Of a stretch of DNA of 64,000 nucleotides, positions 1 to 64,000 are shown piece after piece. Position 1 is the first letter of the stretch. Each line of letters starts with the position of its first letter. The notes under the pieces are model-generated. The model ran no database searches and was not told the DNA's origin. It saw only the letters and a program-made list of their open reading frames with translations. Source of the stretch: an uncultured Rickettsiales bacterium (GTDB taxonomy: Bacteria > Pseudomonadota > Alphaproteobacteria > Rickettsiales > CAZNNM01); the NCBI GenBank assembly GCA_964574415.1, contig CAZNNM010000005.1:130132-194131 (forward strand), written 5' to 3'. A program made the translations under genes and the position numbers.

Positions 1-770
1 AACTCGCCCAAAATTTCGCACGTGATGTGGTATTGCTGAAACAAATCGGCATTAACCCTATCGTTGTGCATGGCGGCGGCCCACAAATCGGGAAAATGCT
101 GGAGCGTTTAAAAATCCAAAGCTCCTTCATCGATGGCTTGCGTGTAACCGATCAGGCAACGGTTGAAATTGTAGAGATGGTACTCTCCGGCTCTATTAAC
201 AAACAAATCGTAAGCTCTATTCATGCCGCTGGTGGCATGGCGATGGGCCTGTCTGGAAAAGACGGTAACCTCATCGAAGCCCGCAAAATCCGCCGCACGA
301 AGAGCGATCCTGATTCCAACATTGAAAAAATCCTCGATTTAGGCTTCGTGGGTGAGCCTTCTATGGTGAATCCTGATATCCTAGTTGCCCTTGAAGAATC
401 CGACATCATCCCTGTCATTGCCCCCATTGGTGTGGGCGAAAACGGTGAAACCTTCAACATCAATGCCGACACCGCTGCCGGCGCGATTGCTTCTGCACTT
501 GCTGCCAGCAAATTGCTGATGTTGACCGATGTACCAGGCGTACTCGATAAAGACAAAAACCTCATCAGCGAACTCACTATGAGCGAAGCACGCCGCTTGA
601 TTAAAGACGGTACGATCAGCGGTGGCATGATTCCGAAAGTGGAAACCTGTATGCATGCGGTTGAGCATCACACCGATGCTGCCCACATCCTCGACGGCCG
701 CATTCCGCATGTCCTGTTGCTAGAAGTCTTTACAGAACACGGCACAGGGACTATGATTCATGAAGGGTAG
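1..770 (+). CDS. argB: acetylglutamate kinase, 5' end cut by the window edge
   Basis: The frame is open from nt 3. Motifs [23 protein letters not shown] and [10 protein letters not shown] are typical of amino-acid-kinase family ArgB. Confidence 0.9.
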
Positions 771-805
771 TAGCCAATCATAGGTTGTGTTATTACAGAG
801 TTTGT

Positions 806-904
806 TGTCATTGCGAGGCCACAACGTGGCCGTGGCAATCCAGGAGCGTATCTCTCTGTCCTTTAAATAGGCCCTGGATCGCCGCGCTTACGCTCGCGAT
901 GACG
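806..904. repeat. MITE-like nested-hairpin intergenic repeat (GTCATYGCGAG...GGCRATCCAGG arms)
   Basis: Left arm is tgtcattgcgaggccacaacgtggccgtggcaatccagg. Right arm is ccctggatcgccgcgcttacgctcgcgatgac. The arms are inverted relative to each other and each is itself a hairpin. Same architecture and a similar central tctctgtc..ttt..aaa segment as 52380-52477. Confidence 0.85.
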
Positions 905-922
905 ATAGATATGTGGGGAAAT

Positions 923-2269
923 ATGGCCTATCATTATGATCTTATCGTTATAGGTGCCGGATCTGGAGGCGTTGCAGCCAGCCGTCGTGCGGCGTCCTAT
1001 GGCGCCAAAGTCGCTATTATAGAAGCCGATCGCGTTGGCGGCACCTGCGTGATTCGAGGCTGCGTTCCCAAGAAATTACTGGTTTATGCATCAGAATATG
1101 CTGAAATCCTGGAAGAATCAAAAGCCTATGGCTGGCAATTCCAAACAGAGCCGCATTTTGACTGGCCTAGCCTGATTGCCAGCAAAGACCGTGAAATTGA
1201 CCGTCTCAACGGCATTTATCTCTCCATGCTCGAAAAAGCCGGCGTCACTCTTATCAAAGGCCATGCCACCATCAAAGATGGCCATACTGTCCAAGTCGGC
1301 CAAAAAGTGCTAACCGCCGAACGCATCCTGCTTGCCCCTGGCAGTATACCCGATATGCCGAGTATCCCTGGCATTGAACATGCCATTTCTTCGAATGAAG
1401 TCTTCTACTTACCAACATTCCCTAAGCATATTGTGATTGTAGGTGGCGGTTATATCGCTGTTGAATTTGCCGGCATATTTAACGGCATGGGCGCAAAAGT
1501 AACCTTGCTTAACCGTGGCGATGCACTGCTGAAGAATTTCGATAAAGAACTCGGCACAAAACTCACCGCCGCCATGCAAGCCAAAGGCGTTGATATCCGT
1601 ATGCGCACCATCCCGACTGCCATTATCAAACATGATGGCGGCCTGGCTGTGACACTCACAGATGATAGCACTTTACATGCCGATCAAGTACTGTACGCCA
1701 TCGGCCGCAAACCCAATACGGACTGGCTCACCGCCCCAATCGAGCGCAGCAAGCGTGGGGCGGTTATAGTAGACGAATGGTCACAAACCTCGATTCCGTC
1801 TATCTATGCTGTAGGCGACGTCACTGAACGCTTGGCGCTCACCCCTGCGGCCATTTATGAGGCACGCGCTTTTGCCGACACCGTCTATGGCAACACCCCA
1901 CGCCCCGTAAACTATACGCTCATCCCCACCGCCGTCTTCAGCCAGCCAGAAGTGGCGACCGTAGGCCTAGGCGAAGAAGAGGCGCGCAAGCGTTATGCTA
2001 AGATAGATGTCTACGCCACGGATTTCCGCCCGATGAAACACGCCATGGGCAATCGCAATGAGCGGTGCTTTATGAAACTGGTCGTGGATGCGGAAAGTGA
2101 TCGCGTTTTAGGCGCGCATATGATAGGAGAACATGCGGGTGAAATGATACAGACCCTAGCAATCGCCCTCACCTGCGGTGTCACCAAAGCACAATGTGAT
2201 GCCACCCTCGCCATCCACCCTACTCTGGCAGAAGAATGGGTTTTAATGCGTGATAAGCGCCAAGTTTAA
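923..2269 (+). CDS. gor: glutathione-disulfide reductase
   Basis: YDLIVIGAGSGGVAASRRAA FAD fold, redox-active GGTCVIRGCVPKK, C-terminal AIHPTLAEE. Start moved to the ATG at 923 because the 785-922 extension runs through the repeat element and is Cys/Trp-rich nonsense. Confidence 0.85.
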   Translation: MAYHYDLIVIGAGSGGVAASRRAASYGAKVAIIEADRVGGTCVIRGCVPKKLLVYASEYAEILEESKAYGWQFQTEPHFDWPSLIASKDREIDRLNGIYLSMLEKAGVTLIKGHATIKDGHTVQVGQKVLTAERILLAPGSIPDMPSIPGIEHAISSNEVFYLPTFPKHIVIVGGGYIAVEFAGIFNGMGAKVTLLNRGDALLKNFDKELGTKLTAAMQAKGVDIRMRTIPTAIIKHDGGLAVTLTDDSTLHADQVLYAIGRKPNTDWLTAPIERSKRGAVIVDEWSQTSIPSIYAVGDVTERLALTPAAIYEARAFADTVYGNTPRPVNYTLIPTAVFSQPEVATVGLGEEEARKRYAKIDVYATDFRPMKHAMGNRNERCFMKLVVDAESDRVLGAHMIGEHAGEMIQTLAIALTCGVTKAQCDATLAIHPTLAEEWVLMRDKRQV

Positions 2270-2312
2270 CACGCTCCATTCTTTATGAACCATTTCCAAA
2301 GATACTACAATC

Positions 2313-2858
2313 ATGGGATGGATGGAATATGCCATGGAAAACAAGGATTTCTTTAACCATCTCGTAGACGATCTTCAAAAGGAAATAGCACAAATGCTAG
2401 ACGCAGCACAAGCGCAGCATTTCTATACGAGCGTTAGCAAATACCTGAATGACTTACAGACGAACGATCCTCGTATTGTCGTTTTACACACCAATCAGCA
2501 ACCGCTTACCGCAAAGCTACAAATCTTAGATGTAGATAGCAGCGTCACAACATTGCCCGATCTTAGAGCCTATAAAGACCTCTGGGCCATACGGATCCGC
2601 AGCCATACCCTCACCGCATTTCCTGATCTTCCAAAGAATGTGCGCCTTCTCGATATCACAGCTCTCAAGACCCTATCTATAGACCATCACAACGTGCCTT
2701 TTGATACAGAATCCGCTATAGGACAAGAGATCATCAAGAAACTCGCGGCTATGCAAACCTCTGGCCGTGGCTTTCTTTTAAAAGCAGACCCTGCCATAAA
2801 AAATGCTGTTGATGCTCAAGCACAACGCAATGTCCAAAGTTTAGGATACGATATCTAA
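2313..2858 (+). CDS. hypothetical protein with 2-3 leucine-rich-repeat-like units
   Basis: ORF of 181 aa. It shows about 22-residue periodicity: LQILDVDSSVTTLPDLRAYKD / LWAIRIRSHTLTAFPDLPKNVR / LLDITALKTLSI. I recognise no other family. Confidence 0.5.
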   Translation: MGWMEYAMENKDFFNHLVDDLQKEIAQMLDAAQAQHFYTSVSKYLNDLQTNDPRIVVLHTNQQPLTAKLQILDVDSSVTTLPDLRAYKDLWAIRIRSHTLTAFPDLPKNVRLLDITALKTLSIDHHNVPFDTESAIGQEIIKKLAAMQTSGRGFLLKADPAIKNAVDAQAQRNVQSLGYDI

Positions 2859-3659
2859 GCACGCCTCAAAGGACTCACAGCTACGGTTAAACAATATCAC
2901 CGCGCTGCCAAACTCCGCCTTAGCTTCTGCCTTAATGGGCAGAAGCTTGGCATCGTCACTGAAATAGACATGCACCATCGGCTCTTCTTTGAGTTGTTTT
3001 AATTCCTTTTGCGAAGCACCCGCTTCGTAGCGGCGGTTGAAGCTGATATGGATGACCTTATAGGTGGTTTTGCCGATAGAAAGATCCTGCCGGCCATGAA
3101 TCGTGACAGGAATCGTATAACGCCGTCTACCATCATAGACCGGTAAATCCACTTTACCTGGGTTACCCGTTGCGACATAAGACTTCAGCACCTCCCGCAC
3201 TGAAAACGCTGCCGCCAGCGCATCCATACTGCCATTCTTCAACGCTTGTGGCACAGGCGGACGTTTGCCAGGACGTTCAGCTGGAGTCATGGTTTGTTCT
3301 ATGAGTTTTCCTTGCGTATTATAACGCAAACTTACCGTACGCTGCTTGGATTGCACCTGCCCCCAACCCGAAAAACGCTCAGGATGCACTTTACCTTTAG
3401 CATCTACCCGAAAACGGCTACTATTCTCACTGCGGTATTTGGTCAGCCAATAGAGCATGCCTTTTGAAAAAATGTGGATTTTAAAATCATAGAGGCTGTT
3501 CTTTTCCTGAATATCGGCTACCATATAGCCCACATTCATCCCGCCCCAGAAGAGATCATAACGGTTGGTAAGCACCGGCTTATCCCACTGACGTGCAACG
3601 CTTTGTTGCGGGATGATCAGTGCTATAAATGATAGTAATACAATTATCTTTTTCAGCAT
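2841..3659 (-). CDS. secreted hypothetical protein, possibly DUF3108-like
   Basis: N-terminal signal peptide MLKKIIVLLSFIALIIPQQSVA. The beta-rich composition and size fit DUF3108-type periplasmic proteins. The family assignment is from memory only. Confidence 0.55.
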   Translation of the reverse strand: MLKKIIVLLSFIALIIPQQSVARQWDKPVLTNRYDLFWGGMNVGYMVADIQEKNSLYDFKIHIFSKGMLYWLTKYRSENSSRFRVDAKGKVHPERFSGWGQVQSKQRTVSLRYNTQGKLIEQTMTPAERPGKRPPVPQALKNGSMDALAAAFSVREVLKSYVATGNPGKVDLPVYDGRRRYTIPVTIHGRQDLSIGKTTYKVIHISFNRRYEAGASQKELKQLKEEPMVHVYFSDDAKLLPIKAEAKAEFGSAVILFNRSCESFEACLDIVS

Positions 3660-3729
3660 CTTGCATCCTTAAAGGACTATACCCATATTACTCTATAGGT
3701 GAGTATATCATGAAAAAGGGGAAAAAACG

Positions 3730-6336
3730 ATGAAGTTTGATATTTTTACAGAACGTTCTCGCGAATTGATCCAAGCCGCCCAAAGCCTGGCCGTGGCCAG
3801 AGGGCATCAGCGCTTTACCACCGAACATGTGCTACGTGCGCTTTTGGATGATGAAGAAGGGCTGACAGCCAATCTAATCAACGGTTGCGGGGCCAATCCT
3901 GGTGATATTAGCGACCAGTTAGACATGGCCCTCAAAAAACTCCCCGTCGTACAAGGCGCTGGCGCGGGGCAAATCTACCTGCTACCCGAAACCGCCCGTG
4001 CATTGGAAGAAGCGCAAAACATCGCCAAAAAAGAGCATGATAGTTTCGTCACCGTTGAACGCATTCTGCAAGGTCTTGCTATTCTTGATAAACAACACCC
4101 AACCCCAACGGCTACCATCCTCAATCAAGCAGGCGTAACCCCACAAAAACTCAATGAAGTGATTTCCGCCTTACGCAAGGGCCGCACAGCGCATTCGGCC
4201 ACAGCCGAAAGCCAGATGCAGGCGCTGAAGCGTTACGCTAAGGATATCACCGCCGCTGCGCGTGAAGGCAAGCTTGATCCGGTGATCGGCCGTGATGAAG
4301 AAATCCGCCGTGCGATGCAAGTGCTTTCGCGCCGGACTAAAAATAATCCTGTGCTTATCGGTGAACCAGGTGTCGGCAAAACAGCCATTGTCGAAGGCTT
4401 AGCGCTACGTATGGTGGCAGGCGATGTACCAGAAAATCTCAAAGACAAAAAACTCATGTCCCTTGACCTCGGCGCACTGATTGCTGGCGCCAAATTCCGT
4501 GGGGAATTTGAGGAACGGTTGAAATCCGTGCTATCCGAAGTCAATGCCTCCAATGGCGAGATTATTCTGTTCATCGATGAATTACACACATTAGTAGGCG
4601 CAGGTGCGGCGGAAGGGGCAATGGATGCCTCCAACCTCCTCAAACCCGCTCTAGCACGTGGTGAACTGCATTGCGTGGGCGCAACAACACTTGATGAATA
4701 CCGCAAACATATTGAAAAAGATGCCGCCCTGGCGCGTCGTTTCCAATCGGTGTTTGTGTCTGAGCCAACGGTGGAGGAAACCGTTTCTATTCTCCGTGGC
4801 CTGAAAGAGAAATACGAAGTGCATCATGGTATCCGCATTACCGATAGCGCCCTCGTCTCTGCCGCCACATTATCGCATCGTTATATCACCGACCGCTTCC
4901 TACCGGACAAAGCCATCGATTTGATTGATGAGGCAGCCAGCCGTTTGCGGATGGAAGTGGATAGCAAGCCGGAAGAAGTCGATGAACTCGACCGTAAAAT
5001 CATCCAGCTTAAAATTGAGGCAGAAGCTCTCAAGAAAGAGACGGATAAACCCTCACAAGACCGCCTCGAAAAGCTTACCAAAGAACTATCAGTCCTCGAA
5101 GAAAAATCTGCTGATTTGACCAGCAAATGGCAGGCAGAAAAAGCACGTCTACAAAACGCCCAAAAACTCAAAGAGCAATTAGACAAAGCCCGCAACGAAC
5201 TTGAAATTGCACAGCGCGGTGGAAATCTCGCACGTGCTGGGGAATTAACCTATGGTGTGATCCCAGACTTAGAGAAGAAACTCCAAGACGCCGAAGCCGC
5301 CTCAGGCAGTCGTATGTTGCAAGAAGCCGTGACGGAAGAAGATATCGCCAGCATCGTCTCCCGCTGGACAGGTATCCCTGTCGATAAAATGCTTGCTGGT
5401 GAACGCGAGAAATTGTTGAAGATGGAAGAGCATTTGCGCAGCACCGTCATCGGCCAAGACGATGCACTCCGCGCCATCAGCGATGCTGTCCGCCGCGCCC
5501 GCGCTGGCCTGCAAGATACCGACCGCCCACTCGGCTCCTTCCTGTTCTTAGGCCCGACAGGGGTTGGTAAAACCGAGCTGACCAAGGCATTGGCACAATT
5601 CATGTTTGATGACAAACAAGCCTTGCTGCGGATTGATATGTCAGAATACATGGAAAAGCACGCCGTAGCACGCCTCATCGGCGCGCCTCCAGGCTATGTG
5701 GGCTATGAAGAAGGTGGGACACTGACCGAAGCAGTACGCCGTCGCCCCTATCAGGTGATTCTGTTTGATGAAGTGGAAAAAGCCCATCCGGATGTGTTCA
5801 ACATCCTACTGCAAGTGCTCGATGAAGGTCGTCTCACCGATAGCCAAGGCCGCACGGTAGACTTCCGCAACACCGTTATCATCCTCACCTCCAACCTAGG
5901 TTCGGAAGTGCTTTCTGAGCAGAAAGAAGGCGAGGATAGCAGCCTGGTGCGTGAACAAGTGATGGAAGTCGTCCGCCGTGCTTTCCGCCCTGAGTTCCTC
6001 AACCGCTTGGATGAGATCATCCTCTTCCACCGTTTGGGCCGCAAGCATATGGATGCGATCGTCGATATCCAAATCGCCCGCCTGGCCAAAACCCTGGCAC
6101 CACGCCACATCACCCTACATCTAGACGACAAAGCCCGCACCTGGCTCGCCGAAGCCGGCTTCGACCCCATCTACGGCGCCCGCCCTCTCAAACGCGTTAT
6201 CCAGCGCGAATTGCAGAATAAACTGGCACAGAAGATTCTGGAGGGGAGTGTGAATGATGGGGATGTGGTGGAGGTGAGTGCGAATGAGACGGAGTTGGTG
6301 ATTTCGGTGGGAAGAACCAAAAAAAACGCAGCCTAG
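3730..6336 (+). CDS. clpB: ATP-dependent chaperone/disaggregase ClpB
   Basis: 868 aa with two AAA+ modules ([15 protein letters not shown] and [15 protein letters not shown]), a long coiled-coil middle domain and the Clp N domain. Confidence 0.97.
6184..6336 (+). repeat. direct repeat copy 1 (functional clpB 3' end), partner at 8899-9051
   Basis: Manual codon-by-codon alignment with 8899-9051. The two copies have the same length, and the 68-nt core 6217-6284 is identical to 8932-8999. Confidence 0.9.
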
Positions 6337-6400
6337 CTATTGATTTATATTAATTATCTCTGTACTTAAGAAAATAGTTGTATTTTATATTCATTAAGGT

Positions 6401-6445
6401 ATCATACGCCCATAAAGTTTAATTATTAACTTATGGGCGTATGAT
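6401..6445 (+). promoter_or_regulatory. perfect 15-bp inverted repeat abutting the start codon of the island operon
   Basis: atcatacgcccataa (6401-6415) pairs with ttatgggcgtatgat (6431-6445) across a 15-nt AT loop. The ATG of the next gene is at 6446. Confidence 0.6.
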
Positions 6446-7612
6446 ATGAGCACACAAAAGCACTTTCCCTCTGAATTAACAGAACGTTATACCGAAATAT
6501 TTACCTCACAAACTCAAGATACTCTGGTTTTTTGTGATCCTGGCATTGATGATGCATTAATGCTGGCACAGGTTCTCTCTTCTAAGAAATTGAATGTTCT
6601 TGGTATTGTACCTGGCGCTGGAAATGTTTCTCTTGATAAAACAATCGCTAACACATTGCGTATTGTAGAACTAACAGAACGTACAGATGTTAAAGTATAC
6701 CCAGGATGTAAAGCACCTATCGGCCAAAGCACTGAAAATATGCTTAATGGCGAACAAGTATACGGTGAAGATGGGCTTGGCGGCATTCCATTCAAAGCAC
6801 TTACCACACAAGCACAAACACAAGATGGTGTTGAATTTGCTGCAAATGCTATTCTTACAGCTAAAAAACCTATTACTCTTATTTCCACAGGCGGTTTGAC
6901 CGACGTATATCTCACTCTAGCAAAAATCAAAGAAATCAACCCAGCAGCATTAAAAAATATTGCTGGAATTTCTATTATGGGCGGTGTGTTTGATTATAAA
7001 GCAAATGCCAATGCACCATTACATGTAAATCCAGCAGACCGCGTTGCAGAATTTAATATGATCTTTGATCCTATTGCAACTAAAGGCGTATTCGATATTG
7101 CAGCAGAAGCACATATTACCATCTTGCTTGCTCCATTAGACCTAACCCACACTACCCTCTACCGCAAAGAAAAAGAAACCAAAGCACTTGGCGAAGTTGG
7201 CAACCCTGTTGCTACCGTCATGGCAGATTTGATGATGCAAGTGCCAGTATGGTATGAGGCACGTTTTGGTTTAGCAGATGGCGGTATGCAGCCTGCACAT
7301 GATGTGAATGCAAGCATGGCAATTCTGCACCCCGAGCTTTATACTGGCAGATGGGCCAATGTACGCTCTGTTCTGGATGGGACAGAAGTAGGCAAAACAT
7401 TTGAAGTTGATGGCGGCCCACAAAATGTGTGCATTCTGAATATTCCAGCAGAACGCAACGCAGGCTTCTTTACAGCATTTAATACTGATATGAAAGCATT
7501 TGATGCGCTCAAAGAAAAATCACATCTGCCTTCAGACCATAAGCCCAAAACTGCTCAAGACATTCTTACTCTTGGCAAAGGCAATACTTCTAGCTTTGCT
7601 CAAACACTGTAA
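6446..7612 (+). CDS. inosine-uridine-preferring nucleoside hydrolase (IUNH) family protein, variant motif, C-terminal extension
   Basis: LVFCDPGIDDALML corresponds to DxDxxxDD with the first Asp replaced by Phe. Also GEDGLGG, AEFNMIFDP and QPAHDVN, which align with RihA-type catalytic segments. Confidence 0.8.
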   Translation: MSTQKHFPSELTERYTEIFTSQTQDTLVFCDPGIDDALMLAQVLSSKKLNVLGIVPGAGNVSLDKTIANTLRIVELTERTDVKVYPGCKAPIGQSTENMLNGEQVYGEDGLGGIPFKALTTQAQTQDGVEFAANAILTAKKPITLISTGGLTDVYLTLAKIKEINPAALKNIAGISIMGGVFDYKANANAPLHVNPADRVAEFNMIFDPIATKGVFDIAAEAHITILLAPLDLTHTTLYRKEKETKALGEVGNPVATVMADLMMQVPVWYEARFGLADGGMQPAHDVNASMAILHPELYTGRWANVRSVLDGTEVGKTFEVDGGPQNVCILNIPAERNAGFFTAFNTDMKAFDALKEKSHLPSDHKPKTAQDILTLGKGNTSSFAQTL

Positions 7613-7633
7613 TATTTTTAAAAGGATACTATT

Positions 7634-8767
7634 ATGTCAAGACAACATTATGATTTAGTCATCAGCCTCATTGAAGAAGCAAAACAAGCGTTTATTTCTG
7701 GTGAAGGCACAACACCTGTTGTAGGTGATGTTGAACTTTTTACAAAAGAGGTGGATGGCAAGATCTATAAATTCTTTGGTATTGCGAAAGATAAGCAAGC
7801 CACAACTGATTACACAGCAGTGCGTAGCCATATTCTTCAAGAAATGGGATTAGCACAAGAAACTAGGACATTGCAAATCATTGGCGACTCTGCGCAATAC
7901 AACCCTGAACAATCCAAATTCATGCAGAAGTATTTCAACGAGAAAATGCAAAAATCATCACATGATGATGAATTAGTGATCTATGGTTATACAAGCCGTT
8001 ATAAAGACAACTCATCTGAGAAAACAAAAGGCAGAACAGAAGTAAATGGCTTGGTGAACTACTGGGTTGACCAAAACCCAGAACAAGCTAAACGTGTGCT
8101 AGCAAACGTGGTTTGCTTCCATACACGCCAAGCACTGACAGAAAGTGGCAAAGTTATGTCTGGCTCTACCACCGATAAAGGCTGGGGCTGTGATACATCT
8201 GAACATGTGACCAACTTTTTCCTGGTATATGATACAAAAGGAAAAGGAGCTACATTTGGTGATGACACCATTTCTTCAGATGAATTGACCGATAAATGCT
8301 ATACCTACGAAGGTGGCATCCAATCTTTCCGTCAAGGTGGCTATATGGCAAAACGCGGTAAGGAGCTTAAAGGTGTTTCTGGCCTGCGTGGCGAAAAAAA
8401 TGTTGGCTGTTTTGTTCCGCAAGAAGATGCCTATAGAATATTCTTCTCAGCACCTGAATTCTTTGCTCTTCTGCAAGCGCGTACAGCTGCAAAAGGCTCT
8501 GAGTTAACCCCTGACGAGGTAACCACCATTCGTGATGAATATGTTGCAACAAACTACCAAGATGCACTTGCAGATAAATCACGCCGCGTATTAACAAACC
8601 CACATCGCGATGATGCTGCAACCAAAGATGGCTTATTCAAAGAAGGCTGGGCTGATTTGATGAAAGAGGAGGGCTATAAAGCTGTACAACAACACTTTAA
8701 AGGTAAAACCTTTGAAGAGTTAGTAGCTAAGACGGCGGCTAAAACATCAGCCACACAAAGCCTCTAA
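7634..8767 (+). CDS. hypothetical protein (orphan), co-transcribed with the nucleoside hydrolase
   Basis: 377-aa ORF starting 22 nt after the upstream stop, with an AAGGA Shine-Dalgarno and followed by an intrinsic terminator. No family recognised. There is a weak Rossmann/SLOG-like pattern (ELVIYGYTS ... KCYTYEGGIQSFRQGG). Confidence 0.7.
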   Translation: MSRQHYDLVISLIEEAKQAFISGEGTTPVVGDVELFTKEVDGKIYKFFGIAKDKQATTDYTAVRSHILQEMGLAQETRTLQIIGDSAQYNPEQSKFMQKYFNEKMQKSSHDDELVIYGYTSRYKDNSSEKTKGRTEVNGLVNYWVDQNPEQAKRVLANVVCFHTRQALTESGKVMSGSTTDKGWGCDTSEHVTNFFLVYDTKGKGATFGDDTISSDELTDKCYTYEGGIQSFRQGGYMAKRGKELKGVSGLRGEKNVGCFVPQEDAYRIFFSAPEFFALLQARTAAKGSELTPDEVTTIRDEYVATNYQDALADKSRRVLTNPHRDDAATKDGLFKEGWADLMKEEGYKAVQQHFKGKTFEELVAKTAAKTSATQSL

Positions 8768-8792
8768 TACTCTTTTCTCATTGATGTTAAGG

Positions 8793-8825
8793 AAGCGCTC
8801 AGAAATTTTTCTGAGCGCTTTTTTT
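8793..8825 (+). terminator. rho-independent terminator of the island operon
   Basis: aagcgctcag / ctgagcgctt 10-bp stem, 8-nt loop, followed by a T-run. Confidence 0.8.
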
Positions 8826-8840
8826 ACAGTATACATTCCT

Positions 8841-8870
8841 TCTTATCTTATCTTATCTTATCTTATCTTT
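8841..8870. repeat. pentanucleotide microsatellite (TCTTA)x5 plus degenerate units
   Basis: tctta repeated five times at 8841-8865, then tcttt, tctcc and tcttg. Confidence 0.9.
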
Positions 8871-8898
8871 TCTCCTCTTGCTCAACATACAAAAAATA

Positions 8899-9051
8899 CC
8901 CCTCAAACGCGTTATCCAACGTGAGCTGCAAAATAAACTGGCACAGAAGATTCTGGAGGGGAGTGTGAATGATGGGGATGTGGTGGAGGTGAGTGCGAAG
9001 GAGGCGGGATTGGTGATTGCGGTGAGGAGAACGACGGCGAAGGTGGCGTAA
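8899..9051 (+). pseudogene. orphaned clpB 3' end fragment (last 50 codons plus stop)
   Basis: Translates to [50 protein letters not shown], colinear with the ClpB C-terminus. There is no upstream ORF in frame. Confidence 0.85.
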
Positions 9052-9101
9052 ATTGTCATACACCGACTTGCAGGGGGTAGCATCTCACTCGCACTGAGAT
9101 G

Positions 9102-9494
9102 CTAGGCCTTGGCGCCTACTTTCCGTAACCAGTCACCCAATTGCTCTTCTGTCACTTCACCGGCTGCAAGCCTATAGAAGACAGCGTATTTTTCCTCTTG
9201 TGAAGCCTGTACAGTATAACCGTTTAGTCGTAAAAACAAACAGCACACCACAAATACAGTCCGTTTATTACCATCCATAAAAGGATGATTGCGTGCTATG
9301 CCATAGGCATAGGCAGCCGCGAGCGCCATTATATCAATACCCGCGCCGCCATAATAATAAGTATTCTTGGGCTTATTAAGTGCGGAATCTAATAAGCCTG
9401 CATCGCGCACACCATCTAAGCCACCATGTTCAGCAAGCTGTCTGCGGTGAATAGCAAGCACAACCTCATCAAGCACCCATATCGGTTCCTGCAT
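9102..9494 (-). CDS. doc: Doc (death-on-curing) family Fic-fold toxin
   Basis: The HPFMDGNKRT motif matches the Doc-type Fic motif HxFxDGNKR. The gene is 130 aa and lies 3 nt downstream of a small antitoxin gene. Confidence 0.85.
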   Translation of the reverse strand: MQEPIWVLDEVVLAIHRRQLAEHGGLDGVRDAGLLDSALNKPKNTYYYGGAGIDIMALAAAYAYGIARNHPFMDGNKRTVFVVCCLFLRLNGYTVQASQEEKYAVFYRLAAGEVTEEQLGDWLRKVGAKA

Positions 9495-9497
9495 GGT

Positions 9498-9722
9498 CTA
9501 TTCTGCCAACTTCTTCAATACATCACGATTATCATGCATAATCTGCTCTGCCATATCCATTTGTGATGCGAATTCAGGATTATAGGCTGTGAACTCTATA
9601 CCATTTGGAGTTTCCACAGCATATAACGCATCCCCCTTTTCAACACGCAATTTTGCAAGCACTTCTCTGGGTAAAATCACCCCTAAAGAATTACCAATCG
9701 CCGTCACTTTAATTAATGCCAT
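9498..9722 (-). CDS. AbrB/MazE/SpoVT-family antitoxin
   Basis: 74 aa. N-terminal IKVTAIGNSLGVILPREVLAKLRVEKGD is a looped-hinge-helix (SpoVT-AbrB) signature. Operon partner of doc. Confidence 0.8.
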   Translation of the reverse strand: MALIKVTAIGNSLGVILPREVLAKLRVEKGDALYAVETPNGIEFTAYNPEFASQMDMAEQIMHDNRDVLKKLAE

Positions 9723-9745
9723 AGCTTACCTCCACTTTATTTAAG

Positions 9746-9761
9746 TATAACATATGTTATA
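9746..9761. promoter_or_regulatory. perfect 16-bp palindrome, candidate TA operator
   Basis: tataacatatgttata lies 24 nt upstream of the antitoxin start codon. Confidence 0.5.
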
Positions 9762-9787
9762 ACAAAAGTAAAGCACTATATAACAAC

Positions 9788-9812
9788 AAAAAAGCGGCCA
9801 AAAAGCCGCTTT
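9788..9812 (-). terminator. rho-independent terminator downstream of mreC
   Basis: gcggc/gccgc stem with flanking A-run and T-run. On the minus strand the hairpin is followed by TTTTTT. Confidence 0.6.
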
Positions 9813-9838
9813 TCCACCCTTTTCCTGCATACAGGATC

Positions 9839-10654
9839 CTATTTCACAATACTCACAAACTCCAACCGGTTCCATTCCACAAACGGTTTCACGGTAATTT
9901 TATCCTTTTCAATCGTCTGAATCGTACCAATTGGCAGACCTGGAGGGAAGTAGCCACCGTCACCGGAGGTAATGACCACCTCGCCTAGCACCGTGGAGTT
10001 ATCGGTTGGGATATAGTGTAACTCTGGTGCATCAGTATTGCTACCGCCTAAGATACCACGATAACGTGATGTGCTGGTCATAATAGGGATCCGGGAGTTC
10101 AAGTCTGTCACCAGCAGGATACGGGCGCTATGTTCGCCCACTTCAATAATACGGCCCACTAAACCCACCGCATTCACCACCGCCTGGCCTTTTTTCACAC
10201 CATCGGTAGAACCTGCATCAATGCTCACCGAATGCAAATACGGGCTGCGGCTATCAGCCACAACACGAGCTGTAATATAGGATGTCTCTTGCGCACCTAC
10301 GAAATTGAGCAATTCGCGCAGATGGATATTCTCCAAATTAGCCTGCTGAGCAGCCAGCAATTGTTTGCGCAATTGGGTATTTTCAGAGCGTAACGCTGCA
10401 TTTTCATGACGGATATAGAAGATTTCATTGGTGGATTTGCCCATTTGGATCACCGAATGGATCGGGCGCGCCACCACATCCACCACGGGCATCACCGCAT
10501 CGACGATATTGTTGCGGATCGTATCAGTCACCATCGGATTCATACGTCCCGCCACAAGCAGCATCACCGATGCAATCAGCAACGCCACCGCCGAAAGGCG
10601 CTGCATTGTCAGCTTGAAAGGTATAGCAAGATGGAGGGCGCGATGTCTAGCCAT
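9839..10654 (-). CDS. mreC: rod shape-determining protein MreC
   Basis: N-terminal TM segment, coiled-coil LRSENTQLRKQLLAAQQ, then beta-rich domains (GLVGRIIEVGEHSARILLVTD). Lies downstream of mreB. Confidence 0.85.
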   Translation of the reverse strand: MARHRALHLAIPFKLTMQRLSAVALLIASVMLLVAGRMNPMVTDTIRNNIVDAVMPVVDVVARPIHSVIQMGKSTNEIFYIRHENAALRSENTQLRKQLLAAQQANLENIHLRELLNFVGAQETSYITARVVADSRSPYLHSVSIDAGSTDGVKKGQAVVNAVGLVGRIIEVGEHSARILLVTDLNSRIPIMTSTSRYRGILGGSNTDAPELHYIPTDNSTVLGEVVITSGDGGYFPPGLPIGTIQTIEKDKITVKPFVEWNRLEFVSIVK

Positions 10655-10737
10655 GTAGAAAGTCCATTAACAGGTGTTGCACTATCTTTTCTAGGATAGT
10701 ACACACCTGTTAATATAGTATTAATAATTAAGAAGAA

Positions 10738-11799
<1,062 letters not shown>

Positions 11800-12020
11800 T
11801 CAGAAGTTAAACAATGTGCGTAAAAATAGCACTCTATATAATGTTTATACTATGTTTCCGTATAAGTAAATCTCTCTCTTATAAGAGGATTCAGCTTTTG
11901 TGTTGGATTGTCACAGATAACACATTTTCAGTTGTGAGCAACGCGAACACCTTGTCGATTCAGGCTCCATTGTGATAGCAACGAAATATATAAGAATAAC
12001 GCTGGAAGCACCAGTCACGA

Positions 12021-12108
12021 TGGATTCCGGATCACATCCGGAATGACAAAGCGTTCGCTAATCGCTCACAATCATTGTGCTGGATTCTAGCCCTCCGCCG
12101 GAATGACA
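12021..12108. repeat. nested-hairpin intergenic repeat units
   Basis: tggattccggatcacatccggaatgaca (12021-12048), then a unit at 12051-12108 that aligns with 23477-23532. Confidence 0.8.
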
Positions 12109-12195
12109 TAAAGTCACCAAACTACATCTTGTGTTTATATCGAGAGAATAGTAAAATATACAGTAACGAGCGGTTGATAATTGAGGTGGATTGCT

Positions 12196-12735
12196 ATGAG
12201 TGACGACAATTCTTTAGAGGATAATAAACCCGGCGGTGAATTAGAAGATGATTCCCTCTCCTCCGCGAAACCTAAGGGTAAGCGAGCATTACTGCTGATT
12301 GTTGTTGCGCTGTTGATCTTGATTGCCATACCTGTCGGCCTGTATCTCAGCGGCGGCCTTCCCGGCATGAGCAAGAAAGCCGAAGAGCATAAAGAAGAAG
12401 CCGCTCCGAAAGAAGAAACCAAAGCAGCCCCACCTGCTTTCTTAGAATTACAAGAATTCCTGGTCAACCTAGATAGCGGCACCCGCCAGCCAAGCTTCCT
12501 TAAAATGACTGTCACCCTGGAACTGGCAAACGAAGAAGATAAAATAGCGATCGAGCCTTACGTACCGCGTATTCGCGATGCATTCCAAGTCTACTTACGC
12601 GAATTGCGTGCGGAAGATTTACGCGGCTCGGCTGCTATCTATCGCTTACGGGAAGAATTATTGTTACGCGTGACACAGAGTGTATATCCCCTGCAAGTGA
12701 AGGATATCCTCTTTAAAGAGATATTGGTACAGTAG
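12196..12735 (+). CDS. fliL: flagellar basal-body-associated protein FliL
   Basis: Single TM segment LLLIVVALLILIAIPVGLYL, then FLELQEFLVNL...FLKMTVTLEL. GAGGTGG Shine-Dalgarno before the ATG at 12196. Lies upstream of fliM. Confidence 0.8.
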   Translation: MSDDNSLEDNKPGGELEDDSLSSAKPKGKRALLLIVVALLILIAIPVGLYLSGGLPGMSKKAEEHKEEAAPKEETKAAPPAFLELQEFLVNLDSGTRQPSFLKMTVTLELANEEDKIAIEPYVPRIRDAFQVYLRELRAEDLRGSAAIYRLREELLLRVTQSVYPLQVKDILFKEILVQ

Positions 12736-12736
12736 T

Positions 12737-13801
12737 ATGAGCAAAGAGGTCGATTCGACACAAGATGATGACGCCGCAGCGGCAGCCGCCTGGGAGCAAT
12801 CCCTACAACAAGGTGGCGGCGATGGTACTACAGCTGAGCCGTTAAGCCAGGATGAGATTGATAACCTGCTTGGCTTTAGCGAAGACGCCAAAAAGAATCC
12901 GGCTCAAACAGGCATCCATGCCCTGCTCGATAACTCCCTGTTAAGCTATGACCGCCTGCCCATGCTCGAAGTGGTATTCGACCGTTTCGTGCGCATGGCG
13001 TCCACCAGCTTGCGGAACTTCACTTCAGATAACGTGGATGTAGATATTAAATCCATCAGCTCTTTACGTTTTGGTGATTACATCAACTCCATCCCTATGC
13101 CTGCATTGCTCTCCATCTTTAAAGCCGTAGAATGGGATAATTTTGGCATTCTGACCACCGATAGCTCGTTGATTTATTCGGTTGTTGATGTACTCTTCGG
13201 TGGCCGTAAATCCACCCGTCCGATCCGTGTTGACGGCCGGCCTTATACCACTATCGAACAAACCGTCGTCCGCCATTTTAGCGAAATTATCCTCAACGAT
13301 ATGGCCGCTGCGTTTGATCCTTTAAGCCCAACCACCTTCGAGATGGAACGCCTGGAAACCAACCCACGCTTCGCCACCATCTCCCATCCAGCCGATGGGG
13401 CAATTTTGCTGCAATTGCGTGTAGATATGGAAGACCGTGGCGGTAATATTGAGATTCTGATCCCGTATAGCACACTCGAACCCATCCGCGAACTGCTTAC
13501 CCAAGTATTCATGGGTGAAAAATTCGGTAAAGACGTCGCCTGGGAAAATCATATGGGCAAAGAGCTGCAAAATACCTTTGTGGAAGTTGAAGCCGTGCTG
13601 GGGAAAAAAGCCACCTATATGTCCGATATTATGAAATTAAAAGTCGGCAGCACTATTATGCTTGATAATGAACCCGATGATGAAGTAATACTACGTTGCA
13701 GGGGAATCCCGGTATTATCGGGCAATATGGGACGTAGTGAAGACAATATCGCGGTGCAAGTCACCAATGTCATCACTAAGAAAATGCGGGAATTACTGTA
13801 A
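12737..13801 (+). CDS. fliM: flagellar motor switch protein FliM
   Basis: N-terminal CheY-P binding motif LSQDEIDNLLG, a central FliM domain and a C-terminal SpoA-like segment LKVGSTIMLD. Confidence 0.9.
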   Translation: MSKEVDSTQDDDAAAAAAWEQSLQQGGGDGTTAEPLSQDEIDNLLGFSEDAKKNPAQTGIHALLDNSLLSYDRLPMLEVVFDRFVRMASTSLRNFTSDNVDVDIKSISSLRFGDYINSIPMPALLSIFKAVEWDNFGILTTDSSLIYSVVDVLFGGRKSTRPIRVDGRPYTTIEQTVVRHFSEIILNDMAAAFDPLSPTTFEMERLETNPRFATISHPADGAILLQLRVDMEDRGGNIEILIPYSTLEPIRELLTQVFMGEKFGKDVAWENHMGKELQNTFVEVEAVLGKKATYMSDIMKLKVGSTIMLDNEPDDEVILRCRGIPVLSGNMGRSEDNIAVQVTNVITKKMRELL

Positions 13802-14430
13802 TGGTCTTTTTAGACTACCTCATCGCGGGTTTGTTAGTAGTGACGATCATTTACTGCTGGCAATTAAACCGGAAAATCATAGCACTCCAGCATAGCAAAA
13901 AAGAAATGCTGGCAACCATTCGTCAATTCGATAATTCTATTTTGCGCGCGGAAGATACGCTCCGCCAATTCCGCCATAACAGCGCATCACTGGGCGCTGA
14001 TTTGCAAGAAAAAACCAAGAAAGCTGCCTTCTTAGCCGATGATCTCAACTTCCTCATACAACGCAGCGCATCAATTGCCGATAAAATGGAAGCTGGCATT
14101 GCTGCATCGCGCGCGCCTGCACAGCCTATGATACACAAACCTGCCGTACCACCACGCCCTGCTCATTCCTCTGCTCCACGCGCTAGCTTGCGTACGGATA
14201 CACCCGCATCTTCTACTCCCGAAAAGCGCTCAACCATTGATATGCTTTTGGAAAAACTCTCCGGCATCGGCAGCGCTCCTGAGCCTAAAGCGCCTAAACC
14301 TATGGCGCGTGAACGGCAGATTGCTTATCATTCACCTGAATCTCTCGGCGTAATGCCCGATCTCTCACGCGGCGAGAACCGTGGCGAAGATGAGTTATTA
14401 CGCATGTTAGAAGATGCACGTAGGCACTAG
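13801..14430 (+). CDS. hypothetical membrane-anchored coiled-coil protein of the flagellar cluster
   Basis: The ATG overlaps the fliM stop (taATGg). One N-terminal TM segment, then a helical and Pro/Ala-rich tail. No family recognised with confidence. Confidence 0.55.
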   Translation: MVFLDYLIAGLLVVTIIYCWQLNRKIIALQHSKKEMLATIRQFDNSILRAEDTLRQFRHNSASLGADLQEKTKKAAFLADDLNFLIQRSASIADKMEAGIAASRAPAQPMIHKPAVPPRPAHSSAPRASLRTDTPASSTPEKRSTIDMLLEKLSGIGSAPEPKAPKPMARERQIAYHSPESLGVMPDLSRGENRGEDELLRMLEDARRH

Positions 14431-14438
14431 GAGGATCG

Positions 14439-15182
14439 GTGATGAGATTGCGGTTACTGCCTTTCCTTTTCCTCGCTCTTATCGCCATTGGCGCGCAAAA
14501 AATCGGCGAGCTGATTTATAATGATCATTCTGGCCTGCATCATTTCTCCCTCATCAGCGAATTAAGCGCGCAACAGCCTGAAAATGACGGCACGGCAGAA
14601 CCCACTGCCTCTACCGAAGAAACACCTCCAGCAGAAGCTGTACCCGATGGCGAAAAAGTGGAACCTGCAGCCGATGCTGCCGCGCCCGCAACCGATGCCG
14701 CCGCAACCAGACCGCCTGCTATTCCTGATAATATCTCAAAAAGCCAGTTTTCTGATGCAGAATTAAATGTATTACAAAGCCTTTCGCGCCGCCGCGAAGC
14801 GCTGGATATGCGCGAGAAGGAAATTGGCCTGCGTGAAGAAGTACTCAAAGCCGCTGAAAAGCAGGTGCAAGAACGCATCGACACACTCAAAGGTCTACAA
14901 AAACAAGTGGATGAATTGCTGGTGCAATATAACGAAAAACAAAACGACAAAATACGCAGCCTGGTCAAAATCTACGAAAATATGAAACCTAAAGCCGCTG
15001 CGCAGATTTTTGAGAAAATGGATATGCCGGTATTGCTGGATGTCGTATCACATATGAAAGAAGCCAAAACATCGCCCATCCTAGCCAGCATGGATCCCCT
15101 CAAAGCCAAGGATCTCACCACAGCACTGGCCAAACGCAAAACCTTGCCACCAGTGGATAGCCTGACACCTGCGGAGCAATAA
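14439..15182 (+). CDS. MotE/FlbB-like flagellar accessory protein
   Basis: Signal/TM segment, acidic Pro/Ala linker, coiled coil. C-terminal IRSLVKIYENMKPKAAAQIFEKMDMPVLLDVVSHM resembles the MgtE-N-like region of MotE proteins. Confidence 0.5.
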   Translation: MMRLRLLPFLFLALIAIGAQKIGELIYNDHSGLHHFSLISELSAQQPENDGTAEPTASTEETPPAEAVPDGEKVEPAADAAAPATDAAATRPPAIPDNISKSQFSDAELNVLQSLSRRREALDMREKEIGLREEVLKAAEKQVQERIDTLKGLQKQVDELLVQYNEKQNDKIRSLVKIYENMKPKAAAQIFEKMDMPVLLDVVSHMKEAKTSPILASMDPLKAKDLTTALAKRKTLPPVDSLTPAEQ

Positions 15183-15236
15183 AATAGTATCTTTGCTTGA
15201 GGTTGCGGCTGACGCTCGCGATGATGAAGGATGCTG

Positions 15237-15324
15237 TGTCATACGCCGACTTGATCGGCGTATCCATCCTTAAACTATAGCTTTATATTTTAGATGGATT
15301 CACCGATCAAGTCGGTGAATGACA
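15237..15324. repeat. MITE-like nested-hairpin repeat
   Basis: tgtcatacgccgacttgatcggcgtatccatcc ... agatggattcaccgatcaagtcggtgaatgaca. The termini are inverted and each is a hairpin. Confidence 0.85.
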
Positions 15325-15358
15325 GCATCATAATATGAGTAGATGACAAAGAAAAAGC

Positions 15359-16066
15359 CTACCCCACATTCACACACCGGATAAACACCGGTTCCCGCCC
15401 TTCAGCGCGGGTTTTTTCTTCATAACGGGTAGTTGTCCACCCCTCTGGTGGCGTGCGCCAATCGTTTTGGGAGCTGGCATTCCAGGTAAAATACGGACTA
15501 TCCAGCACATGCGCCAACATCCATTCGGAATAGTCAATATGATCCGTTGCCAACACCAATTCCCCGCCAGGCACCAGTTTTGTTGAGAGCAATTGCAGCA
15601 TCTCATGCGATACAATCCTTCGCTTCTGATGGCGGATTTTTGGCCAGGGATCAGGGAAGAGAATGAATACACGATGCAGGCTGTGATCTTTAATCGCCTT
15701 CAGCACCATCCGCGCATCATCACGCCACACGGCAACATTCTGAAGCTCCTGCGCTTCAACCGCCGCCAATAATTTGACCACACCATTAATATATGGCTCA
15801 CAACCGATAATCCCAATATCAGGATGCAACGCCGCTTGCTTGGCCAGGAACTCCCCACCGCCAAACCCAATCTCCATCCAAACTTCTTTAGGCTTCGTTG
15901 GAAAGAACGTTTCAGGCGCAATGTTCTCGCCCTGTAACGTCACCTCCACCTGTGGCATGACATTGGCTAGCAATGCCTTCTGCAATGGCCGCAAGGTTCT
16001 GCCTTGGCGACGGCCAAAGGAGAGGAGAAAATCAGGGATGATATGATTTGTAGTGCGAGAGGTCAT
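15359..16066 (-). CDS. trmB: tRNA (guanine46-N7)-methyltransferase
   Basis: EIGFGGGEFLA SAM motif and FPDPWPKIRHQKRR. Confidence 0.9.
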   Translation of the reverse strand: MTSRTTNHIIPDFLLSFGRRQGRTLRPLQKALLANVMPQVEVTLQGENIAPETFFPTKPKEVWMEIGFGGGEFLAKQAALHPDIGIIGCEPYINGVVKLLAAVEAQELQNVAVWRDDARMVLKAIKDHSLHRVFILFPDPWPKIRHQKRRIVSHEMLQLLSTKLVPGGELVLATDHIDYSEWMLAHVLDSPYFTWNASSQNDWRTPPEGWTTTRYEEKTRAEGREPVFIRCVNVG

Positions 16067-16084
16067 GATGTTTAGTGTATGCCT

Positions 16085-17296
16085 CTACACCCTCGCCTTA
16101 ATCGCATCTACCAAATCCACCTTCTCCCACGAGAAGCCGCCATCGGCCTCTGGCTCGCGGCCGAAATGGCCGAAAGTGGCGGTTTTGCGGTAGATAGGGC
16201 GGTTAAGCTGTAAATGCTCACGAATGCCACGCGGTGACAAATCCATCAATTCCTGCAACACCAGCGCCAGCTGTTCTTCCTTCTCCGGCCGTTGACCATG
16301 TGTGCTCACATAGAGCGCTAAGGGGCGCGATACGCCAATCGCATAAGCGATCTGAATCGTACATTGGCTCGATACACCCGCAGCCACCACATTCTTGGCC
16401 AAATAACGTGCTGCATAGGCCGCCGAGCGATCCACTTTCGTCGGGTCTTTCCCTGAGAACGCACCACCACCATGCGGTGCTGCACCGCCATAGCTATCCA
16501 CAATAATCTTACGCCCTGTCAAACCACAGTCACTATCTGGCCCACCAATCACGAATTTTCCGGTTGGATTCACCAGAAAATGCGCCTCATCACACATCCA
16601 GCCTTCCGGCAATGCGGCCACCACATAAGGGCGGATCAATTCACGCACATCCTGTTGCGATAGGCCATCCTTATGCTGGCTGGACACCAACACCGATGCC
16701 GCACGCACCGGCACACCGTTTTCATACAGCAATGTCACCTGGCTCTTGGCATCCGGCCCCAATTGCGCAAGCTTGCCGGATGTGCGGCCCTCATAGATAT
16801 TCTTTAAAATCTTATGCGCATAGACAATCGGCGCAGGCATATAGACATCGGTTTCATCACAAGCATAACCAAACATAATCCCTTGGTCACCTGCACCTTC
16901 TTCTTTCTTATCGGTCGCATCCACCCCTTGGGCAATATCAGGTGATTGTTGGTGCAGAAGCACCTCAACATCCGCATGTTTCCAGTGGAAGCCGCTTTGC
17001 TCATAACCAATATCCCGCACCACATTGCGCGCAATCTCTTCCACACGCCCTAAAATCGATTCCGGCCCGCGCACTTCACCTGCGATAATGATTTTATTGG
17101 TAGTCACCACCGTCTCAGCCGCCACCCGTGCATAAGGGTCTTCGCGCAAATACGCATCCACAATCGCATCGGAAATTTGATCGCAGATTTTATCGGGATG
17201 CCCATCGGATACCGATTCGCTGGTAAAGAGATAACTGGCGCGATTACGCAAAGAAGAGAGATTCACGGTCTTCAACCCTATATTAAAATTTTCCAC
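16085..17296 (-). CDS. metK: S-adenosylmethionine synthetase
   Basis: [34 protein letters not shown] and [19 protein letters not shown]. Confidence 0.95.
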
Positions 17297-17335
17297 ACCA
17301 TAGCATGGTGTCTGGATTTATCCAGATTTTTTTCG

Positions 17336-18205
17336 CTATAGTAGCCAGTCTTTTATAGCTCTAATTTGTGTAGTTTCCATTAACGCCGGCGCATGACCAA
17401 TACCCGGAAACTCTACGAAATCAATATTCGACCCCTTACTTTGCACCATTTTATCAGCCGTTTCGCGGGTTAAAATATCCGATGTTTCCCCGCGCACCAG
17501 CAATAATGGCACTTTCACTTGCTCCCAAATCGGCCATAAATCCACATCATCCACCGTCCCATCGTCCTTAGGAGCAGCAAAAGCTTTCACAATATCAGCA
17601 TCATAAGCCAATCTGAGGGTGCCATCATCTTGAATCATCGCGCTATGTTCTACAATATGATGCCAATGCGTATCATCATTAATCCCAAACGGCGCCAGCA
17701 CAGTACGCAAATGGTTCTCCACCTCTTTAAGCGTTGAGAACCTTGGTTGGATACTGACATATTTCTGAATACGCTGCAGCGCCTTGCCTGAAAGATATGG
17801 CCCCACATCATTCATCACCATACGCTGAATAAACCCAGGCGCAGAGGCTGAAAGCACCATCCCAATCAGCCCACCCATCGATGTACCAAGCCAATCGGCT
17901 TGCTTGATCTCCAGAGACTGCATCAATGACTGTATATCTGCGATATAGGTTGCATAATTATAGCGCGTTTTATCATTCAACCAATCGCTCCGCCCACGGC
18001 CAGGCATGTCGATGGCAATCACGCGGTAATCCGATTGCAGGGATTCTGCAATATAATCAAAATCACGGCTATTACGCGTTAAGCCATGCACGCAGACCAG
18101 TATATCAGGATTTCCACTATCGCCCCATTCTGTATACGCTAACCGGCGGGAACCGCCTGTTGCCTCACGGTCAGAAATCACATGGTCGCGTAGGCGTAGT
18201 GTCAT
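17336..18205 (-). CDS. alpha/beta-fold hydrolase
   Basis: ILVCVHGLTRNSRDF and nucleophile elbow GTSMGG. Confidence 0.8.
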   Translation of the reverse strand: MTLRLRDHVISDREATGGSRRLAYTEWGDSGNPDILVCVHGLTRNSRDFDYIAESLQSDYRVIAIDMPGRGRSDWLNDKTRYNYATYIADIQSLMQSLEIKQADWLGTSMGGLIGMVLSASAPGFIQRMVMNDVGPYLSGKALQRIQKYVSIQPRFSTLKEVENHLRTVLAPFGINDDTHWHHIVEHSAMIQDDGTLRLAYDADIVKAFAAPKDDGTVDDVDLWPIWEQVKVPLLLVRGETSDILTRETADKMVQSKGSNIDFVEFPGIGHAPALMETTQIRAIKDWLL

Positions 18206-18246
18206 AATATCCCTCTTCTCTTTTTTATTCCAGTACCCATTGCTCT

Positions 18247-18276
18247 TGTCATCCTTGGATCAAGCCCAAGGAGACA
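18247..18276. repeat. single hairpin unit of the intergenic repeat family
   Basis: tgtcatccttggatcaagcccaaggagaca. Confidence 0.75.
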
Positions 18277-18288
18277 CTATCGTGAATT

Positions 18289-19545
18289 CTAATAAAAACG
18301 GTCTATGGTTAACCCCGTCAAATCAATGCCTGGTGTTTTGCCTTCGATAATATCGGCTACAATATACGCACTCCCCGCCGCCAGCGTCCAGCCGAGTGAG
18401 CCATGGCCCGTGTTGAGTACTAAATTCCGGTATGGCGTATTGCCCAAAATCGGCATACCATCCGGCACATAAGGCCGCAAACACGCCCAGCGTGTCACTT
18501 CCTGCATATTGCCACAGCCTGGGAAGAATATTTGCGTTGCACGCAGGAGCGGCTCTACCCGGTCTTCCCGCACATCGTAATTATACCCGTTTAATTCCGC
18601 CGTACCTGCTACACGCAAGCGGTTACCCAAACGGCTGTACACAATCTTGAGCGCCTGATCCGTTACCCCTACGCGCGGTGCCGCCGTATCATCTTCAATC
18701 GGAATAGAAATACTATAGCCTTTCACCGGATAAATCGATGTCGGCATATCGAGCTTCTTAAGCCATAATGGGCTATCCGCACCCAGCGCCATCACATAAT
18801 GATCGGCTGTAAACGTGCCATGATTGGTCACCACACCGCTGATTTTATCACCGTCAGTGTGAATGACTTCAATAGAGGTATTATAGGAGAACGTCACATT
18901 CTCCATCGCCTGGCATTCCGCTGCCAAGCCCTGCGTAAAGGCAAAAATATCACCTGTACCATCATAAGGAAAAAACACACCACCGGCGAGCAATTCTGCT
19001 GATTGCTTAAAGGCCGGTTCTTTCGCTACCACCTGCTCACGGTTTAAAAGCTCAAACGGGCATCCTAATTCGGACTGGAATTTCGCATGAGCAAGCGCTG
19101 CATAGAGGCTTTTTTCATCACGGTAAATATGCAAGATACCTTGATCCAAATAATCAAACAGCGATTCGGTTTGCTGCTCCAACTCACGGAATGATTCCCG
19201 CGCATAAAGCGCCAAACGCAACATTGCACGTGTGCCGGCTTCATTGCGTGTATGGGTGCAATGGCGTAAGAACTGCCATCCCCATTTCCACATATCCGGA
19301 TCATAGCGCATACGGAATACCAGCGGTGCATCAGCACGGCCAATCCATTTCAGCAAATTGGGAATCACATGCGGGCTTGCCCACGGTTCGGCATGGCTAT
19401 AGCTCAACTGCCCACCATTGGCAAAACTACACTCACGGCCACTTTCCGGCTGACGATCCAACACCGTCACCTCATAACCGCGACGCGCTAAAACATATGC
19501 AAGCGTGGTGCCAATAACACCAGAACCAAGAATCAGAATCTTCAT
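18289..19545 (-). CDS. dadA: FAD-dependent D-amino-acid dehydrogenase-like oxidoreductase
   Basis: MKILILGSGVIGTTLAYVLARRGYEVTVLDR dinucleotide fold with DAO-family length and motifs. Start moved to the ATG at 19545, since the longer ORF crosses a repeat. Confidence 0.8.
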   Translation of the reverse strand: MKILILGSGVIGTTLAYVLARRGYEVTVLDRQPESGRECSFANGGQLSYSHAEPWASPHVIPNLLKWIGRADAPLVFRMRYDPDMWKWGWQFLRHCTHTRNEAGTRAMLRLALYARESFRELEQQTESLFDYLDQGILHIYRDEKSLYAALAHAKFQSELGCPFELLNREQVVAKEPAFKQSAELLAGGVFFPYDGTGDIFAFTQGLAAECQAMENVTFSYNTSIEVIHTDGDKISGVVTNHGTFTADHYVMALGADSPLWLKKLDMPTSIYPVKGYSISIPIEDDTAAPRVGVTDQALKIVYSRLGNRLRVAGTAELNGYNYDVREDRVEPLLRATQIFFPGCGNMQEVTRWACLRPYVPDGMPILGNTPYRNLVLNTGHGSLGWTLAAGSAYIVADIIEGKTPGIDLTGLTIDRFY

Positions 19546-19614
19546 ATTGTATCGTTTGTGAGAGTTATTAAGGGTAGTATAGCGAGGATTGGAGAGAATG
19601 TCACTGGAAAGGAT

Positions 19615-19674
19615 GCAGGATTCAGCATTCAGGATCCAGAGTTTCTTCTCTGAATCCCGGATCCTGAATCCTGC
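19615..19674. repeat. inverted repeat of GGATCC/GAATCCT-type units
   Basis: gcaggattcagcattcaggatcc ... ggatcctgaatcctgc. Related to 46284-46323. Confidence 0.75.
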
Positions 19675-19758
19675 CCTCTGCACTATAAAAACACTTGCGA
19701 ACTGCCCCCAACACAGGCAGTATACACAATGGTACACTTATAAGTAATCGAGCCCATT

Positions 19759-20280
19759 ATGAGTCTATGGCAGCAAGGTGACGTCTATATACGTTTGCTG
19801 ACACCTAAAATCGTTGCTGTTCTGCTGATCATACTCAGTGTTATTCCACTGCGTATTCCTGGGCTTGCGGAATTTATGCCGTTGTTTAACGTCATGATTA
19901 TTTATTACTGGTCAATCTATCGGCCAGAACTTTTTCCGAATTGGTTTGTCTTTGCCTTAGGTATTTTCCAAGATGCCCTTTATGGCACACCGCTCGGCAG
20001 CACCTCACTCATCAACCTCATCTCCCGCATGGCGATTATTTCGCAGCGTAAAATTTTCGTCCGCGAATCCTTCTTAGTCGTATGGAGCGGGTTTATTTTA
20101 TTCTGCCTGGTGATTAGCCTACTTAACTGGGCCATCTTCTCGTTATTCCGCGAACATTTCATGTCAATTCCGATGGTATTGATGCAATGGGTGTTATCGG
20201 TGGTGCTGTATAGCTGCGTACATGGCGTATTCAGTGGTATATTGATGATTCTTCCGGATAGGCAATCCCATGGCGCGTAA
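19759..20280 (+). CDS. mreD: rod shape-determining protein MreD
   Basis: 173 aa, polytopic. YYWSIYRPELFP...GIFQDALYGTPLG pattern. Lies immediately upstream of and overlapping mrdA. Confidence 0.75.
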   Translation: MSLWQQGDVYIRLLTPKIVAVLLIILSVIPLRIPGLAEFMPLFNVMIIYYWSIYRPELFPNWFVFALGIFQDALYGTPLGSTSLINLISRMAIISQRKIFVRESFLVVWSGFILFCLVISLLNWAIFSLFREHFMSIPMVLMQWVLSVVLYSCVHGVFSGILMILPDRQSHGA

Positions 20281-22168
20281 GGAACTTAAACGGGGCCGTA
20301 TCTTTGCCCGCCGCTCTTTTGTATTAGCAGGCCTCAAAGCCGCCATGATGACTGCCCTGGCAGGGCGTTTGTTTTATCTGCAAGTATCGCTCTCTGACCA
20401 ATATAAAACCATGTCAGATAGTAACCGCATCAAACTCTTCCTCATCCCGCCTGTACGCGGCATGATCGTAGACCGGTTCGGCCAGCCGCTGGCCACCAAT
20501 AAAATCCATTACCGGATTTTGCTTGATCCTACCGAAGCTAAAAATGCAGAAGCAACCTTCTTAAAGCTTTCCGATATTCTCAATATCCAAGCCGCCAAAA
20601 AAGAATTCCTCCTCGCCCGCATCCGCAAACACCAAGGCCGCCGCCCTATTTTGCTGCATGAACATCTCACCTGGGATGAAGTAGCGCTTGCAGAAGTCAA
20701 TACGCCTGACCTACCAGGCGTCTATGTTGAAGCCGGACAAATGCGCTATTACCCCAAAGCCGAAATCTGCTCCCATGCCATTGGCTATGTATCTGCCGTC
20801 TCCGAGCAAGAAGCCATCAAAGATGACCCACTACTCAACCATCCCGATTTCAAAATCGGCAAGAGCGGTGTAGAGAAAGCGTTTGAAGATGTGCTACGCG
20901 GCGAAGCCGGTGTGCGCCGGATGGAAGTAAACGCCCATGGTCTCACTGTACAAGAACTCTCCCGCATCAACAGCACACCCGGCAAAACCTTGCCGATTAC
21001 ACTTGATCTGCGCCTGCAAGAATTCGTCACCCAACGTCTTATCGATCATCGCAGCGCGACATCGGTTGTGCTTGATGCTTACACAGGCGGTGTCTTGGCC
21101 TATGGTTCCGTGCCTGCGTTTAATCCTAATAATTTTGTGGAAGGTATTTCATCTGCCTATTGGAGTACGCTTACCAAAAACCCAGATCTGCCCTTGGTTA
21201 ATAAACCCATTGCACAAATGTACCCACCTGGCTCAACCTTCAAACCGGTTGTAGCATTGGCGGCGCTAATGCAAGGCATTAACCCTGAAGACAGTGTATA
21301 CTGCCCAGGCTATTTCGATTTAGGCCGCCGCCGGGTGCGTTGCTGGCGTGAAGGCGGGCATGGTGTGGTGAATATGCGTGGTGCAATTATGCATTCATGC
21401 AATGTCTATTTCTTCCATATGGGACGCCGCATCGGCATTGACCCTATTTCTACTATGTCCAACCGCTTTGGCTTAGGCGTGCTTTCTGGCGTGGAGATTC
21501 CTGGCGAAAAAGCTGGCCTTATCCCTACCCCAAGCTGGAAAAAAACCCGTCATGGTATTGACTGGCAATTAGGGGACACGATTAACACCGCCATCGGCCA
21601 GGGTTTCGTGCTTTCCACAGCCATGCAGCTTGCCGTAATGGCTGCACGTATTGCCAGCCGTGGCAAAGTCATTATCCCGCATTTTGAACTCAGCCCAGAG
21701 AAAGAATTGTCACCGAGCTGGGAACAAATGGATATCCCACAGCGCTATTTCGATGTGGTCATTGACGGTATGCGCAATGTGATGAATACACCAGGAGGCA
21801 CAGCCTATGGCAGCCGCATCCTCAACCCACGCTGGGCCATGGCTGGGAAAACAGGGACAGCGCAAGTTATCTCCAAAAAACGCCTGGCAGGCGATTATGC
21901 CAGTGCAAAACTCTGGGAGAACCAGAACCATGGCCTCTTTATCGGCTTTGCACCGCTGGATAATCCACGTTATGCAATTTCCGTCATCGTTGACCATGGC
22001 GGTAGCGGCTCTGGTGCGGCCGCACCTATTGCACGTGATATCATGACCAAAGCGCAGGAACTGGAATCCGCACGTTATATCATGCCATCGCAACACCCAG
22101 CTTCGACCGATATACCTGGCATCAGTGTGGAAACCATTACCAAGAAAGAAGCGGAGCAAGCAGAATGA
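20270..22168 (+). CDS. mrdA: penicillin-binding protein 2 (elongasome transpeptidase)
   Basis: STFKP (SxxK), HSCNVYF (SxN) and KTGTAQ motifs, with an N-terminal TM anchor. Confidence 0.92.
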   Translation: MARKELKRGRIFARRSFVLAGLKAAMMTALAGRLFYLQVSLSDQYKTMSDSNRIKLFLIPPVRGMIVDRFGQPLATNKIHYRILLDPTEAKNAEATFLKLSDILNIQAAKKEFLLARIRKHQGRRPILLHEHLTWDEVALAEVNTPDLPGVYVEAGQMRYYPKAEICSHAIGYVSAVSEQEAIKDDPLLNHPDFKIGKSGVEKAFEDVLRGEAGVRRMEVNAHGLTVQELSRINSTPGKTLPITLDLRLQEFVTQRLIDHRSATSVVLDAYTGGVLAYGSVPAFNPNNFVEGISSAYWSTLTKNPDLPLVNKPIAQMYPPGSTFKPVVALAALMQGINPEDSVYCPGYFDLGRRRVRCWREGGHGVVNMRGAIMHSCNVYFFHMGRRIGIDPISTMSNRFGLGVLSGVEIPGEKAGLIPTPSWKKTRHGIDWQLGDTINTAIGQGFVLSTAMQLAVMAARIASRGKVIIPHFELSPEKELSPSWEQMDIPQRYFDVVIDGMRNVMNTPGGTAYGSRILNPRWAMAGKTGTAQVISKKRLAGDYASAKLWENQNHGLFIGFAPLDNPRYAISVIVDHGGSGSGAAAPIARDIMTKAQELESARYIMPSQHPASTDIPGISVETITKKEAEQAE

Positions 22169-23292
22169 GCTATAGAGACCGTTTTTCCCTGCGTAAAATT
22201 GGCGACCTGCATTGGGGGCTGATATTCCTGATCACTTGTGTATCCTGCATGGGCTTTGCCATTCTCTATTCCGCCGCACAAGGCAATTGGGAACCCTGGG
22301 CGCTGGCGCAGATCAAACGCTTTTTAGTCTTCTTCCCCATTATGATTGTGATTGCGCTGGTGGATATACGTTTCTGGCTGCGTTATTCCTATGTGTTCTA
22401 TGTCATTGCCCTACTCATGCTCATCGCCGTTGAAATCTCCGGCCATAGGGCGATGGGTGCTACACGCTGGATGCGTATCGGCCCGATCAATATCCAGCCT
22501 TCCGAAGTGATGAAAATCGCCCTTATCTTAGCGCTAGCCCGTTATTTCCACTTCCGTAGCGCAGAAGATGCACGGCGGATTATCTACCTTATCCCACCAC
22601 TCTGCATGATTTTCTTGCCGATATTGCTGATCTTAAAACAGCCAAACTTAGGAACTGCCATGATCTGCCTGCTTATCAGCGGTGCGATTTTCTTTGTGGC
22701 GGGGATCAGGCTATGGAAATTCGGTGTCGTCATTGGTGGCGCCCTTGCCTCAATTCCTATTGCCTGGCAATTTATGCATGAATACCAAAAGAAACGCGTT
22801 CTCACCTTCCTAGACCCAGAGCGCGATCCGCTGGGCGATGGCTATAACATCATCCAATCCAAAATCGCCATCGGCTCCGGCGGCATTACCGGCAAAGGCT
22901 TCCTACATGGCAGCCAAAGCCAGCTTAGCTTTCTGCCGGAACATCAAACCGACTTTATTTTCACCATGTTCGCCGAGGAATTCGGCCTGACGGGTGGCTT
23001 GACGCTCCTAGCGATCTTCACCCTCATGATCACCCTTGGCTATATCATCGCCCTGCGCTGCCATAACCATTACGGCCGCATCGTCGCCACTGGCATCACC
23101 ACTATGTTCTTCGTCCATATTTTCATTAATATTGGTATGAATATGGGGCTATTACCAGTAGTAGGAACACCATTACCCCTACTCTCTTATGGTGGCTCCA
23201 TCATGATGACCATGCTTATTGGCTTCGGCTTCCTCCTCAACTCCCATGTCCATCACCGGATGTATATGAATCGGGGGATTGAGGATGATTAG
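22165..23292 (+). CDS. rodA: SEDS-family peptidoglycan polymerase RodA
   Basis: FtsW/RodA/SpoVE signature: QPSEVMKIALILALA, FLPEHQTDFIF, LPVVGTPLPLLSYGGS. Confidence 0.92.
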   Translation: MSYRDRFSLRKIGDLHWGLIFLITCVSCMGFAILYSAAQGNWEPWALAQIKRFLVFFPIMIVIALVDIRFWLRYSYVFYVIALLMLIAVEISGHRAMGATRWMRIGPINIQPSEVMKIALILALARYFHFRSAEDARRIIYLIPPLCMIFLPILLILKQPNLGTAMICLLISGAIFFVAGIRLWKFGVVIGGALASIPIAWQFMHEYQKKRVLTFLDPERDPLGDGYNIIQSKIAIGSGGITGKGFLHGSQSQLSFLPEHQTDFIFTMFAEEFGLTGGLTLLAIFTLMITLGYIIALRCHNHYGRIVATGITTMFFVHIFINIGMNMGLLPVVGTPLPLLSYGGSIMMTMLIGFGFLLNSHVHHRMYMNRGIEDD

Positions 23293-23350
23293 AGTAGCTG
23301 GATCTGATGTGATCTACGTTACCAGTTAAACCTCTATTACAATATGATGC

Positions 23351-23578
23351 CCGCCATTGCGAGGAACTCGCCTTGTCATTCTTAGACGTGATCAGGATTG
23401 TTGCAAGATTCTAAAATACCCTGTCATCCCAGCGAAAGCTGGGATCCAGTCCTTTTAAACATTAAAGCAAAATATAGCGTTCACTAACGTTCACAAGCAT
23501 TACGCTGGATTCCAGCCTTCGCTGGAATGACGAAAAAGATAGTCAGACAACAACACCGACTTGATCCAAGGATGACCG
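23351..23578. repeat. pile-up of several nested-hairpin repeat units
   Basis: Units at 23351-23411, 23422-23532 (tgtcatcccagcgaaagctgggatccag ... ctggattccagccttcgctggaatgacg) and 23554-23578. Confidence 0.85.
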
Positions 23579-23625
23579 TATAAGTAAATGCGACTATGTC
23601 TAGATAATTGCCTCATCCCCATCAC

Positions 23626-23659
23626 AAAAAAAGCCGCAGACATACTCTGCGGCTTTTTT
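23626..23659. terminator. bidirectional rho-independent terminator (A-run, gccgcag/ctgcggc stem, T-run)
   Basis: Located 22 nt downstream of the dsbA-like stop on the minus strand. It also faces rodA on the plus strand. Confidence 0.75.
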
Positions 23660-23680
23660 ATAATATCGTTGGAAACGAGA

Positions 23681-24334
23681 CTAATCTTTCTTCTTCTCTT
23701 CCTTCTTCGCCGCTGGCTTATCCGCTAACAACTTATCAATCGCTGCCGAAAATGCCTCTACATCATGAGCACTCTCATATTTCTGGCCATTAATGTAGAA
23801 AGTCGGCGTCGCATTCACATCCAGCTCTTTAACGGCGGCTTGTTTCATGCCGAGGATTTTATCGCCCAGTTTTTTATCTTCCATACATTTATCAAATGTA
23901 TCACCACTGATACCGCCTAATTTACCGATATTAGACAGGCGCTCTAAGAAATTCTTATGGAAAGCCCAGTTTTCTTGGGTTTCGAACAATACTTTGGTGA
24001 AGTTGAAATAACGCTTCTGGTCTTTCTCACCTGCGCAATGTGCTAACAGGCTTGCTCTATATGCCGGCTCATTGAGCGGAAAATCGCGGTGAACGAGCTT
24101 TACTTTGCCTTCATCAATATATTTCTTGGTTAACTCTGGCAGTGTGTTCTTGCTGAAATCCGCGCAATGTGGGCACGATAAAGACGAATACTCAATAATG
24201 GTTACCGGTGCCTTAGCATCCCCCAGCACCATATCGCCCTCTTGTTGCTTTAACAGATCACTCGCTGCATGGGCTTGCAGGCTTAATCCTGATAAAAATG
24301 TAACAATGAATAAAACTCGCAACAGTCTGGACAT
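23681..24334 (-). CDS. DsbA-family periplasmic thiol:disulfide oxidoreductase
   Basis: Signal peptide MSRLLRVLFIVTFLSGLSLQAHA, active site SCPHCADF, Lys-rich tail. Confidence 0.8.
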   Translation of the reverse strand: MSRLLRVLFIVTFLSGLSLQAHAASDLLKQQEGDMVLGDAKAPVTIIEYSSLSCPHCADFSKNTLPELTKKYIDEGKVKLVHRDFPLNEPAYRASLLAHCAGEKDQKRYFNFTKVLFETQENWAFHKNFLERLSNIGKLGGISGDTFDKCMEDKKLGDKILGMKQAAVKELDVNATPTFYINGQKYESAHDVEAFSAAIDKLLADKPAAKKEEKKKD

Positions 24335-24525
24335 AATAACCCCTTCTCTAGCCGTTATAGGTGATATTTTTATAGCATAAAACGGCAAAACACTATAGGT
24401 TTTTTAACATAAACTTAAGATTATAAAGTTACTGTGTATAGCATGGTCATGTTTTATCGCATGCATCCTTCTCCAGAGGGGACAAGGATCACTCTAGTGA
24501 AACGCAAAGAAATGAAGGAATTGTC

Positions 24526-25857
24526 ATGACACAACCACAAAAACTCACTCCAGCCGCTGGTAATCAATCTGTACGCGTTGTTCTGGAAGATGGCAAAGAG
24601 GTGCAGCTTCCTGTGCTTCCTGGCACAGAAGGGCCTGCTGTTATTGATGTGACCAAACTCTATAAAGAGACCGATCATTTCACCTATGACCCAGGTTTTA
24701 TGTCTACCGCAGCCTGCGAATCAAAAATCACCTATATTGATGGCGAAGAAGGTATCTTACGCTACCGTGGCTATGATATTGCTGAACTTGCTGATAAGAG
24801 CAACTTCCTGGAAGTATCCTACCTGCTATTAAACGGCGAATTGCCTGATCATCAACAATTCGATGCCTTCAGTAAGCGCATCAATAAGCACACCATCGTG
24901 CATGAGCAATTGCAATTCCTCTATCGCGGTTTCCCACGCCGTTCGCATCCGATGGCGATTATGGTGGGCGCGGTAGCATCACTTTCGGCCTTCTATCATG
25001 AATGCCTCGATGTAAATAACAAAGAAGAGCGCGAAATGGCGGCCTTCCGTATGATCGCCAAAGTGCCAACCCTGGCTGCAATGGCGCATAAATACTCCAT
25101 CGGCCATCCATTTGTGTATCCCCGCAATGATTTGAGCTATTCGGGTAACTTTTTACGCATGTTATTCTCAAACCCTGCTGAGGATTTTGAATTGAACCCA
25201 GTGCTTGAGAAAGCCATGGATAAAATCCTTATCCTCCATGCCGATCATGAGCAAAATGCGTCCACCTCTACCGTACGCCTGGCCGGCTCATCGGGTGCTA
25301 ACCCATTTGCCTGTATTGGCGCAGGCATAGCTTCGCTCTGGGGCCCTGCCCATGGTGGTGCGAATGAGGCGGTGATTAATATGCTGGCAGAAATCAAAAC
25401 ACCAAACCGCATTCCAGAATTCATCCGCCGTGCGAAAGATAAAGATGATCCATTCCGCTTAATGGGCTTCGGTCACCGCGTATACCGCAATTACGACCCA
25501 CGTGCGACTGTGCTGCGTAAAACCTGCCATGAAGTACTCAAAGAATTGGGTATTACAGATGATCCGCTGCTCGATATCGCACAAGAATTAGAGCATATTG
25601 CGCTTAATGATGACTATTTCATCGAACGCAAGCTTTATCCAAATGTGGATTTTTATTCAGGGATTATCTACAAAGCTATGGGCATTCCAACCCAATTATT
25701 TACCGTGTTGTTCGCTGTGGCTCGTACCGCAGGTTGGGTAGCACAATGGAAAGAAATGCTTGAAGATCCAGCGCAAAAAATTGGCCGTCCACGCCAATTA
25801 TATACCGGCCCACAAAAACGGGAATTTGTGCCGATTCATAAGCGCCAGGATTCCTAA
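24526..25857 (+). CDS. gltA: citrate synthase (type II)
   Basis: [28 protein letters not shown] and [14 protein letters not shown]. Confidence 0.95.
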
Positions 25858-25964
25858 TCTTTCTTGTGCCATACCCGCCTTGTGTGGGTATGGCATTTTC
25901 TTCTAGTATAACCACCTCATCTATGATAAACGGTTTTTTAAGTTCCCGCTTGTATGATAACCGT

Positions 25965-26603
25965 ATGAAACGCTTTTACGCCATCGTTATACTGATATTA
26001 TGTACCCTAGGCCTTACGCCTTCTGCCTGGGCTGCTTCTGCACTGAATTGCCCTACCACCCCACAAATCGCCACCTCCTTCCCTCCGAAGGAAGCGCTCG
26101 GCACCACCAGCAACCTCGCCCGCCGTACGGGCTCTGCCGTGTTTGCCAAGGGCCAGCTGATCTATATTGAAGGCAAGATCACTGATAGTGGCTGCGTACC
26201 CGTGCAAAACGCTGTGGTCTCTATCTGGCAGGCCAATAGTATGGGCGATATGGTCTATGGTAAAGATATTGCCACCAGCAGCGATAAGGATTTCCTTTAT
26301 ACCGGCCGTGCAACAACCAATAATGCCGGCGAATTCACCTTCCTCACCGTCATGCCAGGCAGCCGGACAGGCGAAACTCCCTTTATCAGCCTCCGCGTTA
26401 ACCACAGCAAGCTTGAGGGCCTAGAGACCAAGATATTCTTCCCAGACAATAATAACCGCAGTGATGCTGATTTCCTGGAACTCATGGATCAAGACCGCCC
26501 ACTCGTCACCGCCATTGCCGCACCAAACAACCAGCCTGGCCAGCCTGTGATTTACTATATGCCACTGGCTTTAAAAGGCAGCGCGCCGTATAGACGATTC
26601 TAA
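25965..26603 (+). CDS. secreted intradiol-dioxygenase-fold protein lacking the His-x-His iron ligands
   Basis: Signal peptide MKRFYAIVILILCTLGLTPSAWA. GKITDSGCVPVQNAVVSIWQANSMG...GRATTNNAGEFTFLTVMPG matches the protocatechuate 3,4-dioxygenase beta-like fold. The RPAHIHF position reads TPFISLR. Confidence 0.65.
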   Translation: MKRFYAIVILILCTLGLTPSAWAASALNCPTTPQIATSFPPKEALGTTSNLARRTGSAVFAKGQLIYIEGKITDSGCVPVQNAVVSIWQANSMGDMVYGKDIATSSDKDFLYTGRATTNNAGEFTFLTVMPGSRTGETPFISLRVNHSKLEGLETKIFFPDNNNRSDADFLELMDQDRPLVTAIAAPNNQPGQPVIYYMPLALKGSAPYRRF

Positions 26604-26858
26604 TTATTCCGATTTATCAGATTCTTGCTTTGAATCGAACCCTAAAAGCGCCTCGATTAGGTCCTCATGCGAATCCGCATGGGAGGCCGCCAGGTTTTGC
26701 TCCAGAATCACATCATAGATTTCTTTACGCAAAACAGTGGAGGTGCGAGGGAAGGTAAAACCAAGCTTGACGGTTTTGCCTTTGATTTCCACAATGGTCA
26801 CTTCAATATTGTTATTAATAACAACAGTTTCACCGAGTTTCCGGGCTAAGTATAACAT
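26604..26858 (-). CDS. csrA: carbon storage regulator CsrA with a long acidic C-terminal tail
   Basis: MLYLARKLGETVVINNNIEVTIVEIKGKTVKLGFTFPRTSTVLRKEIY aligns with CsrA/RsmA. Confidence 0.85.
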   Translation of the reverse strand: MLYLARKLGETVVINNNIEVTIVEIKGKTVKLGFTFPRTSTVLRKEIYDVILEQNLAASHADSHEDLIEALLGFDSKQESDKSE

Positions 26859-27085
26859 GGAAAATTTCCCCTTCTATTCCGATACTAACGCCGCCACCCC
26901 TGCTTGTGCAAGCAGATAATCATTTACCCTGATTTTTTAATGCTATCCTTATATTATGCCGTATAGTCCTTTAACATATATGGCCTTATGGATGACCTCA
27001 TAAAAATAGCCAATCCACAAGGCAATACACGTTAAATAACTGTATAATATCACTGCCTAATTTTTTTATTTGTTCCTATCACAAG

Positions 27086-27114
27086 TTGACTATTGATTTA
27101 GTAAAAAATATAAT
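27086..27114 (+). promoter_or_regulatory. near-consensus sigma-70-type promoter (TTGACT-17 nt-TATAAT)
   Basis: ttgact at 27086-27091, a 17-nt spacer, tataat at 27109-27114. About 150 nt upstream of the ORF at 27265. Confidence 0.45.
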
Positions 27115-27264
27115 ATATAGCTGTACATAAGAATGCATTTTCCCATTTTATTTCGCTTTTTATGCCCAAGTCGCAAAAAAGAGTTGAATTAAGCAGAAAA
27201 TGTTATATATCAGAAGTTGATTCTGGATTTTAGTGTTGACAAAATAAAATAGAGTGTAGTAAAA

Positions 27265-27648
27265 ATGCAGCCTATGAATAATGCCTTAAAGAATTTACCG
27301 ATAAAAGTAAGCGAAGCTGACGAACAAGATGTGATGTCAGACATTCGTTACATTCGCAAATCCTGCTCATTGATCACTGATGCGCTGCAAAAGGGTTGTG
27401 ACGTATTACAAATGCCTAATGGCAATGTAGTGATCACTGAAATCCGCACTGTATCATTCCAATATGAGTGGAACGACTCTAAAGGTCGTTTTGAGAAAGC
27501 CAAATCTGGCAGCCGTCTCAAAAAATTGAGACGCCAACAATCAGAAACAGCGGTTACTGCTGCTCCTGTGCGTGAAGCTGTAGCTGTGAAAAAAGCAAAA
27601 GAGCCTGTAAAAGAAAAAACAGTTGCTCGTGTAAAAGAACCCGCATAA
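27265..27648 (+). CDS. hypothetical small protein with a basic Lys/Ala/Val-rich tail
   Basis: 127-aa ORF followed by a strong terminator. No family recognised. Confidence 0.5.
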   Translation: MQPMNNALKNLPIKVSEADEQDVMSDIRYIRKSCSLITDALQKGCDVLQMPNGNVVITEIRTVSFQYEWNDSKGRFEKAKSGSRLKKLRRQQSETAVTAAPVREAVAVKKAKEPVKEKTVARVKEPA

Positions 27649-27670
27649 CGGTTCTCTTCTTTGTAAATAC

Positions 27671-27704
27671 AAAAAAGCACCGTGCCATTTGCCGGTGCTT
27701 TTTT
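27671..27704 (+). terminator. rho-independent terminator
   Basis: A-run, gcaccg/cggtgc stem extended by A-T pairs, then TTTTTT. Confidence 0.7.
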
Positions 27705-27845
27705 GCTATAAAACTGTGTGATACGATACCATGTTGGAGGGGAGCCGCATGGTAGAGTAGTCACCCCTATATCACATACCCGTAATTATTATTCCCACCC
27801 TGTTACTTTTAAAGCTTTCTTAACCCAAATCCCGTTAAAGTTAAG

Positions 27846-27962
27846 CTAGGTTGTGTCGACATGCATCTTCTATGCGAGCGAGAGGGGTGGATTTTCGAGC
27901 ATCGAAGCACAGAAAATTCGCCTTTTGCAGCCGCATAGAAGATGCATGTCGACACAACCTAG
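27846..27962. repeat. perfect 31-bp inverted repeat separated by 55 nt
   Basis: ctaggttgtgtcgacatgcatcttctatgcg (27846-27876) and its exact reverse complement (27932-27962). No other copy seen in the window. Confidence 0.9.
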
Positions 27963-28012
27963 ATCGGGGCTTATATATTTTTTTATCACAACCCGTCAAT
28001 TAGGACAGCGCT

Positions 28013-28660
28013 ATGACCACAGAACTACAATTGGCTGAACTTTTAAATGCACGCTTTTGCCATGATCTGGCAGGCCCGATTGGTGCTGTGAATAACGGCA
28101 TTGAGTTTCTGGCTGAAGATAATTTCGACATGAAAGAACAAGCCATGGCCCTGGCTGAGGCAAGCGCCAGAGAAGCTGTAGCCCGCCTGCAATTTTTCCG
28201 TCAAGCCTATGGCGCCGTGCCAGAGCAAGGCGAGGCGAATATTGAACATATCAAAGAACTGACCAACAACCTCATGCGTTTTGGCAAAGTAACCCTGGAT
28301 TGGCCTGATCAACATACCAATGCTGCTGGCATCTCCATCGGCCACCGTATGGGCAAGTTGATTATGAATATGGTGATCCTCTGCTCCTCCATGCTAATCC
28401 ATGGCGGCACGGTCTCTATACGCTTAGAAAAACTGCCCGAAGGCCAGAATGTCACCATCACAGGCATGGGCAAAGATATCAAATGCGAGCCCGATTATCT
28501 GGTGATCTTACGCGGAAGCAATGATGCACCGGCTATGGATAAGCGTAATGTGCAGGTATTCTTCACCGCGCGTTTAATCCAACAGCTTGGCGTAAACCTA
28601 TCTGTTAAACAAAATGATAATTCCGTCAGCTTTATGCTAGAGCGCATAAAAGCACTATGA
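28013..28660 (+). CDS. ChpT-like histidine phosphotransferase family protein
   Basis: N-terminal LAELLNARFCHDLAGPIGAVNNGIEFLAED matches the ChpT H-box (CHDLxxPxGAxxNGxELL), and the size is about 215 aa. Lies 24 nt upstream of cheA. Confidence 0.7.
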   Translation: MTTELQLAELLNARFCHDLAGPIGAVNNGIEFLAEDNFDMKEQAMALAEASAREAVARLQFFRQAYGAVPEQGEANIEHIKELTNNLMRFGKVTLDWPDQHTNAAGISIGHRMGKLIMNMVILCSSMLIHGGTVSIRLEKLPEGQNVTITGMGKDIKCEPDYLVILRGSNDAPAMDKRNVQVFFTARLIQQLGVNLSVKQNDNSVSFMLERIKAL

Positions 28661-28684
28661 TGGAGCCACGAAAATGAGGGGATC

Positions 28685-31426
28685 ATGGATGAGTTATTAA
28701 CCGATTTTCTAACTGAAACCGTTGAGGGACTCACCGTACTCGATTCCGAGCTTGTTCGCCTAGAGCAAGAACCAAACGACCCTACCATTCTTGGTAATAT
28801 CTTCCGTGTGATGCACACAATTAAAGGAACCTGTGGTTTCTTAGGCCTGCCACGCTTAGAGGCAGTAGCCCATGCTGGTGAGAATGTGCTGGGTAAAATC
28901 CGCGACGGCAAACTTAATGTCAGCCCCCATACTATTACCCTGATTCTTGAAGCCATCGACTGTATCAAAACCATTCTCAGCTACCTCGAAAACGAGGGCA
29001 AAGAGCCAGCGGGTGATGATGGCGAGCTGATTCAGCGCCTCAATGCCTGCGCAGAAGGCGAAGAGCCTGCACCTGTCGAAGCAGAGCCTATCATGGCAGC
29101 CCCAGCACCAGAGGCTATGGAAGGCGAATTACCCGCCGAACAATCCGCCGAAGAAGTAGCAGAAAGCCTGGCCATTTTTGATGAAATCCTGCATCAGAAT
29201 GATGATGTTACTCCAGAGCCTGCACCTGTTGAGGCCATCGCACCGGAGCCAGAGCCTCTCCCAGAGTCAGAACATCACGAATCCGCTCCGGCTCCTATGC
29301 CTGCGCCTATTGCCCATGCAACACCCTCCAGCGCAATTGTTGACCCCATCATGGAAGGCCTCAAAGCCAAAGCAGCTGAGCCTGGCAATAAAACCAGTCC
29401 GGTGAGCAACCAGACCATTCGTGTGAACCTGGAAGTACTCGAAAACCTGATGCAGATGGTGAGCGAATTAGTACTTACCCGTAACCAGCTCTTCCAAGTG
29501 CTGCGCACTAATCACAATGTAGATTTTGCCGCTCCATTACAACGCCTGAACCACATCACCTCTGAACTGCAAGAACGTGTGATGAAAACACGGATGCAGC
29601 CGATCAGCAATGCCTGGACACCTTTCCCGCGTTTGATCCGCGACCTTGCTCTCGAACTTAATAAAAAAATCGAACTCCGCCAAATCGGTGGTGACACAGA
29701 ACTTGACCGCCAACTCCTCGAAATGATCAAAGACCCGCTCACCCACATGGTGCGCAACTCTGCCGATCACGGCTTAGAAGGCCCTGAAGAGCGACGGAAT
29801 ACGGGCAAATCTGAAACGGGTACGGTTACGCTCAAAGCATATCACGAAGGCGGCTATATCATCGTTGAAATTTCTGATGACGGCCGTGGCTTGAACCCGC
29901 AAAGAATCATGCAAAAAGCCATCACCAATGGCTTAGCTACCGAACAAGAACTTGCCCAAATGAGCGAGCAGCAAATCTTGCAATTCATCTTCCGTGCAGG
30001 TTTCTCAACAGCGGAGAAAGTCACATCTGTATCCGGCCGCGGTGTTGGTATGGATGTGGTGAAAAACAATATTGAGAAAATCAGCGGCACGATTGAGCTG
30101 ATTTCCAAAGTCGGCAAAGGCTCCACCTTCCGCATCAAAATCCCTCTCACGCTGGCGATTATGCAGGTGCTGATTGTGGAAGCTGGTCAAAAACGTTTTG
30201 CTATTCCGCAAATCAACATCACCGAATTAGTCCGCTGTGGCAAAAACGGTGCGCATCAAATTGAATATATCAATGACCGCCCAATCCTGCGCTTACGTGG
30301 CAAATTATTACCACTGATCGCCCTGGTCGATGTGATGAAAATCAACCCCGACACGCCAAGCGACCCGAAATTTATCGCCGTATGTGAAGTAGGCGGATTC
30401 CAATATGGCGTCCTGGTTGACCGTGTATTTGATACCGAAGAGATTGTGGTCAAACCAACCTCCCCTGTCCTCAAACACCTGGATATTTATTCCGGCAGCA
30501 CCATCTTGGGTGATGGTAGCGTGATTATGATCCTCGATCCAAACGGCATGGCGCGTTGCACGGGTGAGGTCAATATGACCAATGATGCCAACAAAACCGC
30601 AACGCAGCATATTTCTGCTGATGATATCCCTATCCGCTTCCTGATTTTCAACGCAGGCGGCACAACACCAAAAGCCTTACCACTTGATCTGGTCTCCCGC
30701 TTAGAAGAGATTGATGTCAGCAAAATCGAATTCTCCGGCGATCAACGCGTCATCCAATACCGCAATAACCTCATGTACCTCACCGCCGTTGACCCAGATT
30801 ACATCTGGCCGGAAAGCGGTATGCAGCATGTTGTCGTATTCGTTGATAACAACAAGGTGATGGGTCTAGCAGTCAAAGAGATTGTCGATATCGTCGAACA
30901 CTCCATGAGCATCTCCAGCAAGCTTGAAAAGCCAGGTTTCTTAGGTAGCGTAGTGATTGAAAACCGCACCTGCGATTTGGTGGATATTGGCTATTTCTTC
31001 AAACAAACCTTCACCAGCACCGCTCTCGCCGATGACAGCATCAACAACGCACCGCGCGTATTATTTGTTGATGATAGCCCGTTCTTCCGCAAATTCATTC
31101 CACCCACATTGCAAGAAGCCGGCTATCGCGTCACCACCTTTGATAACGCCCGCGATGCACTCACTTATATGGAAAACGATAACCGCTTCAACGCCATCAT
31201 CACCGATATGAACATGCCTGGCATGGATGGTATGGAACTGGCACGGCAATGCCAGGATAATCAGCGTCTATCGCATATTCCTATTGTCGTATTATCGTCC
31301 CAAAACGCCGAAGAAATACAGCAATTCAGACGGGATGTAAGCGCAATCCAATCGCTTAAAGCCTATGTCTCAAAAACCAACCATACCCAATTGCTTGATA
31401 CTATCGCTGGGCTTATGGCGGAATAA
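28685..31426 (+). CDS. cheA: hybrid chemotaxis histidine kinase CheA (Hpt, dimerisation, HATPase, 2 CheW-like domains, C-terminal receiver)
   Basis: Hpt MHTIKGTCGFLG. HATPase DDGRGL and GRGVGMDVV. Two CheW-like segments (FAIPQINITELV..., IRFLIFNAGG...). REC RVLFVDDSPFF...ITDMNMPGMDG. Confidence 0.92.
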   Translation: MDELLTDFLTETVEGLTVLDSELVRLEQEPNDPTILGNIFRVMHTIKGTCGFLGLPRLEAVAHAGENVLGKIRDGKLNVSPHTITLILEAIDCIKTILSYLENEGKEPAGDDGELIQRLNACAEGEEPAPVEAEPIMAAPAPEAMEGELPAEQSAEEVAESLAIFDEILHQNDDVTPEPAPVEAIAPEPEPLPESEHHESAPAPMPAPIAHATPSSAIVDPIMEGLKAKAAEPGNKTSPVSNQTIRVNLEVLENLMQMVSELVLTRNQLFQVLRTNHNVDFAAPLQRLNHITSELQERVMKTRMQPISNAWTPFPRLIRDLALELNKKIELRQIGGDTELDRQLLEMIKDPLTHMVRNSADHGLEGPEERRNTGKSETGTVTLKAYHEGGYIIVEISDDGRGLNPQRIMQKAITNGLATEQELAQMSEQQILQFIFRAGFSTAEKVTSVSGRGVGMDVVKNNIEKISGTIELISKVGKGSTFRIKIPLTLAIMQVLIVEAGQKRFAIPQINITELVRCGKNGAHQIEYINDRPILRLRGKLLPLIALVDVMKINPDTPSDPKFIAVCEVGGFQYGVLVDRVFDTEEIVVKPTSPVLKHLDIYSGSTILGDGSVIMILDPNGMARCTGEVNMTNDANKTATQHISADDIPIRFLIFNAGGTTPKALPLDLVSRLEEIDVSKIEFSGDQRVIQYRNNLMYLTAVDPDYIWPESGMQHVVVFVDNNKVMGLAVKEIVDIVEHSMSISSKLEKPGFLGSVVIENRTCDLVDIGYFFKQTFTSTALADDSINNAPRVLFVDDSPFFRKFIPPTLQEAGYRVTTFDNARDALTYMENDNRFNAIITDMNMPGMDGMELARQCQDNQRLSHIPIVVLSSQNAEEIQQFRRDVSAIQSLKAYVSKTNHTQLLDTIAGLMAE

Positions 31427-31437
31427 CGGAGTTTTCT

Positions 31438-31932
31438 ATGTCGCATGATCTTGTACCCCATCAAGCCACCCATCTCTCAGACCCTCAAAACGCTGGGAAG
31501 ATGACGGAATTTATTACCATGTCGATCGATGGCCAATTATTTGGTATCTCAGTCTATCCGGTACAAGACGTGCTAGCAGCACAGAATGTTTCCTCCATTC
31601 CACTGGCTCCTCCTGAAGTGGCAGGCTCACTGAATTTACGTGGCCGGATTGTAACCGCTATTGATGTGCGCGTCCGCCTAGGGTTACCTCCACTGGATGA
31701 CCGCACCAACCGCAAAAGCATCGTTGTAGAGCATAAAGAAGAACTTTACAGCCTGTTAGTAGACAGCGTCGGTGATGTGCTAAACCTGCCGGTTAATAAG
31801 CTCAACCACACACCTGAGAACGTTTCCAACGCCTGGCAGGAAGTGGCTCTGGGTGTCTACCCACTTGATTCTAAATTACTGATTATACTTGATGTTGGAA
31901 AGTTGCTGCGCTTTGGTCCGAAGCTCGCATAG
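31438..31932 (+). CDS. cheW: chemotaxis coupling protein CheW
   Basis: 164 aa. FITMSIDGQLFGISVYPVQDVL ... NLRGRIVTAIDVR. Confidence 0.9.
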   Translation: MSHDLVPHQATHLSDPQNAGKMTEFITMSIDGQLFGISVYPVQDVLAAQNVSSIPLAPPEVAGSLNLRGRIVTAIDVRVRLGLPPLDDRTNRKSIVVEHKEELYSLLVDSVGDVLNLPVNKLNHTPENVSNAWQEVALGVYPLDSKLLIILDVGKLLRFGPKLA

Positions 31933-31944
31933 ATAGAGGCACCT

Positions 31945-32319
31945 ATGACACAAACCTGCCTAATCGTCGATGACTCCAAAGTAGTGCGCAAATTTGCACG
32001 CCGCATCATGGAAGAATTGAAATTTGATATCCGCGAAGCCGAGAATGGGGTAGAGGCGCTTAATGCCTGTAAAGAATTCTTCCCCGATGTGATTTTGCTG
32101 GATTGGAATATGCCCGTGATGGATGGACTCACCTGTTTAAAAGAACTCCGCGCTTTGCCTGGCTCTGAAAAAGTGCAGGTGATTTTCTGCACGACAGAGA
32201 ATGATATCAGCCGCATCCAAGATGCCGTCATCGCTGGCGCAAACGAATATATTATGAAACCCTTTGATACCGAAATCGTCAAAAGCAAACTGATCCAAAC
32301 AGGTTTGCTGCATGAGTAA
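31945..32319 (+). CDS. cheY: chemotaxis response regulator CheY
   Basis: Stand-alone REC domain: CLIVDDS, LLDWNMPVMDG, YIMKPF. Confidence 0.9.
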   Translation: MTQTCLIVDDSKVVRKFARRIMEELKFDIREAENGVEALNACKEFFPDVILLDWNMPVMDGLTCLKELRALPGSEKVQVIFCTTENDISRIQDAVIAGANEYIMKPFDTEIVKSKLIQTGLLHE

Positions 32320-32938
32320 CCCCACCCCTCCTCTCACATTGCGCGCGCTGCCAATGCTTTTTATGCCCAAAGTATTGGCTATAGGCTGCTCTACAGGCGG
32401 CCCACAAGCCGTTGTGTCGTTTTTAAAGGAAATCGACAAACGCCTTATGCATATCCCTATTTTCATCACCCAGCATATGCCACCCACACTCACCACACTG
32501 TTTGCCGATAATCTCCGCAAAGTCAGCAACCGCCCATGTGCTGAAGCCATAGATGGCGAAATCGCTAAACCTGGCCATATTTACCTGGCCCCAGGTGATT
32601 TCCACATGATTTGTGAAAAGAACGACAAAGACATCATCGTCCATTTAAGCAAAGCCCCACCGGAAAATTTTTGCCGCCCAGCGGTAGACCCGATGCTGCG
32701 CAGCCTTGCGCCTATTTACGGCAAACAGCTCCTCACCCTTATCCTCACCGGTATGGGCAAAGACGGGTTAGAGGGCGCCAAGGAGGTGTGCAACCATGGC
32801 GGAGTCGTTATCGCACAAGATGAAGCCAGTAGCGTCGTATGGGGTATGCCAGGTGCTGTAGCAACCGAAGGCATATGCAGCGCCGTATTGCCACTGAGTG
32901 AAATTGCAACCTATGTCAGCAGGATGTTCGGCGAATGA
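32312..32938 (+). CDS. cheB: chemotaxis methylesterase CheB, catalytic domain only (no receiver)
   Basis: AIGCSTGGPQAV, LTGMGKDG and VIAQDEASSVVWGMP. 208 aa, so no N-terminal REC domain. Confidence 0.85.
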   Translation: MSNPTPPLTLRALPMLFMPKVLAIGCSTGGPQAVVSFLKEIDKRLMHIPIFITQHMPPTLTTLFADNLRKVSNRPCAEAIDGEIAKPGHIYLAPGDFHMICEKNDKDIIVHLSKAPPENFCRPAVDPMLRSLAPIYGKQLLTLILTGMGKDGLEGAKEVCNHGGVVIAQDEASSVVWGMPGAVATEGICSAVLPLSEIATYVSRMFGE

Positions 32939-33744
32939 CTCTTTCTCCACAAGACATAGGTTTTCTCATCAATCTCGTCAAAACCCGTTCGGGGATTAGC
33001 TTGACGGAAGATAAACTCTATTTATTTGAATCACGCTTACTGCCCGTGGCCAAACAACACGGCATGAACGATATGCCCTCGCTCATTCAAAAACTGCGCG
33101 CTATGCCACCTGAAAAAATGCTCGTGGATGTCACCGAAGCGATGACCACCAATGAGTCTTTCTTCTTCCGTGATAATAAGCCATTTGATTACTTGCGCCA
33201 AACCGTCCTGCCTACTATCGCAAAACGCTCCCCTGGCGGCTCCTGCCGCATCTGGAGCGCCGCCTGCTCTACCGGACAAGAACCCTATTCCATTGCCATG
33301 TCCATCCTGGAAGAAACCGTTAAAGCCCCAGTCAATGCCTCTATCCTGGCCACTGACCTTGCCAATCATGTGCTTGAAAAGGCCAAAAGCGGTATCTACT
33401 CCCAATTTGAAGTACAACGCGGCGTGCCAATTACTTTACTGCTCAAATACTTCACCCAACAAGACACCCAATGGAAAATCAAAGATAATATCCGCCAGAT
33501 GGTCTCCTTTGATACCTGCAACCTGATGAATGACTTCAGCCATTTAGGCAAATTCGACATCATCTTCTGCCGCAACGTGCTGATCTATTTCGACGCCGAA
33601 ACCAAATCCAAAGTGTTGCAAAAAATGCAAAACTTACTCCATCCTGAGGGCATACTCTTCCTCGGCGGCTCCGAGAGCGTGTTTAACTTGAATACGAAGT
33701 TTAAAGCGATTGAGAACTGGCCAGGAACGTATCGGTTGGAATAA
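32935..33744 (+). CDS. cheR: chemotaxis methyltransferase CheR
   Basis: MTTNESFFFRD, RIWSAACSTGQEPYSIAM, IFCRNVLIYF. Confidence 0.9.
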   Translation: MTLSPQDIGFLINLVKTRSGISLTEDKLYLFESRLLPVAKQHGMNDMPSLIQKLRAMPPEKMLVDVTEAMTTNESFFFRDNKPFDYLRQTVLPTIAKRSPGGSCRIWSAACSTGQEPYSIAMSILEETVKAPVNASILATDLANHVLEKAKSGIYSQFEVQRGVPITLLLKYFTQQDTQWKIKDNIRQMVSFDTCNLMNDFSHLGKFDIIFCRNVLIYFDAETKSKVLQKMQNLLHPEGILFLGGSESVFNLNTKFKAIENWPGTYRLE

Positions 33745-33779
33745 AAAGGGCCACGAGAACCCTCGTGACCCTTCTTTTA
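33744..33779. terminator. hairpin between convergent cheR and groEL, probable bidirectional terminator
   Basis: aagggccacgag / ctcgtgaccctt stem with one mismatch, an A-run before and ttctttt after. Confidence 0.55.
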
Positions 33780-33805
33780 GCCTTATAAAGCGTATGAGAC
33801 TAGAC

Positions 33806-35485
<1,680 letters not shown>

Positions 35486-35512
35486 TTACATATAACATGA
35501 GTAGGGTGCAAA

Positions 35513-35818
35513 TTACGCAACCTTACCTTCTACGATTCCAATAATGTCAGATTCTTTCATAATTAACAGCTCTTTACCGTCAACTTTGATCTCTGTGCCA
35601 GCCCATTTGGTGAAGATAATAGTATCACCGGCTTTTACATCCAGAGGACGCACATTGCCCGCCTCATCACGCACACCGCTACCTACAGCAACGACTTTAC
35701 CTTGCACAGGCTTTTCTTTCGCTGTATCGGGGATGATGATACCACCAGCAGTTTTTTCTTCTTGTTCTGTGCGTTCAACTAACACACGGTCATGCAATGG
35801 TCTAATAGCCATGGACAT
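35513..35818 (-). CDS. groS: co-chaperonin GroES
   Basis: [42 protein letters not shown]. Confidence 0.97.
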
Positions 35819-35877
35819 TCTCCCTAATTTTCAATAGATTAATAAATTTCCTTCGGCGGATTCATCGCCTTACGCTA

Positions 35878-35909
35878 CCATATATAAGCCCTAGTTGTAG
35901 GGGTTTCAA
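35878..35909 (-). promoter_or_regulatory. RpoH (sigma-32)-type heat-shock promoter of groESL
   Basis: The minus strand reads CTTG-18 nt-CTTATATATG. This fits the alphaproteobacterial heat-shock consensus CTTG-N17/18-CYTATNTNNG, recalled from memory. Lies about 60 nt upstream of groES. Confidence 0.55.
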
Positions 35910-35951
35910 GGGGAAGCTGTGATTTTTTATATAATAATGGGAATGACCTCG

Positions 35952-36710
35952 TTATAACTTGCTACGCAGGCCGGCAATGGTTTTCTGGACTTTCTTCTGC
36001 CAGTCTTGACGATCATCAGCATCTGCTAGAGGATCATTATACTCCTGCACCCAGTCCTCCACCAAAGCGCTCCCTAACCACTTACGATTATAACCTATTG
36101 TCAAAGCCCTCTTTTGTAGCCGATGATCTTCCTCTTTCTCTAAAGCTTTACCAATAATCCTATCGTTATAATTAATATATGTATCCTTAATATCTCTCTC
36201 GATATCGAATATATCCGTTTTTATTTCCTTGGCTTTAAAAGGATTTAATTCTGCATAGTTAGTGAAGCAATGACTTACTACATTGAGCAACATGTTAACA
36301 TCCGTGTCTTTCGTATTGCACAATATTGCGATCAGTGCATCCTCAAGTTTCCTAGCTTCTTTTGATGGATCCTTACGTAATAAATCCAGCACACGATTCG
36401 CTTTATCCAGCGTTGCATTTACCTCTGCATCGATGGCGTGGTATTCAGAGAGTGCGTACAGACTTTGGGGTTCAGTGATGCGCACTTCATACTTCTCTAC
36501 TGTGGCGATGATTCCAAAAGATGACAAATATTCAGTTATATCTTTGGCTATCGCTGGAGACGTCGCTGAAAGCAAAACGAATGGTTTTTCTTCAAAAAAC
36601 GCTTCAATTTCCATATCCTTTGCCAAAGAAGGGGCATATGTCCCGAACAGCGAGGCTACGCCTTTACATGCTAATTCAAGGGATTGACTATTTGTAGAGG
36701 TATTTGGCAT
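35952..36710 (-). CDS. hypothetical protein (orphan, AT-rich gene)
   Basis: 252-aa ORF with Lys/Asp/Glu-rich helical composition. No motif recognised. Confidence 0.55.
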   Translation of the reverse strand: MPNTSTNSQSLELACKGVASLFGTYAPSLAKDMEIEAFFEEKPFVLLSATSPAIAKDITEYLSSFGIIATVEKYEVRITEPQSLYALSEYHAIDAEVNATLDKANRVLDLLRKDPSKEARKLEDALIAILCNTKDTDVNMLLNVVSHCFTNYAELNPFKAKEIKTDIFDIERDIKDTYINYNDRIIGKALEKEEDHRLQKRALTIGYNRKWLGSALVEDWVQEYNDPLADADDRQDWQKKVQKTIAGLRSKL

Positions 36711-36803
36711 GATACAATCCTATATAAATGAAGTTACAATAGACATAGTTTCATAAATTAGATACCCCATAGTCATTAAAATGTAAATACAACAGGAGAC
36801 CGT

Positions 36804-37469
36804 ATGCCCAAAATCGCTGTAATATTATCCGGCTGTGGCCACCAAGATGGCGCTGAAATCCGTGAATCCGTCATTGCCCTACTGGCATTAGACCGCGCAG
36901 GCGCTGAGGTGCAGATATTTGCACCCAATAGCAACCAACGCGATGTGATTAACCATATTACAGGCGAACCCATGCCAGAAACCCGCAATGTGCTGGTAGA
37001 AGCCGCCCGTATCGCCCGCGGCAAGATCAAAGACCTCAAAGAGGCCAAAGCCAGTGATTTTGATGGTTTAGTGCTGCCAGGGGGTTATGGCGCGGCCAAA
37101 AACCTCTCTGATGTCGCCATTAAAGGCAAAGATGCGATAGTACTCCCTGAATTAAGAGCGCTTATCCTGGATTTTGTAGCACAAAAGAAGCCCATCGGCG
37201 CCATCTGCATCGCCCCAGCCATCCTCACTGCCGCACTCAAAGGCACCATTCAAGCCAATGTCACCATCGGCGAAGACAATGATCTGATTATAGGATTAGG
37301 CGGCAAACATACCGTATGCGCCACCGAAAACGACGTCATCGACGATACCCACAACATCATCACCTGCTCCGCCTATATGCGCGATGATACATTATCGAAT
37401 GTAGCATCCGGTATTGAGAAAGTCGTGGCAGAGGTGGTAAAACGGGCGAAGGTGCGAAAGGCGGCGTAG
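36804..37469 (+). CDS. elbB: ElbB-like DJ-1/PfpI-family (class I glutamine amidotransferase-like) protein
   Basis: KIAVILSGCGHQDGAEIRESV ... FDGLVLPGGYGAAKNL ... GAICIAP. Confidence 0.8.
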   Translation: MPKIAVILSGCGHQDGAEIRESVIALLALDRAGAEVQIFAPNSNQRDVINHITGEPMPETRNVLVEAARIARGKIKDLKEAKASDFDGLVLPGGYGAAKNLSDVAIKGKDAIVLPELRALILDFVAQKKPIGAICIAPAILTAALKGTIQANVTIGEDNDLIIGLGGKHTVCATENDVIDDTHNIITCSAYMRDDTLSNVASGIEKVVAEVVKRAKVRKAA

Positions 37470-37478
37470 GTTGCCTTC

Positions 37479-38315
37479 TCATAAATGCTCAACTGGTGCT
37501 AAGAACGTTACGCGCTCCCGTAGTGCCTGAGCAATTTTACTACGGTGGCAATGGCATACATCCGCCTCAAAACACGTAATCGCAATACGTTGTTTGGTAG
37601 TCAGCATTGCTTCTAATAGATCAAGCTTTGCTTGTTGGTTTGGTAGTACAGTATGTGTATAATCTTTAAATAAAATCTCATAATCACTATCACTCTGTAA
37701 ATTTTGCCGTTTATCCGAAGCGATCCCTAGTTCGGGTATATGGTAATATTCAATGCCTACTTCTGGTAATAAACTCGCCAATTCGGATTTGGAGAATCCA
37801 AATTTTTTGCTGATGGGATTTTTGCGTACATCACACAGCGCTTTGACATCGTATTCTATGAGTGTATTGATATATTGCTCTTGGCTTAGCCCCTCATAAC
37901 CTATGGTGTAAAACACGGTATCATTACGTGTGAGTGAGGTATGCTTAGTATAGTAGGGGTAATGTGCTGTAATGCGCGATAGCAACTCATGTTGCGATGC
38001 TCCAGAGAGCTGACTCTTGATCTTCTGAATAGCCATTTTCTCGAAGAAATCCAGATCAACCGCATAACGTTTTCCATGTTCCACGGTTATCCAATCATTA
38101 CCCTCAGTACATAAATTCTTATGCGTCAAATAGCGCTTGTCCTCTTCCGCCTGCAAGGAACGTGGGCCAGAGTGGGTAGGAATAAAATGGTAGTAGTGGT
38201 TATGTTCTGAAAATTCGTAACAGAATAAGAACAGGTATAAGGGAAGTTTCTCGGCTTCCACCGCCCCACCCAACTCCTGTATTAATGCCAATAGTATCTT
38301 CATCCGGTAAATCAT
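37479..38315 (-). CDS. DUF488 domain protein with an unrecognised N-terminal domain of about 130 aa
   Basis: The C-terminal half, FYTIGYEGLSQEQYINTLIEYDVKALCDVRKNPISKKFGFSK...GIEYYHIPELG, fits DUF488. Confidence 0.65.
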   Translation of the reverse strand: MIYRMKILLALIQELGGAVEAEKLPLYLFLFCYEFSEHNHYYHFIPTHSGPRSLQAEEDKRYLTHKNLCTEGNDWITVEHGKRYAVDLDFFEKMAIQKIKSQLSGASQHELLSRITAHYPYYTKHTSLTRNDTVFYTIGYEGLSQEQYINTLIEYDVKALCDVRKNPISKKFGFSKSELASLLPEVGIEYYHIPELGIASDKRQNLQSDSDYEILFKDYTHTVLPNQQAKLDLLEAMLTTKQRIAITCFEADVCHCHRSKIAQALRERVTFLAPVEHL

Positions 38316-38375
38316 ATATACCCCCTATGTGACATCATATAGTGCGATTATAGTAGCCGGAAGTCAGAAAATAGA

Positions 38376-38876
38376 TTACTCCTTCGCGCCCAACACCGCC
38401 CTCCCCAAAGATTCCAAGGCAGTGCGTAGTGCTTCATCTTCTGTAGACGCAAGCAAATCAGCCAGCTTCGATTCTTGGGCTGTGGAGAGTTTGGCAGTGG
38501 GCTTCTCGCTGGATTCTTCTTCGGTGTAGGGATAGGGCTTCTGCATCAATTTAAAATACGCCACGGCAGGATAGCCGAAATAAGTGGCGATGCGTTCTTT
38601 CATGACGGGACCGAGATAGGAAATTTCGGTGGCAAATGCGCTGTCATAGACATCGATATAGAGAGTCCCATTATTCCGGCTTTCGCGTGGGAAGCTGAGT
38701 TTTTGGGGAGTACTGTATTGCGCGATCAGCTTGCCTACGATCTGCGGCCAATCGGTGATGATACGTTGCTCGGCAAAACCACGTTGTTTAAACGCAGGCT
38801 GTGTTACCTGCCAGAGCGAGGAACCTACTGCACGTGGGCCATAATAAGAATTTACGCCGCCTGTTTTTGTGTCCAT
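38376..38876 (-). CDS. DUF721 / DciA-like protein
   Basis: ITDWPQIVGKLIAQYSTPQKLSF...GTLYIDVYDSAFATEISYLGPVMKERI fits the DUF721 pattern. The start is uncertain (38876 or 38894). The 5' end overlaps the upstream glycosyltransferase stop. Confidence 0.55.
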   Translation of the reverse strand: MDTKTGGVNSYYGPRAVGSSLWQVTQPAFKQRGFAEQRIITDWPQIVGKLIAQYSTPQKLSFPRESRNNGTLYIDVYDSAFATEISYLGPVMKERIATYFGYPAVAYFKLMQKPYPYTEEESSEKPTAKLSTAQESKLADLLASTEDEALRTALESLGRAVLGAKE

Positions 38877-40966
38877 GCAGTGGTGTCCTTCCACGGTTGC
38901 TGCAAACGTGGCTCACCCATGATCACATAGCGCAGCAGCGCAACACCGAGATTCGGATTATAGAATGGATCATTAGCCAATGTTTCACCCCAATGGGTAA
39001 GCATATAATTGGCTTCCTGTTGGAGGCGCGCCTCTTTTTCTGGCGTTTTATCTTGGCCACGGCTGCGTGACTCATAATGATAAAGCACAGCATGTGGTGT
39101 GAAGATATTCCAATAGCCTTTTTCACGTAATTTGAGACAGAGATCGACATCATTATAGGCAATCGATAAATTCACCTCATCAAACCCACCCACTTCCTTA
39201 AACACCTCACGGCGCATCACAGCGCAAGCAGCTGTCACCGCCGTTACACAATGTGTCAACAATGCACGAGAGTAATAGCCTTCTGCATCACGTGGAATAC
39301 AGTGGAATGCATGTGACGCCACTCGATGCGGGCCTACGCCTACAACAACGCCGGCATGTTGTACGGTGTTATCATCATAAAGCAGTTTCGCTCCCACAGC
39401 GCCGACATCCGGGCGGAGTGCATGACTGACCATTTCATCCAGCCAATCAGGAGTGACCACTTCGATATCGTTATTCATGAATACCAGAATATCACCATCG
39501 GTTTGGCTCACCGCGTAGTTATTGATAGCCGAATAGTTAAACGGCTTATCGTAATTAATGACCTGTGCAATGCTTTGCTTTTTGAGTGTCTCGAAGTATT
39601 TGAGCGTCTCAGGATCAGTGCTTTGGTTATTAACGATAGTGATATCGTAATTGCCATAAGTGGTCTTCTCGCGGATGCTATCGATGCATTGCTTGAGCAA
39701 CGCACAATGATCACGCGTAGGAATAATAATACTGGCTTTTGGCTCAGGATAAACCGTTGGCCAGAGAATGTGGTTATAGCCGAAACGCTTATTGGCACCT
39801 GGCGCATCCACGACTAACGCATCGGGATAATGCGCATCAAAATAATCCCGCATTGCACGGCGTGCGGCATCAAGCGCATAGCTTTTGGAATCGATATTAA
39901 GTGCCGTTGAACCTTCGATAGCACGCCAGTGATACAGAACCCGTGGAATATGACGGACTTTATCTGGCGTGGTTTGTCCCAACGCACGCAGGCAGAGATC
40001 ATAATCCTGGCTGCCCTCATAACCCAGGCGGAAACCGCCAATAGCTGTTAGGATACTGCGACGGTAAACACCCAAATGGCTAAACATATTTTGCGCATAG
40101 AATAAATCCGGATTCCAATCGCTTTTGAAATACGGCCCATAGCGACGGCCCGTTGCATTGATTTTATCCTCATCGCTATACATCAAATCCACATCAGCAT
40201 GCTGGTTGATTTCGTTGGCAACGTAATAGAGCGCGTGTTCTGGCAAGGTATCATCATGATCCAGCAAGGCTACAAACTCGCCCGTGGCAATTTCTAGCGC
40301 ACTGTTAGATGCAGCTGAAATATGCCCATTCTTTTCACGGAACACCACTTTAATGCGGCTATCCTTTTGCTGATACTCTTCGAGTACAGCACGAATATGC
40401 GGCGCAGGCGAGCAATCATCCGCGATGCAGAATTCCCAATAAGGATAAAGCTGATTACGCACCGATTCAATCGCCTCACGCAACCAGGTTTCGCCGATAT
40501 TATAAACAGGCATGACCACGGAAATGACAGGCTTATGCGGGAACGTTTCGATATGCGCACGGATGGCGGTGCGGTCAGCATCACCGAGCGTATCGTAATC
40601 TTCTACCCATTGCTCATAGGAGATTTCACCCGCTGCCTGGCTAGGAATAAAACGAATAGCATTAAGCAAACCATGGTCACGCTGAATAGCGATGACTTTT
40701 TGTACAAAACCCTGCCATCCTACCTCATTCACACGGCGCTGGATGACTTTGACGATTTTGCAATAGAGGGAAGGTTGCGCTAAGAAACGTGCAATACGAT
40801 ACCATGCTTTGAGCTTGCGCAGCGGTGCCGTAATCCGCCAAGAGGGCGATTTTGCAACGGCTTCTAGCGATTTCTCTAAACGCTTATTCTCTTCTTGTAC
40901 AATCGAAAGTTCATAGCGCAAGCGGCGGAGTTCTTGGCGTAGCGCTGTGTTCTGATTCTGTTGCAT
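38852..40966 (-). CDS. glycosyltransferase with two tandem GT2 (GT-A) domains and an N-terminal coiled coil
   Basis: ISVVMPVYN...LLDHDD and ASIIIPTRD...VFMNNDIE, i.e. two DxD-containing GT2 modules. Confidence 0.85.
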   Translation of the reverse strand: MQQNQNTALRQELRRLRYELSIVQEENKRLEKSLEAVAKSPSWRITAPLRKLKAWYRIARFLAQPSLYCKIVKVIQRRVNEVGWQGFVQKVIAIQRDHGLLNAIRFIPSQAAGEISYEQWVEDYDTLGDADRTAIRAHIETFPHKPVISVVMPVYNIGETWLREAIESVRNQLYPYWEFCIADDCSPAPHIRAVLEEYQQKDSRIKVVFREKNGHISAASNSALEIATGEFVALLDHDDTLPEHALYYVANEINQHADVDLMYSDEDKINATGRRYGPYFKSDWNPDLFYAQNMFSHLGVYRRSILTAIGGFRLGYEGSQDYDLCLRALGQTTPDKVRHIPRVLYHWRAIEGSTALNIDSKSYALDAARRAMRDYFDAHYPDALVVDAPGANKRFGYNHILWPTVYPEPKASIIIPTRDHCALLKQCIDSIREKTTYGNYDITIVNNQSTDPETLKYFETLKKQSIAQVINYDKPFNYSAINNYAVSQTDGDILVFMNNDIEVVTPDWLDEMVSHALRPDVGAVGAKLLYDDNTVQHAGVVVGVGPHRVASHAFHCIPRDAEGYYSRALLTHCVTAVTAACAVMRREVFKEVGGFDEVNLSIAYNDVDLCLKLREKGYWNIFTPHAVLYHYESRSRGQDKTPEKEARLQQEANYMLTHWGETLANDPFYNPNLGVALLRYVIMGEPRLQQPWKDTTAWTQKQAA

Positions 40967-40972
40967 GATTCA

Positions 40973-41461
40973 CTAGCGACGAATAAGCGGCATGAACTCT
41001 TCAATAATCGTAGCATAGAGCTTACGTTTGAAGGGAACAATGATTTCAGGCAATGTACGCATATCCACCCAGCGCCAGGACATAAATTCTGCATGCTCAG
41101 TATTGATATTAATATCCGCATCCGTGCCTTTAAAACGCAGCAAGAACCATTTTTGCTTTTGGCCACGGTATTGACCGTCCCATAATTTAGGAACGAGATG
41201 ATCAGGCAAATCATAATAGAACCAATCGCGGCTTTCAGCAACGATCACGGCATTATCAATGCCCGTTTCTTCCATCAGCTCGCGCATGACGGCATCTTTC
41301 GCCTCCTCATCACCATCAATCCCTCCTTGTGGCATTTGCCAGGCTTCACTGCGCGTATCGATACGTCTGCCGACGAATACCTCATTACGGGCATTAAGCA
41401 GCATAATACCTACGCCAGGACGGTAAGGGAGATGATGAAAAGTGGAATTATACGAGCGCAC
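40973..41461 (-). CDS. rppH: RNA pyrophosphohydrolase (Nudix)
   Basis: YRPGVGIMLLN ... WQMPQGGIDGDEEAKDAVMRELMEETGI Nudix box. Confidence 0.88.
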   Translation of the reverse strand: MRSYNSTFHHLPYRPGVGIMLLNARNEVFVGRRIDTRSEAWQMPQGGIDGDEEAKDAVMRELMEETGIDNAVIVAESRDWFYYDLPDHLVPKLWDGQYRGQKQKWFLLRFKGTDADININTEHAEFMSWRWVDMRTLPEIIVPFKRKLYATIIEEFMPLIRR

Positions 41462-41504
41462 AACAACTAACTATCTGTCTAAAAATTATCAAAACTAAAA
41501 AGGC

Positions 41505-42665
41505 TTACGGCATCAGGCGTGTGACAGGCACGAGCATAAAACCGCGGCTTTCAAGACCGGATGCCCAGTCCTGCACGATTTTAAGGGTAATAGGATAAGG
41601 GCTTCCCAAACCAAGCGCATAGCCATTTTTCTTGGCAGTTACTTCAAGCGATTGTAGCTTCGCTTGAATAGCATTGGCAGAAATCTTGTCGTCTATTACC
41701 GTATCGATAGCAATCACAGGAATATCCTCGCCCTTTGCATTTTGCAGCAAAGACTGGTTCGTATATCCTGCACCATAGGCGAATAATAGATGATGGGCCT
41801 TGATACTGTCAAGAATTGGCTTCACTGCACGCTTGGCCGTGGTGAATTTTTCACGCGGATCACTATAGATACCGATATAACCATCCCCCCGGCTTAATAT
41901 CCAATCAAACCGTGCAATATTCTCTTTTTCATCAAGATCGGTGAGCAATGCATAAGGGCCAGCATCATCAGCGGGATAATCCATGGTTTGCATAGGCGCA
42001 TGCATAAGCGTCTGGAATCCTTGCTTAACCGCTTTATCCATCCAGCCTTTTACATCATGTGCATAGGGAGAGAAACCCAATGTAATCGTGATCGGAAGCT
42101 CAAGCGCACGCTCTGTGGTGGCACCATTAAGGCCTAATCCGCCAACGATAATAGCAATACGCGCCTTAGGCGCAGGCGGCGCTTCCGGTTCGGTGGTGGC
42201 TGGAATAGGTTCTTCTTTCGGCTTTTTATCGCCCACAGCTTTTTCAGCCAGGGTCAGAGGGTTTTCAGCCGCAGGTGTTTCTTCTGCTTTGTGCTCTGCG
42301 GCAGACTCTTTTGGAGCATCCTCTTCCTTAGCAACCTCTTCAGGCTTCGCATTCACCGCCGAAGCCGCCTCAACAGCAGAAGGTTGCTTATCTGTTTCTT
42401 CAGGCGTTACAGCAGTAGATTCATCCAGTGTTTCTACGGATGGCTCTTCTGCCTTTTTCTCTGGCACAGGCGGCAACACACCATCAGTAATCTCGCCACT
42501 TTCCAGCGAAACCACTACGCTACGTCCTGCTTTTTCCGCTTCTTTTAAGCCGTGTTTGGATAAAACAGCGGATTGGTAAAACACCAGCCCAACACATAAA
42601 GCCACTATGAGGGCAGATAGACTGCCCCATAGGATGATTCGCTTATGTGATATAAGATTAGGCAC
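41505..42665 (-). CDS. divergent polysaccharide deacetylase (YibQ-like) with TM anchor and acidic low-complexity linker
   Basis: RIAIIVGGLGLNGATTERALELPITITLGFSPYA...MHAPMQ. Confidence 0.75.
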   Translation of the reverse strand: MPNLISHKRIILWGSLSALIVALCVGLVFYQSAVLSKHGLKEAEKAGRSVVVSLESGEITDGVLPPVPEKKAEEPSVETLDESTAVTPEETDKQPSAVEAASAVNAKPEEVAKEEDAPKESAAEHKAEETPAAENPLTLAEKAVGDKKPKEEPIPATTEPEAPPAPKARIAIIVGGLGLNGATTERALELPITITLGFSPYAHDVKGWMDKAVKQGFQTLMHAPMQTMDYPADDAGPYALLTDLDEKENIARFDWILSRGDGYIGIYSDPREKFTTAKRAVKPILDSIKAHHLLFAYGAGYTNQSLLQNAKGEDIPVIAIDTVIDDKISANAIQAKLQSLEVTAKKNGYALGLGSPYPITLKIVQDWASGLESRGFMLVPVTRLMP

Positions 42666-42688
42666 GTCTACCCCTCATTCGCCTAAAC

Positions 42689-44068
42689 TTACTGCTTCGC
42701 AGCAGGTGCAGCCGGTTGTTGTTTGGTAGACTCAAACACCGCCAGCGCATGGAGCAAATCAATTGCGCGAGCCAGTTGGTAATCACGCTGAGCTACCGGC
42801 AACTCGTCACCTTTTTTGCTATCACTAGGCGCGATTGGGAAATTCGGTGTCTTTTCCTTCTCTTTTGCTTCCTTATCTTTACCCTCACCATCACCATTGA
42901 CTAAATGCCCTGGCAAATTGGCTTCTTTATAAAGATCATTGCTCTTAATCGGCTCTACTTTAGCCTGTTCCACCACGATATCCGGCTCAATACCTTCAGC
43001 CTGGATCGAACGGCCAGATGGGGTATAGTAGCGCGAAGTAGTCAAGCGCATCGCACGGTCACCCGGCAATGGAATCACGGTTTGCACAGAACCTTTACCG
43101 AAAGAACGCGTACCCATCACAATTGCACGGTGATGATCTTGCAGCGCACCCGCCACAATCTCAGAAGCAGACGCCGAACCACCATTGATCAGCACCACAA
43201 TCGGCAAGCCTTCCGAAATATCACCCTCACGTGCATTCACACGCTTAGCATTATTCGGATCACGACCACGGGTAGATACAATCTCACCTTGGGTTAAGAA
43301 CGCATCGCTCACTTCAATCGCCTGATCCAGCAAACCGCCTGGGTTGTTACGCAAGTCAAGCACGATACCTTTTAAGTTCTTACCCATCGATTTTTGCAGA
43401 TCAAGGAATTCTTTCTTCAAACCACCGAAGGTTTGCTCAGAGAAGGAGGTAATACGCAAATACGCAATATCGCCTTCAGCCTTAGAGCGCACGGATTTAA
43501 TCTTAATGATATCGCGCACAATCACGTAATCTTTAGGCTCAGTTGCCCCTTCACGAAGCACCGTTACGGTAATCTTCGAACCCGCAGGGCCACGCATTTT
43601 CTCTACCGCTTGGGCCAGGGTCAAACCGCTGACACTTTCGGTATCAATATGGCTGATATAATCACCTGCTTGGATACCAGCACGGTATGCCGGTGTATCA
43701 TCAATCGGAGAAACCACTTTAATCAGGTTGTTTTCCATGGTTACTTCAATACCAAGCCCGCCAAACTCCCCACGGGTTTGGACTTTCATCTCATCAAAAG
43801 CTTTTTTATTGAGATAGCCAGAATGCGGATCAAGCGCTGTGAGCATGCCATTAATCGCAGATTCAATCAAATCTTGATACGACACATCATCCACATAATC
43901 CTGACGCACCTTCTCCAGCACATCGCCGAATAACTCTAGCATTTCAAGATTTTGTTTGGTTTTTGCTTCAGCCGCGTAAATGCTCACAGAAATCAAAGGA
44001 ACAACGGAAACAGTGGCAATAATAACAAGCTTCTTCAGGCGTCTTAGGAGTGTGGGAGATATGGACAT
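42689..44068 (-). CDS. ctpA: carboxy-terminal processing protease (S41)
   Basis: PDZ region GIEVTMENNLIKVVSPIDDTPAYRAGIQAGD. Catalytic GGSASASEIVAGALQD and TRSFGKGSVQ. Start set at the ATG at 44068. Confidence 0.9.
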   Translation of the reverse strand: MSISPTLLRRLKKLVIIATVSVVPLISVSIYAAEAKTKQNLEMLELFGDVLEKVRQDYVDDVSYQDLIESAINGMLTALDPHSGYLNKKAFDEMKVQTRGEFGGLGIEVTMENNLIKVVSPIDDTPAYRAGIQAGDYISHIDTESVSGLTLAQAVEKMRGPAGSKITVTVLREGATEPKDYVIVRDIIKIKSVRSKAEGDIAYLRITSFSEQTFGGLKKEFLDLQKSMGKNLKGIVLDLRNNPGGLLDQAIEVSDAFLTQGEIVSTRGRDPNNAKRVNAREGDISEGLPIVVLINGGSASASEIVAGALQDHHRAIVMGTRSFGKGSVQTVIPLPGDRAMRLTTSRYYTPSGRSIQAEGIEPDIVVEQAKVEPIKSNDLYKEANLPGHLVNGDGEGKDKEAKEKEKTPNFPIAPSDSKKGDELPVAQRDYQLARAIDLLHALAVFESTKQQPAAPAAKQ

Positions 44069-44129
44069 TCTAATAGGCTCACCTAGGTTAAAAATATTGT
44101 AGCATTTATATATAAGCACGTCTCATGCA

Positions 44130-44789
44130 TTACCGCAACCGGTGATACAGATGTACCATAAAAACAACTGCAAGTACGGGCACACAAAGGTTAATTAGTG
44201 GCACGGCTGCAACCATCAACAATAACACACCACCCCATAAGATAACAGTGCGGTGTTTCTTGTAGAGAGCATTACGTTCGGCCGGTGTGTGATAATGACT
44301 CGCCACCATGCCAAAAAATTCGCGGCCAAGCAAATAGCCATTCACAGCGGAATAGACGAAGAAATTGACCAGCGGGATAAAATAAATAGGAAGCAAAATA
44401 ATATTGATTCCCAATATCTTGAGTAAGAAATACCCTTCATGCCCTAATTCCTTAACCACCCCAGTATGCGGGCGCGGGAGGTCTGCCGCTTCAGGATAAT
44501 AGCGGTTCTCCATATGTTTGACGATCTTATTATCAAAGAAACTGGCCACAACAGGGAAGGTAAGCGGAAATAAGAACCATGCAATCACCATGGCCAGGCC
44601 AACGCTAAATGTATCCACCAAGGTCTCCAACCAGGAGATGTGTTGCCATACGGTCAGATCCATCACTTGCCAAATCGCAACGACAAATACGATCCAGACA
44701 ATAATGTTCAATAAGGCAGTTATCAGGATAATCCGCCATAAAGCGACGTCAAATAATGCGCCGATCGTTTTGAAAACAGAATGTAACAT
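44130..44789 (-). CDS. EI24/CysZ-like polytopic membrane protein
   Basis: Six hydrophobic segments. PLVNFFVYSAVNGYLLGREFF resembles the EI24 family. Assignment from memory. Confidence 0.5.
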   Translation of the reverse strand: MLHSVFKTIGALFDVALWRIILITALLNIIVWIVFVVAIWQVMDLTVWQHISWLETLVDTFSVGLAMVIAWFLFPLTFPVVASFFDNKIVKHMENRYYPEAADLPRPHTGVVKELGHEGYFLLKILGINIILLPIYFIPLVNFFVYSAVNGYLLGREFFGMVASHYHTPAERNALYKKHRTVILWGGVLLLMVAAVPLINLCVPVLAVVFMVHLYHRLR

Positions 44790-44873
44790 GGTTTATCTCT
44801 TGCTAGGCATTATTTCTATATAGTATATATACGGGGAATTTTCTATCACTATGTTTTTGGAGTAACGTATTTC

Positions 44874-45854
44874 GTGGCTGTATATACTGAGATTTCCCCC
44901 TCTGATGTGAATACGTTACTGGCATCCTACGCGATAGGCAAGCTCGAATCGCTGCAAGGTATCGCTGAAGGTGTCGAAAATTCCAATTATTTGCTGACGA
45001 CCTCTAAAGCGAAGTTTATTTTAACACTCTATGAAAAACGCGTGAACCCTGATGATTTGCCGTTTTTCTTGGAGTTGATGGAGCATTTAGCCGCCAATGG
45101 TGTATCTTGCCCATTACCTGTGAAAGATAAAAACGGCAATATGTTGCAGACACTGTGCGGCCGCCCAGCGGCAATGGTGAGTTTCTTACAAGGCAAAGCG
45201 ACAAAACTGCCAAAGAACTACCATTTACAAGGCCTGGGCGAAGCCATGGCGCGGATGCATATAGCAGGCCAAAGTTTTGCGCGCAAGCGGGTGAATAATT
45301 TTTCCCTGCCAACGTGGAAATCTATGGCAGACCATCTGCTGCCACGCGCCGATGAAGTAAAATTTGGATTGGCCACTGAGATTAAAGAGCAATTGGCCTT
45401 CTTAGAAGCCGAATGGCCAAGCGATTTACCATCCGGTGTCATCCATGCGGATTTATTCCCCGATAATGTGTTTTTTGAAGGCGAGAAGCTCTCTGGCATT
45501 ATTGATTTCTATTTTGCCTGTACCGATTTCTTAGCTTATGACGTAGCCATTTGCTTAAATGCCTGGTGTTTTGAGGCTAATGGTGAGTTTAATATCACCA
45601 AGGCAAAAGTATTTTTATCTGCCTATCATGCCGTGCGCCCGCTCACCGATAAAGAAATCACGACACTGCCCATTCTGGCCTCCGGTGCTGCCATGCGTTT
45701 CCTGCTCACACGGCTGCATGATTGGTTACATCGGGTGGAAGGCGCATTAGTGCGTCCGAAGAACCCTCTCGAATACGCCCAAAAACTCCGTTTCCACCAA
45801 GGCATTTCGCATCCGAAAAGCTATGGCCTGTATGAGGAAATATTGCGTGACTAA
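44874..45854 (+). CDS. thrB: homoserine kinase (ThrB type II, APH-fold)
   Basis: GTG start. [23 protein letters not shown]...[11 protein letters not shown]...[13 protein letters not shown]. Confidence 0.85.
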
Positions 45855-46275
45855 AGTAGTGATTTACACCGATGGCGCCTGTTCCGGCAATCCTGGCCCT
45901 GGAGGGTGGGGAGCCGTGTTACGCTATGGCGAACACCTGAAAGAAATTTCCGGTGGCGAGCCAGAGACAACCAATAACCGCATGGAACTTATGGCAGCCA
46001 TTGCAGCGTTAGAGTTGCTGACACGGCCTTGTACGATTGATCTCTACACCGATAGCAATTATGTGCGCGATGGCATCATGAAATGGATCCATAACTGGAA
46101 ACGCAGCGGCTGGAAAACTGCCGATAAAAAACCCGTCAAAAACCAAGAACTCTGGCAACGCCTAGACGAAGCGCTAGCACGCCATACGGTAGAGTGGCAT
46201 TGGGTCAAAGGGCATAATGGCGATCCAGGCAATGAGCGGGCCGATACGCTAGCGCGTGAAGCAGTGAGGAAATAG
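45823..46275 (+). CDS. rnhA: ribonuclease HI
   Basis: [20 protein letters not shown]...[15 protein letters not shown]...DSNYV...[12 protein letters not shown]. Confidence 0.92.
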
Positions 46276-46283
46276 GAAACAGC

Positions 46284-46323
46284 ATTCGGGATCCAGTCCA
46301 GGATTCACCTCTGGATCCCGAAT
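46284..46323. repeat. 13-bp perfect hairpin of the GGATCC-type repeat between convergent rnhA and hemF
   Basis: attcgggatccag / ctggatcccgaat, followed by gaatcctgaatgccgaatcct units. Confidence 0.75.
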
Positions 46324-46342
46324 CCTGAATGCCGAATCCTCA

Positions 46343-47188
46343 TTAAGGCCACTTCACCTCCGGCGGCATAGACATCAGAATCGCTTCTGTATTTCCACCT
46401 GTCATCAGCCCAAACTTGGTGCCTCTGTCATAGAGCAAGTTAAATTCTACATAGCGCCCGCGTTTGACCAGTTGATGTTCGCGTTGCTCTGCCGTCCAGG
46501 CTTCATCTTTATGGCGGCGGACAATGTCAGGATAGATATCACGGAATGTTTTGCCAACATCTTGGGTGAAGGCAAAATCTTTCTCCCAGCTGCCACTATC
46601 CAAATAATCATAAAATATCCCGCCAATCCCGCGTGGTTCGTTGCGGTGTTTGAGGAAGAAATACTCATCGCACCACTCTTTATAGAGCGGGTAATAATCA
46701 GGATTATGCGCATCACAAGTGGTTTTGAATGCCTGATGGAAATCAGCACTATCCTTATCATTCGGATACATCGGCGTCAAATCCGCCCCGCCGCCAAACC
46801 AGTGTTTGCAGGTGGCAATAAAACGGGTGTTCATATGCACGGCAGGCACCAGTGGTGAACACATATGCGCCACCAGTGAAACACCGGTTGCGAAGAAAGA
46901 TGGATCTTCCTCCGTGCCTGGAATCTGACCACGGAACTCTTCGGAGAATGTGCCAAAAACAGTGGAAATATTGACCCCCACTTTTTCAAACACACGCCCG
47001 CGCATGATCGACATTTCACCCCCACCGCCTTGCGGTCGCTCCCACACTTTACGCTCAAATGTACCTGCTGGGCGGTTGGCAGCATTATAACCACCTTCCG
47101 CTTCAATTGCTTCAAAAGCCGAACAAATTTGATCGCGCAACTGGCGGAACCAGCCTGCGGCGTGTTGTTTTTGTGTATCTATAGACAT
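46343..47188 (-). CDS. hemF: oxygen-dependent coproporphyrinogen III oxidase
   Basis: [19 protein letters not shown] and [19 protein letters not shown]. Confidence 0.92.
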
Positions 47189-47278
47189 GATGGGAACTCC
47201 TTGATAAGGAATTTATAGAGGATTTTGGGGGGAGTGGCAAGTAAGGTAAAGAATTGGGGCTGACTCATTTTGAATTTT

Positions 47279-47493
47279 TGTCATCCCGGACTTGGCAGCT
47301 CGATGAAATCAAGAGCGGGATCCACTGTTATGGTGGCGTGATTGCTAACAATCTCGTTGGAAGCACCAGTCTTGGTGGATTCCGGATCAAGTCCGGAATG
47401 ACAATGAAAATACTGTCATTCGCCAACTTGATCAGCATCGCTGTAGACTATTCGTCATTGCGAAGCCACATAGTGGCCATGGCAATCCAGGGG
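47279..47493. repeat. three adjacent nested-hairpin repeat units
   Basis: 47279-47403 is a full unit that aligns with 58730-58836 but has an 18-nt insertion in the left hairpin. 47414-47440 is degenerate. 47453-47493 is a GTCATTGCGAAGCC...GGCAATCCAGG arm. Confidence 0.85.
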
Positions 47494-47523
47494 CGAGACT
47501 CTCCACCTCACGACCGCTCGCAA

Positions 47524-48810
47524 TTAAGCCGTCAGCTTCTTCACCACTGCATCCAGTGACAATTCTTCTTTCTCACCGGTCTTGCGATTCTTCAACTCCA
47601 CAATCCCATTCGCCGCCCCACGCGGACCGATGGCTGCGTGCCATGGCGTGCCAATCAAATCTTGTGTCGCAAACTTGCTACCTGCACTCTCGCGAGTATC
47701 ATCGTAAAGCACTTCCACACCCGCTTTTTGCAGTTTGGTATAAAGCTCTTCACACAGTTTCTCGCATTCTTCTGCGCCACTCTTCAAATTCAGCACGGCC
47801 ACTTTAAATGGCGCGACGGATTCCGGCCAAATAATCCCATCCTCATCATGATGCGCTTCGATAATCGCACCCACTAGGCGGGATACACCGATACCATAAG
47901 CACCCATCTCCACCGTCACTTGCTTGCCTTCGCTATCCAGCACGGTCGCGCCTAATGCTTCGGAATATTTCGTGCCGAAATAGAAAACATGCCCAACCTC
48001 AATACCGCGCTTCTTACGCAAACGTTCCGCAGGCACTGGACAGTTAGCAGGATCATGCAATTCATCCGCCGCCGCATAGAGTGAATGCAGCTTGTCGATA
48101 TCGACATGCGGTGCATCCATCAGCTCTTCAAAGGCTGCATCGTAATACACATCGCTCTCGCCCGTCTCAGCAATAATCTGGAATTCATGGCTCAAATTCC
48201 CACCAATCGGGCCGGTTTCAGCACGTACTGGAATTGCTGTTAAGCCCATACGTTTGAAGGTATTGAGGTATGCCTCATACATAATATCGTAGGATTTCTT
48301 AGCACCCTCATAATCCAAGTCAAAACTATACGCATCCTTCATCAAAAACTCGCGACCACGCATCACACCGAAACGCGGACGGATTTCGTCGCGGAACTTC
48401 CATTGGATATGGTAAAGATTCATTGGCAGATTCTTGTAGCTTTTGACGTTCTTGCGGAACAGATCGGTGATCACTTCCTCATTGGTCGGGCCAAAGAGCA
48501 ACTCATGTTCATGGCGGTCTTCGATGCGGAGCATCTCTTTGCCATAAGCATCATAACGGCCAGATTCTTTCCATAATTCAGCCGGCTGAATGCATGGCAT
48601 CAACAGCTCAATCGCGCCGGCTTTGTTCATCTCTTCACGCACAATCTGCTCAATATTGCGCAGCACTTTTAAGCCCAATGGCAGCCAGTTATACAGGCCA
48701 GAGCTTAACTGGCGCACCAAGCCTGCACGGAGCATTAAACGATGTGAAGCAATCGTAGCTTCAGAAGGAGTTTCTTTTAAGATCGGCAAAAAATAACGCG
48801 ATAGACGCAT
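47524..48810 (-). CDS. proS: prolyl-tRNA synthetase (short form lacking the insertion editing domain)
   Basis: [18 protein letters not shown]..., class II motifs [17 protein letters not shown] and [10 protein letters not shown]. 428 aa. Confidence 0.93.
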
Positions 48811-48870
48811 GATAGTCCTTTTTATAATACAGCTCGTGTCTGGCGTTGTATTATTTGCTTATTTATTTTT

Positions 48871-48946
48871 AGATGGATCCTTGGGTCAAGCCCAAGGATG
48901 ACAACACATACTCTGTCATTCTCGGACTTGATCCGAGAATCCATCC
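48871..48946. repeat. two back-to-back hairpin units of the intergenic repeat family
   Basis: agatggatccttgggtcaagcccaaggatgaca and tgtcattctcggacttgatccgagaatccatcc. Confidence 0.85.
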
Positions 48947-48994
48947 TAAACATCAAGCAAAAATACAGCCTTTATGCCATGACAATTCTAAAAC

Positions 48995-50311
48995 CTACGG
49001 CAACAACGGCGACCAAGCAGGATCGGATGCCTCCAGTGGGGTCACCACTTCGCGCTCGTTATATCCTGTTAAGTCCACCGAGAAAATCTTATACGCACCT
49101 TGTGTACCGCGGCCACCTTGGAATTGGCGTGTGAACATGATCACGCGGCCGTTTGGCGACCAGGTTGGCGCTTCATCCATATAGCTGGTGGTCAAAATCC
49201 GCTCACCGCTACCATCCGGGCGCATCACACCAATATGGAACTGGCCTTTCAGCATTTTGGTAAACGCAATCAAATCCCCACGTGGCGACCATACCGGCGT
49301 ACCATAACGCCCTTCGCCAAAACTGATACGCGCTTGGTTGCTACCATCGGCATTCATCGTATAAAGCTGCTGCGCACCTGCACGGTCAGAGTTGAAGACG
49401 ATGCGTTGACCATCAGGCGAGAAAGATGGCGATGTATCAATCGCTGGGTTATTGGTCAATTGGCGTTGTGAGCGGCTGCGCAGATCCATAGTATAGATTT
49501 CCGTATTACCATTACTGGCCACCGACATCGCCACTTTGCTACCATCATGCGAGAAGCGCGGCGCGAAGCTCATGCCTTGGAAATTACCAATCACACGGTC
49601 AGCACCAGTTTCGATATTACGCAAATGGACGCTTGGTACTTTATCGCGGAAGGAGAGGTAAATAATATCTTGGCTGGTTGGAGAGAAACGTGGGCTTAAC
49701 ACCAACGCCGAACCATCCGTGAGGAATTTATGATTAGCACCATCCTGATCCATAATCGCTAAACGGCGCACACGGTTTTTACCCACACCACTTTCTGCCA
49801 CATAGACAACACGCGTATCAAAATACCCGCTCTCACCGGTCAAACGGGTATAAATCGCATCCGCAATTTTATGCGCAATACGGCGCCAACCGCTGGTACT
49901 GCTGTTAAAGATCGAACCCGCCACTTGCTGCTCCAAATACACATCCCACAGGCGGAACGTCACTTTCAGCTGATTGCCTTGCTGCTCAATCATCCCAGTC
50001 ACCAAACCAGACGCATTAATCTGCCGCCAGCTGGCAAATTGTGGAGTAGCATTGCCTGACGTAATATTCTCAATAAACGCACTCTTATTGATCGGGCGGA
50101 ACAGACCTGAACGCTCCAAATCTCCCTCAATCACACGGGTGATATTCTGCGCAATTTGTGGATCGCCACCTTGGCTACTAAAATCCACAATCGCAATCGG
50201 CATAGGGTTGGCGTTACCTTGGGTAACGTCGATTTTTAATACCGCAAATGCTGGCTGGGAAAAAGCCACCACACCAAGCATACACACCATTAAACGTAGT
50301 AATTTCATCAT
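48995..50311 (-). CDS. tolB: Tol-Pal system beta-propeller protein TolB
   Basis: Signal peptide, then an N-terminal domain and repeated SPxFSPDG / PxWSP propeller blades. Confidence 0.92.
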   Translation of the reverse strand: MMKLLRLMVCMLGVVAFSQPAFAVLKIDVTQGNANPMPIAIVDFSSQGGDPQIAQNITRVIEGDLERSGLFRPINKSAFIENITSGNATPQFASWRQINASGLVTGMIEQQGNQLKVTFRLWDVYLEQQVAGSIFNSSTSGWRRIAHKIADAIYTRLTGESGYFDTRVVYVAESGVGKNRVRRLAIMDQDGANHKFLTDGSALVLSPRFSPTSQDIIYLSFRDKVPSVHLRNIETGADRVIGNFQGMSFAPRFSHDGSKVAMSVASNGNTEIYTMDLRSRSQRQLTNNPAIDTSPSFSPDGQRIVFNSDRAGAQQLYTMNADGSNQARISFGEGRYGTPVWSPRGDLIAFTKMLKGQFHIGVMRPDGSGERILTTSYMDEAPTWSPNGRVIMFTRQFQGGRGTQGAYKIFSVDLTGYNEREVVTPLEASDPAWSPLLP

Positions 50312-50383
50312 ATCTTCCTTTAATATTTTCGTTTATCCACCGTATAATTTCATCATACGGGAATAAAAAATATAAAAACTATA

Positions 50384-50794
50384 CTAATTTAATTCTTTTA
50401 CCATAAACGTAATCTCCATTTCCTGCCAACTACTGTATTTTTCTACTGGCGGCCTACGCTTTAGAGGACTACATATTTTAAAAACCCGCAACACACTATC
50501 AGCAAATGCCTTATAGCATGAGCTATTTTGATAGTGCAGGTTGTCATGCAGTTTGGCGCTAATAACATGACCCGTTTTTTCAAGTTGTATCGTTACTGTT
50601 GCTGAAAGCCCTTCCAAAATTGCACATTTATTTCTAGGCGGCGTCCAACAAATAAAGAACTCTTGTCGGACAGCTTCCGCTTCACTAACTGTCAATGGTA
50701 CAACCGATTTTTGAGCTGCCCCTACCTCTGCAAACGCCACTTGCGAAAGCATTACCCCAAACACATACATTACTACTTGTAATAGCTTAACCAT
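50384..50794 (-). CDS. secreted stand-alone paralog of the TolA C-terminal domain
   Basis: Signal peptide MVKLLQVVMYVFGVMLSQVAFA with an AAGGAAAAG Shine-Dalgarno. ...FFICWTPP...VTIQLEKTGHVISAKL...YKAFADSVLRVFKICSPLKRRPPVEKYSSWQEMEITF aligns with the TolA C-terminus encoded at 50984-51270. Confidence 0.65.
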   Translation of the reverse strand: MVKLLQVVMYVFGVMLSQVAFAEVGAAQKSVVPLTVSEAEAVRQEFFICWTPPRNKCAILEGLSATVTIQLEKTGHVISAKLHDNLHYQNSSCYKAFADSVLRVFKICSPLKRRPPVEKYSSWQEMEITFMVKELN

Positions 50795-50983
50795 CTTTTC
50801 CTTTTTTGTGCATACTATTCCCGCAGAAACAGCAGCCCCAAATATCTTAGTGAACCCAAGGAGCGCCATATTTTTGCTTATTTACGCCCCCACCTCTGCT
50901 GGGATAACAATCTTTATTTGGCACTGTTAACTTATATATCACTATTCTACACATTATCTCAATGAATAAAAAAGCTTATAAAA

Positions 50984-51919
50984 CTATAGCTCCGGCCTAA
51001 AATCTATCTGAATTTCATGCCAGCCATTTGCACCTTCATATTTTTCTGGAGGCGGCAAATATTTAAGTGGGCTACAGACTTTCACTGCACGTAATGCGCT
51101 AGCAACAAATGCCGCATAGAATGGATCATTCCCAAAACTCGCCACAGGAGCCGCCCTAACATTAATGACATCACCCTGTTTTGTCAGCTGCACCGTAATA
51201 GGGACATACATCTGGCTCACATCACGCCCACCCGCATTATACGACCAACAACTCTTAAATTGACCTGCAATCGCATCTTTCTCCGTTGTACTCAGCGGAA
51301 TACCCGCATCATAATTTTGATCCGATTTATTGCTTTGAACAGCTTGATTCTTGTCCTCTAGCTTTTCTTCTTTAGCCTGCTGTTCTGCTTTTTCACTAAG
51401 ATCGCGCTCTAACGCTTCCCAGGCATCCTCAGCAGAGGCATCCTTTTTTGGCTCAGGCTTCTTAGGCTCTACCTTTTTAGGCTCTGGTTTTGGAGGTTGA
51501 GGCTTAGGCGGTTCAGGCTTCTTAGGTTCCGGCTTAGGCTCCTCTTTTTTCGGCTCTGGCTTTTTCTCTTCTACTTTCTCTACCACATCTTCTTTTGGCT
51601 TCGGAGGAGGCGGAGGCGGAGTTTCGTCTTTTATTTCGGGTTTTTTAGGCTCCGGTTTTGGAGGTTGAGGTTTAGGAGGCTCTGGTTTCTTTGGTTCAGG
51701 CTTTTTAGGTTCTGGTTTCTGAGGTGCAGGCTTAGGTGTAGGCTTCTGGGTCACAGTCGCAGGCTTAACATTTGTAACCGATGATACCGGCAACAACTCC
51801 ACCGTCACAATATTCTCCGGCGGTAATTCCTCAAAGAAGGATGGTATGCCGAAATAGCTTATGATAAGCACGGCTAAATGCAGGAGCACTGAATAAATAA
51901 TGCCGCGCTTTAAGGTCAC
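50984..51919 (-). CDS. tolA: Tol-Pal system protein TolA
   Basis: N-terminal TM segment, long Pro/Lys/Glu-rich domain II (KPEPKKPEPPKPQPPKPEPKK occurs twice), C-terminal TolA domain III. Lies downstream of tolQR. Confidence 0.8.
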   Translation of the reverse strand: MTLKRGIIYSVLLHLAVLIISYFGIPSFFEELPPENIVTVELLPVSSVTNVKPATVTQKPTPKPAPQKPEPKKPEPKKPEPPKPQPPKPEPKKPEIKDETPPPPPPKPKEDVVEKVEEKKPEPKKEEPKPEPKKPEPPKPQPPKPEPKKVEPKKPEPKKDASAEDAWEALERDLSEKAEQQAKEEKLEDKNQAVQSNKSDQNYDAGIPLSTTEKDAIAGQFKSCWSYNAGGRDVSQMYVPITVQLTKQGDVINVRAAPVASFGNDPFYAAFVASALRAVKVCSPLKYLPPPEKYEGANGWHEIQIDFRPEL

Positions 51920-52362
51920 TTGCGTGGACCTCCGGTGCCGTCAGTAATAAGAGCTACTTTAGTAAAGCCAGCAGCATTAATCGCAGCCACCACATTCATC
52001 ACGGCACCATAATCTACATTCTTATCGCCACGAATCAGAATACGTGTATCCGGCTTTTCGCCAATAATCGCCTGTAACTTAGCAGGCAAGTCTACCACGC
52101 GGATTTGGGTGGTTTGCAGATACACACTTCCATCGGATTTCACACTCACCGAAAGCGGCTCTTCCTGATTCGGCACAGGGTTGGCCGAAGTTTCCGGCAA
52201 ATCCACATTCACTCCCGTCACCATCATTGGAGATGCCACCATGAAGATGATCAGCAATACAAGCATCACGTCCACCATTGGCGTAACGTTAATCTCGCTA
52301 TTCAGCGCATGGCGCTTCTGACGGCCGCCATTGCGTGAGGATGGAGCTAGTTTTGCACCCAT
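51916..52362 (-). CDS. tolR: Tol-Pal system protein TolR (ExbD family)
   Basis: SEINVTPMVDVMLVLLIIFMV ... ILIRGDKNVDYGAVMNVVAAINAAGF. Confidence 0.88.
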   Translation of the reverse strand: MGAKLAPSSRNGGRQKRHALNSEINVTPMVDVMLVLLIIFMVASPMMVTGVNVDLPETSANPVPNQEEPLSVSVKSDGSVYLQTTQIRVVDLPAKLQAIIGEKPDTRILIRGDKNVDYGAVMNVVAAINAAGFTKVALITDGTGGPRK

Positions 52363-52379
52363 ACTTATATCCTTTACTC

Positions 52380-52477
52380 CGTCATCGCGAGCGTAGCGTG
52401 GCGATCCAGGGGTAACAGTCTCTGTCTTTCAAAGCTGCCCTGGATTGCCACGGCCATTTTATGGCCTCGCAATGACA
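52380..52477. repeat. MITE-like nested-hairpin repeat inside the tolQ-tolR intercistronic spacer
   Basis: cgtcatcgcgagcgtagcgtggcgatccagg ... ccctggattgccacggccattttatggcctcgcaatgac. It occupies 98 of the 127 nt between tolQ and tolR. Confidence 0.9.
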
Positions 52478-52489
52478 TAGGTTTAAACA

Positions 52490-53287
52490 TTAGAACACCT
52501 TACGTTGCTGTTGACGTTGTGGCTGCGCTTGTTGCACACTTGAACCATCGAGTTCGCGGGAAATCAGCGCATCAAGCTCGGTAGAGAAATCATCCACACG
52601 AGTAGTAAAGCGGTTCACATCGGAAGAGAACATGTTATAGAAAATCATCGCAGGAATCGCTGCAAACAGACCGATCGCGGTTGCAAATAGCGCTTCGGCA
52701 ATACCAGGAGCTACAACAGCCAATGTGGTGTTTTTGGATAAAGCGATCGACTGGAAGCTGTTCATAATTCCCCACACCGTACCAAACAGCCCAACGAAAG
52801 GCGCAGATGAACCCACCGTCGCCAAGAAGGAGAGATTCTTCTCCATCCCATCCACCGCACGGTTACGCGCTACTTGCATGGTTTGGAAGATACGGTCACG
52901 GATACCAGCACGCAAATGGCTATCCGCCGGCACGAACTCATCCGCACCACGGCGTGTCCATTCTTTCATCGCAGCCACAAACACCATCGCCATCGGATGA
53001 TCCGCACGGTTGCGGATGCGCTCATAGAGTTCTTCAAGCAGACGGCCAGACCAGAAGGTTTTCTCAAACCGGTCGCTGCGGTAACGGATACTACGGAAAA
53101 GGCGGATTTTATCAAAAATAATTGCCCAGGAAATCACCGAGGCCAGCAATAATAAGAGCATCACGACCTTGACCACAATATCAGCTTGCGCAAACAGGCC
53201 GAACATGGATAAATCATGGCTGGCGACACTACCGGCAAGAGCTGTCGCATCAACGGCGGTGGTAGGGGCACTGGTAGCAGCAGTCAT
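52490..53287 (-). CDS. tolQ: Tol-Pal system protein TolQ (MotA/ExbB family)
   Basis: ADIVVKVVMLLLLLASVISWAIIFDK ... GSSAPFVGLFGTVWGIMNSF ... VAPGIAEALFATAIGL. Confidence 0.9.
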   Translation of the reverse strand: MTAATSAPTTAVDATALAGSVASHDLSMFGLFAQADIVVKVVMLLLLLASVISWAIIFDKIRLFRSIRYRSDRFEKTFWSGRLLEELYERIRNRADHPMAMVFVAAMKEWTRRGADEFVPADSHLRAGIRDRIFQTMQVARNRAVDGMEKNLSFLATVGSSAPFVGLFGTVWGIMNSFQSIALSKNTTLAVVAPGIAEALFATAIGLFAAIPAMIFYNMFSSDVNRFTTRVDDFSTELDALISRELDGSSVQQAQPQRQQQRKVF

Positions 53288-53373
53288 ACGAACATACCTT
53301 TATAATGTGTATTGAATAATAGCCGTGATTATTCTAGCATTAAGGAAAAAGTCAACAGGTTACATACATATCT

Positions 53374-54087
53374 ATGAAAAAAGTTGTTATCGGCATCACC
53401 CTCGATTTTGAAACCAAGCCAGGTTATTCGGTTTACCCATGGTATGCCTTACGGGAAAATTACAGTAAAGCCATCAGCCATCAAAATGCTATACCCTTGT
53501 TATTGCCGCATGAAGAAGCTTGCGCGGAGGATTATGCCGATATGATCGACGGGCTGGTGCTGACCGGTGGCGATTTTGATATCGACCCCAGCCTCTATGG
53601 CGCCGCCTTCAAACATGAAAAAGTAACGACAAAACATACACGTACCCAGTTTGAGATAGCCCTTACCAAGGCGATGTTAAAGCGCAATAAGCCGATTCTA
53701 GGCATTTGCGCGGGTGAGCAATTGCTCAATGTATTACTCGGCGGCACACTGATTCAGCATATCCCCGATTCCTACCCTAACTGCCTGGAACACGAACAGA
53801 AAAACCCACGCCATGAGCCGGGGCATAGCATCACAGTAGAGCAAAACACCTTGCTGCACCGTATCGTCGGCACGCAAAACATGGATGTAAACAGCTCCCA
53901 CCACCAAGCAGTGGCAACCGTTGGGCCGGATGTGGTGATCAATGCCGTAGCACCTGATGGCGTGATTGAGGGAATTGAGTATACTAAACACCCATTCTGC
54001 CTGGGCGTAGAATGGCACCCTGAATATGAAAGCAGCGAGCAAGACCGGGCCATTTTCCGCGCACTCGTAGAAGCAGCGAGGGCATAA
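53374..54087 (+). CDS. class I glutamine amidotransferase, peptidase C26 (PuuD-like gamma-glutamyl hydrolase) family
   Basis: PILGICAGEQLLNVLLGG, NSSHHQAV and GVEWHPE. Confidence 0.8.
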   Translation: MKKVVIGITLDFETKPGYSVYPWYALRENYSKAISHQNAIPLLLPHEEACAEDYADMIDGLVLTGGDFDIDPSLYGAAFKHEKVTTKHTRTQFEIALTKAMLKRNKPILGICAGEQLLNVLLGGTLIQHIPDSYPNCLEHEQKNPRHEPGHSITVEQNTLLHRIVGTQNMDVNSSHHQAVATVGPDVVINAVAPDGVIEGIEYTKHPFCLGVEWHPEYESSEQDRAIFRALVEAARA

Positions 54088-54809
54088 TGGAAGAACGTAT
54101 TGCCAAACGCATGGCCCGCGCGGGCGTGTGTTCCCGTCGGGAAGCTGAACGGATGATCGAACAACGCCGCGTTGTCGTAAACGGTGAAGTGCTGACTACG
54201 CCTGCCTTTACCGTCAAACCCGATGATATTATCAAAGTCGATGGTGAAGTTTTACCGGTGATTGAAGACACTCGCCTCTGGCTGTTCCATAAGCCCGCTG
54301 GCGTAATCACCAGCCATAATGATCCGCAAGGCCGTAAATCGGTGTTTGAGATTCTACCTAAACACCTGCCACGGGTAATTTCGGTGGGGCGGCTGGATAT
54401 GAATACCGAAGGGCTGTTATTGCTCACCAATGATGGCGCGCTAGCCCGTTACCTGGAACTGCCCTCCACCGGCTGGATCCGCCGTTACCGCGTGCGCGTC
54501 TATGGCAGGGTAGAGAAGAAAAAACTGGCAGAACTGGCCGAAGGCGTGGTGGTTGACCGCGTGGCTTATGGGTCTATCGAAGTAACGCTCGATAGCCAAC
54601 AAGGCAGCAATAGCTGGCTCACCGTCAGCATCCGCGAGGGCAAGAACCGGGAGATTCGTAAGGTGATGGAACATATCGGCCTGCAAGTAAACCGGCTGAT
54701 GCGGGTATCTTATGGCCCGTTCCAGCTTGGCGCGATTGCGTCTGGCGAGGTGAAAGAAGTGCCAGGAAAAGTATTACGTGAACAAATTGGAAATTGGGAG
54801 AAAAGCTAG
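54087..54809 (+). CDS. rluB: RsuA/RluB-family rRNA pseudouridine synthase with S4 domain
   Basis: RIAKRMARAGVCSRREAERMIEQRRVVVNG (S4 domain) and catalytic GRLDMNTEGLLLLTNDG. Confidence 0.8.
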   Translation: MEERIAKRMARAGVCSRREAERMIEQRRVVVNGEVLTTPAFTVKPDDIIKVDGEVLPVIEDTRLWLFHKPAGVITSHNDPQGRKSVFEILPKHLPRVISVGRLDMNTEGLLLLTNDGALARYLELPSTGWIRRYRVRVYGRVEKKKLAELAEGVVVDRVAYGSIEVTLDSQQGSNSWLTVSIREGKNREIRKVMEHIGLQVNRLMRVSYGPFQLGAIASGEVKEVPGKVLREQIGNWEKS

Positions 54810-55376
54810 GTGTTACGCATTATCACAGGAAAACATCGTGGACGTAAATTAGAAGTCATCGAAAGCAAAACCATGCGCCCTACCGCCGATCGCACGCGCG
54901 AAGCGGTGTTTAATATTCTGACCCATTCTTACACCAAAGAATCCGGCGAAAGCATCTTAGAAGGCGCTGTCGTGCTAGACCTCTTCTGCGGCAGCGGCGC
55001 ACTGGCCTTTGAAGCACTCTCACGCGGGGCTGAAAAAGCGGTGCTTATCGATATTGAAGCAGCCCATCTAGCGGTTGCCCGTTCCAATGCAGAGCATCTG
55101 GGCGAAGCGGCAAACGTCACCTGCTTACGCGCCGATTCCTCTAACCCGCCCCCGGCTAAATTCCCTTGCTCACTGGTCTTCTTAGACCCACCTTACCGCA
55201 GCGGCCTAGCCCTCAATGCCCTCAAACACCTTAAAACCGGAGGCTGGTTACAAGATGACTCCCTCATCATCGTCGAAGTAGACCGCCGCGAAGACCTCTT
55301 CGAACCCGCTGACTATGAGCGGTTAGATGAGCGGATTTATGGGAATACGAAGATTATTGTGCTGGGTGTGAAATAG
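54810..55376 (+). CDS. rsmD: 16S rRNA (guanine966-N2)-methyltransferase
   Basis: GTG start. LRIITGKHRGRKL...RPTADRTREAVFNIL...VLDLFCGSGALAFEALSRGA...FLDPPY. Confidence 0.85.
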   Translation: MLRIITGKHRGRKLEVIESKTMRPTADRTREAVFNILTHSYTKESGESILEGAVVLDLFCGSGALAFEALSRGAEKAVLIDIEAAHLAVARSNAEHLGEAANVTCLRADSSNPPPAKFPCSLVFLDPPYRSGLALNALKHLKTGGWLQDDSLIIVEVDRREDLFEPADYERLDERIYGNTKIIVLGVK

Positions 55377-55432
55377 TCTTTGCTATTTCTTATTGTGACA
55401 TAACCCGTTATTCATCAAAAATGACGCTCTCA

Positions 55433-55537
55433 TATCATTCTTGGACGTGATCGGCATTATTGTTTCGTCATTCCAGCGGAGGCTGGAATGACGTTTTTTA
55501 GAGCCATGAACAACACCGACGTGATCGGTGAATGACA
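55433..55537. repeat. several hairpin units of the intergenic repeat family
   Basis: atcattcttggacgtgatcggcatt, cgtcattccagcggaggctggaatgacg (55466-55493) and caccgacgtgatcggtgaatgaca. Confidence 0.8.
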
Positions 55538-55563
55538 GAGCAAGCGTCACGCCCCACTCTCCC

Positions 55564-57411
55564 TTATTGCCCCCGCACAAACTCATAAATCCCCTGCGCT
55601 GTCGCACGGCTGATGCCTTCCACTTGCATCAACTCCTCCACTGTTGCCTGCTCAATCGCTTTAATCGATCCAAAATGCGTTAAGAGGGCCTTTTTGCGCT
55701 TATCTCCGATGCCAGGTATATCATTCAGCACCGAACGCGTCAGCGCGTTCTGGCGGCGGGTGCGGTGGCTTCCTATGGCAAAGCGGTGGGCTTCATCGCG
55801 TAGGCGTTGGAGGTAATAGAGAACGGGATCCTCTTTAGGCAGGCTAAACGGCTCACGCCCTGGCATGAAAAAGCGCTCGCGGCCGGCATTGCGGTCTTCA
55901 CCTTTGGCAATGCCAACATAAGTTACGCCAATCACACCCAACTCCTGGAATACTTTCTCCACCGCACTCAACTGCCCCGCCCCACCATCAATCAGCACAA
56001 GATCAGGCCAGCTATCGGTCTGGCGGGTAGGATCTTCACGCAACAGGCGCTCAAAGCGACGGGTAAAGACTTCACGCATCATCGCATAATCATCCCCCTG
56101 CCCCATCGCCTCACGTGCGATATTAAAGCGGCGATAGGCTTGCTTGCGGAACCCCTCCGGCCCTGCCACCACCATCACACCCACCTCATGCGTACCCATA
56201 ATATGGCTGTTATCGTAAATCTCGATACGATTCGGCGGCGTAGCCATGCCAAATAACTCCGCCACACCGTCTAACAACCGCGCTTGGCTTGCCTCTTCCG
56301 CGCGTTTACGCTGGAGGGCTTCTTTCGCGTTTTGGAGCACCATCTGCATTAACTCCGCCTTCTCACCACGCTTAGGCGCAGAGAAGGTGACTTTCGTCTT
56401 ATGCAGCACATACAGCGCCTCTTCGATTGCTTTGGTATCACCAAGATCATGGCTCAGTATAATCTGCTCAGGCGCTGGCGAGCGCTGGTAGAATTGGCCG
56501 AGGAAGGATTCCAGAATTTCTTCAGGCGTGCTATCATCGGTATGCAATGGAAAATATGCCCGATTGCCAAAATTCTGCCCGCCACGGAAGAAGAACACCT
56601 GCACACAGCATAAGCCATTTTCCACATAGACCCCAATCATATCCGCATCTGCCACCGCAGAAAGATGCACACGTTGCCGCGCCTGGATTTGCGTCAGCGC
56701 ACGAATACGATCCCGCAACATAGCCGCCTTCTCATATTCCATCGCTATACTTGCCTGCTCCATCTCTTTAGCGAGCTTCTCTTGCACTTTACGGCTCTTG
56801 CCCTGCAAGAATTCCCTAGCCTCGCTCACAAGCTCTGCATATTTCTCCGGCGAAATCTTTTCCACACAGGGCGCTGAACAACGCTTAATCTGATATTCCA
56901 AACACGGCCGTGTGCGCGCTGCGAAATAACTATCATTACACGGGCGCAGCAAAAAGATTTTCTGCAAATAGGCAATCGTCTCATTCACATCCCCTGCCGA
57001 CGCAAACGGGCCAAAATATTCGCCTTTCTCTTTGCGCTCTCCCCGATGTTTCGCTATTCGTGGATAGACCTGCCCAGACGAGAGAAAAATATAGGGAAAT
57101 GACTTATCATCTTTTAAAAGAATATTATAACGCGGCGAGTATTTCTTAATCAAACTGGCTTCGAGCAATAAAGCCTCTGCCTCATTCGTCGTCACTACAA
57201 AATCCATCGTTGCCGTGTGCGATACCATTTGCTGAATACGATAGATCATCCGCTCCGGCTGCGTATAGCTCATCACCCGCTTCGGCAGGTTCTTTGCCTT
57301 GCCCACATACAGCGTATTCCCCTTTGCATCCACCATGCGATAGACACCTGGCACAGGGGGTAATGTCTGGAGATAATGCTTGATAATATCTATGCCGTCG
57401 GCAAGCGTCAC
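55564..57411 (-). CDS. uvrC: excinuclease ABC subunit C
   Basis: GIY-YIG (PGVYRMVDAKGNTLYVGKAKNLPKRV), UVR domain, Endo V-like domain and C-terminal (HhH)2 IPGIGDKRKKALLTHFGS. Confidence 0.95.
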   Translation of the reverse strand: MTLADGIDIIKHYLQTLPPVPGVYRMVDAKGNTLYVGKAKNLPKRVMSYTQPERMIYRIQQMVSHTATMDFVVTTNEAEALLLEASLIKKYSPRYNILLKDDKSFPYIFLSSGQVYPRIAKHRGERKEKGEYFGPFASAGDVNETIAYLQKIFLLRPCNDSYFAARTRPCLEYQIKRCSAPCVEKISPEKYAELVSEAREFLQGKSRKVQEKLAKEMEQASIAMEYEKAAMLRDRIRALTQIQARQRVHLSAVADADMIGVYVENGLCCVQVFFFRGGQNFGNRAYFPLHTDDSTPEEILESFLGQFYQRSPAPEQIILSHDLGDTKAIEEALYVLHKTKVTFSAPKRGEKAELMQMVLQNAKEALQRKRAEEASQARLLDGVAELFGMATPPNRIEIYDNSHIMGTHEVGVMVVAGPEGFRKQAYRRFNIAREAMGQGDDYAMMREVFTRRFERLLREDPTRQTDSWPDLVLIDGGAGQLSAVEKVFQELGVIGVTYVGIAKGEDRNAGRERFFMPGREPFSLPKEDPVLYYLQRLRDEAHRFAIGSHRTRRQNALTRSVLNDIPGIGDKRKKALLTHFGSIKAIEQATVEELMQVEGISRATAQGIYEFVRGQ

Positions 57412-57508
57412 GTCAGGGTTCCTTTTCTTGTCTTTTATGGCGGATAATTCTACTCCCCTTACGCTCTTGCAGCAAGGTATAAACCATCATTTACAGTGCC
57501 TAACCAAT

Positions 57509-57543
57509 CTATCCACCGAAAATGTGGATAACTATGTGCATAA
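57509..57543. promoter_or_regulatory. cluster of DnaA-box-like 9-mers
   Basis: CTATCCACC (57509-57517, 2 mismatches), TGTGGATAA (57523-57531, perfect reverse complement of TTATCCACA), TGTGCATAA (57535-57543, 1 mismatch). A further TGTGTATAA lies at 57722-57730. Confidence 0.35.
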
Positions 57544-57863
57544 GGATGGGAATATGACATCGGCCAGTTGGAATTTAGAGATAATTACCGTTTTGCCTAA
57601 AAAATAGGCACATATATAATGCACTGATATATAGCAATAATTTTTGTTCTATCCCAGGTAGAATAAAAAAATCGTGGTATTTTGAGAGGTTATAAATAGC
57701 CGTAAAAATGACTTTGAACGCTGTGTATAAAATCTCATGAAATTGCAGTGATTTGAGATTTTCTTCTTACATATCCGGTAAAACTATACTACAGTTTACT
57801 GTATAGTATTATAGATGACTTATCGATTTTTTATATGAGTATCCCAGAAGGAGTATCCGGCCC

Positions 57864-58649
57864 ATGGCGTTCACATCCGTAGGTTGCATCTCAGATAACT
57901 CAAAGCGCGCCCGCATGGCGAGCGAGCGGCTGTTTGACCTCTATCCATTCCTCATCAATTTGGATGCCAATCCCGATATGCAAGTCGATGTGATCATCGC
58001 CCTGGGAGGGGATGGTTTCATGCTCCATACGCTGCATGATTATATGGCTCGCAATGTGCCGATCTATGGCATGAATTGCGGTACAGTCGGCTTCCTGATG
58101 AACCATTTCAGCGATCACCGCCTGATGGAGCGCTTAAACGATGCCAAAGTGGAAGTACTCCACCCATTACGTATGATTGCGACCGATACGATGGGCAAAG
58201 AACATAACGCACTTGCCATCAACGAAGTATCGCTACTCCGCGAAACCAACCAAGCCGCAGCCTTACGCGTGGCGATTAATGGGCGTACACAAATCAAGAA
58301 GCTGGTATGCGATGGTGTATTAGTAGCGACACCTGCGGGCAGCACCGCGTATAATCTCTCCGCCAATGGCCCGATTATCCCGCTCGGCTCGAATATTCTA
58401 GCCCTCACCCCCATCAGCCCCTTCCGCCCACGTCGCTGGCGTGGCGCGTTATTGCCGCATACGGCCGAAGTACAGTTTGAAATCAGCCACGCCACCAAAC
58501 GCCCTGTCAGCGCCGTGGCCGACTTCCACGAAGTGCGCGATGTCGCCCTCGTGACAATCCGCGAAGAACGCGATATCAGCTTGCAGCTTCTCTTTGACCC
58601 TGGCCATAGCCTGGAAGACCGCATTCTGCATGAACAGTTTGTGCCATAG
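57864..58649 (+). CDS. nadK: NAD kinase
   Basis: [14 protein letters not shown] and [18 protein letters not shown]. Confidence 0.9.
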
Positions 58650-58729
58650 GAGATTATGGCCTCAGCCAATACGTTATTTGTCATAGGCCAACGTAATCAG
58701 GGTTGTTGCAAGGCTCTATAACTGATTGC

Positions 58730-58836
58730 TGTCATCACGGACTTGATCCGGGATCCACTGTTATGGTAGCGCCACTTATAAGAATTAAGCCTTTAGCGCC
58801 AGTCTAGGTGGATTCCGGATCAAGTCCGGAATGACA
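58730..58836. repeat. complete MITE-like unit (107 bp) with palindromic terminal inverted repeats of about 29 bp
   Basis: tgtcatcacggacttgatccgggatccac ... gtggattccggatcaagtccggaatgaca. Aligns with 47279-47403 and with the right end at 12003-12048. Confidence 0.9.
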
Positions 58837-58883
58837 AGGAGTATACCCCCAATCACATCAGCGAAGATAAGTAAAACAGCGGA

Positions 58884-60152
58884 TTACTTCACCACCGTCA
58901 CCCCGCCCATATACGGACGCAGCACTTCCGGCACAACCACCGAACCATCCACCTGCTGGTAATTCTCCAGAATCGCCACCATTGTCCGGCCAATCGCTAA
59001 GGCTGAACCGTTGAGCGTATGCACAAAGCGTGTATTCTTTTCTCCCTCAGGGCGATAGCGCGCCTTCATGCGGCGGGCTTGGAAATCCCCACAATTCGAG
59101 CAACTCGAAATCTCGCGATACATGTTCTGACCCGGTAACCATACTTCCAAGTCATAGGTCTTCTGCGATGAGAAGCCCATATCACCGCTGCATAGCAACA
59201 TTACACGATAGGGCAAACCAAGCTTCTGCAACACCTTCTCCGCGCACGCCGTCATCCGCTCATGCTCAGCTTGCGATTCTTCCGGCGTGGTGATAGTTAC
59301 CAGCTCAACTTTGGTAAATTGGTGCTGACGGATCATCCCACGCGTATCCCGCCCTGCAGAGCCAGCCTCTGAGCGGAAACACGGTGTATACGCGGTATAG
59401 CGGAATGGTAGCGCCACATCTTCCACAATCGCATCTGCCACCATATTAGTAAGCGGCACTTCAGCCGTTGGAATCAAACGGTATTCATTGGTAGTCTGGA
59501 ACGAATCCTCCGCAAATTTCGGCAATTGCCCCACACCATACATCGCATTATCACGCACCAGGAAGGGCGGCACGATTTCGGTATAGCCGTGTTCAGCCGT
59601 ATGCATATCCAGCATAAACTGCGCCAGCGCACGCTCCATGCGCGCCAGCGGCCCTTTGAGCATCACGAAACGTGAGCCAGAAATCTTAGCAGCCTGCTCA
59701 AAATCCATATAACCCAGCGCTTCACCAAGGTCAAAATGCTGTTTTGGCGCAAAACTGAACGATGGAATCTCGCCCCATTTGCGCACTTCCTTATTGCCTG
59801 TTTCATCCAAACCAAGCGGCACATCATCCGCCGGAATATTCGGGATCGCCGCCAGCACTTTCGATAATTCATCATTATCATCACTGATGCTTTCCAATTC
59901 CGCCAATTGCTGCTTAATCACCTGCGCATCTTGCTTAGCGCGCTCAAACTCGGCACTGGCTTTATCTTTAATCGCGCCCATGGCTTTAGCGGTATCATTA
60001 CGCTTTTGCTGTAATTCCTGTATCTGCGTAATCCGGCTGCGGCGGCCCTCATCCAACTCCAAAATCTGGCGAGATAGCGGCTCTAGCCCACGTTTCTTTA
60101 AACCTGCATCAAAAGCTTCAGGATGTTCACGGATCCATTTTATATCATGCAT
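58884..60152 (-). CDS. serS: seryl-tRNA synthetase
   Basis: [14 protein letters not shown]..., coiled-coil arm, class II motifs [21 protein letters not shown] and [18 protein letters not shown]. The ATG at 60152 is preferred. Confidence 0.95.
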
Positions 60153-60930
60153 GGTTTTCTCGCTGTTGTTTGGTTTTCTCAATACGTTTGCACGCTAATA
60201 CCGATATTTCGTAAAGCAGAAGCATAGGGAAGGCAAGCCCTAACTGGCTGACCACATCCGGCGGAGTTAGAATCGCCGCGATAATAAAAATCCCCACAAT
60301 CGCATAGCGCCGTTTTTTGGCCAGACCCTGCGCAGATACAAGCCCAACACGCGTCAGCAATGTCAGCAATACGGGCAGCTGGAATGCAATACCAAATCCC
60401 ATAATAAGCTGCATCACCAGCGATAAATACTCACTCACCCGCGCCTCAAGCTGAATCGGCACGCCAGTATCTGCGCCCATACTCTCAAATCCTAGGAAGA
60501 ATCGCCACGCCAGTGGGAAAATAAAGTAATAGGCCAGCGCTGCCCCCATCAAAAATAATACTGGTGTTGCTACTAAGAACGGTAACAAGAAATGCTTCTC
60601 ACGCTTATAAAGCCCAGGCGCCATAAAAGAATAAATCTGCCAGGCCAGAAACGGGAAGGACACAAACGCAGCCGCAAAGAAGGAGACTTTCAAATAGGTA
60701 AAAAATGCTTCCGCCAGGCCGGTGTAAATCAAACGGCGGTTGGTTTCACCATGGTAAATATCGGCAAGTGGCTGCACAAGAAAAGCATAGATATGCTCAG
60801 CCCCCAGATAACATATCCCAAACACCAGCAAAAACACCGCGCAAGACCACATCAACCGGCGGCGTAGCTCGACTAGATGTTCTTGCAGCGTAAGATGCTT
60901 ATCATTGAGGGTTTCGGCTGTATTATTCAT
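60145..60930 (-). CDS. tatC: twin-arginine translocase subunit TatC
   Basis: [17 protein letters not shown]..., six TM segments, PPDVVSQ. Confidence 0.92.
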
Positions 60931-61234
60931 GAGGCGGCTTCTTCATCATATCCGAAATATCGTAGGTCTCTTGTAACTGGCCCTCTTGATCAACGATATA
61001 GCGCATTTTATCATTAATGGCCTTGGCTTCTTTTTCAAGCTCTGCTTTGGTATCGGATAATTCGGTTTCATCAAGCAATGCCGTAATTTGCCCGCCTACT
61101 TCTTGCTTGAACGCACGCAGTTTCTTCATACCTTGTTTACCCGCACGGATAAGCGGCGGCAAATCTTGTGGGCCGATAACCAATAATGCGACGATGATAA
61201 TAACGGCTAATTCCGCCCAGGATAAACCGAACAT
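60923..61234 (-). CDS. tatB: twin-arginine translocase TatA/TatB-family protein (TatB-like)
   Basis: MFGLSWAELAVIIIVALLVIGPQDLPPLIR followed by an amphipathic helix. 103 aa. Overlaps the tatC start. Confidence 0.75.
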   Translation of the reverse strand: MFGLSWAELAVIIIVALLVIGPQDLPPLIRAGKQGMKKLRAFKQEVGGQITALLDETELSDTKAELEKEAKAINDKMRYIVDQEGQLQETYDISDMMKKPPHE

Positions 61235-61327
61235 GATTCCAACATCCTTTCGATGGGTATCGTAGCAGCTTCTTAGCAGGATGCAATGGGGTTGTGCTCA
61301 AGAGGCGGACGCAATGTGCAATACTCT

Positions 61328-61434
61328 TGCCATTCTTGGACTTGATCCAAGAATCCATCTAAAACATAACACCCTTCTACGCATATGTTTGCTGTATTAT
61401 TGCCATGGATCCTTGGACCAAGCCCAAGGAGACA
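61328..61434. repeat. MITE-like nested-hairpin repeat (107 bp)
   Basis: tgccattcttggacttgatccaagaatccatc ... atggatccttggaccaagcccaaggagaca. Confidence 0.85.
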
Positions 61435-61507
61435 ATCAATAAGAACAACAGAATGAGCAGAGCATGCACAAGAGGCGTAAATGACCGAAACAGCAGCAAT
61501 AGCGAAA

Positions 61508-62020
61508 TTAACGCGCGCGGCTCATGCGCAATTCACGCGCACGGGTGAGGATTTTATCCTCCAAGTCATTCGCTACAGCAGGGTTAGCAGGCGTATCTTT
61601 CCATGCACCTGCACGGTCTTTCACTTGCTTGAATAACGACACACGCACACCATCAGCACGCAGACGCGTATCAAGGATCACCACATTTACCTTAAAACGC
61701 TCATTAGGCGCTTGTGGATCTTCGTACCAATCGGTAATAATAACGCCACCGAATGGATCCGCAGATGCTAGAGGGATGAAAGAGAGTGTATCCAGCGTTG
61801 CACGCCACAGATAGCTGTTAATACCGATTTCTGCGCCCGCGCCGGAGCTTTCATCGTTGCCACCAAACAAGGTCAACCCTTCACCGGTTAGCTTGCCGCG
61901 TTTCACACGACGCGCATCTTCAGGATCAATAGGATAAGATTGCTCGCCCTTCATGCCAGAACACGCAGTAATCAACGCAATAAGCGCAAAGCAGATAAAA
62001 TGACGCAGAGATATTTTCAT
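61508..62020 (-). CDS. lipoprotein, DUF3576-like
   Basis: Lipobox LITAC. YLWRATLDTLSFIPLASADPFGGVIITDWY resembles the alphaproteobacterial DUF3576 family. Assignment from memory. Confidence 0.55.
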   Translation of the reverse strand: MKISLRHFICFALIALITACSGMKGEQSYPIDPEDARRVKRGKLTGEGLTLFGGNDESSGAGAEIGINSYLWRATLDTLSFIPLASADPFGGVIITDWYEDPQAPNERFKVNVVILDTRLRADGVRVSLFKQVKDRAGAWKDTPANPAVANDLEDKILTRARELRMSRAR

Positions 62021-62174
62021 AATGTGCGCAACTTAATACAAATTGATCCAATTTGCAATCGGAAAAATAACAAGGGTGATCCGGGAGCGGCGAACAGCGA
62101 TCAGAGAATAGGAAATAGGGCGCAATATATGAGAACAACGCCTACACGCTTTTGCACCACTCCCTCGCTCTCTT

Positions 62175-62205
62175 AAAAAAGAAAAGGCGGTCAAACGACC
62201 GCCTT
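62175..62205 (-). terminator. rho-independent terminator of the porin gene
   Basis: The minus strand reads aaggcggtc-gttt-gaccgcctt followed by TTCTTTTTT. Confidence 0.8.
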
Positions 62206-62231
62206 TCCCACAAGCTCATTCCTAAACGGAA

Positions 62232-63305
62232 TTAGAAAGAAAGCTCTGTACCGATGAGCACAACGTTACCGTCGTTATCAGCCAGTGTACCAGCTGCATC
62301 AGCATCGAAGAAGCTAACTTCTACGTATGGAACCAGACCAGGAGCCAATTGGTAATCAGCACCCAGAACGATGTTTTGGAAGTCAACAGCAGGAGACTCG
62401 CTGTCGAGGTATGTTAAGCTTACGCCAACAGGACCTTGTTCGTAACCAGCACCAACTGTCCAGTAGTCTGAATCACCAGCACCAGGAGTAACTTGTACGC
62501 TTTCATTCCAGTCGCCATAAGAACCACCGAAGCTAAAGCCAGCGAAAGATACTGTAGCACCAGCAGCCCACGCACGCAGATCTTCGTTAGAAGACAATTC
62601 GTTATCAGCGATTTCACCGGTCAAAGACGCAGCAACACCAACTTGATCGTATTGAGCTGTATAGTTAATACCAGCGTTGATTACGTTTTCGTAGTCACCG
62701 TTAGCATCACCTGTGAAGCCAGCAGCTGTACCACCGTTACCTTGATCAGGTGTGTAGCTCACGCCAACTTGTACACCAGAGAAACGTGGAGAGTAGTAAG
62801 TGATTTTTGTAGCATCTTCTTGAACACCAGCGAACCACTCTGTAGGCAGAGCAGGAGTGTAAAGAGTACCAGCTGGCAGATTGATGAAATCGTAGAAGTC
62901 ACCATCGATACCACCTGTAGCACGAGCGAAGCTAGAAGCATCAACACGCAGAGCTGCAGCAGCGTCTGTGTTGTTACCAGCTTCAACGCGACCGAAACCA
63001 CCTTCAACGAAGAGGTATGTCTTGTCAGCGTTCAGACCTTCGTTGTCTGCATCAGCAGAAACGTCAGCTTCCAGTTCGATCACAGCACCATAGCCTAAGC
63101 CATTGTCGCTTTTGCCGTTCACTTTAACATGAACTTCAGTGTCGTTTTGGAACAGAACGTCACGTTGACCAGCGTCGTTGTCTTGATCAACAACACCAGC
63201 TTGGAAATCCAGGAAACCACCTAAAGAAACGGTTGGTGTTTCCGCCATTGCAGAACCAGCGAACAATGTCACCAGCGCTGTTGTACCGAGTAATACTTTT
63301 TTCAT
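62232..63305 (-). CDS. outer-membrane porin (alphaproteobacterial porin family)
   Basis: Signal peptide MKKVLLGTTALVTLFAGSAMA, alternating beta-strand pattern, Gly/Asp-rich loops, C-terminal GTELSF. Confidence 0.8.
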   Translation of the reverse strand: MKKVLLGTTALVTLFAGSAMAETPTVSLGGFLDFQAGVVDQDNDAGQRDVLFQNDTEVHVKVNGKSDNGLGYGAVIELEADVSADADNEGLNADKTYLFVEGGFGRVEAGNNTDAAAALRVDASSFARATGGIDGDFYDFINLPAGTLYTPALPTEWFAGVQEDATKITYYSPRFSGVQVGVSYTPDQGNGGTAAGFTGDANGDYENVINAGINYTAQYDQVGVAASLTGEIADNELSSNEDLRAWAAGATVSFAGFSFGGSYGDWNESVQVTPGAGDSDYWTVGAGYEQGPVGVSLTYLDSESPAVDFQNIVLGADYQLAPGLVPYVEVSFFDADAAGTLADNDGNVVLIGTELSF

Positions 63306-63430
63306 AATACTAATACCTATAAACTAGTTTTTAGTTATTTTAATTAAATAGTCGTTAGAATACAGACGTAGGCTTGCCCGCATTACTACCTGCGATAAAA
63401 ACCCATATCGCCCCCTGGCGCAACAGATTT

Positions 63431-63463
63431 ACCCTAATTGATAGCAAGAGTTAGGGTTTTTTT
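63431..63463 (+). terminator. orphan plus-strand intrinsic-terminator-like hairpin
   Basis: accctaa / ttagggt stem with a 13-nt loop, followed by a run of T residues. There is no plus-strand ORF upstream. Confidence 0.35.
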
Positions 63464-63484
63464 AAGGAAGTTGTTGCATAAATA

Positions 63485-63997
63485 CTACAAGACTGCCGCA
63501 AGCCCTATACCCGCCACACCCGATAAACCACTATCTTTCAATAACTTGATGTTTCCCCCATCAATCCCGCCCAGCCCATAAATCATGGCATCACATTGTA
63601 TTTCCTGTATATTTTTCCGCAATTGCATTATTCCCAGCGCTGGCTGACCTGGATGCGAAAGCGTAGGAAAAACAGATGAATATAGAATAATATCCACTCC
63701 CTGCCCTTGCGCCGCTAAGAGTGATGGCAGAGAATGGCAGGCATGCGTTATGAGCCATTGCGGGTATTTTTGCCGCCAATGCATTATGCGCTTGGCCTGA
63801 TACTCCGGCAGATGAATCCCATCCGCCCGCAGCCTTGCAGCAAGCTCAGGATCATTGGCAATCACGACATAATGCCCATACCGCCTGGCACTCTTTATAA
63901 TATCCGCACAATATTCACGCCGGTGTGGATGATCGTAATCCCGTATAATAATAATCGTTTTTTTAGGCCATGAAGGGATATGTGGCATAATATCCAA
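63485..63997 (-). CDS. thiamine-phosphate synthase (ThiE/TenI) family protein, short form
   Basis: IIIRDYDHP..., ADGIHLPE, THACHSL, VDIILYSSVFPTLSHPG and IYGLGGID match TMP-TENI fold landmarks. Confidence 0.65.
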   Translation of the reverse strand: MDIMPHIPSWPKKTIIIIRDYDHPHRREYCADIIKSARRYGHYVVIANDPELAARLRADGIHLPEYQAKRIMHWRQKYPQWLITHACHSLPSLLAAQGQGVDIILYSSVFPTLSHPGQPALGIMQLRKNIQEIQCDAMIYGLGGIDGGNIKLLKDSGLSGVAGIGLAAVL

Positions 63998-64000
63998 CCG

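Follow-up and report, generated by a model that had tools for sequence, protein, structure and literature searches.

A putative exported TolA domain III encoded on its own between tolA and tolB, with the features of a gene-junction chimera

The stretch of DNA that we analysed (64,000 nucleotides, hereafter the window) contains a tol gene cluster with an additional gene, referred to below as the paralog, between tolA and tolB. Alignment and signal-peptide evidence supports the view that its product is an exported, anchor-free, stand-alone copy of TolA domain III (TolAIII), and the gene looks like a tolB-5'::tolA-3' chimera from a tandem duplication across the gene junction. The protein belongs to a known domain family; what is new is the mode of origin. 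The apparently TolB-derived N-terminus points to birth as a junction chimera, a clear mode that had gone unremarked and that recurs in Alphaproteobacteria. For the whole account, i.e. a lineage-specific junction chimera encoding an exported soluble TolAIII that competes with TolA, we estimate a probability of about 0.55. TolA domain III is the contact of the proton-motive-force-driven Tol machine with TolB and is also the entry point for colicins and filamentous phages. In the literature searchable here, free periplasmic TolAIII is known only as a laboratory tool disabling the Tol system; searches on natural free TolAIII, UCP034077 and TolA-like secreted proteins returned nothing relevant. A natural exported copy between tolA and tolB would thus offer a direct handle on the tuning of Tol-Pal by competition as against protection by a decoy.

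All genes of the cluster, including the paralog, are on the minus strand. The cluster is headed by tolQ (52490..53287; an ORF of 265 aa, its position and MotA/ExbB family inferred via synteny with related loci), which is followed by tolR (51916..52362; an ORF of 148 aa, ExbD family, with PF02472 ExbD on the public gene call) and tolA (50984..51919; 311 aa). TolA starts with a membrane anchor that carries the S..H motif, continues with a domain II rich in Pro, Lys and Glu and ends in the C-terminal domain III (residues 207-311, 50987..51301, delimited by BLASTP alignment and a domain HMM match); it matches NCBIfam tolA_full at E 7.8e-10, under the cut-off, and its nearest relatives are TolA proteins of ~290 aa, e.g. 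P0003. The paralog CDS occupies 50384..50794 (136 aa and a TAG stop), tolB 48995..50311 (438 aa, or 437 from the second ATG; N-terminal peptide VLKIDVTQGNAN), and proS comes after tolB. The tolA-paralog spacer (50795..50983, 189 nt) is AT-rich and carries a Shine-Dalgarno AAGGA at 50799-50803 as well as a sigma-70-like match (TTTATA-18-GATAAT, 50953-50982); the paralog-tolB spacer (50312..50383, 72 nt) also has a Shine-Dalgarno AAGGA. No terminator-like hairpin is found in either spacer. As tolB lies downstream, transcription would have to traverse the paralog if there is no separate promoter for tolB. Scanning the window for Rfam families and tRNAs gave no match. Homologues of pal and cpoB are absent from the 64 kb, which points to a split tol-pal system like those that PMC12204202 catalogues.

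Concerning the limits of the gene, the initial annotation had given 50384-50869. An ORF with these ends does exist on the minus strand, the same as that of the neighbouring tol genes, but it is the longest ORF, of 161 aa, and the 136-aa protein starts at the internal ATG 50794. This ATG is likely the real start: a Shine-Dalgarno AAAGGAA lies 4 nt upstream of it (preceding sequence AAAGGAAAAG), none is present before the upstream ATG of the longest ORF, the public gene calls use it (136 aa), and it aligns with the start of tolB. The N-terminus, MVKLLQVVMYVFGVMLSQVAFA followed by EV, has the form of a putative Sec signal peptide, as had been proposed for the 136-aa protein; read from the sequence, its n-region is basic, its hydrophobic core has 16 residues, and an AxA motif for cleavage follows (AFA before E). 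Only ~9 residues separate the 22-residue signal peptide from the globular domain (residues 32-136, 50387..50701). The protein is thus not a TolA, as it has neither the uncleaved membrane anchor that couples to TolQR nor the long domain II.

The relationship to the C-terminal domain of the adjacent TolA, which had been read from the letters, is borne out by formal alignment: BLASTP pairs paralog residues 32-130 with TolA residues 207-307, i.e. domain III, at 36/102 identities (35%), E 2e-19. The landmarks listed earlier as shared (CW, QLxKxGxVI, YxAFxxSxLRxxKxCSPLKxxPPxEKY and WxExxIxF) are all present, and only the first two letters of the second had been slightly misquoted. An HMM was built from 108 genuine TolA C-terminal domains, leaving out both window proteins and all stand-alone proteins; against this TolA-only model the paralog scores 87.9 bits (E 4e-27) and its own TolA 90.7 bits. 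The family profile also matches the P. aeruginosa TolAIII chains 1LR0 and 6S3W at E 4e-6. General domain models give lower scores for the paralog: NCBIfam TIGR02794 tolA_full (equivalog) 17.2 bits, E 0.0024, over profile positions 281-360 only (cut-off 59.45); NCBIfam tonB_Cterm TIGR01352 20.1 bits, E 6e-4 (cut-off 27.1); and Pfam TonB_2 PF13103 13.9 bits, E 0.06 (cut-off 22). On these profile matches, the homology to the TonB_2/tonB_Cterm families is real though sub-threshold. The precomputed tables give no Pfam match for the paralog, PF27683 (UCP034077) included.

Structure prediction agrees with this assignment. The AlphaFold2 model, which was built from a 128-sequence alignment, has a mean pLDDT of 85 and exceeds 90 across residues 31-135; its elements are a helix at 36-49, strands at 64-71 and 77-82, a helix at 92-107 and a strand at 125-131. 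This is the alpha/beta fold of TolA domain III, with a three-stranded sheet on helices, and the model superposes on TolAIII. In a Foldseek search of the PDB nine of the ten best matches are solved TolAIII structures: ranks 1-5 are 1LR0 (E 7e-4, TM 0.58), 6S3W (TM 0.57), 2X9A, 3QDP and 1TOL, and rank 9 is 4G7X. The P. aeruginosa TolAIII comes top, followed by those of E. coli and V. cholerae; one H. pylori TonB domain is at rank 6, with other TonB and HasB C-terminal domains below. The confident model with TolAIII on top thus favours the proposed fold, and alignment, TolA-only HMM, AlphaFold and Foldseek all point to a stand-alone, presumably secreted TolA-III paralog between tolA and tolB, as the initial annotation had suggested.

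Word-indexed homologue searches recovered almost nothing apart from the paralog itself. An exhaustive HMMER search of 1.84 billion representative proteins gave 661 matches at E <= 1e-3, most of which are TolA proteins of 250-330 aa that match via their C-terminus. The best is P0003, a TolA of ~290 aa from another organism (43% identity, none closer among the matches listed), and the paralog's own TolA ranks ~47th. The 90%-identity cluster of the paralog has one member, the exact protein is found once in public data, and there is no orthologue in 5.8 billion protein clusters; the paralog is a species-level orphan. About 14 of the best 150 of the 661 matches are short or multi-domain proteins in which a signal peptide or lipobox leads straight into a TolAIII-like domain. 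These comprise short stand-alone proteins (P0038, P0059, P0067, P0068, P0077, P0097, P0110 and P0119), tandem forms (P0005, P0096, P0025, P0053 and P0141) and a TolAIII-ExbD-like lipoprotein (P0063). In their sources the stand-alone proteins are named 'hypothetical protein' or 'TonB C-terminal domain-containing protein' (e.g. Xanthobacter dioxanivorans WP_203192346.1), and the precomputed tables assign PF27683 (UCP034077) to several of them and to some TolA proteins. Looking at their genes, P0059 (L085), P0097 (L088) and P0119 (L091/L092) come directly after tolA; with L036, an exported stand-alone TolAIII gene is found right after tolA in at least three other lineages. P0038, P0005, P0077, P0110 and P0068 are encoded elsewhere in the genome (L082, L083, L087, L089 and L093).

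The tolA-tolB junction was surveyed in TolB-anchored loci, 80 from species-representative genomes and 80 from metagenome contigs; a tolA domain III was detectable in 150 of the alphaproteobacterial loci. The median length of the tolA-tolB spacer in these is 37.5 nt, and 146 of them have one shorter than 200 nt. Only four of the 150 have a spacer of at least 200 nt, and the interrupted tolA-tolB adjacency is indeed unusual. A second TolAIII domain was detected by HMM only in L036 among the surveyed loci. In L010 (Thalassospira sp. HJ) the tolA-tolB gap contains an ORF of 137 aa whose N-terminus is hydrophobic (P0153); its likeness to TolAIII is doubtful, as it has no HMM match and hhalign gives 40% probability over 43 columns. 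The TolB proteins most similar to that of the window reach identities of only 62-64%, which means that no close relative of the source organism has been sequenced. The paralog is absent from all of the closest relatives checked, and the nearest one (L095, TolB 64% identical) has two unrelated orphan ORFs at its position.

Evidence for a chimeric origin comes from the signal peptide, whose coding part (residues 1-22, 50729..50794) is homologous to the 5' end of tolB. The peptides of the paralog (MVKLLQVVMYVFGVM-LSQVAFA) and the adjacent TolB (MMKLLRLMVCMLGVVAFSQPAFA) are identical at 12/23 positions and have a BLOSUM62 local score of 46, which is reached by none of 20000 shuffles. Against 152 TolB signal peptides from other organisms, that of the paralog has a mean score of 15.8 (sd 4.0, maximum 30; z ~7). 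The window TolB peptide finds no better partner in the set from other organisms (maximum 35), and the two are reciprocal best matches among the 153 sequences. At the DNA level, the local alignment between paralog and tolB begins at the shared Shine-Dalgarno AAAGGAA and takes in the region that encodes the signal peptide; a score as high came up in 1 of 2000 shuffles. Upstream-only alignment of the two spacers (189 and 72 nt) is at chance (886/2000 shuffles), with only AAAGGAA in common, and the two halves of the locus show no detectable repeat at the DNA level. The gene lies between tolA and tolB on the same strand, its 5' part resembling the 5' end of the downstream gene (parental segment: first 23 tolB codons, 50243-50311) and its 3' part the 3' end of the upstream gene (parental segment: the tolA domain III region). 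A duplication with its start within tolA and its end within tolB is bound to leave a tolB-5'::tolA-3' ORF of this kind between the intact genes. As no spacer homology is detectable past the Shine-Dalgarno sequence, the duplication in the window is deduced from protein-level similarity and from the analogy with L088.

In L088, a metagenome contig, the same arrangement is seen at a younger stage. The stand-alone P0097 shares 82% identity with the 127 C-terminal residues of the TolA next to it, and its own first 34 residues (MLARFRLLALSFMAVLVAPIIAHAQMSIDTTKGN) match the beginning of the TolB encoded downstream (MLARFRLLALSLLAILAAPMLANAQLKIDITKGN). The locus contains a tandem direct repeat of ~600 nt (positions 983-1588 vs 1591-2189) with 84-93% identity, the spacer having 93%. 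Given that the window spacers cannot be aligned and DNA repeats are missing, the event in the window would be much older than that in L088. For the inserted genes of L010 and L036 a TolB-derived N-terminus was not found (z 0.4 and -1.3); either not all stand-alone copies share the TolB-chimera origin or the signal has been lost.

Phylogeny bears on the TolA side of the chimera. A neighbour-joining tree of 166 domains places the paralog sister to its own TolA in 8/200 bootstraps and to P0003 in 2/200. That the tree does not pair the paralog with its own TolA, and that its best match is the TolA of another organism, would count against parentage by its own TolA. The only supported pair is in L036 (189/200 bootstraps), where the stand-alone domain is sister to its own TolA, which points to local duplication there.

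Concerning base composition, the gene is AT-richer than tolA and tolB, as had been noted: its GC is 0.406 (GC3 0.35), the lowest in the cluster, compared with 0.467 for tolA and 0.503 for tolB, and the mean over 32 long ORFs in the window is 0.488 (sd 0.033). The difference is modest, however, and the domain III part of tolA (last 348 nt, 50984-51331) is low too, with a GC of 0.451 and a GC3 of 0.371. The AT-richness of the paralog thus for the most part follows that of its parental segment at the tolA 3' end, and a foreign origin is unnecessary. We rejected a foreign or mobile origin, as low GC is common to the tolA 3' end and there are no matches to mobile elements: comparison of the paralog with PADLOC defence models, PHROGs and viral folds gave no match, and neither did plasmid records.

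The divergence of the paralog is considerable. Its ORF has stayed intact despite 65% amino-acid divergence from the parent. Based on 20 positions that are each at least 80% conserved in the family, the paralog keeps 12 and its own TolA 17. Among those kept are C49, W50, G75, R103, C108, P110, P116, Y120, W123 and F130; the eight changed include Q45E, G55N, A101V, A104V and the FDP after strand beta3, which has become FMV. Of its four cysteines, C49 and C108 are the family pair and C57 and C93 are extra. The pI is 8.4, versus 6.8 for the TolA domain. The signal peptide has 52% identity to that of TolB and the domain 35% to TolA, whereas the young L088 pair shows the reverse; the better preservation of the signal peptide suggests either that the domain has changed faster or that gene conversion has acted on the 5' end. 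A pairwise dN/dS near 0.5 would be expected if the new L088 copy were drifting. Comparison of the L088 TolA with its chimera (Nei-Gojobori, 129 codons) gives a dS of 0.456, a dN of 0.089 and a dN/dS of 0.19, and this shows the young analogue to be under purifying selection; in its 34 TolB-derived codons dN/dS is ~1.07. In the window, where synonymous sites are saturated and an orthologue is missing, the arguments for selection are indirect.

Our preferred reading of the gene is as follows. A tandem duplication over the 3' end of tolA and the 5' end of tolB would have produced the junction ORF, in which the last part of the TolA linker and domain III come after the ribosome-binding site and Sec signal peptide of tolB. 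The product would be exported and cleaved after AFA, giving a soluble periplasmic TolAIII domain of 12.9 kDa. Because the gene lies inside the tolQRA-tolB transcription unit with no flanking terminators, it is probably co-produced with the Tol proteins. Lacking anchor and domain II, the free domain would not be energised by TolQR; it may present the beta-strand-augmentation surface of TolAIII and bind the TolA box at the N-terminus of TolB, and such competition would act on the TolA-TolB contact behind Pal mobilisation, titrating or buffering it. In known systems beta3 of TolAIII is augmented by the first 12 residues of mature TolB, which bind as a parallel strand; the Kd is 40-200 uM, and modulation of TolB contacts has been suggested as a way to regulated vesiculation (PMC7391070). 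In the L088 model, the TolA box of P0097 itself is not docked, and the N-terminal 54 residues are predicted to be disordered. The E. coli precedent given in the initial annotation for periplasmic TolA domain III is found in the literature: TolAIII fused to a signal sequence is used to render E. coli leaky (PMC6195910, which cites Levengood-Freyermuth 1993 and Wan & Baneyx 1998). The paralog has the same architecture of signal peptide and TolAIII as that construct, which argues for a competitor, most simply for the TolB N-terminus. As overproduced free TolAIII is harmful in E. coli, a plain competitor would have to be expressed at a low level or under regulation.

Other readings start from the same domain. 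A free domain III could act as a decoy that intercepts TolA-binding bacteriocins, or the g3p-like epitopes of filamentous phages, before they reach energised TolA, and would then give tolerance without disabling Tol-Pal. The phage protein g3p uses the same TolAIII edge as TolB and colicin A the opposite one; both colicin A and g3p N1 bind by strand augmentation, and the weak TolA-TolB affinity (40-200 uM) means that stronger ligands could be sequestered selectively (PMC7391070). The paralog is also species-specific, and the faster divergence of its domain than of its signal peptide (35% vs 52%) fits an arms race or relaxed constraint. We consider this protective role unlikely, however: the fast divergence has alternative explanations, no TolA-dependent toxin or inovirus is known for the organism or seen near the gene, and PADLOC, PHROGs, plasmid records and viral folds are all without a match to it. 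The domain may alternatively have become a binder of a partner other than TolB on the TolAIII scaffold, e.g. a periplasmic or outer-membrane protein with an exposed beta-strand. The eight changed positions and two extra cysteines suggest that the ligand may no longer be TolB (altered tail after beta3, FDP to FMV; Q45E; G55N; pI 8.4 vs 6.8), and stand-alone TolAIII proteins elsewhere are also found far from tol genes, fused to an ExbD-like domain or in tandem. Yet the paralog is still inside the tol cluster, no candidate partner was found, and its strand-augmentation edge (WQEMEITF) is near the family consensus, which makes a change of partner very doubtful.

A junction ORF may also be a neutral by-product, still open by chance and persisting because deletion within an essential operon is risky. 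Any duplication over two same-strand genes automatically yields such ORFs, as L088 illustrates, and the gene in the window is a singleton without orthologue, has the lowest GC in its cluster and has lost 8 of 20 conserved positions. Set against this is the length of the open frame: over 136 codons at 40% GC and 65% divergence stops or frameshifts would be expected without constraint, and by a rough estimate random sequence of that composition stays open at ~1e-4. The fold-determining residues, the AxA site and the Shine-Dalgarno sequence have all been kept, the AlphaFold model is confident, the young L088 analogue has a dN/dS of 0.19, and exported TolAIII proteins are maintained in many lineages. 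Chance persistence is therefore quite unlikely in our estimate. The competing soluble TolAIII remains our preferred reading, and a broader, more tentative idea can be attached to it: Alphaproteobacteria may repeatedly make a natural periplasmic TolAIII dominant-negative by duplication of the tolA-tolB junction, and some lineages may keep it as a regulator of Tol-Pal (vesiculation or constriction) or as an anti-toxin or anti-phage decoy, the gene in the window then being an older, diverged and functional example. We regard this generalisation as possible, though doubtful at present.

As an example of new-gene birth in bacteria, the case would be a clean one: from one duplication over two genes, ribosome site, export signal and folded domain come together at once in a single ORF. 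The young case of L088 and the old one of the window would represent two stages in the birth of a junction gene.

Compared with known systems, the paralog has the same predicted fold as TolA domain III (1LR0, 6S3W, 1TOL, 2X9A, 3QDP and 4G7X), shares the CW...CSPLK...Y..W...F signature with the C-terminal domains of alphaproteobacterial TolA proteins and, like these, is encoded in the tol cluster. It differs from TolA domain III in having a cleavable signal peptide in place of anchor and domain II, two extra cysteines and an altered beta3 tail. It resembles the engineered periplasmic TolAIII of E. coli in combining a putative Sec signal peptide with a TolA domain III that would be soluble in the periplasm and uncoupled from TolQR; the E. 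coli construct, however, is laboratory-made, overexpressed from a plasmid and causes leakiness, whereas the gene in the window is natural, chromosomal and within the operon. The stand-alone alphaproteobacterial proteins (e.g. WP_203192346.1) have the same architecture of 120-165 aa with a signal peptide, one TolAIII-like domain and the same conserved residues; many of them are encoded away from tol genes, whereas the paralog appears to take its N-terminus from the neighbouring tolB. The closest parallel is P0097 of L088, which shares the gene order tolR-tolA-X-tolB and combines a TolB-derived signal peptide with a TolA-derived domain III. P0097, still 82% identical to its own TolA, is young and keeps nine mature TolB residues (the TolA box) and 23 TolA linker residues, whereas the paralog of the window is far more diverged (35%) and has no recognisable TolA box.

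The tolA-tolB junction, which in the window holds the 136-aa stand-alone TolA domain III (TolAIII) paralog (50384..50794, minus strand), is also occupied in other loci. The closest available relative is L095, whose TolB is 64% identical; here, 1558 nt lie between tolA and tolB and contain two orphan ORFs (L095:632-2179). One encodes 231 aa and begins with a signal-like N-terminus, the other encodes 254 aa. Pfam gives no match below E 0.03 for either ORF (there are two weak sub-threshold matches), and neither resembles TolAIII. In this clade, genes may have been gained repeatedly at the tolA-tolB junction. In Thalassospira sp. HJ (L010), an 836-nt tolA-tolB gap is filled by a 137-aa ORF (L010:5198-5611; protein P0153, UF64_10825), for which the public gene call gives 123 aa. 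Its N-terminus is hydrophobic, and the motifs CL..P, DPDGSV and CSPV are found at TolAIII-like spacing; P0153 has no HMM match and its hhalign probability is only 40%. This ORF may be a very diverged case of the same kind of insertion as the window paralog. Two further contigs, L175 and L176, carry the TolA P0157, which is 80% identical to P0097, the young tolB'::tolA' chimera of contig L088. Both are independent assemblies and both stop 36 nt past the tolA stop codon; the assemblies may have broken off at a repeat like the ~600-nt tandem duplication of L088, but this shared end proves nothing.

Concerning the start of the paralog, a second in-frame ATG is located upstream at 50869. It would add a 25-residue extension (MALLGFTKIFGAAVSAGIVCTKKEK, window 50795-50869), which is also hydrophobic. 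No Shine-Dalgarno sequence is found at this ATG, and the public gene calls do not start at it, but on the sequence alone a longer, membrane-tethered isoform might still start here.

Domain II of the window TolA is made up of 15-nt periodic repeats encoding PEPKK-type units (51434-51733) and is proline-rich, not helical; on the opposite strand of this region a spurious ORF mirrors the coding-strand ORF. The tolQ-tolR spacer contains a copy (52381-52476; folding energy -55.7 kcal/mol, z -6.95) of a ~100-nt palindromic element, GTCATTGCGAGG...GCTCGCGATGAC, which resembles an intergenic repeat of the REP or MITE type. The window has at least two good copies, the second at 807-903, and one partial copy (47454-47550). 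Across the 64 kb, neither Rfam at its gathering thresholds nor a tRNA scan gave any match.

No pal or cpoB homologue is found anywhere in the whole window (1-64000), and the gene after tolB is proS; the tol-pal system is thus split. Exported proteins built on TolAIII also occur in further architectures among the HMMER matches of the paralog: P0063 is a lipoprotein that joins TolAIII to an ExbD/TolR-like periplasmic domain. Two to three TolAIII repeats follow one another in tandem in P0005, P0096, P0053 and P0025, each of which is a lipoprotein or a secreted protein, and P0141 is a secreted protein of 1312 aa with two TolAIII copies.
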